DNA of 31,863 nt from a virus (taxonomy: Duplodnaviria > Caudoviricetes): positions 1 to 31,863 of IMG/VR virus record IMGVR_UViG_3300037851_000135. One strand, written 5' to 3'. This document shows, one piece after another, positions 1-31,863 of this stretch. Below the pieces are notes generated by a model. That model was not told the origin of the DNA. It made no database searches and worked only from the letters and a program-made list of their open reading frames with translations. Position 1 is the first letter of the stretch. The number at the start of each line of letters is the position of its first letter. A program made the translations under genes and the position numbers.

Positions 1-229
1 CCGCCGTGACGCTTTGCCTCGTAATTCAGGGCGTCAAAGTCGGCAACGCATCCCGGCTCTATCGCAAAAAATTTCCCACTCGAAGTCTTCGTAACCGAAA
101 AATGATGATTGTGCTGCATGACGATATTCACGTCCTGCGCGTTCGCGACTCGCTTTCCCGCACCCTTGCCGCTCACGTTTGGATGTTCGATCTGCCACGT
201 CACGCCGCCCGATATAACGCGCATCCAGT
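1..229. repeat. Terminal direct repeat / circular overlap, copy 1
   Basis: 1-229 matches 31635-31863 except A102 vs G31736; unit genome 31,634 bp. Confidence 0.97.
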
Positions 230-908
230 AGTAAGATGTCAACTGATACTTTGGCTTTTGCGCGTCAAGCAATCGCGCCATGTCCGCCGTGCTAAAGGCG
301 ATGTTCAGCATCCGCGCAATTCGGTCTTCGTGATTGCCGATCATCCAGTACACGCGCTCGAAATTTGCGGACAACTGCCTGAATACTGCGCGCGCCTCAA
401 CCCATGAATCAGGCGGAGTAACACTCGCAGATTCAATTATCGCTTCAACCTTATGCCGCGCGTCACCCTTTAGCGTCCGCGCTATGTCAAGCAATAACTC
501 CTCTATGCGCGGAGACAGGCTGATACCATCGTCCTCATCTGCCATATAGGGCGCAAAGGTCGAGAGCGTTTCGTTGTCTATTGCATCCCCGCCGAGTACA
601 AGATTTGGGACACCGGCATTCACCGCCGCTTCAACGCACTTGTTGACCAAATCGGCTTTATGATACGGCGCGTGTAATTCAAGTATCAGGGCGTCACCCT
701 TACAGACTAGAGGCTTGTTGTACTTCTCCCGCGTGGTTTCATCAATGCGCGAGATGCCGCTTGTTTTTATCCGAACCGCATCATACGTCCTGCCGAGTTT
801 GTCCGCTGTTTTCTGAATCGCGTCGGCGCGGCTCATACCCTTTGCCGTAAAGCGTTTCATCAAGTCTTGCGCTTTTGCCTCGTCTGTTTTTGTCCATATT
901 TGCGGCAT
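1..908 (-). CDS. Calcineurin-like metallophosphoesterase with short N-terminal helical/HTH-like region; continues across the join to the stop at 31556 (328 aa)
   Basis: Hand translation from ATG 908 (SD GAAAGGTG upstream): MPQIWTKTDEAKAQ...LELHAPYH...LGGDAIDN...MIGNHEDR...IEHP...VMQHNHH...EPGC; open through base 1 and in frame with ORF 31556..31858. Confidence 0.85.
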   Translation of the reverse strand, partial: MPQIWTKTDEAKAQDLMKRFTAKGMSRADAIQKTADKLGRTYDAVRIKTSGISRIDETTREKYNKPLVCKGDALILELHAPYHKADLVNKCVEAAVNAGVPNLVLGGDAIDNETLSTFAPYMADEDDGISLSPRIEELLLDIARTLKGDARHKVEAIIESASVTPPDSWVEARAVFRQLSANFERVYWMIGNHEDRIARMLNIAFSTADMARLLDAQKPKYQLTSYYWMRVISGGVTWQIEHPNVSGKGAGKRVANAQDVNIVMQHNHHFSVTKTSSGKFFAIEPGCVADFDALNYEAKRHG

Positions 909-930
909 AATACACCTTTCTACACAAACA

Positions 931-957
931 CAAAAAGCCCCGCGTTTGCGGGGCTTT
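931..957 (-). terminator. Intrinsic terminator
   Basis: Minus strand AAAGCCCCGC-AAAC-GCGGGGCTTT followed by TTGTGTTT. Confidence 0.8.
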
Positions 958-984
958 CATTTTGGCTTCGTCCGCGCCATTTTA

Positions 985-1305
985 TCATGGGATCAACGCG
1001 CTCGGAAGACCAAGCGCAGAGAGTATCGGCTTGCGCCACCCAGCCACGAACCAGAGATTAGAGACCAGCACGGCGACGCTGCATATCACACTAAAAGCGT
1101 ATGGATGCCGTTGCGGGAATTTGACAATGCGCTCCATATCGTCAACCCGCCTCTCCTGCGCCTTCAATGCGCTTGTCGCCGATTCGATCATATCGTATTG
1201 CTGGAGCATCGCGGCAAGCATGAGCCTTTTATACGCGGTATCGTCAATAGATGCCGCGTCACGGTCTAGGATGTCTTTGATTTCCTTGATGATATTCCCA
1301 TTCAT
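985..1305 (-). CDS. Membrane protein, coiled coil plus C-terminal TM helix (lysis-module-like)
   Basis: Helical N-terminus then AFSVICSVAVLVSNLWFVAGW; position after the tail genes. Confidence 0.6.
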   Translation of the reverse strand: MNGNIIKEIKDILDRDAASIDDTAYKRLMLAAMLQQYDMIESATSALKAQERRVDDMERIVKFPQRHPYAFSVICSVAVLVSNLWFVAGWRKPILSALGLPSALIP

Positions 1306-1324
1306 GATCGCCGCGCCCCCTTTG

Positions 1325-1615
1325 TTATTCTGGCTCGTCGATGATCGTGTAATGCGCTTCGCCGAGCCGCCGCAGGGGATAGGTACTGCCTGCCGGGAAA
1401 TTGACGGCGATCTTGCCCATGCGTAAGTCTGCGTATAAGATGCGGTCGAAGTCGCGGGATAGCAAGCCCCAGCCAGTCCACTTGTTCAGCCCGACGATCT
1501 CGAATTTGTTCGGGGCGGTCTGTTTTAGCGCGCCCATTGTTACGCCGTCATTCCCGAATACACGGACAAGCCCCGCCGTCAAACGTCCTGCTAAAATTGT
1601 CTTTTTATATTCCAT
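1325..1615 (-). CDS. Hypothetical protein, possibly SH3b-like
   Basis: SD AGGAG before ATG 1615; VRV...GAL...FEIVG...GWGLL pattern loosely resembles SH3b domains. Confidence 0.5.
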   Translation of the reverse strand: MEYKKTILAGRLTAGLVRVFGNDGVTMGALKQTAPNKFEIVGLNKWTGWGLLSRDFDRILYADLRMGKIAVNFPAGSTYPLRRLGEAHYTIIDEPE

Positions 1616-1628
1616 GTCTGCTCCTAGT

Positions 1629-2615
1629 TTATGCAATGGCTTTCACGATGCCATGTGAAATAATACAACTCCCCGACCAGACAATAACAGTATCGCCTGA
1701 TACAAGAGCCTTAATTTCTGCGTAATGCTCGCCTTCGAAACCGCCGAGCAACGCGGTCGCGTCCTCTTCTATGTCAACCGCGACACTCCATGCCCCCGCC
1801 ACGCCGGTCACGGAGAGCGAGCCGTCTGCCGCTGTTGCGTATGCCCTGCCTGCGGCATAGAGCAGACCAGAGTTATCAATAAAGATAATGCTCTTTGCGT
1901 CCGCGTCCGTTTTGTGTTCCTTGACGGCGAACCAGATATTATCCGCGCTCACAAGATTGCTTGTCGTAGTGGATGTGACAGCCTGCGCGAATGTATTGAA
2001 GGTCGTGATGGACAAGTCGCCGCTCGCCACGTTTTGCGCGTCCGTTTGCGACACCGCGAGATAGGAATTAACCGTAACACTGCCGCTTCCAGCGTTGTTA
2101 ATCGCCTCGCCGATCGTACCCGGATCGTCGTAACTCGCCGCGCTTGCATCTAGCACAGCATCCGCGACACCGCCCAAAGTCTGATTGACAATCGTATCGC
2201 GCTCGACACTGGTGAGGGTTACGCCGTCGTTCGCAGAGTCGTATTTGGAAAAATTCAGGCTGACAATCTGAACATCGCCGTTAACGCTTGTGTCTCCCGC
2301 TTGCCCGTCGATCATAACGTCAATAACATCCCCGTTTGAGATGTAGAACTGCGTTGTAATAAATTCCAAAATAGTCTCGCCGCTTGCCGCCGTTGCCGTT
2401 GTCTTCGGCAAAATAACGGCTGGATTCGGCGATCCGTACCATTGCCGCTTTAGGTAAACGACATAATCGCCATTCCCCGCCGCGTTTGACAAACGCACGG
2501 ACACAAAGACCAGCGCGTCCGCCGTTGCCGTGTACTGATACACGCTTGCCGCGCTGGAGATGTTCTTGTTCACAAATGTAGTGTCAATTATGACAGCGGG
2601 ATTTGTTAGTGTCAT
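1629..2615 (-). CDS. Putative virion structural protein (beta-rich)
   Basis: ATGA overlap with the upstream stop, SD AAGGAG; rich in G/A/S/T/V/D; end of tail module. Confidence 0.65.
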   Translation of the reverse strand: MTLTNPAVIIDTTFVNKNISSAASVYQYTATADALVFVSVRLSNAAGNGDYVVYLKRQWYGSPNPAVILPKTTATAASGETILEFITTQFYISNGDVIDVMIDGQAGDTSVNGDVQIVSLNFSKYDSANDGVTLTSVERDTIVNQTLGGVADAVLDASAASYDDPGTIGEAINNAGSGSVTVNSYLAVSQTDAQNVASGDLSITTFNTFAQAVTSTTTSNLVSADNIWFAVKEHKTDADAKSIIFIDNSGLLYAAGRAYATAADGSLSVTGVAGAWSVAVDIEEDATALLGGFEGEHYAEIKALVSGDTVIVWSGSCIISHGIVKAIA

Positions 2616-2800
2616 TTCTTCAACTCCTTGCAAGTTTCCTTGACGCTATCGGAAACCTGCTCATACGTCGCGTCTTTGTCGGCAGTCTTCGCCGCCTTGT
2701 TTGCGTCACCTTGTGACATGCCGCGTGAGACCAGCCAGTCGCTAATCTCTTTTTTATCCTTGTCTTTCGCCTTGTCTTTAGGCTCTTTGTCAGTCTTCAT
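2612..2800 (-). CDS. Small charged hypothetical protein
   Basis: MKTDKEPKDK...; overlaps both neighbours in the operon. Confidence 0.6.
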   Translation of the reverse strand: MKTDKEPKDKAKDKDKKEISDWLVSRGMSQGDANKAAKTADKDATYEQVSDSVKETCKELKK

Positions 2801-3059
2801 CAGGCACAAACTCCGATTCAATAATCTCGCCGTGTATCGCGCTCAATACGCAATAATTGGGATCGGTTTCTATTAGCGCAAATGTTTCATCTTCGCACAA
2901 AGCCTCAATAACAAAGGCGTTCACGGTCGGTACAATATTTTCGCTCGGCTGGCTCGTGATGTCTGTCCAGCCTAGCGCGTAAACGTCCGCAATTTGCGGA
3001 TGATGCGGAATGTCGATCCCGTTGCCAGTCCAGCCGGTTAGAACCGTGAGTTTCATCAT
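2790..3059 (-). CDS. Small acidic protein, possible tail fibre chaperone
   Basis: Directly downstream of the RBP gene with ATGA overlap. Confidence 0.55.
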   Translation of the reverse strand: MMKLTVLTGWTGNGIDIPHHPQIADVYALGWTDITSQPSENIVPTVNAFVIEALCEDETFALIETDPNYCVLSAIHGEIIESEFVPDED

Positions 3060-5143
3060 ACGAATAACCTATCTAGTTGCGCCGATGCGGATGCCGATGC
3101 TACGTCCGCGTATGCGTACATCTTCGTTATGTTTGAAACATTGCTAGAGCGAGAAATACTAGCGCGTTCTGTTTCAACTCCAGCGTTGCGCTCGACGATC
3201 TTGATCGTTCCAGCAACGTGATCAAAGCGGAATATCCAGCAGTTGTTATCGTCCGTCCAGCGTACCGCAAGTTCACTGATGGTCGAAGACCTTGTTAGAA
3301 GTTTGATACCCGTCGCGGTTTTGTTGAAAGACGCAGAAGAGTATCCTACGCCAGTAGCGTAGTGAGACAACTCCAAGTTGTTCCCCTGCGCCCGATACGA
3401 GACTCGAACTGTCCCCAGAAATCCGCCGGAATGATCGGCTGTGGACGTACCAGACGATCCCGCCGATGGACTTTCAATATAAAACGAAGCGTCGCCAAGC
3501 GATGTATTCAGCGGAGCATCTAAAACAGCAGAGCGCACAAAATCTATCGCGCCGCCGTTTCCACCTGCGAGGTCGAAGCGGACATAGTTTAACGCAGTAT
3601 CGTCGCCATAAGCCGAGAACATCTTCCAAACTCCCGATATTTTCACATACCAGAACGTCATCTTTTGTGCAGTATCGCACACGACAACAAGATCGTAGTT
3701 TGTGTTTGTCACCACTGGAACGTAACCGAAAAACCCCACCGAGCCAGTGTATTCAGCGTAAAACGAAGGTGATGATCCGGAGTTGTAACTTGCTCTGGAA
3801 TATTTATTTGCTGCCGAATTAGTCAGCCAGATTCTATACCCAGCGGAAGTGAGAGAGCCTGTCCACTTCAAGCGAAAGGCGGTCGCAAAGATCGAAGAGG
3901 AAATTGAGGAAGAGTGTAAAATAATACCCTGACCCGCTGGGATAACAAGCGCACCGGACGAGATGGACAATCCCAGCCACGTCTGTTGGTGTATGTCAAA
4001 AGTACCGGTTGGCTCACACGTCCTAGTTATCGCTATATCTGTCACCGAAAAGTCGTTCAGCGAACTCACGCCGTCAATGCTGAAAATTCCGTGCCGCGTG
4101 TTATTGATAATTCCAGCGTCGCTAACAGTTTGATCCGTTCCTATTTTCGCGCCGTAATAATACACGCGCACGGTTTCCCCGTCTTTTTCAATAGACAAGT
4201 CCCTGTTCGATCCATAACTAATTGTAGCGGCAGATATAAGCGTCGTGTAAACTCCGCCGACGCATTTTTCTAGCCACAATCTATTCCCTGTGCCATTGAT
4301 GTATGCTATCAAGAAGTTTTGCGGGTTACTCGTGCTGTCAAGGCACGCGACAATTCCGACGGGCGTTCTCGCGGTTGACGAGTTCAGAACCCTTGCGTTA
4401 ACGCGCACGCGGTTTGATATACCAGAGTCTATTGACGCGATTGCGGAAGATAACGTAACCTCTTTTACTGTCAGCGAATCAAACTTTACGCCGTTTGTGT
4501 TCGCAACTGCGTCTGAAACAGCGAACAATGAAAGCGAGTTACCCGAAAAATCCTCTGTGCTTCGTCCACCTATAAAAGTTTCAGTCCATCCCGCGCCAGC
4601 CGCCGCCGCTGTTCCACTGCCAAGAACTTTTTCAGGATACGCAAATGACGCAAGACCGCCGCTTCCAGCCTGTGTTTTAGCCCAAACATCCGCGAGATAC
4701 CACGCGCCATTTGTTTGTGCAAACGTACTGGAGCTGACAAGACCAGTATTGCCAGCCGGATTGGTGATTTGTTGCGCCGCAATTCCTGTATGGGCATCCG
4801 CGCTTTCGCTTGCGGTGCCACGCACATAAGACCATGACGGCGCAACGCCGGAGATATATGTCCCTTCTGCGTCGCCATTTGTCAGCAGGTCAGAGCCAAG
4901 TGTCGGAGAGTTACGCGCATAATTGCTTTGAATTTTCCAGCCTGCTCCAGCCGTCCATGTTTTGCTCCCCGTTTCCGTTGCCTTGCCGTTAATGGGGGCG
5001 CCATTTGTGCCGTCAAACGCGTCCGTGATATACACCGATGATGTCGTAAACTCATCACGAAGCAGGTACACTAATTCAGCCGCGCCGATTGCGCCAAAAA
5101 AAGGCGGTTGAAATACACGCGAGAAGGCAGGGCTAAACGTCAT
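3056..5143 (-). CDS. Receptor-binding / tail fibre protein with carbohydrate-binding and lectin-like beta-sandwich domains
   Basis: 695 aa, S/G/T/A-rich; LLTNGDAEG...W...AHTG...FDSLTVKEV resembles a CBM4/9-like module; located in tail module. Confidence 0.7.
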   Translation of the reverse strand: MTFSPAFSRVFQPPFFGAIGAAELVYLLRDEFTTSSVYITDAFDGTNGAPINGKATETGSKTWTAGAGWKIQSNYARNSPTLGSDLLTNGDAEGTYISGVAPSWSYVRGTASESADAHTGIAAQQITNPAGNTGLVSSSTFAQTNGAWYLADVWAKTQAGSGGLASFAYPEKVLGSGTAAAAGAGWTETFIGGRSTEDFSGNSLSLFAVSDAVANTNGVKFDSLTVKEVTLSSAIASIDSGISNRVRVNARVLNSSTARTPVGIVACLDSTSNPQNFLIAYINGTGNRLWLEKCVGGVYTTLISAATISYGSNRDLSIEKDGETVRVYYYGAKIGTDQTVSDAGIINNTRHGIFSIDGVSSLNDFSVTDIAITRTCEPTGTFDIHQQTWLGLSISSGALVIPAGQGIILHSSSISSSIFATAFRLKWTGSLTSAGYRIWLTNSAANKYSRASYNSGSSPSFYAEYTGSVGFFGYVPVVTNTNYDLVVVCDTAQKMTFWYVKISGVWKMFSAYGDDTALNYVRFDLAGGNGGAIDFVRSAVLDAPLNTSLGDASFYIESPSAGSSGTSTADHSGGFLGTVRVSYRAQGNNLELSHYATGVGYSSASFNKTATGIKLLTRSSTISELAVRWTDDNNCWIFRFDHVAGTIKIVERNAGVETERASISRSSNVSNITKMYAYADVASASASAQLDRLFV

Positions 5144-5217
5144 CTGTCCTCGAATATATTAGGCGCGAGACATACCGCGCAGGCTAGCAGGATGATAGAG
5201 GCTATAATCACAATCAT
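5140..5217 (-). CDS. 25-aa hydrophobic peptide MIVIIASIILLACAVCLAPNIFEDR (below the ORF-track cutoff)
   Basis: Fills the gap exactly: TAATG overlap upstream and ATGA overlap downstream. Confidence 0.6.
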   Translation of the reverse strand: MIVIIASIILLACAVCLAPNIFEDR

Positions 5218-5972
5218 TAGTTGTCCACCAGAACAAGATCGAAGCCGCCGCTGATGTCCATGTTGTTAGCGGATGCCGCTGCGGAAAGCCGAATCAGTGA
5301 TTTTTCCGTTATCTTCAAGTTTGGATTAAATTCGTAACAAATAAAACTTGATCCACTGGTTGAAAGTCCCAGAATGTGCTTTAATTGCCACGCCTCTCCG
5401 AAAGGATACACCCACAATCTAACATCCGCCGCGCCCCCTGTTGTCGCGTTGATGCTTGCGTAATATTTTCGCATATATGCAGTTTTTCCCGCTGGCACTT
5501 GGTAGATCGCCATGAGCGTCTGATTTTCCCCGACAGCGATAGACGCTGTAACCGTCCCGTCGGTCTGCGCCGTCGCCGTGATTGTTCCTACGTTGTAATT
5601 GCCGCTTCCAGCAGGCTTAACGATCATGCGATGGATGATTATATAACTATTCACGGTCGGTACATTCGTTGTCCCGTTCAGCGTGATTGTCTCGGTCGTA
5701 AGCGCATAACTTCCATTCAGCCCCTGTACTTCAATCTGCTGCGCTCCCGTCCCTGCGCTTGTGTCGCTGGCAGAGGTTGAAGCGATATTGTGGATTCGCG
5801 CCGTAGTAGGAGCAACCCATGTACCGCCATACGACCAAACATCCTCTGCCGCCGCCGTGTCAACGTCTGGGTTGCGCCCGAATTTGTTGACGGTTGATAC
5901 ACCCGGAAATAATCCTCGCGGATAGTCCAACTCAAAATCATGATCTTTGATGTATGTCATATCACCAGCCAT
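5217..5972 (-). CDS. Putative tail/virion structural protein
   Basis: 251 aa, beta-rich and T/G/A-rich, in tail module. Confidence 0.65.
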   Translation of the reverse strand: MAGDMTYIKDHDFELDYPRGLFPGVSTVNKFGRNPDVDTAAAEDVWSYGGTWVAPTTARIHNIASTSASDTSAGTGAQQIEVQGLNGSYALTTETITLNGTTNVPTVNSYIIIHRMIVKPAGSGNYNVGTITATAQTDGTVTASIAVGENQTLMAIYQVPAGKTAYMRKYYASINATTGGAADVRLWVYPFGEAWQLKHILGLSTSGSSFICYEFNPNLKITEKSLIRLSAAASANNMDISGGFDLVLVDN

Positions 5973-6958
5973 TCTCCGCTTGCCGCGTCAACGAGCGTTA
6001 TCGAGTCGCCGTTGTATAGTGTTTGCGTCAATTCGTTATTTATTGTATCACCACCATCGCCGTCTACCGTCACGACAACGCCTGCGCCGTCACAAATAAT
6101 CGTCTTTGTCGCCCCGCCGCCTGTTGACTGCGGCAAAGTAGCGGTAGCAGTTGCCGTAAATAATACGATGTCATCTGATGAAAGCAAGGTGTAATTAGCG
6201 GTCTTTGTTACAACCTTGCGCGATGATATACCGCCGCTTGATACCGATCCGCTAAAACGCAAGTCCGCGAGGTCGGATAAATTGCGGTTATGCACGATCG
6301 CGCTTTGCCCGTCGTATAACTTGACGGCGAAAAACGGAAACGTCCCCGCATCCGGCAGTGGGATATTCGAGTATGTGAGCAGTTCTTTTGTCGCAACGGT
6401 AGAGCCGTTCTTAAATATAATGTCGCCGTCATCGTCAACGGATAACAAAACCCATCTCGCGCCCGTTGTCGGGTGATACGAAGTGAGATCGAAGTCGCCG
6501 CCGTCTGCGTAAACAAAACCAGACGAGGTTAGCACCGCGTGAGGATATACCGAAACCGTGAACCCGCCGGATGCCGTCACGTTTAGCGGCATGAATTGTT
6601 GCGCCATGACATAAAGAATATCATTACCGCTTTTGTTTCCCCACTGATGCGTATTCGCATGAGGCAAAACGCCGGAATAGACAGGATCAATGTAAACATC
6701 CCGCGCCGCGATAACATGTAAGCGCGTCGGCATAAATTCCGAGAATCCGTACCACACGGGCAGGTTGTAAGCATTTGGCACGGCGTCATTGTATGCCTCA
6801 ACCAAGCCGCCCTCACTAGAGCGGATGTAGACATAATGATCGCGATTCGGCACTTCTACCGTGCCGTCTGACAACCCAAGATAGCCCGTAAAACGCCGCG
6901 CCTGCGAACGTTTCAAACTCTTGATCGTTGCGCGTATCTTGTGAATGTTCCTATCCAT
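5957..6958 (-). CDS. Tail fibre/baseplate-associated protein
   Basis: C-terminal VTKTANYTL...ATLP...TVDGDGGDTIN...W pattern typical of phage tail fibre ends. Confidence 0.65.
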   Translation of the reverse strand: MDRNIHKIRATIKSLKRSQARRFTGYLGLSDGTVEVPNRDHYVYIRSSEGGLVEAYNDAVPNAYNLPVWYGFSEFMPTRLHVIAARDVYIDPVYSGVLPHANTHQWGNKSGNDILYVMAQQFMPLNVTASGGFTVSVYPHAVLTSSGFVYADGGDFDLTSYHPTTGARWVLLSVDDDGDIIFKNGSTVATKELLTYSNIPLPDAGTFPFFAVKLYDGQSAIVHNRNLSDLADLRFSGSVSSGGISSRKVVTKTANYTLLSSDDIVLFTATATATLPQSTGGGATKTIICDGAGVVVTVDGDGGDTINNELTQTLYNGDSITLVDAASGEWLVI

Positions 6959-9900
6959 AAATCGCGATCCTTCTCACGCTGTTTGTCGTGATGTAATCCT
7001 TCAGATCGTTTGTTTTGTCGTACCACGTCACGCCGAAGTCTGGAGTAAAGACAACCGCGCCGCGTGTGCTTTTTGTGCCGCCGAGAATAAACTTTAGCCC
7101 GTCCGCATCGCCGCAACTTAATGAGGACGAATGATTTGTTAGCGCGGTCATGGTATCCGTTCCCCATGTAAAGCCGCCGTCCGTTGTTTTGCGCTTGTCG
7201 CTAATCCATCCTGTCAGAGCGGCAGATAACGCGCCCTGTGATAACGATTCAACGTTGCTCGCCAACTCGATCCGCGAGAATGAGCCGCCGTTGTCCGTTG
7301 TCACCCAGATCGGCTCTCCGCGCACAACGAACCAATGACTTGACGTACCGACTCGCGTGAATGTTTGCCGGATCGAACCAGCGGGGTCTTGCTCAATGTC
7401 CTGCGCGTTTATGGTTATACCGCCGTCGTATTGGTAGAGTTCCTCTTCGTTTCCACCAAAAAACAAGATGCCGTTGCTGTATGATGCTGATGCCGCCGCA
7501 AGCGCGATAGTTACGACTTTATAGGTTAACTCCGAGTAGTCCGCGCCGCTTCCCGAATACACATAGAGCCTTTTTTCAAGCCCTACTGTTTTATTCAGAA
7601 TCAAGTAGACAGTCTCGCCGTTGAAACCGACGCCGATGAGGTCATCCATTGCTAACGTGTCGGCTGTTGCAACGAGCGTTAACCCGCCGCCCCAGACGCC
7701 GTAATATAAACCGGGTTCGCCGTCTATCGTCCCATAGACATAAACGTACCCGCTCGGCGTGACGTGCAAGTCTAAAACGTCGATCGGCGTTGCAAAACCA
7801 TAATTCATTGATCGCCACATCGGGAGTGCTTCGTCGAAGTTTTCAGTAAACCACACGCCATAATCACAGCCGATGATCACATAAGGCGGCGCGCCATCCA
7901 GCGAGGGCGGCGGCGGTGGCGGGGGCGGTGGTGGCGGCGGTGGCGGTGTGACGATCGGCGGGAGATCGTCGTCTACATCAAGCGGGTCGCCATCGCTGGA
8001 CAAGCCCTCGAATACTTCCGGCTCTGCTGTGATCTCCGTTGTAAAATGCCCTTCATTCCAAACATGCGAAACAGAGCGGACGATGATATTGCCGTCATAA
8101 TCTATGCCGCGCGCGTTATCCGCCGCGTCTATGTCGATCGCGTGGTATTGTCGCGGCGCGATGTCTGTTACATATTGATTATGTCCGAGCGTGAATGAAA
8201 AATCGTTTTCCTTGTTTCGTAGAGACAGAATCAAACTGGCAAGCGTATTTGCCTGCGCTTGGCTTGTCAGCAACAAACGATCTGCCGTCTCCGGCAGTCC
8301 GAGACGCTTGAAGACATGACCGGGGGATAGGCTGAAAACAGCGTCGGCATCTAACCGACTGCGAACGACAACCCCGGATAAGTCAATGCGTGAGACGGGC
8401 GGCGTGACGTACCGCTCGATCTGCATGTCGCCCAGCCAGTCATCCCGCGTTATGTCAAACACGGTCGGGATAGCCGAGCGATCTGCTTCCGGCAATAGTT
8501 GGGTGTCAACTGCTGTATGCAACCGTCCGTACCGATCGCAAGCCGGATGCGCGAGGATGGTGTTTTCCAGCACTTCGGTCAACTGATCCCATATTGACGC
8601 GGGTTGCGCTTCTAATGCGCTCGCATAACGTGTATCTCCGGTTCTGTAAACGTCCATGCAGGACGTCATCGTCGATCGCCATTCGGCGATATGCCAGAGT
8701 GCCTTATCAGCCGTCAAGCCTTTCATCTCGACCCAGTTAACCGGATCGTTCTGCGTTATCTCCAGACCGAACGGAAACTCCATAACCTTTGAGAGCCAGT
8801 AATGCGCACCGCGCACAGTGAAAGTTACCGCGCCTGTATTGTAGTTTTGAATAATACTATCGCCGTCAATCCACCCGACCGCGACAATGTTTTTAGACGC
8901 CGACAATGCGCCGATTGATCCTTCCACGCCTTGATAAAAGTCACGGCTGAATAAAATGCAGAGCGCGCGATCGCGGACTGTTGACACATCCGCCTCGGCG
9001 TACATCTCTACGGTAAACTCCCACCCACCGCGCTCAAAATCGCCGTTGCAGTCCTGTAAGTTAAATTGCGTTGCAGGCGGGTTACTTTCGGAGTAAACGA
9101 AGATATACCGATACCCCGTCTTTGTTACGCTGCCATCGTCCGATCTTACGCGGCAGTTTACGCGGTGAACGCCGTCACCGGATAACGTAATCGTCGGCGC
9201 GGTTGCGGATGTGCTGGAGAATGACACGCCGGACGTCCCAGACCATAGCCGCTGATCGATCGTAGAGCCTATCACCCACGAGTCGGACGAGTCCATGACA
9301 ACGCGGATCAGGTGTGTCAGCGATACGCTGTCAACTGTGACAGTCGCGGCGGTACTACCCGTTGCGTAAATCTCGATCGTCGTGCTTTGCGCGGTTGCCG
9401 TGTATGTGACCGTCTTTATGCCCGTCCCGTTTGCCGTTGCAAACTGCTCCACGCCGCCGACCTTGACACTATAGCCGTGCGTGTATGCCTGCACGTTGAT
9501 CGAGAATGTATAAGCCTCGCCGATAACCGTTCGCATTGTTTGGTATGCGTATCCGCTGGACGTTGCGCCGTTATTGTCTATGAGCAAATTGCCGGTTGGG
9601 TTCGTGAGCGCGATGCCTGCAACCCCAGCCGTCCAGCCTGTCAGCCCTGTGAACGCGCCATTGGTTACGACGTTGCCATAATTCCATAAAACGACATGTG
9701 ATCCGAATACAGGCACTGGCGCGGGATCGTCATGCTGGTCGCTATACGCGACATCGTAATCCATCTTGAAGGTAGACGGCGCGGTGATGTTCAGGTGTTT
9801 CGCCCATAATCCGATCTCGTCCACCACTGTCAAATAAAGATTATCGGATAGGGCGAGTTCGCTTTCCTCTGCAATATATAAAATGCTGGACGTTGCCGCC

Positions 9901-10172
9901 TTGCGTATCCGCGCTTGACCTACGTCACACGCGCCGCGTGTCGTTCCTACCCATAAAGTTTGACCAACGATAACATCGCCGTACACGCCGACCGGCGAAG
10001 TTAGACCGCTTTTGTCATACGTTATCTGTACAACCTTGTCGAGCGTTGCGAATGTCTGATTGATCCGCGCCTCGAATACTACAGCGGGATCGTGGATCGC
10101 TAAAAACAACTCGGAGTGCTGACTATCTCCGCGTAGTTTTGCCAACTCACCGGCGGTTAATGCTCTGCTCAT
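6951..10172 (-). CDS. Large tail-tip/hub protein with inserted CBM-like domain, 14-Pro linker and C-terminal Asp-box beta-propeller
   Basis: 1073 aa after the Dit-like gene; NVVTNGAF...W CBM-like segment; Asp-boxes TTDNGGSF, TTDGGFTW, TPDFGVTW. Confidence 0.75.
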   Translation of the reverse strand: MSRALTAGELAKLRGDSQHSELFLAIHDPAVVFEARINQTFATLDKVVQITYDKSGLTSPVGVYGDVIVGQTLWVGTTRGACDVGQARIRKAATSSILYIAEESELALSDNLYLTVVDEIGLWAKHLNITAPSTFKMDYDVAYSDQHDDPAPVPVFGSHVVLWNYGNVVTNGAFTGLTGWTAGVAGIALTNPTGNLLIDNNGATSSGYAYQTMRTVIGEAYTFSINVQAYTHGYSVKVGGVEQFATANGTGIKTVTYTATAQSTTIEIYATGSTAATVTVDSVSLTHLIRVVMDSSDSWVIGSTIDQRLWSGTSGVSFSSTSATAPTITLSGDGVHRVNCRVRSDDGSVTKTGYRYIFVYSESNPPATQFNLQDCNGDFERGGWEFTVEMYAEADVSTVRDRALCILFSRDFYQGVEGSIGALSASKNIVAVGWIDGDSIIQNYNTGAVTFTVRGAHYWLSKVMEFPFGLEITQNDPVNWVEMKGLTADKALWHIAEWRSTMTSCMDVYRTGDTRYASALEAQPASIWDQLTEVLENTILAHPACDRYGRLHTAVDTQLLPEADRSAIPTVFDITRDDWLGDMQIERYVTPPVSRIDLSGVVVRSRLDADAVFSLSPGHVFKRLGLPETADRLLLTSQAQANTLASLILSLRNKENDFSFTLGHNQYVTDIAPRQYHAIDIDAADNARGIDYDGNIIVRSVSHVWNEGHFTTEITAEPEVFEGLSSDGDPLDVDDDLPPIVTPPPPPPPPPPPPPPSLDGAPPYVIIGCDYGVWFTENFDEALPMWRSMNYGFATPIDVLDLHVTPSGYVYVYGTIDGEPGLYYGVWGGGLTLVATADTLAMDDLIGVGFNGETVYLILNKTVGLEKRLYVYSGSGADYSELTYKVVTIALAAASASYSNGILFFGGNEEELYQYDGGITINAQDIEQDPAGSIRQTFTRVGTSSHWFVVRGEPIWVTTDNGGSFSRIELASNVESLSQGALSAALTGWISDKRKTTDGGFTWGTDTMTALTNHSSSLSCGDADGLKFILGGTKSTRGAVVFTPDFGVTWYDKTNDLKDYITTNSVRRIAIYG

Positions 10173-10546
10173 TCTGCGACCAAGTTCCTAAATGTAACAG
10201 ACAATCCGATCCGCCGCGTTGCATCCTGCGCCTCGTTTTCGTCCCAAATCATCACGGCGGAGTAATCGTCGTATGTGTCTGCGTTGTCGTTTGTGCGCGT
10301 GCGGATAAAAACACTTGCGCTTGCGCCTGTGCAATATGTCCTTAACATGTCGCGCTGTTCGCGTGTCAGGTATCCCCACGACCAAGTTACAGTCGGCGCA
10401 CCCATGCCGCGCACTTTGCCGTTGCCAAGATTTACCAACTCTACAAACGGCTTATAATCCGTTTTGGGATCAGGAACAGGCGTTGCCAGCGCAGATAAAA
10501 GCGTTTTATTCAATGACGTAGTTCCAATCTTAAATTCGTATGCCAT
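10169..10546 (-). CDS. Distal tail (Dit-like) / minor tail protein
   Basis: 125 aa directly after tape measure; size and synteny. Confidence 0.6.
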   Translation of the reverse strand: MAYEFKIGTTSLNKTLLSALATPVPDPKTDYKPFVELVNLGNGKVRGMGAPTVTWSWGYLTREQRDMLRTYCTGASASVFIRTRTNDNADTYDDYSAVMIWDENEAQDATRRIGLSVTFRNLVAE

Positions 10547-10547
10547 G

Positions 10548-12494
10548 TTAGAACGCTCCCGCTAATTCTCTGAACAGTTGCAGGTCGTGCTGCTTTAGCA
10601 TGTCTTTCATAGTCTTTATGGTTACGCCGCCTGCTCCCAAGTTGACGTTGATCGTACTGCCGCCGCCCATGATCGCGTCGAGTAGGTTGTTTTGATTGAG
10701 CGATTTGCCGATCATGCGCTCGGCGGCTTTCGTTGTTCTGTTATTCATCACAAACTCGCGCCCCTGCTCGCCGAGCATATACCGACCGTGCCGAGCGTAT
10801 CCGCCGCGCGCCATTTGTGTATAAGGATCGCTCCCGCCGCTTGATGCTTCGATCGGCTCGGCATACGGTAAGCCTTGCGCGGCTGCGAGGATCGATGAAT
10901 CAATGCCAGCAAGGAAGTTCGAGAATTGTTGTTCGAGATATGGATACCACCTCTCACCAATGGCTTTTAATCCTTCAAAGTGTTGCCCTTGTTGGATAAG
11001 TCGATTCACATACGCATTCTGCGCGGCGTCTTGCTGTTCTTTGAGATTCTTTTCGAGCCGCTTTGACTGCTCCTCATAGTTTTTGTCAATGCTCTCTAAC
11101 TGCTTTGCATACGCGGCGGCTCGTTGCGCTTCCTGTTGTACGAATGCCGCTTCCATCTGCGCCATTTGCCGAGCATAATCTTGATCGCGCCGCTGCGCCA
11201 TGATGTTATACTCGCGCTCTGCTTCGCTTCTCTGATCCTTGTAATCGCGGCTTTCGCGTACCAGCCCCAGCGCGTCACGCGAGGCGATCAGGTCGGCAGA
11301 GCGGCGCAGGTGTTCGAGGCGCATCCGCTCCATCTCGCGCTGATGGTCTTCTTCCATGCGTTGCGTTTCAATGCCATAACTTTCGGCGGCTTGTGCGCGC
11401 TGTGCATAATAAGCGGCTTCGGCTTGCGCGGATTGCTCGGCATACGATAACGCGGCGTCGTTTCGCGCCTGTTCGGTCTGCTCTTCGAGCGCGACTCTCT
11501 GCTCTCCGTACTGCCGCAGAATGTCCGTTTGCCGTTGTTCGTACTGTGCATATTCAAGCAGGCGCGCCTGTTCTGCCGCTCGCGCTACGTCTGCTTCTGC
11601 TTGCTGCGCCGCGTATATCTCTAGCGATTCGCTTTGACGATTGGTGTTCGCAAGTGCCGCCGCCGCGTTATTTGCGCTCGTCTCTACGCCGAACAATCTT
11701 TTTGTAAAATCATCAAGAGCCGTGTTCGTTTCGCCGATCCAATTTGCAACGCCAGTCAACCCCAGCGCATTCGCACCCGCGCCGAGCGCGAGTCCGGGCA
11801 ATGCTCCGATGCGCCGCGCTGTTACCGCCGCGTCTCCGATCCCTTGCTCGCGCCATTCGTCTCCCCAGCGCGCCCGTCCGATTGCGTTTCCGATCGCGCT
11901 GCCTATTCCTGCGCCAAGTATGACCGCGCTTGCGTAAAGCGTGACTGTACCGATTCCCCTTGTTGCGCCGCCAACCGCGCCGCCCTGCGCCGCGAGAGAG
12001 GTGTATTTTGCCAACCCGCTCGCCGCTAAACTTAAACCGCCGAGCAACGCCGCGCCTGCGGAGAGTGTCGCGCCGATCGTTGCAATGCCGCGAATCACAT
12101 CTGGATTCCGCTCTGCGAAGTCGGCGATCTTGTCTGCCAGATCGGATACCTGTTTTATTTCAGGCGCAAGTTCACTAGCCGCGACGCGCCCGATGCGGAT
12201 GTATGTATTCTCGATCTGCTTTGTCATGTCGAGCCAGTTTTGGCTCGCCTGCTCTGTTTGTCCGACCGCCGATGAGTATTTGCTAATCGCCGCGCCGAGC
12301 GTACCAAGTATCGCCGCGCCGCCGATCGCCATTTTGCGCGAGAGGTTCTGAAAAGAATCCGCCGTTGCATCCGCGAGTCGCGCAGTCGTGGCTAGACGCT
12401 TTTCGATGTCACTAATGCCTTTTTGGGCTTTGTCAAGCCCTTTGCCGTCAAAGTCAAACTTAATGCCAATGCGGAGATCGTTATAGTCTGCCAT
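10548..12494 (-). CDS. Tape measure protein
   Basis: A/G-rich hydrophobic segments, long Q/E/A coiled coil, C-terminal MARGG...LGEQGREFV; follows the chaperone pair; likely start MADYNDL. Confidence 0.9.
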   Translation of the reverse strand: MADYNDLRIGIKFDFDGKGLDKAQKGISDIEKRLATTARLADATADSFQNLSRKMAIGGAAILGTLGAAISKYSSAVGQTEQASQNWLDMTKQIENTYIRIGRVAASELAPEIKQVSDLADKIADFAERNPDVIRGIATIGATLSAGAALLGGLSLAASGLAKYTSLAAQGGAVGGATRGIGTVTLYASAVILGAGIGSAIGNAIGRARWGDEWREQGIGDAAVTARRIGALPGLALGAGANALGLTGVANWIGETNTALDDFTKRLFGVETSANNAAAALANTNRQSESLEIYAAQQAEADVARAAEQARLLEYAQYEQRQTDILRQYGEQRVALEEQTEQARNDAALSYAEQSAQAEAAYYAQRAQAAESYGIETQRMEEDHQREMERMRLEHLRRSADLIASRDALGLVRESRDYKDQRSEAEREYNIMAQRRDQDYARQMAQMEAAFVQQEAQRAAAYAKQLESIDKNYEEQSKRLEKNLKEQQDAAQNAYVNRLIQQGQHFEGLKAIGERWYPYLEQQFSNFLAGIDSSILAAAQGLPYAEPIEASSGGSDPYTQMARGGYARHGRYMLGEQGREFVMNNRTTKAAERMIGKSLNQNNLLDAIMGGGSTINVNLGAGGVTIKTMKDMLKQHDLQLFRELAGAF

Positions 12495-12747
12495 TGTCTT
12501 TTTTCCGTTGCTCGCGGACGGTCTCAAATAAGCCGTCTAATTCCAAGAGGCTATAAAGCAGATCGGCGGGCTGGTCTAGTAGCCCGCCCGCCGATGGTAG
12601 GATTTTCCGATCTGTTTGCCGCCACAGTTTCCATACGGGCATAGCATCAATGAGCCTCTGCGCGTTGTCAAGCGTTTCCGGTAGTTCGCCTTCATCGTCG
12701 CCGCTCGCGGCAATTCGCGCAAGCGCGCTGTATAACTCAACAGTCAA
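12481..12747 (-). CDS. Tail assembly chaperone, frameshifted C-terminal part (gpT-like)
   Basis: In the -1 frame relative to 12744..13052; LPSAGGLLDQP motif; lies just before tape measure. Confidence 0.8.
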   Translation of the reverse strand: MTVELYSALARIAASGDDEGELPETLDNAQRLIDAMPVWKLWRQTDRKILPSAGGLLDQPADLLYSLLELDGLFETVREQRKKDNGRL

Positions 12748-13052
12748 TTCTTCTTTTTTTTTGCAGGAGCGGTTTCTTGTAATTCGGGAAACCAGTTTGG
12801 ATTTAATTCCCGAACAGCCTCAAAGAGTGCGTCGCCAAGCAAAGAGGGGAAGAAACGATATTCATCAAGGCTAACGGACTGCCCGAAGATCGCAGGCGCG
12901 GTTACAGCGTATCCGAATTTCACGCGGCGCAAAACGGGATCGCTTTCCTTTACTGCGTCTTCGAGCAAGATCGCGCGCCGGATGTCCTGCTCTATGGTCG
13001 CTTTGCTGACAACAAACTCGTACCCGTCTAGTTTAACTGTCTTGGTCTCCAT
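12744..13052 (-). CDS. Tail assembly chaperone (gpG-like)
   Basis: Between tail tube and tape measure; ends in a slippery A-run. Confidence 0.8.
   Translation of the reverse strand: METKTVKLDGYEFVVSKATIEQDIRRAILLEDAVKESDPVLRRVKFGYAVTAPAIFGQSVSLDEYRFFPSLLGDALFEAVRELNPNWFPELQETAPAKKKKN
12753..12759 (-). other. Programmed -1 frameshift site A AAA AAG
   Basis: GCA AAA AAA AAG AAG AAT TGA; a -1 slip reads ...KEELTVELYS into 12481..12747. Confidence 0.85.
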
Positions 13053-13065
13053 GCCTCGCCGCTTT

Positions 13066-13905
13066 CTAATACTCGTACCAGATCGTAAGGATCGCGCCGG
13101 ATGCGGGAGCGGCGGTCATGGTGATCGTATTGTTATCGGTGACGGTATAATCCGTTCCACCGCCGGTCTTCAGGACGCCGTCGACCCACACCTTGACAGA
13201 GTTGGTATATACGCTGTCATTTGCGACAATCTCGAATCCGGCGGGAAGGTCGAAGGCGGTCGCCGAGCCGTTGCCTTTGAATGCAACAAGATTCGGGCGT
13301 CCGACACTCATTCCCTCAACAAACTGACACGATGACGCGCCATCCGTTCCAGTGACAAGAGCCGCGCCCCAGAGATGCTGGGATGTGACCGAAGGCGAGA
13401 TCGCGTATCTGTAATCTTCCGGCGCGTCACCCATGCCGGGGGGCATAGGGATAGCCCGCGCCTTCGGGATGACGATCCAGCGATAACGGCGAGCGCCGCT
13501 TGACGTGTCAAGTGATTGCTGATAAGACAAGATGCCGACCGTCGGCTCTTCGCCCTGCTCATCGGTTGCGTGTACCACATAATGCGACGTGCCAAAGGTT
13601 ACATCGGACGCGCCGGTTAAAGCAGAGATAAGCGCCATGTCGGAGGGCGCGACGCGAATCTCGGCAGATGCCGCATCTGTCGGGGGCAAGAAGTCCGCCT
13701 GCAAAACGCGATCTTCTCCGACGTGCGTGATGCGTCGCGGCTCTGGGATAGTCAAGCCCATTGACTTGAAACCGTTTGCCTCAATTCCAGCGTATGCGGA
13801 AGTCGGCGAGGATGCGTCGGGATAACCGGACGCATTAAGCGTATAGATCGCCGTGCGCCGTGCGCCGACTGCGAGTTGCGAGCCTGATGCTACTGTTGCT
13901 GTCAT
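13066..13905 (-). CDS. Major tail tube protein with C-terminal extension domain
   Basis: Synteny; C-terminal FKGNGSATAFDL...VWVDGVL...DYTV...ITMTAAPASG...YEY small beta domain. Confidence 0.75.
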   Translation of the reverse strand: MTATVASGSQLAVGARRTAIYTLNASGYPDASSPTSAYAGIEANGFKSMGLTIPEPRRITHVGEDRVLQADFLPPTDAASAEIRVAPSDMALISALTGASDVTFGTSHYVVHATDEQGEEPTVGILSYQQSLDTSSGARRYRWIVIPKARAIPMPPGMGDAPEDYRYAISPSVTSQHLWGAALVTGTDGASSCQFVEGMSVGRPNLVAFKGNGSATAFDLPAGFEIVANDSVYTNSVKVWVDGVLKTGGGTDYTVTDNNTITMTAAPASGAILTIWYEY

Positions 13906-13917
13906 AGTTTTTTACTC

Positions 13918-14373
13918 CTATTGGTTGTAACCTGCGACTCTCAAAGAAAATTGAAAGCCCCAATATTCAATGTCGGAAGGATCGGACACGACGCCAAAAT
14001 CGCTCATATTTCCGAGTGAGATGTCCATCAGCCCCATCAATTCGTCATTGCTGAATAACGCAATTAGAAACTTCGAGAAGTTTTCTACCATACCGACATG
14101 CGCGAGAAAGGGCGAGATGCCGCTTCCAACTTCGCAATGCAAGTAGATGTAGTTTAGATCGTAACTTTGCCTAACCAATGCGGCGGTGTTCGTGCGCAAC
14201 GCTTCAAAGTCAAACGAGTAGCCGCTTATGAAATGCTCTGGATCGGGATAGAACACAGGGCAGATCATCCTGCCGGACGCCGGTATCTCGCCTATGCTTT
14301 TTATGCTCACGCGATCAACCTTGAGCGCGGCGATACCTTCGGTGAGCGTTGCGATGTGCGATGATAGGCTCAT
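13918..14373 (-). CDS. Tail terminator / neck protein
   Basis: 151 aa between head-tail adaptor and tail tube. Confidence 0.6.
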   Translation of the reverse strand: MSLSSHIATLTEGIAALKVDRVSIKSIGEIPASGRMICPVFYPDPEHFISGYSFDFEALRTNTAALVRQSYDLNYIYLHCEVGSGISPFLAHVGMVENFSKFLIALFSNDELMGLMDISLGNMSDFGVVSDPSDIEYWGFQFSLRVAGYNQ

Positions 14374-15194
14374 GCCTTGTCACCATAAACGCCGATTACA
14401 AGAGCGGCGGATGTCGGGATGTCGTTCGGAGTAAGCACTACACCCGCGCTAGTGATAGTCTCGGTTGTAGAGAATGACCTACCGAAGCGGCGGTTATAAG
14501 CAGTGTTCGCAATTTCCAGACACGCCGACTTGATGGACGGCATAACGCGCCATACTCTGACAGCATTTGCGGTGTCATGTGACGCCGCTGTGCTTTCGTT
14601 GTATCCTCGCTCCACTGTCAGCCGTTCTCCAGCGATGCGCGCTACAAACATGATCTCGTCTTCAATGCGGATTAAGTCACCCGCAGAAAAGCGCGATCCG
14701 TCTGTTACAGCGACAACCGTCTCGCTCTCGTCGATCTGGGCGTCGGTCTCCGCGACTGTTTCCCATGCGGACTTGTAGCGATCGTGAAAGCCCCACACGC
14801 CCGTCACAGAGATCGAGCCTTCGACACTTCCGAAGGCGTTAGAGTTCCATGTATTCGAGGTGACATCCGACAACTTGATAGCGTAATGCGGAGATATATT
14901 GCGTTGAAGCAGATAGTATTCCGTGTTCGCTATGGATGTTTCTCCAGACAAGAGCGCGACAACTTCGAGCAAATCGTCATCAAGCCACAATTCCCGATCG
15001 TTGGGCGCATCGTATAGACGCGCCGCGATAATCGGATAAAAGCGTCTTTGAGTTTGTTGATCGATCAGGCGAGATGCCGCTTCGAGCAAAAATTCAATCA
15101 CGCCATCGTCCGCCGTGTCGTTGTTTGGCTCTTGGTTGCGCGATGTCGTGAAGTCTTTGTACTCTTTGAGCGTTGCGTAAGCGTTATTCATCAT
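14370..15194 (-). CDS. Head-tail connector (adaptor) with inserted beta domain
   Basis: YATLKEYK...LLEAASRLIDQQTQRRF and PSIKSACLEIA motifs of gp6/gp15-like adaptors; follows capsid. Confidence 0.8.
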   Translation of the reverse strand: MMNNAYATLKEYKDFTTSRNQEPNNDTADDGVIEFLLEAASRLIDQQTQRRFYPIIAARLYDAPNDRELWLDDDLLEVVALLSGETSIANTEYYLLQRNISPHYAIKLSDVTSNTWNSNAFGSVEGSISVTGVWGFHDRYKSAWETVAETDAQIDESETVVAVTDGSRFSAGDLIRIEDEIMFVARIAGERLTVERGYNESTAASHDTANAVRVWRVMPSIKSACLEIANTAYNRRFGRSFSTTETITSAGVVLTPNDIPTSAALVIGVYGDKA

Positions 15195-15205
15195 CCTGCA
15201 CTTAT

Positions 15206-15244
15206 GCGGGGCGGCTTGGCGCGGACTGCGTTACGCCGCCCCGC
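15206..15244 (-). terminator. GC-rich hairpin after the capsid gene (no U-tract; stabiliser or weak terminator)
   Basis: GCGGGGCGGC ... GCCGCCCCGC perfect 10-bp inverted repeat. Confidence 0.55.
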
Positions 15245-15261
15245 TGAAAGGTGAGTGAAGA

Positions 15262-17352
15262 TTAGACGGTCAGGTTGTAGGTGATCGCGGCGGATTCGTT
15301 GTCGCGGTAGGTAAGACCGAAGCGCGCAAGCGCGACGATTTCCCACGTGTCGCTATTAGCGAAGCGGGTCGTTTCGATTGTCATGCGCCGCTTGTAGCCA
15401 AGTTTCCACAAGTCAGGGCGAACGCACAAGATCGAGCCGGTGGTATTGTTCCCTTGCGTGTCGAGATCAACCTTGCCTGCGCTGTTGGCTTTCAGTCCGG
15501 TCGCGCCTTTGTGCATCTGCCACGACGGCATAACAGGGACGCCGTACATGCGAGTCACAAAACCATTCTCAACGACCGCCGCGCTGGTGTAATCGCGGCT
15601 CTTGACTTCGGTCAATTCCATGTTCTTGAAGTACACGTTCGGATCGACAATAAACATGAGTTTGGAGAGGTCGGATGCGTAAAGCCCAGCCGTCCCCATC
15701 AACTGCATCGTGTCTTTGTAATCCTCAACCGCGAGAGTAGTTCCAGAGCGTGAGTTTGCGGTATTGGTCACGAGCGCAAGTTTGCGGAAGCCGTCGGCAA
15801 GTAAGAACCATTCATTGCCGGCAGGCGTACCGCCGATGTCATTGATGTTGGTCGTAGCACCAGTCGCGGTGTCGCCGTTGATCACGATCGCTTCCATGAC
15901 CTCACGACCGGACAGAGCCAACTGCTCACGGAGTTGCGGGGCAAATTGTACGATGCTGTTTTCGGTCAATTCGCCGCTATACATGACGCGCGCGCCGAGT
16001 TTGCCGATGGTCATTTGCTTGTTCGCAGTTCCAGCCTTGCTGTCAGGTACGGAAGCGTCAGGAACGCCGGTAGTAGCGTTCTTGTCCGTGCTTTCGGCTA
16101 CCTTGTACCAAGTCGGATCGGCGTCTTCAACGGGGAAGTATTGCGATGAATACCCGTCTGGGATAATCACCTCTGGCAGTTTGCCGACAATGCCGCCGTC
16201 GTGACGGATCGATCGCCACAGTTCGGTCGAGTATGCGGTCGCAACCCATTCAAGACCGTTGCCGGTGTCGCTGGACGCCATGACTTCTGCGGCTTTGATC
16301 GCGTTCTCGTCAACCAGCCCCGCCGCCTTCAATGCGCCGCGCACGTAAGCGTGAGCGTTTTTGTCGGCGTTGAGTTTATAAGCCAGCGACTTGATAGCGA
16401 GTTCAGAAACGCGCTTGCCTTGTGAGCGCATCACCTCGATCGCAAGGGAAAGGTCGCCGCCGGATACGTTGTCAAATTTCTGATCGTCAAACTTGGTCGC
16501 GTAGGGCGCATGACCGTAATCGGGCAAGCGGCGCGCTTTCGCGGCTTCGGCTTTGACTGCCTCGACGCGCTTCTCAACCTCGGCGGAGATTTCCGCCTCG
16601 CGTTGCTGGGCGTCTTTCAAGGCGTCTGCCTGCGCCTGTCGCTCGGCTTTCAGAGCGGCGGCGATCTGTTCGTTCACCTGTTCGGCGGTGATCCCGTTTT
16701 GCTTTTCGTCCATTTTCTTTACTCCTGTTTGGTTGTTTGAAATGTTGTAATCAGCCGCGCCGTTCTGCGCCTCTGGCTGGTATTCAATAGGGAAGGGGAT
16801 ACCCGCCTCGTCATAAAACGCCTTCAGAGCAGGTACAGCATAGGCGCGGGAGTTCGCGGGGCGAAAGTTTCCCGCCGTCATATCCCAGAGGGATAGTTCA
16901 GCGAACGCCCAAACTGCAATTCGCCCCGCCTTATTCTTTTGGTACGGGTGCATCTTCCCGCCGATGTCGAGCCGCGCAAGATGCGAGACCGTGCCGGATG
17001 AAACAGCCAGCATCCCGCGCTTTGCGGCGTCGATGATCTTTTGAGCAAGCGCGTTTGCCTTGTCAATGACAACGCTAATATGCCAGCCGTCCATCTTTTT
17101 GACGAGCGAACCCTTTACAGGACTGCCGACAATAACGGGCTTTTCCTGAATCGCGGAAGCGTTCGGCTCTACGCCGTGCTGATACAGAATAACGGGCGTA
17201 TTGAAATTATCCGCCATGATGTCGGTGTCAGCGTCAAAGTATTGCCCGTCACTGTCCACAGAATTAAACGGGATCGCAAGTACGTCCAACTCCAGATCGC
17301 CGGACGCTTTTACCGCGTACTTTACAAACTCGTTCTCGCTTTGTTCAGACAT
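15262..17352 (-). CDS. Fused prohead protease / scaffold / HK97-fold major capsid protein
   Basis: Protease-like motifs DSDGQYF, ILYQHG, AVSSG, ELSL; coiled-coil delta region; capsid-like IVINGDT and RMYGVPV. Confidence 0.88.
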   Translation of the reverse strand: MSEQSENEFVKYAVKASGDLELDVLAIPFNSVDSDGQYFDADTDIMADNFNTPVILYQHGVEPNASAIQEKPVIVGSPVKGSLVKKMDGWHISVVIDKANALAQKIIDAAKRGMLAVSSGTVSHLARLDIGGKMHPYQKNKAGRIAVWAFAELSLWDMTAGNFRPANSRAYAVPALKAFYDEAGIPFPIEYQPEAQNGAADYNISNNQTGVKKMDEKQNGITAEQVNEQIAAALKAERQAQADALKDAQQREAEISAEVEKRVEAVKAEAAKARRLPDYGHAPYATKFDDQKFDNVSGGDLSLAIEVMRSQGKRVSELAIKSLAYKLNADKNAHAYVRGALKAAGLVDENAIKAAEVMASSDTGNGLEWVATAYSTELWRSIRHDGGIVGKLPEVIIPDGYSSQYFPVEDADPTWYKVAESTDKNATTGVPDASVPDSKAGTANKQMTIGKLGARVMYSGELTENSIVQFAPQLREQLALSGREVMEAIVINGDTATGATTNINDIGGTPAGNEWFLLADGFRKLALVTNTANSRSGTTLAVEDYKDTMQLMGTAGLYASDLSKLMFIVDPNVYFKNMELTEVKSRDYTSAAVVENGFVTRMYGVPVMPSWQMHKGATGLKANSAGKVDLDTQGNNTTGSILCVRPDLWKLGYKRRMTIETTRFANSDTWEIVALARFGLTYRDNESAAITYNLTV

Positions 17353-17371
17353 CGCGTTTCATTCTCCATGC

Positions 17372-17426
17372 AAAAAAAATCAGGTGACACAAACGGGCGG
17401 ATTTTCCGCTCGTGTATCACCTGATT
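17372..17426 (-). terminator. Long intrinsic terminator in the capsid gene leader
   Basis: AAUCAGGUGAUAC/GUGUCACCUGAUU plus an upper stem, ending in 8 U. Confidence 0.75.
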
Positions 17427-17501
17427 ATCTGTCAGTCTGTGATTGCTTTCGCGCTATCGGCATCATGCCGATCTCTTGCGCTAGGCTATTCAGTTATTTG
17501 C

Positions 17502-17510
17502 ATTGTATCA
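17502..17510 (-). promoter_or_regulatory. Extended -10 promoter TGATACAAT
   Basis: Identical 9-mer at 23638-23646; intergenic, oriented toward the capsid gene. Confidence 0.6.
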
Positions 17511-17517
17511 CATTTTT

Positions 17518-18105
17518 TTATCTGCGATTGTACGCTCTCACGATCGCGTCGATCGCCCTTTGTCCTGCATCCAGCGCGGCGTTGTAATTATCTTTTACCA
17601 CGCGCTGAATCTTCTGCCACTTATCCTCTTCGTGACCGCTTTGCATCCACTTACCCATCACAAAGACGCCGTACTTCGTCGGGTTGTAGATCGTCACGCG
17701 CTTATACATTGCATCGTTCACACGAAACGACCAGCCGCGCTTCAGTGTGTCCGTGCGCTTATAGGGAATGCCGCTTCCGAATCCGTTTGTGGCAAAATAC
17801 GCCTTGCGCTGTTTTTCGCTCTGCCACTTGTAAGGGTTGTTCCCGCCACGAGATAGGCGATCAGAGTACCGCTTTGACTTCGTGAGCAAAAAGCGCGTCA
17901 CCGCCCACGCCCCCGCGCCGCGCTGTTTTTCGCTCTGCCACCTATACGGATTGTCCCCGCCATGATACACGCGTTTGGGATACCGTCTCAACTTCGCAAG
18001 CAAAAAGCGCGTCACTGACAACGCCGCCGCTTTACGCGCCTCGACAGGCATCTTGCCAAGTAGTTTCTTTATAGCCCTTGCGTCAAAAGTAAACTTGACT
18101 TTCAT
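17518..18105 (-). CDS. Basic head/neck morphogenesis protein with internal 38-aa duplication
   Basis: PYKRTDTLKRGW...YNPTKYGVFV resembles HK97 gp10-like/virion morphogenesis proteins. Confidence 0.6.
   Translation of the reverse strand: MKVKFTFDARAIKKLLGKMPVEARKAAALSVTRFLLAKLRRYPKRVYHGGDNPYRWQSEKQRGAGAWAVTRFLLTKSKRYSDRLSRGGNNPYKWQSEKQRKAYFATNGFGSGIPYKRTDTLKRGWSFRVNDAMYKRVTIYNPTKYGVFVMGKWMQSGHEEDKWQKIQRVVKDNYNAALDAGQRAIDAIVRAYNRR
17806..18030. repeat. Diverged 114-bp tandem duplication
   Basis: GCGCTGTTTTTCGCTCTGCCAC at 17806 and 17920; AGCAAAAAGCGCGTCAC at 17885 and 17999. Confidence 0.9.
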
Positions 18106-18842
18106 ACTCTGCCTATAATCCGGCGGATTACGTTTACCGCGTCATCTGTGCGCGGCTCGCTAGTTACCACAAACGCGCATTGACAACGCCAGCCGCCGCA
18201 CTCAATATCCTCATTCGGCGGCGATTGTGGACGCACCCCGATCTGATTCCATTCTGCCGCCGTCGCTACTATGCCGTTCAGGTCGAGGCAGGTTGGGCAA
18301 TGCTCGGTATCGCCGTACTGCCAGCGGACGCGCTTATCAGAATGAATCCCGATAGCCAGCACCGCCTCGTTGTATGCGTTCTGATACTGATTCGCCCATA
18401 ACAAGGCGCGAGCGATTATCGCAAGCAACAGAGCCTCGTCTTCCTTCTCCCGCGCCGCTTGGATGTCACCGTGTAACTTCTCTATATGCTTCGCTTGCCC
18501 CTCGATAAACAACGCTTGCAGTGCTATCAGATAGGCTGGGAGATTGTCGCCGACGCCGTACCGCTTCCACGCTGACAAAAAAGCCAGCGCGATGTGCAGG
18601 AGAATAATCTCGCGGACGATCTCGCGGAATGTCCCGCTGTTAGTCGGGGCGTTGTACTCGGCGCGGATCGCCTGCTCCATCTGCGCCCGAAAATCGGACG
18701 CCGCCTTGACTGGCATTATGGCATCGCCAATGCCATAACGGGAGTCCAGCACCGCAAGCGCATGACGCGACAATAACCCGCGCACACTCGGTACGACCTT
18801 GATGGTCTCGCGCACGAAGTCTAAAACACGCGCCTTATTCAT
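18102..18842 (-). CDS. Mu gpF / SPP1 gp7-like minor head protein
   Basis: After portal; W...EHCPTCLDLNG...P...CGGWRCQC; ATG overlaps the portal end. Confidence 0.75.
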   Translation of the reverse strand: MNKARVLDFVRETIKVVPSVRGLLSRHALAVLDSRYGIGDAIMPVKAASDFRAQMEQAIRAEYNAPTNSGTFREIVREIILLHIALAFLSAWKRYGVGDNLPAYLIALQALFIEGQAKHIEKLHGDIQAAREKEDEALLLAIIARALLWANQYQNAYNEAVLAIGIHSDKRVRWQYGDTEHCPTCLDLNGIVATAAEWNQIGVRPQSPPNEDIECGGWRCQCAFVVTSEPRTDDAVNVIRRIIGRV

Positions 18843-20307
18843 GCGCCGACACCGCCCTTTCGATCGCGGATGCCAACAGGCGGATCGGATCGCCGCGCCG
18901 GATGAGCGCATTTGCAAAAACGGCTTTTACTTCATCCTCGCTCTTGCAAGCCGTCAACGCTCTGCGGATGGCATCTGCGCTTTCAGGCGGTATTGCCTGC
19001 GTGACAAACTCGCAAGCCTTCCCCGCGCCGATGGTACGGATCGCCTTGCGCTTCCAGCGCGACAACTCCGCCTTAACCGCCTCGTCCTCTTCGTAATCCT
19101 GTTCTTGTTCCAACTCCGGCATTTTTGACGCGGCGGTAACTGGAGTTACTTGCGAGACAAGCAGCGCGCCTCGCTCATCTTCAAGCGGGTCGCTTCCAAA
19201 CATCATACTCCTGACTTCGTTCACGGTATGATATTTCGCAAACTCGACAACCTCTACGATCTTCTCCGCCTTGTCTTCCGGCGTGATGTCGTTATAGCAC
19301 ACGCGATCGTCGCCGTAACTTGGCATGATGCTTGCGTTGATCTTCTCTGCCGTCTCGCGTAAGAGCGGCGCGACTGTAAACTTGCCGAACGTTGTATAGC
19401 CTATTTTGCCGTTTGCCAGCGAAGCGTCTCCGTTAAGCATGTTATACAACCCCGGCGCGAGGCGGTTGTATATTTCCTTTTCGTTTGCGGCAAGACCGTC
19501 GATGAACTCCATTTCACGTTGTGTCGCCGAGGCTTGCAACCATGCGACGCCGCCGGGCCCAACCCCGCGCAGTAGCATGTTCTCACGCTTGCCTGCCGCG
19601 TTTGTCACTTCACGCTTAAGGCGCGCCCAGTCGTTATCGTTTATCATGTCGGAGAATGCGAGTATGCCGGGCAGACGCGCGTTGTTTTGCGCGAATAAGC
19701 GCGTGTTCCATTCCTGCGCCGCCTTTGCGCCCTCTGCCGTCACCGCTAATGATTCAAGAGCGGATAACCCAGCCCAGCGATTCGTCGGGTTGTAGTTTTT
19801 GAAGTGAACGATCTCCCAAATTTCTAGCGCGATTTCCTCGCCTGTCCCCGGATAGTATAAGTATCCGCGCAAGCCCAGCCGTGAATCAGGGACGGGCGTG
19901 ATCGCGTAGGGCGGGATGATAAACATTTCCTCTGGTTCTGAATTTTCATTCGCCTTGTTAAGCCACCAGTAAGAGTTTCCCGTAATTTGCCGCCATGAAA
20001 AATGGGCTGATAAAAATTCAAGTTGACTTTCGTACTCATTCGGCTTTTTGAGAAGCGCGAGGAAGGGATGCTCGGTCTTTTCGCCCTCGTCCGCGCCGTC
20101 GATCTCCAGCGGCACGTCAACTAGCGCACGGGTTACTATGTCAACGCATGTCCCGATGTATGATAGCGTCCGGTATAGATTGGCTTGCGCTTCGTATGCC
20201 GTTATATTCGGCATGTTCCATTGCGCCGCTTCGCTTTCGGCTGACAGCCAGCGGGGGATTTTATCGGCTTTGATGTAGCCGAAGGCGTTTAAGAATTTGT
20301 TTAGCAT
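18835..20307 (-). CDS. Portal protein (HK97 family)
   Basis: LLKKPNEY, TGNSYW, EIVHFKNYNP, GLSALE, TVNEVR motifs; after TerL. Confidence 0.92.
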   Translation of the reverse strand: MLNKFLNAFGYIKADKIPRWLSAESEAAQWNMPNITAYEAQANLYRTLSYIGTCVDIVTRALVDVPLEIDGADEGEKTEHPFLALLKKPNEYESQLEFLSAHFSWRQITGNSYWWLNKANENSEPEEMFIIPPYAITPVPDSRLGLRGYLYYPGTGEEIALEIWEIVHFKNYNPTNRWAGLSALESLAVTAEGAKAAQEWNTRLFAQNNARLPGILAFSDMINDNDWARLKREVTNAAGKRENMLLRGVGPGGVAWLQASATQREMEFIDGLAANEKEIYNRLAPGLYNMLNGDASLANGKIGYTTFGKFTVAPLLRETAEKINASIMPSYGDDRVCYNDITPEDKAEKIVEVVEFAKYHTVNEVRSMMFGSDPLEDERGALLVSQVTPVTAASKMPELEQEQDYEEDEAVKAELSRWKRKAIRTIGAGKACEFVTQAIPPESADAIRRALTACKSEDEVKAVFANALIRRGDPIRLLASAIERAVSAHE

Positions 20308-20315
20308 TTATCACC

Positions 20316-21509
20316 TCACGCGAAACTTACCAATCTATCAGAGCGCGGCACACTCACGCCATGAAAGGCAAGGGCAAGCGCAATCACACAATCATCGTGC
20401 AGTCCTGCTGGGGCGGAGTAACTAGGTACACCAGCGCGATCTTTGCGCTCATAACTATTCAACTCGGCGAGTAGAACAGGATCGTTTATAACCGCAATCT
20501 CTTGACGGTCGAATGCCAGTTCCAAGCCGCTGATGATGTCGTGCTTGCTCGCCGCCGTCGTAGTAAACGGGATGACGGGCAAGCCTTCACTCTGCAATCG
20601 CTCTACGAGCGGCGCGCCCAAACTATTATACTCGGCTATGATTGTCGGACGCCCGTAACCATTGTATAGATCGCGCAGGTGAGCAAGTTGCACGTCAAAC
20701 GGCATACCGCCATACCGCCTCATATTGACAACGCGCTTTTTGTCATCCATGACTATCATCACGGTATAGTCTCCACCGGCGGCGCGCGCCCAGTCTACTC
20801 CAATCACATAACGCCGATCTCTTTGCGCCGGTTCGATCTTCATCGTCGCGCATTTGTCCACATTGACAAATAACGCGCCGTCTTCGACAAACTGCGCGAG
20901 CCATTCCTGCCGATATGTTCGCTCGCTCACACGCTCACGGGCAAGCGCGGCGGCGCGTTGTATGCTCGGCATTGGGTTTGCCACACTCGGCGCGGTAAAC
21001 GATGCCTGCGTTTTGCCGTCCGCTAATCCACGCTGATATTCACTATAAAACCAGTTGCGCCCCTTTGGAGTACCAACCAGTAAGGCGATGCCGTCACGAT
21101 CTGCCAGCGTCGGCATAACTACATCTGTCCACACTTCCGGCGCGTATTGCGGGGCTTCGTCGCAGATTACGATGTCAAAGTTCTCGCCGCGCAAGCCCAC
21201 GCTGTTGTCGGCGGTATATACTCCAACTCTCCCGCCCGAAGGCATAACGACCTCGCGCTCTGATTTACGAATTGTTACAAATTGAGATTGTCCCGCCGCT
21301 TGCTCACAAAAACGCCATAACGGGCGGCTGTTGCCGTATGTCGGGGCAACCCAAGCGACGTGCGCGCCGAGCCGCGCCGCTTCAAGCGACATCACCCCCG
21401 CCATGACTGTCTTGCCCCACCGCCGCCCCATGCAAATCACCTTGACTTTCGCCGGATGCCTCACTATCGCCTGTTGGTCTGGGCGCAATATTTGAGACGA
21501 GTTTTGCAT
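20316..21509 (-). CDS. terL: Terminase large subunit
   Basis: Walker A GRRWGKT, Walker B VICDEA, GTPKG, nuclease IGVDWA and HDDCVIALALA; SD GGAG before ATG 21509. Confidence 0.95.
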   Translation of the reverse strand: MQNSSQILRPDQQAIVRHPAKVKVICMGRRWGKTVMAGVMSLEAARLGAHVAWVAPTYGNSRPLWRFCEQAAGQSQFVTIRKSEREVVMPSGGRVGVYTADNSVGLRGENFDIVICDEAPQYAPEVWTDVVMPTLADRDGIALLVGTPKGRNWFYSEYQRGLADGKTQASFTAPSVANPMPSIQRAAALARERVSERTYRQEWLAQFVEDGALFVNVDKCATMKIEPAQRDRRYVIGVDWARAAGGDYTVMIVMDDKKRVVNMRRYGGMPFDVQLAHLRDLYNGYGRPTIIAEYNSLGAPLVERLQSEGLPVIPFTTTAASKHDIISGLELAFDRQEIAVINDPVLLAELNSYERKDRAGVPSYSAPAGLHDDCVIALALAFHGVSVPRSDRLVSFA

Positions 21510-21840
21510 AGTCAAACTCCAATCTTACGCTTTCGCCGTTGCTGGTTACGTCAACGTGTTCACCGTATCCGCGTTCTTTCCCTCGCTTGCTGTTTTTCAA
21601 TGCCAACTGGATCGCCCATGCCTCACCGCGTTCTATCGCCTCGGCTAGTTTGTGTTCGGCACGTTCTACTATGCGGTCACGCGCAAACTCGCACGCTTCC
21701 GCAACTTCGGGATCGTCTTGGATATAACGCGATAGGGTCGGTCTTGTGATACCGAGTATCTCGCAGATGCCCGTCCACTTGCCCCCAGCCGCTTTTATCG
21801 CTTCGAGTAGTTTGGTCTTGCTTACTTTGCGCTTTGCCAT
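21382..21840 (-). CDS. terS: Terminase small subunit (HTH)
   Basis: HTH CEILGITRPTLSRYI, AEHKL...AIQLALK...GKERGY; immediately upstream of terL. Confidence 0.8.
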   Translation of the reverse strand: MAKRKVSKTKLLEAIKAAGGKWTGICEILGITRPTLSRYIQDDPEVAEACEFARDRIVERAEHKLAEAIERGEAWAIQLALKNSKRGKERGYGEHVDVTSNGESVRLEFDYAKLVSNIAPRPTGDSEASGESQGDLHGAAVGQDSHGGGDVA

Positions 21841-21858
21841 TTTTTGTAATTAAAGTTA

Positions 21859-23388
21859 TTAACCAATCAATTCAGGCTTAATGCCTGTTGCGTCTTGAAA
21901 GCGTTGGAGGATGACCGCGCCGTAGTTTGGACTTATCTCCATCGCGTAACAGCGGCGGGAAAGGTTCTGCGCGGCAATAAGTTCGGGGTTAGTTCCTGCA
22001 AATGGTACTAATACAATCGCATCATTTGGTGCGCTGCTTTTTATTATCCGCCTCATCATTTCGACGGGCTTTGGCGTTGCGTGTCCCATTCGCTCTTCGC
22101 CTGTCACACGTCCAAAGTCCCAAACATCTGTCATGTTGTCGTGGGTGTTATCAAAATATGCGCGGGTCGAATAAAAATCCTTCTTTAATTCGTCGTAATC
22201 CTTCCTGAAGGCGTCGTAATCCTTCTTGAAGGCGTGTTGTAGTTTTTTGTAATGCTCTTCTGGAATAAACGTCCACTGGCTCTCTGTGAACCAATGAGAA
22301 TACATACCAACACCACAAATTTCCTTGACCATGATTGGAGTTAAGCCAACTTTATCCGCCTCGCATTTGAGGTAATTTTTTACGCCGTCCCAGCCATGCC
22401 AGTAATTATCAGAATTATTATTGAAACCCTGCTCACCAAGCATAAAAAAAATGCTTTTTTCCGTTTCATTTGGATATTGACGCATACCAGCCGCCCCGAC
22501 CTGCGATATGCCACCTGCACCCGCCGAACCCTTCGCCCACACAATCTCGTTGCGGTAGGTAAGTCTTTCACTGTCCCTTAACACGCGATACCACAGTCGC
22601 CATAAGTCCTCTGCTTGTCCCCAAATATACGCGCTTCCATTATCAGCCAAAAAAGGGCGACACGCTTGCCACCATTGCATCTGAAATCCATCTAATTTTT
22701 CGCCATATAAATTGTCGTTTGCTATACCTTCATTTTCTTTACCCATACCATAAGGCGGATCGGCATGAAGGAGTGCTGCCCTCTCCCCGCCCATCAGCCT
22801 TTCGACATTCTCGCGCACAGTACAATCACCGATTAACAGCCGATGGTCGCCAAGTTTCCACAACTGCCCCGATTCAGTCTGCCAAACTTTCTGCAATTCG
22901 GCTGCTCGGTCAATTTGCGGCTCGGCATCCACAGGATCGGTATTCTCGGAATTCAATAGTTCTTTTAGATTGTTCGCATCATTATTCCACCCTTTCAGCG
23001 CGTCCACGTCCATTCCCCACGCTTGCAACTCGGCAGGCTGCCACGATGAAAGCGCGTCCCAATTCCACGAACCCGTCGCGCCTGTGTGCAACGTGATCAC
23101 CATCTCTCGCCGTTCCTCGTCGGTCAGGGCGCGGTCGGAGACCATCGCATCCATTTCATGATCCGCGCCGTAGACTGTAAACCACGCCGCGAGACGTTGG
23201 TGTCCGTCAAGTAACGGATAAAAGCCGTCAACGGCTGGCATAACGAGAAACGGCACAGGCTGTCCGAATTTTCGCTCACTAGCGATAATCCTTTGCGCCT
23301 GCGCCTTTGTACTCATGCGTGGGTTGCCTTCCCACGCCTTAATCTGTCCCAGCCTTACCTTGATCGCTCTCCAGTGTGGCTTCGTCAA
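21859..23388 (-). CDS. ParB/Srx-like domain fused to beta-class N6A/N4C DNA methyltransferase
   Basis: NPR and DGHQRL N-terminal; DPPY, HATPKPV, variant motif I VPFAGTN, AMEISPNY. Confidence 0.88.
   Translation of the reverse strand: MTKPHWRAIKVRLGQIKAWEGNPRMSTKAQAQRIIASERKFGQPVPFLVMPAVDGFYPLLDGHQRLAAWFTVYGADHEMDAMVSDRALTDEERREMVITLHTGATGSWNWDALSSWQPAELQAWGMDVDALKGWNNDANNLKELLNSENTDPVDAEPQIDRAAELQKVWQTESGQLWKLGDHRLLIGDCTVRENVERLMGGERAALLHADPPYGMGKENEGIANDNLYGEKLDGFQMQWWQACRPFLADNGSAYIWGQAEDLWRLWYRVLRDSERLTYRNEIVWAKGSAGAGGISQVGAAGMRQYPNETEKSIFFMLGEQGFNNNSDNYWHGWDGVKNYLKCEADKVGLTPIMVKEICGVGMYSHWFTESQWTFIPEEHYKKLQHAFKKDYDAFRKDYDELKKDFYSTRAYFDNTHDNMTDVWDFGRVTGEERMGHATPKPVEMMRRIIKSSAPNDAIVLVPFAGTNPELIAAQNLSRRCYAMEISPNYGAVILQRFQDATGIKPELIG
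22191..22235. repeat. 21-bp tandem repeat inside the methylase
   Basis: CGTCGTAATCCTTC(C/T)TGAAGG twice; encodes FKKDYDA/FRKDYDE. Confidence 0.85.
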
Positions 23389-23420
23389 AACACAAAAACG
23401 GGGCGAGTCACCCCGCCCCG
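23387..23420 (-). terminator. Intrinsic terminator after the holin-like gene
   Basis: CGGGGCGGG-GUGA-CUCGCCCCG then UUUUUGUGUUUU. Confidence 0.75.
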
Positions 23421-23426
23421 CCCCCG

Positions 23427-23618
23427 CTACTTCGAGATCGGCGCATCCGTGAACCAGACACGCAAGATGACGGTCAGTACGCCGCTAAACGCAACGGCAA
23501 GATCGGCGGGATCGACAGTCGCACGACCAAGCAGATCGATCACGATCGGCATCACGCCTTGAAGCGTAACGAACACGCCGAGCCAAACAATTTTTGACTG
23601 ATAAAAAGGTTTTTGCAT
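23427..23618 (-). CDS. Holin-like small membrane protein (2 TM)
   Basis: KPFYQSKIVW...2 hydrophobic helices...ILRVWFTDAPI; SD GGAGG. Confidence 0.6.
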   Translation of the reverse strand: MQKPFYQSKIVWLGVFVTLQGVMPIVIDLLGRATVDPADLAVAFSGVLTVILRVWFTDAPISK

Positions 23619-23637
23619 AGCATGATCCTCCGCAGGT

Positions 23638-23646
23638 ATTGTATCA
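23638..23646 (-). promoter_or_regulatory. Extended -10 promoter TGATACAAT
   Basis: Directly upstream of the SD of the holin-like gene. Confidence 0.6.
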
Positions 23647-23713
23647 CCATTTTGTCACGGACAATGCCAAAATCAAAACGACACAGCGCAGGATTTATCC
23701 CGAATAATACACA

Positions 23714-23986
23714 TCAGCCGTATATTATCCGTACCAAAACGCGCGTTATCCATCGGCGCAACCGCGCAAATCGCGTCACCCAGCCATGACAACGCCTGCA
23801 AAGTGCCTGCAAATCTGTATCACGCTCATTCCCAAGCCGTTTATATGTTTTGTGGTGTACTTGGATGTTTTTATCAGAGCCGCATATCGCGCACACCCGC
23901 CCGTAACAGTCTAGGAAGCGATTGCGGCGATCCCGCCACTTTTGCGAGGCGATATATTCTCGGTATTCAGCAGATAATCTCGTCAT
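23714..23986 (-). CDS. HNH endonuclease
   Basis: CAICG...VHHKTY...LQALCRRCH; likely start MTRLSAEY, 6 nt after TATAAT. Confidence 0.85.
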   Translation of the reverse strand: MTRLSAEYREYIASQKWRDRRNRFLDCYGRVCAICGSDKNIQVHHKTYKRLGNERDTDLQALCRRCHGWVTRFARLRRWITRVLVRIIYG

Positions 23987-24074
23987 GCCGATATTATAAG
24001 CGAGCCGCGCCTGTTTGATGTGGGCGCGGCTCTTCGGAGAAAACACAGGCTTTTCACAGCCTGCGCCTATTATA

Positions 24075-24257
24075 TCACGCCGCCGCTTTTGCGGCAGGAT
24101 ACGCAACGCCCCCTTCGATCTTCACCTCGTACTCGTAACAACACGCATAGCATACAACGCGGATCGCCGCGTTGACAATGCCAGCGTACCAATAGACAGT
24201 CCGCTCACATCCGCAATACGGACAATGGACAGTTTGAGATAATGATTGTTTGCTCAT
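24075..24257 (-). CDS. Small zinc-ribbon protein
   Basis: MSKQSLSQTVHCPYCG...CYACC; C-terminal part of track ORF 24075..24545, starting just after the upstream stop. Confidence 0.6.
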   Translation of the reverse strand: MSKQSLSQTVHCPYCGCERTVYWYAGIVNAAIRVVCYACCYEYEVKIEGGVAYPAAKAAA

Positions 24258-24258
24258 G

Positions 24259-24576
24259 TTAGTATGACCCTTCTCCCCAATATTCGCCGCCTTCCTGCGC
24301 GGCGCGCGCTTCGGCAGCCGCGCAAAACTCACGCGCCGCGACGAAATCGCAGTATGAACCATCCGCGCCGATCCGCTTGCCGTATTCAGCAGTAAGCCGT
24401 CGCACGACGGACAAATTCTCGGAGTCCGTGTTCGCCGTGTACGCTCTCGGCGTGGCAGGCGGTACAACCTCTTCTTGTGAGCATAACGCTCGGAAGAGGT
24501 TGAATCCAAAGACCATGACGCCGACAAAGAGCGCAGAGGAAACAAGCAGGATGATAAAAGCCGAAACGTATATCAT
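24259..24576 (-). CDS. Membrane-anchored hypothetical protein
   Basis: N-terminal TM helix; ATGA overlap. Confidence 0.6.
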   Translation of the reverse strand: MIYVSAFIILLVSSALFVGVMVFGFNLFRALCSQEEVVPPATPRAYTANTDSENLSVVRRLTAEYGKRIGADGSYCDFVAAREFCAAAEARAAQEGGEYWGEGSY

Positions 24577-24758
24577 TTTTCACCCTGCAAAACTTCCCAG
24601 CCGAACAATGCCATGATCAGCGTGATGCGCTTGTGGCAATATAGACATATAACAAAGGTAGTATCGCCAAGCGATACGCCCTCAACTGTTGGCACACGGA
24701 CGCGAGTCGCCTCGCCTTCGGAGTGATAACAATGCGGACAGTGGATGTAATCTTTCAT
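24573..24758 (-). CDS. Small zinc-ribbon protein
   Basis: CPHC...CLYC; ATGA overlaps on both sides. Confidence 0.6.
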   Translation of the reverse strand: MKDYIHCPHCYHSEGEATRVRVPTVEGVSLGDTTFVICLYCHKRITLIMALFGWEVLQGEK

Positions 24759-24943
24759 GGCGTCACCTTTTCACCGCTAACCGATAGCGGCGTCGCGGAC
24801 TTATGCGGCGTTGCCGTACTGGTCGGATGTGTTTCCCGCGTTATAACCGGCGCGGGTGTAATTGTCGGCGTTTTTGTTGGCTCGACAAAAACACAGGAAG
24901 CCAACAAAGCGCAGAGGATGGACAATCGGATCATGCGAATCAT
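24755..24943 (-). CDS. Small Pro/Thr-rich lipoprotein
   Basis: Signal MIRMIRLSILCALLAS-C (lipobox LASC), then PTKTPTITP...TATP. Confidence 0.65.
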   Translation of the reverse strand: MIRMIRLSILCALLASCVFVEPTKTPTITPAPVITRETHPTSTATPHKSATPLSVSGEKVTP

Positions 24944-25140
24944 TTTGTATCCCTTTCCTTCTCCTGCTCCTGCATAAACCAAGCATAGAGCAACTTCTTC
25001 ACGGCGCGGGAAAGACCCTTCGCCGCAATGCGCTCTGATACGAAGTCGGCGACAAACGGATCGACGTAGAAGGCAACGCGCACCGATACTTTTTTCTCGG
25101 CGCGTGATAAAAACCTCTCATCTACATTTATCTTATTCAT
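24940..25140 (-). CDS. Possible ribbon-helix-helix protein
   Basis: VRVAFYVD strand then two helices (LSRAVKKLL). Confidence 0.5.
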   Translation of the reverse strand: MNKINVDERFLSRAEKKVSVRVAFYVDPFVADFVSERIAAKGLSRAVKKLLYAWFMQEQEKERDTK

Positions 25141-25318
25141 CGCCAACAAACTCCCAGCCGTTCGACGTGCTGTTGGCATTCTTGATGATCACAATTATCG
25201 CGGGCTTTCCGCCGTAATTCGCCGATGCCAACAATGCCAAGCCGCGCTCCTGAAGCGTAAGAAATGGAGATCGCAGAAGTGCCAACAAAACAGCACTAGG
25301 CTCTTGCCCGTCCTTCAT
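25133..25318 (-). CDS. Hypothetical protein
   Basis: MKDGQEPS...; overlaps neighbours in the operon. Confidence 0.5.
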   Translation of the reverse strand: MKDGQEPSAVLLALLRSPFLTLQERGLALLASANYGGKPAIIVIIKNANSTSNGWEFVGDE

Positions 25319-25502
25319 AGGCGTGGACAAGTTCTGCAAATCCTGCGCTTCTTCTGTTGATCCATCCGACTGTCTTTCTGCCTTTGTTGCGTTCACGGTA
25401 TATAACTCCTCTCAATTTGCCGCGCCCGTCAAGCCGCCATTCGCGGCGCGGCGCGTTTGTTGGTACGTCGCTTTTCTGTTGGCAATCCTCTATAACAAGC
25501 AA
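25296..25502 (-). CDS. Basic hypothetical protein (start uncertain)
   Basis: Fills the operon gap on the coding strand. Confidence 0.4.
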   Translation of the reverse strand: MLVIEDCQQKSDVPTNAPRREWRLDGRGKLRGVIYRERNKGRKTVGWINRRSAGFAELVHAYEGRARA

Positions 25503-25528
25503 GTCCGAAATGCCAACAAGCGAAATCG

Positions 25529-26257
25529 TTAATTCTTTTTTGGTGGCAGGGCTTTCCCCTGCTGGGTAGGGTTTCCATCGCCGTCAACTTCCAGCGCATA
25601 GGACTTTTGGAAACTCTGCGCGGCTTGGTCTCTGCCGAGGTTGTCTTTATTTGCAGCGATCATCCGCTCGTAATGCTCGATCTTCTTGTTGGCAATTTCG
25701 CTTCGCCCCAGCAACTCGGCGCGGCGTTCACGCGCCTTTGTCGCCGCCTCGCGTTGGCGAAACTCGCGCTCAACAATCACCTCCGGATCGGAACTTCGGT
25801 ACTGCCAGTCGGCTACAATGTGAGCAGCCAACAAAACGAACACGAATCCAACAGAGATCAACGCCGCCCAGTTTGACAGCGTTTCGTCTGCCACAATCGC
25901 TAACACGTCCGCGCTCGCGATCTCGGCGAACAACCCGCCGAACATCGTGACGATCGACGTGCCGACTGTAGCCCAGACCATCGCGTTGGCAATGGTCTCT
26001 TGCGCGTTCTTTGACGTATCGCCGATCGAACCGTCCGCCGCGTCCGCCTCGTACTCGCGCCATTGCCAGTACTTAACCCCGCCCTCGATCAACGCAATAG
26101 CCGCAAAGGGCAGCCAAAAAAAACGGGGGGCAATGTGCGCAAACAGGGCGTAGGTCTGCGTTGCGGACAACACCAGCGAGCCGTTCACGATCCAGTTCTC
26201 GCGGACGTTAAACGAGAGCCAGCACCAAAAACGCTTCAAAAGGTCTTTTTCATTCAT
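25529..26257 (-). CDS. Multi-pass membrane protein with C-terminal coiled coil
   Basis: About four hydrophobic segments then a charged helix. Confidence 0.7.
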   Translation of the reverse strand: MNEKDLLKRFWCWLSFNVRENWIVNGSLVLSATQTYALFAHIAPRFFWLPFAAIALIEGGVKYWQWREYEADAADGSIGDTSKNAQETIANAMVWATVGTSIVTMFGGLFAEIASADVLAIVADETLSNWAALISVGFVFVLLAAHIVADWQYRSSDPEVIVEREFRQREAATKARERRAELLGRSEIANKKIEHYERMIAANKDNLGRDQAAQSFQKSYALEVDGDGNPTQQGKALPPKKN

Positions 26258-26258
26258 G

Positions 26259-26630
26259 CTAATCTTCTCCTATTAGTTTGTAAAACATCCCCGCGACATC
26301 CGCATCAGTTGAGACGATGCAGACCTCTGTGAGGGTTGCGGTTATCTTTTCGCCGTCTGTGAGGGCGTGATCCGCCTTTGCGTATGCTTCCGGCATTTTT
26401 ACTTCGCACATGACGATCTCTGCTCCAGAACCGACGAGCCAGTCTGTCAACAGTCCGCCGACTTTGCTTGTGTCAATAGCCCAGACATAATGACCGCGCA
26501 AAAAAGCAGAATACCCGTTCGTGCTTCCTGACTTAAAAGCCTGAAAGCCGCCGCAGGCGTCGCGCAAAAAGTCCACGACGATCTTGTGATTATCATCGGG
26601 GCGCGGGATGTACTTCGGTCTATTCGGCAT
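26259..26630 (-). CDS. PD-(D/E)xK nuclease, VRR-NUC / Holliday-junction-resolvase-like
   Basis: DDNHKIVVDFLR...TSKVG...TDWLVG...CEVK...LTDGE. Confidence 0.7.
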   Translation of the reverse strand: MPNRPKYIPRPDDNHKIVVDFLRDACGGFQAFKSGSTNGYSAFLRGHYVWAIDTSKVGGLLTDWLVGSGAEIVMCEVKMPEAYAKADHALTDGEKITATLTEVCIVSTDADVAGMFYKLIGED

Positions 26631-26826
26631 TGTCGGCGATCCTGTTTTTTACCTGCGCTAATATTCCGCCGAGGAAGGCGACCGCGACTTCATCCTGCGC
26701 CTCAAAGCGTTCCTCGTGACCGCAGGCTGGGCATTCGTAAAAGATACTCAGACTTTTACCGATGGTCGCGCCGAGCGCGATCATCTCTGCGTCCGAACAG
26801 GCGGGGCACAATCTTTTTGTTTTCAT
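26620..26826 (-). CDS. Small zinc-ribbon protein, first gene of the leftward unit
   Basis: CPAC...CPACG; TGCTAAAAT 6 nt upstream of ATG. Confidence 0.65.
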   Translation of the reverse strand: MKTKRLCPACSDAEMIALGATIGKSLSIFYECPACGHEERFEAQDEVAVAFLGGILAQVKNRIADNAE

Positions 26827-26951
26827 AGCGCAATTTTAGCAAGTCTGTACTTTTCTCGGTAGTGACATTCGTCATGTTTTTTCAAACTCGCGCCCGAAAA
26901 TATTGCAAAAATGCCCCTTTTGTTGTATATGTAAAGGCAGGAGTGAACACG
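26827..26951. promoter_or_regulatory. Divergent promoter region
   Basis: Strand switch; leftward TGCTAAAAT (26833-26841); rightward TTGCAA-N17-TATATG then SD AGGAG. Confidence 0.6.
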
Positions 26952-27209
26952 ATGAGCGAACACAAAATCAAAAAAAAATGCGTCCTTTGCGGGAGATGGT
27001 TTACAACCCGCGCCTATTGCGGCGGGGCGGATAAATGCCGTAAGTGCCGCCCGTTTCGTCACAATGTGCGGGGAGACGATGTTCTGATACACGTCAAAAC
27101 AAAATTCAACGATAGGATCAGAAGCGATCCGAAGTACAAACACCCCCACGCTGGAATAAATGCAAATGCGGCGCGCTATGTCACGGGTGACGGGGAGATA
27201 GCCGTATGA
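26952..27209 (+). CDS. Zinc-finger hypothetical protein
   Basis: CVLC...CRKC; SD AGGAG. Confidence 0.65.
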   Translation: MSEHKIKKKCVLCGRWFTTRAYCGGADKCRKCRPFRHNVRGDDVLIHVKTKFNDRIRSDPKYKHPHAGINANAARYVTGDGEIAV

Positions 27210-27754
27210 TACTCCCCGATGACCTAAAAGACAGTATAGCGGTTATCGCCGATGAGGGCGTTGCCGCGCAGATAAAAATCGGGCGGATAATCGGCGCATG
27301 GATGACGATTGCCCGTGTACCGCATGGGCGCAAGATGGAGACCTATCAGGCGTGCGCGGATTGGTATTATCAATGCACGGGAAACGAAGTATCGGCGCGG
27401 ACTATTCGGGCTTGGAAGTACGCCGCCGATCTGGTTGACGAGTTGGGCGATCGGTATTCACAGTTGCCGTATTCGGTTTTTATCGCATCGGTCAATTTGG
27501 CTTCGACGTGCCAAAATGACTTGACGATAATTTTAGATTGGGCAGTTGCCAACCTGCCGATTACAGTACCGCAACTCATGGCGCATTTTTCAGGAACGAC
27601 AAGCGCAAGTCTCTACGCCCCGCCCGATCATCCCGCTGTATCAAGCGTTATCCGCGCTCTGCGCCGCGTTCTACCAGAAGGCGATCCGCGCTGGAAAATC
27701 GCTCTGCCGCTTGTCGAGCAGTTGCGAAAATTGTTATCAGAGGAAGTGTCCTAG
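27206..27754 (+). CDS. Hypothetical protein (helical)
   Basis: 182 aa, ATGA overlap, SD GGAG. Confidence 0.7.
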   Translation: MILPDDLKDSIAVIADEGVAAQIKIGRIIGAWMTIARVPHGRKMETYQACADWYYQCTGNEVSARTIRAWKYAADLVDELGDRYSQLPYSVFIASVNLASTCQNDLTIILDWAVANLPITVPQLMAHFSGTTSASLYAPPDHPAVSSVIRALRRVLPEGDPRWKIALPLVEQLRKLLSEEVS

Positions 27755-27825
27755 TTTTGCAAAGAGGTGTAGTAAAAACCCGTCACGTTTTACCCACAGG
27801 CAAACATCAATTCAAATGGCATAAT

Positions 27826-27860
27826 AAAAGCAGACGATAGATAAATCTGCTTTTTATTTT
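27826..27860 (+). terminator. Possible intrinsic terminator
   Basis: AAAAGCAGA...TCTGCTTTT followed by TATTTT. Confidence 0.5.
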
Positions 27861-27873
27861 CTATGGAGTAACC

Positions 27874-28077
27874 ATGCAAAGAATTACACAATTTTCCTTC
27901 AAGGTAAACAGAGACGAACGGCAGGCGATTGCCGACCTTGCGGCGCGTTTGCGGCGTTCCCAAAGTGATGCGGTTAGGTTTGTTGTAACCGAAGCGGCGC
28001 GGCAGTTATCGCAAGCCCAAGAGACACCCGCTATGTCCGATTTGCCAAAAAGTGAGTTTGCAAAAAATCCCTCTTGA
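27874..28077 (+). CDS. Ribbon-helix-helix (CopG/Arc-like) regulator
   Basis: QFSFKV strand, ERQAIADLAARL, SQSDAVRFVV; SD GGAG. Confidence 0.75.
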   Translation: MQRITQFSFKVNRDERQAIADLAARLRRSQSDAVRFVVTEAARQLSQAQETPAMSDLPKSEFAKNPS

Positions 28078-28101
28078 CTTTTTTGCCAAGTCGTATATAA
28101 T
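28074..28101 (+). promoter_or_regulatory. Sigma70-type promoter overlapped by an inverted repeat
   Basis: TTGACT-N16-TATAAT; GACTT-N7-AAGTC at 28076-28092. Confidence 0.75.
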
Positions 28102-28107
28102 AAATAA

Positions 28108-28235
28108 GAATATGCGCGGTGTGGTAGCCGCAAATATCACGAGATCAAACCCCTCATTGGGTGCTTTTGTGCAAAGGCGCGATCTCCGCCGACTACCACA
28201 ACAGCACAGAGCATCCAATGAGGGGCTTTTGTTTT
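28108..28235 (+). ncRNA. Structured leader/attenuator RNA of the replication initiator
   Basis: Small hairpin, 22-bp terminator stem with G.U pairs, two loop-target complementarities (see findings). Confidence 0.7.
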
Positions 28236-28250
28236 GAAAGGAACTCCGCC

Positions 28251-28985
28251 GTGCGTAAAAATCTACTCATCAGCGAACCGCCGCTACAAGTATTGCCGTC
28301 TCTCGCGGTTGCGATTGGACTTGATGAAGCGATCGTACTCCAGCAAGTCCATTATTGGGTGACAAATCCCAAAAACGAGGGATACATTGACGAAAACGGG
28401 GATGCGTGGGTGTATGCCAGTTATAAAGAATGGCAATCCGATAATTTCCCGTTTTGGAAAATTCGCCACATTCAAGATGTATTTTTGAATCTTGAAAACA
28501 AGGGCGCGATGAGGTCATGTCAGCCCTTCAAAAAGGGGCATGACCAGCGAAAAGCGTACCGTCCAGCATACGATTTTCTGATGATCGATAGTACGAAAAA
28601 CGGATACTCGATAATGCAAAAAACGGATGATCTTAATATAGAATCAGAGACTACTACAAAGGCTACACAGAAAAAAGATATATCGGCAGTCGCAAAAAAA
28701 CTTTCAGAGTGTGGAATTTTCATAAATTCAGCATCGGCACAAACGGTTGACCTTTGGCTTGAAAAGCATCAGGTGGAATGGATCGGAAGGGCGATTGACA
28801 TTTCCGCGCAGAGGGGAGCAAAAAACATTAATTACATTGACAAAATTTTAATTGGGTGGGAAGCAAACGGATACCCCAAAAGCAGGGGGGCGTTAGTTGA
28901 AGAAGCAAGAGCGGATCGATCATCCGCTAAAGGTTCGGTTTCAGAATATAACGAAAGAATCATAAAGGAATTGTCGAATGAATAA
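28251..28985 (+). CDS. Replication initiator (replisome organiser) with C-terminal DnaD-like domain
   Basis: LQVLPSLAVAIGLDEAIVLQQVHYW N-terminus; AI...NINYIDKILIGW DnaD motif; SD AAAGGA, GTG start. Confidence 0.85.
   Translation: MRKNLLISEPPLQVLPSLAVAIGLDEAIVLQQVHYWVTNPKNEGYIDENGDAWVYASYKEWQSDNFPFWKIRHIQDVFLNLENKGAMRSCQPFKKGHDQRKAYRPAYDFLMIDSTKNGYSIMQKTDDLNIESETTTKATQKKDISAVAKKLSECGIFINSASAQTVDLWLEKHQVEWIGRAIDISAQRGAKNINYIDKILIGWEANGYPKSRGALVEEARADRSSAKGSVSEYNERIIKELSNE
28585..28628. repeat. Two iteron-like direct repeats inside rep (candidate origin)
   Basis: TCGATAGTACGAAAAACGGAT / TCGATAATGCAAAAAACGGAT, 23-bp period, followed by AT-rich sequence. Confidence 0.55.
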
Positions 28986-29346
28986 CTTTGCGATCGAAAT
29001 CGATCAAGGGAAAGTTGAGGCGGCAGAGGAAGGTTATAGGCTCGCCATGATTGATCTTAAAGACAGCGACGCATACAAGAAAGAAGTCGAGGAGTGGACG
29101 AGTGTTTTGGCGCGGCTCTGGGCGGCAGTAGATAAACCCATTGACAAGAGCCGCATTAAAGAATACAAGCGCGAGTTATCAAGTGTCCCGTTCGGACTGC
29201 TGGAGATCGCGGTAGGGCGTTGTATCCGTGAAAATGAATATAACAACGTCCCAACAATCGGCAAGATATGGTCGGCTGTCCGGCGCGAACTGGGCAATCC
29301 TCACGACATCGATCTCGCGCTTGAGCAGTGGGTATATTCGAGGTAG
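28978..29346 (+). CDS. Helicase loader/inhibitor-like protein (G39P-like)
   Basis: Follows rep; Y...L..VPF..LEIAV...I......PTIGKI pattern. Confidence 0.55.
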   Translation: MNNFAIEIDQGKVEAAEEGYRLAMIDLKDSDAYKKEVEEWTSVLARLWAAVDKPIDKSRIKEYKRELSSVPFGLLEIAVGRCIRENEYNNVPTIGKIWSAVRRELGNPHDIDLALEQWVYSR

Positions 29347-29349
29347 ACC

Positions 29350-29616
29350 ATGCCAAAACACCGCACATCCGAAGACCGCGAGATGGTCATCAAAATCTTA
29401 ATTGAAAACCCCGGCATCGGTCGTGAGCGCATCAGCAAGATAACCGGCATTCCAGCCGGAAGTATTCAGAACTGGATCAATGATCTGCGGCGCAGAGCGT
29501 CGGAGCGTGCGACAATCTGCCAAGTAGACGAAAACGGCGAGTATATCTTGGACGCCGTGACGTTTGCGAACAATGTGATTTACTACTCGATGGAGATCGA
29601 AAATGTCAAACGATAG
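29350..29616 (+). CDS. HTH DNA-binding protein
   Basis: NPGIGRERISKITGIPAGSIQNWI. Confidence 0.7.
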   Translation: MPKHRTSEDREMVIKILIENPGIGRERISKITGIPAGSIQNWINDLRRRASERATICQVDENGEYILDAVTFANNVIYYSMEIENVKR

Positions 29617-29806
29617 CATCGCCTACGCCCCTCTCTATGCAGATGGCATCGTGTATGAGGACACCCCGATCCTGCGAGCGGGGCATACCTGCCCCATCTG
29701 CGGCGCGACTGGAGACGGGCGCGTTTTGCACGTCGTAGGCGGACAGGACTGCCTAAAATGTGACGAATATCATGCGGAAGATATGAAATTCGTCATTGAA
29801 AAGTAG
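29603..29806 (+). CDS. Small zinc-finger protein
   Basis: CPICG...CLKC. Confidence 0.6.
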   Translation: MSNDSIAYAPLYADGIVYEDTPILRAGHTCPICGATGDGRVLHVVGGQDCLKCDEYHAEDMKFVIEK

Positions 29807-29824
29807 GTCAAAATATCGTATTAT
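29796..29824 (+). promoter_or_regulatory. Sigma70-type promoter
   Basis: TTGAAA-N17-TATTAT then SD AAGGAG. Confidence 0.6.
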
Positions 29825-29845
29825 AAGCACAAGGAGAAAACGACA

Positions 29846-30160
29846 ATGGCAATCACGAAAAAGCACCCCGCTGACTATTGGGACAGCAAAACAAAGAACC
29901 CCACGACCGATCAAGTGAGCGCGGCTTGCGAACACATCGACAGCAAGATGGTTTTGTTCGCAGAGTTCAGCGAAATGGAACGTCTGCTCATTTTCTTCAT
30001 GGGCAAAGACGAGTACGAGGCGTGGAAGAAAGAGCGCGAGATCACAGTTGTCAACCTTGCGCGCTCGATGGCGCGGATGAAGACAAAGATAGGTGACTTG
30101 CGCTGGGAAGCGGCGTTTGTTGAGCCGCCGAAAGTCGAGACCGATGAAATTCCGTTTTAG
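29846..30160 (+). CDS. Hypothetical protein with SSB-like acidic C-terminus
   Basis: Strong SD; ends ETDEIPF. Confidence 0.75.
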   Translation: MAITKKHPADYWDSKTKNPTTDQVSAACEHIDSKMVLFAEFSEMERLLIFFMGKDEYEAWKKEREITVVNLARSMARMKTKIGDLRWEAAFVEPPKVETDEIPF

Positions 30161-30165
30161 GCAGA

Positions 30166-30522
30166 ATGTCCCCGCAGGGGACTTGCAAACAACCGAACCG
30201 AAAGGACACATGCAATTGGAACGTTTGTGCAAAGTTGTTCGGCGCGGACGATAGCGATGAATGGCTCGGCAACAAAGTCGAGTTAACCGTTGTCGAAACC
30301 GAAGCATTCGGCGACATCGTGAAGGCGATTCGCATCAGCACAAAACTCCCGCAGGTTGGCTACGCAATCCGAGACCGCTTCGCCAAGTTATACGCAGAAG
30401 CCGCGAATTTGAATGTTGAGGGTTTCGAATCGTATGCGCTTGGAGAAAACATGACGGACGCAGAGATTATCGCGCTCGGCAAGGAACTCAAGAAGAAGAT
30501 AGAGGCGGCGAAAGAATTTTAA
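30166..30522 (+). CDS. Hypothetical phage protein, possibly 5'-truncated
   Basis: AKLFGADDSDEWLGNKVEL...FGDIVKAIRI; the best SD/ATG (30210) is out of frame. Confidence 0.55.
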   Translation: MSPQGTCKQPNRKDTCNWNVCAKLFGADDSDEWLGNKVELTVVETEAFGDIVKAIRISTKLPQVGYAIRDRFAKLYAEAANLNVEGFESYALGENMTDAEIIALGKELKKKIEAAKEF

Positions 30523-30583
30523 CCGCTAGGGTGTGAGTGATGGGGCGGGTCGCCCCGCCCCCAATAGCGCGAAAGGTGAAGAG

Positions 30584-30730
30584 ATGACCCACGAGGAAAT
30601 AGAAAAGAGTATCAAAAACGGCGGACGCGAGGCTGAATATGCCGAGCGCGACGCCGCTTTTGAAGCGTGGCTCGCGCTAGTTATCTCTGGAGAGGCGAAA
30701 CTAAAATTTTTAGTTTTCGCCGCAATCTAA
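30584..30730 (+). CDS. Small hypothetical protein
   Basis: SD AAAGGTG then ATG; preceded by GC hairpin 30542-30561. Confidence 0.55.
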   Translation: MTHEEIEKSIKNGGREAEYAERDAAFEAWLALVISGEAKLKFLVFAAI

Positions 30731-30736
30731 CCGTAG

Positions 30737-30872
30737 TTAGCAGATACTTTCTGGGAGCGTGACACAGGAAAGACTGTGAAGGCGTACGGCTAGGACGTGA
30801 AAATCGTCAACGGTCATCGTCGGCTTACACGGCGGACAAGTGGTGAAAATCCCTACCCCGGAAATCTGCTAA
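30737..30872 (+). ncRNA. Candidate structured non-coding RNA
   Basis: 16-bp closing stem enclosing four hairpins, two with UGAAAAU loops; ORF-free gap. Confidence 0.65.
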
Positions 30873-30927
30873 ACAAAAAATTGCAACGAAACAGTTGGTC
30901 GGACTGCTCAACAGAAAGTAGGTAAAC

Positions 30928-31152
30928 ATGGCACACCTAAACATCCAATATCAAAACTCTGCCGCGTATCATTCGGTTATTGGCGCGAAAACCGCCGAAC
31001 AACTGCTCAACCGCAAACGATACACCATCGGCGCGATTGAGTATCATGAGCGCGAGGGCAACCCAGAGCAGGCGGCTTTTTTCAAAAGCGATCTCGCCCT
31101 AATTGAAAAACGACTAGCGAAGATTGCACCGGACAAAGGGCAAAGGGAATAA
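30928..31152 (+). CDS. Hypothetical protein
   Basis: SD AGGT, 74 aa helical. Confidence 0.65.
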   Translation: MAHLNIQYQNSAAYHSVIGAKTAEQLLNRKRYTIGAIEYHEREGNPEQAAFFKSDLALIEKRLAKIAPDKGQRE

Positions 31153-31153
31153 C

Positions 31154-31348
31154 ATGAGCAACGGAAGATATTGTGATAACTGCGAAACTCACTTGGACGA
31201 TGCAGATTATGCGTCATACGGGTCATGGTCTTACACCTGCCCTGAATGCGGCTTTTGTTATCGTCACGATGCTGCTGATGTAAGCGAGCAGGTCGAAAAA
31301 TTCAACAGCCGCCCAACAAAGCGTGAAATGGACGATCGCCATGCTTGA
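31154..31348 (+). CDS. Small zinc-ribbon protein
   Basis: CDNC...YTCPECG. Confidence 0.65.
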   Translation: MSNGRYCDNCETHLDDADYASYGSWSYTCPECGFCYRHDAADVSEQVEKFNSRPTKREMDDRHA

Positions 31349-31523
31349 ATATTATTACGCATGGAAGAACAACGAAAAGCGCGAGACGTTATACGGGCGA
31401 GCCTGCCGCGTTTTGTTTCGCGGCAGGCTGAACTCTTGTCTAATTGAGTTTGAAGACGGTCAACGCGAGGTAGTATCGCGCAACGCAGTCAAGCGTCAGA
31501 AAGTCACCCGACCATATTGCTGA
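31341..31523 (+). CDS. Small phage hypothetical protein
   Basis: YAWKNNEKR...GRLNSCLIEFEDG...VSRNAV; overlaps the upstream stop. Confidence 0.65.
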   Translation: MLEYYYAWKNNEKRETLYGRACRVLFRGRLNSCLIEFEDGQREVVSRNAVKRQKVTRPYC

Positions 31524-31555
31524 TGTCGGCAATATGATAATTGTACCCGCCCCGC

Positions 31556-31863
31556 TCACCAACTCCAGCCATCCTGAAGCAGAACAGGGCGACCGTCAAC
31601 AAGCATCACCGCGCCGTTGACGTGACGATCTGCTCCGCCGTGACGCTTTGCCTCGTAATTCAGGGCGTCAAAGTCGGCAACGCATCCCGGCTCTATCGCA
31701 AAAAATTTCCCACTCGAAGTCTTCGTAACCGAAAAGTGATGATTGTGCTGCATGACGATATTCACGTCCTGCGCGTTCGCGACTCGCTTTCCCGCACCCT
31801 TGCCGCTCACGTTTGGATGTTCGATCTGCCACGTCACGCCGCCCGATATAACGCGCATCCAGT
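31556..31863 (-). CDS. 3' part of the metallophosphoesterase gene starting at 908
   Basis: Same frame and sequence as 1-229; stop at 31556. Confidence 0.85.
   Translation of the reverse strand, partial: WMRVISGGVTWQIEHPNVSGKGAGKRVANAQDVNIVMQHNHHFSVTKTSSGKFFAIEPGCVADFDALNYEAKRHGGADRHVNGAVMLVDGRPVLLQDGWSW
31635..31863. repeat. Terminal direct repeat / circular overlap, copy 2
   Basis: Matches 1-229 at 228/229. Confidence 0.97.

Follow-up and report, generated by a model that had tools for sequence, protein, structure and literature searches.

The window, by which we mean the whole 31,863-nt stretch of DNA that was analyzed, is an IMG/VR tailed-phage record that is about 60% complete and encodes terminase, portal, capsid, and tape-measure genes. 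Between an RHH gene and the gene for a DnaD-like replication initiator lies an RNA element, whose parts are listed in Table 1. The promoter, hairpins, boxes, stem, SD-like sequence, and GUG start described in an earlier sequence-only reading of this DNA were all confirmed base by base. The promoter is the best of nine promoter-like sites between positions 26000 and 31863. Relatives of the initiator start at the position of GUG 28251, and a longer initiator open reading frame, which begins at GUG 28161 and runs through the RNA, was rejected on these grounds. The closer relatives of the initiator include proteins from Chloroflexota bins, a sequence relationship that merely hints at the host; among 401 genomes of the phylum of a Chloroflexi bin, the initiator was found in the seed genome only. 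In one public DNA run, which may be that of the source sample, contigs carry the element free of differences.

Table 1. Features of the initiator leader and its flanks, in positions of the window.
Feature	Position	Strand	Description
RHH (Arc/CopG-like) gene	27874-28077	+	67 aa; phrog_3431 Arc-like repressor, E 6e-4; RHH_1, E 0.024, below cut-off
TTGC(C/A)AA repeat cluster	28042-28089	unassigned	Copies at 28042, 28057/28058, and 28083; flank and enter the promoter
Sigma-70-like promoter	28074-28101	+	TTGACT (28074-28079), N16, TATAAT (28096-28101); 11/12 consensus match
Hairpin 1	28116-28131	+	GCGG (28116-28119)/CCGC (28128-28131); loop is box a
Box a	28120-28127	+	UGUGGUAG
Box b	28141-28146	+	GAGAUC; single-stranded, 3 nt before the terminator stem
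Predicted terminator/antisense domain	28150-28225	+	Stem 28150-28172/28204-28225 enclosing hairpin 2 and bulged a'
Hairpin 2	28176-28190	+	GGCG (28176-28179)/CGCC (28187-28190); loop is box b', GAUCUC (28181-28186)
Box a'	28193-28200	+	CUACCACA; bulged (unpaired) inside the long stem
U tract of predicted intrinsic terminator	28227-28235	+	
SD-like sequence	28236-28242	+	GAAAGGA
Replication initiator	28251-28985	+	DnaD-like, 244 aa, GUG start; first gene of the putatively gated operon; phrog_6493, E 1e-31; PF07261

The stop codon of the RHH gene overlaps the -35 box of the initiator promoter. The TTGC(C/A)AA motif occurs 21 times in the window against 12.9 expected, and four of the matches fall inside the 48 nt of the cluster at the promoter. 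It is possible that the 67-aa RHH protein is a regulator at the protein level and that the repeat cluster is its operator, which would place a second, protein-level control on the initiator promoter. Control of the initiator had been proposed to be repressor-free; for the window phage this is doubtful, given an RHH/Arc-like gene that ends on the -35 box beside operator-like repeats. The repeat is found again at 27756-27763, about 110 nt upstream of the RHH gene, and just upstream of the same gene lies a hairpin with A-rich and T-rich flanks (27826-27854) that resembles a bidirectional terminator. Next to the terminase and HNH genes, positions 21859-23388 (- strand) encode a protein of 509 aa, a DNA methyltransferase with a ParB-like part fused at its N terminus.

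The long stem is composed of 22 pairs, two of them G.U (28161:28214 and 28166:28209), with one bulged U (28168). As had been claimed, boxes a and a' (8 nt) and boxes b and b' (6 nt) are both perfect complements, and the 8-mer of box a has no occurrences in the 31.9-kb window other than a and a'. The folding z-score of the element was -5.4 to -6.1. The G.U pairs had been said to favor the + strand; the direction is right, but the preference is slight (-54.1 versus -51.5 kcal/mol). When the terminator part was held fixed and the 5' 42 nt were shuffled 20,000 times, 13 shuffles matched a' at 8 nt or more, 572 matched b' at 6 nt or more, and none did both. The joint complementarity of a/a' and b/b' is not due to chance. 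Within the leader, positions 28111-28121 can also form an 11-bp helix (three G.U pairs) with 28247-28257 over the GUG start, in both predicted folds, and 28181-28191 is nearly repeated at 28241-28251.

An alignment of 49 initiators was used to fetch 240 loci, and a layout detector was run on 228 leaders of the initiator family, the window included. The detector passed 13 of the 228 leaders; among the controls it passed none of 240 rep coding sequences, none of 228 shuffles, and four of 228 reverse strands, one of these four being the mirror image of a true element. Two duplicates were removed from the 13, as were three leaders that had passed the strict filter with weak, irregular stems (L206 to L208), and three found by a looser scan or by eye (L126, L233, and L236) were added. 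The unit of promoter, hairpin, and giant terminator was thus recognized in 10 distinct relatives (L124, L126, L129, L183, L193, L233, L236, L250, L281, and L282), and in this initiator family the element is limited to 10 of about 205 non-redundant leaders. Among 80 genome-collection loci, it was present in one only, L287. The latter is a contig in a Bathyarchaeia-labelled bin that carries a leader identical to that of L250, a bacterial-type promoter, and a phage initiator, and it is probably a mis-binned phage contig.

A larger subfamily was obtained from IMG/VR with a pattern that fixed only a, a', and the T run. The pattern gave 120 matches from 5 of 64 parts, and 34 of these passed the full layout test, in which the hairpin stems, the terminator stem, and b/b' lay outside the pattern. 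By extrapolation (34 of 120, applied to about 1,600), this one subfamily may number approximately 450 IMG/VR records. Its 40-sequence alignment combines the 34 filter passes with three sequences from the protein set and three that were picked by eye. Elements in L364, L542, L559/576/583, and L587 came from further patterns; three other pattern scans gave the unit at 0 of 3, 1 of 5, and 6 of 76 loci. A model built from the 40 subfamily sequences, with the window excluded, gave the window element the best score of all its matches in the window (25.9 bits; rough E 0.0013) and put other window-type elements at the top, with generic terminator features adding to these scores. A promoter-like site (score of at least 9) whose -10 box lies 10 to 13 nt before a was present in 15 of 33 relatives versus 0 of 33 coding controls, and the U tract after the stem is also found in relatives. 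In 17 records scanned on both strands (710 kb), the detector missed three elements that had been picked by eye or pattern and made three false matches; 14 true elements were found, never two per record. Searches by primary sequence recovered little. With the window leader, nhmmer found no sequence-level relative among the loci fetched up to L202, and an exact 15-mer scan with the inner hairpin returned chance matches only. BLAST against 50,697 phage records gave no real match to the window; of the subfamily queries, one matched only two uncultured spring-water phages and a second matched none. Single-protein searches for close relatives yielded L002 (C-terminal match only, leader without the unit) and L533 (contig stopping before the leader).

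Co-variation of a/a' and b/b' among relatives, the check that the sequence-only reading had proposed, was found both in the subfamily alignment and in a comparison of own with cross pairing. The boxes of the relatives differ, yet in a 9-by-9 matrix each element's b pairs best with its own b', while a' matches are in common only where a is in common. The own b:b' match averaged 6.1 nt, a value inflated by the selection filter, versus 3.6 nt for cross pairs. Compensatory b/b' changes were seen on near-identical scaffolds in L233 versus L236, in L481 versus L489, and in L124 versus L542; L124 and L542 have nearly the whole scaffold in common. In the 40-sequence alignment, 96.6% of cells pair (slid controls, 37 to 48%), where 34 of the 40 sequences were chosen by a filter demanding a b:b' match of at least 5 nt, a/a' was fixed by the search pattern, and the sequences are related, so that the shuffle control is not a probability. 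In this subfamily 32 of 39 pairs change on both sides, three of the four scored b:b' columns are compensatory, and there are 31 distinct b boxes; the hairpin 1 stem also co-varies in relatives. Over 17 non-independent pairs, the differences per site came to 0.18 for b, 0.09 for the stem, and 0.54 for synonymous positions. Box b is thus constrained, changing about twice as fast as the terminator stem and well below synonymous sites, and this rate test did not demonstrate diversifying selection on b for new specificities. Judged from these alignments, the promoter, the a hairpin, b, the long stem with b' and a', the U tract, and the initiator form a conserved unit with co-varying pairings.

Folding of the window RNA and its relatives supported the cis antiterminator fold that had been predicted. 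For window transcripts ending at 28200 to 28215, the minimum free energy fold pairs a with a' and b with b' and lacks the terminator; from 28216 onward the terminator wins, and at full length its advantage over the cis fold is 16 to 20 kcal/mol. The cis fold dominates the nascent prefixes of 9 of 9 window-type and 21 to 25 of 40 subfamily RNAs, and it is lost at full length in 8 of 9 and 40 of 40, respectively. These models make a kinetic switch likely, in which a nascent cis fold is followed by the terminator. Because the terminator wins at equilibrium by so much, read-through needs a kinetic trap, which lies beyond proof by nearest-neighbor folding. In 47 of 49 elements, b ends 0 to 5 nt from the base of a 16- to 34-bp stem; on this geometry, b:b' and the terminator could not coexist in cis. 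Since b would be out of reach of the apical loop once the stem has formed, b:b' should either be part of an alternative fold or involve a second molecule. Trans co-folding of the two halves was uninformative, since loop-loop pairs are beyond nested models.

Our preferred reading, to which we give a somewhat better than even chance, is that a C4/CI-type antisense leader has been fused to a predicted intrinsic terminator, yielding a self-limiting attenuator of the phage replication operon. As predicted by folding, a:a' and b:b' would form in the growing transcript before the 3' arm of the terminator exists, leaving the 5' arm trapped in the b:b' loop, and the polymerase would read through into the initiator. 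Some transcripts would nonetheless terminate, and the stable product, about 125 nt long (about 85 nt if trimmed), would display b' and a'. As this RNA builds up it would, in analogy to P4 CI, bind boxes a and b of newly made leaders, so that the cis fold is prevented and termination enforced; either half of the old RNA would have an effect in the same direction. Expression of the replication genes would thereby come under negative feedback as the number of genome copies grows, and incoming phages carrying the same boxes would be excluded. On this analogy, and because b' and a' are displayed on the finished terminator, it is likely that the leader is a switch of the P1 C4/P4 CI kind and that accumulated leader RNA feeds back in trans to shut off the replication genes. 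No second a+b target beyond chance was found elsewhere in 14 genomes, and the DNA therefore does not force the trans reading.

Control of the C4/CI type is known from a few coliphages and proteobacterial prophages. The proposed likeness to the antisense RNAs of P1 and P4 was borne out by the P1 annotation, in which a1 lies in a hairpin loop, b1 follows 3' of a1, and b' and a' come after. Like C4 of P1 and P7 (RF01695; c4-a1b1, RF03163; clan CL00128), the window element has the order a1,b1...b',a' on one transcript. In both, the first box occupies the loop of a 4-bp hairpin with a single-stranded second box 3' of it, and b' in a hairpin loop is followed by an unpaired a', both within a long closing stem. 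The larger subfamily and P1 have a GCUGG/CCAGU b' hairpin in common, and the window loop UGUGGUAG is identical in the row NC_009439.1/3776440-3776492 of the alignment file c4-a1b1.sto (PMC2864571). For C4, the cited sources describe RNase P processing and a three-stem fold (PMC5320573), a role in heteroimmunity (PMC12197685), and a named c4-2 motif (PMC5737381). The window element differs in lacking the tetraloop arm 5' of the b' hairpin that is part of the C4 three-stem junction (in its place, members of the larger subfamily have an additional hairpin 3' of a'), the first c4-a1b1 hairpin, and a downstream a2/b2 over a ribosome-binding site, which in P1 stands before icd. Moreover, its closing stem ends 3' in a U tract rather than the CCACC of P1 C4, it would gate an initiator rather than icd/ant (antirepressor), and it has its own promoter about 10 to 18 nt before a. 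A scan against the Rfam C4 families, also suggested by the sequence-only reading, gave no C4 or c4-a1b1 match at the gathering threshold in the window or 16 loci. In nine element loci, neither RF01695 nor RF03163 was matched at E up to 5, compared with 68.8 and 74.9 bits for the P1 and P4 controls. Collectively, these sequence comparisons indicate a real, conserved, co-varying RNA element of the C4/CI kind, which is C4/CI-like by layout and, by Rfam score, tetraloop arm, a2/b2, and target gene, not a member of C4.

The nearest functional parallel is the P4 CI RNA (seqA/seqC), filed by Rfam under C4, which is described as arising from the leader under its control and as terminating transcription prematurely ahead of the replication genes (PMC4825925). 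The description of the window element as a new system was therefore overstated, while its layout and predicted folding fit P4 CI-like premature termination of a replication operon. Unlike P4, the window has no downstream seqC-like target, its antisense domain is itself the predicted terminator with the initiator start within about 15 to 25 nt, and the carriers are autonomous tailed phages without integrase, whereas P4 is a satellite phage. Among published motifs, DNAVirus_4653 (also _187 and _230) is 124 nt long, with 43 sequences, mostly from freshwater, at most 25 bp upstream of YdaU/DUF1376 genes (PMC10690425). Its length and context, as listed, match those of the larger subfamily, and the two probably overlap; the motif is listed as not a terminator, and the main-text passages of that article contain no link to C4. 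No description of a terminator-fused C4/CI form was found in the literature searched, which omits most subscription papers. In the plasmids pT181 and pIP501, an antisense RNA induces intrinsic termination ahead of the replication initiator; this RNA is transcribed from a promoter on the opposite strand and has full complementarity to its target. The window likewise has a predicted terminator and antisense boxes ahead of an initiator, but its partner boxes are 6 to 8 nt long and on the same strand. No - strand promoter-like site was found at the leader (27552-29237) by consensus scans, which do miss promoters.

The first downstream open reading frame encodes an initiator or primosomal protein in 21 of the 36 elements scanned. 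Four further carriers have such a gene, three as the second gene and one (L436) with a first open reading frame outside the earlier scan. The remaining first frames encode HNH or other endonucleases, ParB-like proteins, or small unknown proteins. The 40-sequence subfamily mostly precedes other initiators than those of the window's family, and the elements of L559 and L587 precede a primase and a helicase, respectively. In contrast, the element of L364 (- strand, 1175-1281), with the window's own box a and a different b, precedes a small secreted-looking protein and a terminase-portal (packaging) operon rather than replication genes, and this counts against the replication-gating proposal. Endonuclease genes (HNH or other) stand directly behind the element in L411, L418, L463, L481, and L487, with the initiator coming after the nuclease in L487; this arrangement suggests homing at this site.

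The lifestyle of the carriers was assessed in 14 records with a completeness of at least 90%, of which 13 belong to the larger subfamily and one is window-type; these carriers are in part interrelated. No tyrosine integrase, large serine recombinase, resolvase, rve (DDE) integrase, S24 repressor, or ParA was found in any of the 14. Among 11 metagenomic non-provirus controls, four had an integrase, three an S24 domain, and six either one; a tyrosine recombinase was present in 16 of 30 near-complete element-less controls, a set rich in isolate proviruses. HTH_3 exceeded the cut-off in 3 of 17 carriers versus 41 of 47 controls, and one carrier (G021) was classed as a provirus. Gene order is lambdoid, and the divergence in G011 and G015 has a Cro-sized gene without a CI-sized gene. 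Carrier phages may be either lytic or persist unintegrated. A classical role in prophage immunity is doubtful because the 14 near-complete carriers lack integrase, S24 repressor, and ParA, and control of the timing or dosage of replication and kin exclusion are more likely because the carriers lack integrase and a CI-type repressor.

Several other explanations of the element were weighed against trans feedback. The long hairpin and the U tract alone account for the folding z-score, as they would in an ordinary terminator with coincidental complementarity. This explanation hardly deserves credence, since no shuffle of the 5' leader reproduced both matches and compensatory changes occur in dozens of relatives; chance complementarity is refuted by the co-variation. 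A cis-only attenuator, in which the a:a'/b:b' fold sets a fixed or condition-dependent read-through (through elongation speed, pausing, temperature, or a phage or host protein) and accumulated RNA plays no part, is a possible competitor, though we would not expect it to be right. It explains all of the co-variation equally well, and it is consistent with the lack of a second target, of a downstream a2/b2, and of above-neutral change in b. However, the finished terminator presents both partners as a loop and a bulge, just as trans-acting C4 does, a simple antiterminator would pair more economically with a terminator arm, and 31 distinct b boxes occur in 40 sequences.

Plasmid copy control works by feedback on an initiator. 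The RNA could accordingly be imagined to provide immunity and copy-number control in a non-integrated, plasmid-like state, replacing CI and integrase much as in the multicopy-plasmid state of P4. The contrast between integrase, recombinase, or S24 in 0 of 14 carriers and integrase or S24 in 6 of 11 metagenomic non-provirus controls favors this idea, as does the lambdoid gene order with a Cro-sized but no CI-sized gene in G011 and G015. Nevertheless, we judge it unlikely: ParA is equally absent from the 14, only one of the 80 genome-collection loci (L287) has the element, the missing genes fit plain lytic phages equally, and the carriers are partly interrelated, with the window record itself incomplete. 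An effect of opposite sign, with read-through or translation switched on by pairing in trans or by a processed fragment, would have a precedent in IsrK, a c4-a1b1-related RNA described as opening the ribosome-binding site of a downstream open reading frame in trans (PMC4825925). In both P1 and P4, Rfam isrK and the a1b1 region overlap, and the window 5' leader is predicted to pair over the GUG start. Such activation is nonetheless improbable, as the sole terminator-excluding fold is the cis a:a'+b:b' structure, which trans binding of either half would block.

Compared with the known systems, the attenuator that we favor would be pared down, with antisense RNA, target, and terminator all united in one 125-nt leader of uncultured phages. 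It is found repeatedly ahead of replication genes of several unrelated kinds (DnaD-like, YdaU-type primosomal, O-like, primase, and helicase). If its trans action is true, it would explain how replication is limited or kin are excluded in integrase- and CI-less lambdoid phages, and it would constitute a natural library of short, box-specific RNA attenuators. A bolder and quite tentative proposal is that these are uncatalogued, widespread phages of lambda-like gene order that exist as non-integrated replicons, in which CI and integrase have been replaced by a self-pairing terminator RNA that throttles the initiator and immunity groups are set by a 6- to 7-nt box.

Leaders with other arrangements were also observed before initiators. 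L214 (178-378) has the same giant terminator with another box order, the loop of hairpin 1 matching the apical loop, and about 17 nt around the U tract and SD are in common with the window. The same giant terminator is present in L259 (517-643), where a 9-nt box matches the bulge. Terminator leaders also precede members of this initiator family in L217 (1877-1989), with two 7-nt matches arranged as a,b,a',b', and in L219 (1237-1510), with 12-nt and 7-nt matches to the apical part.
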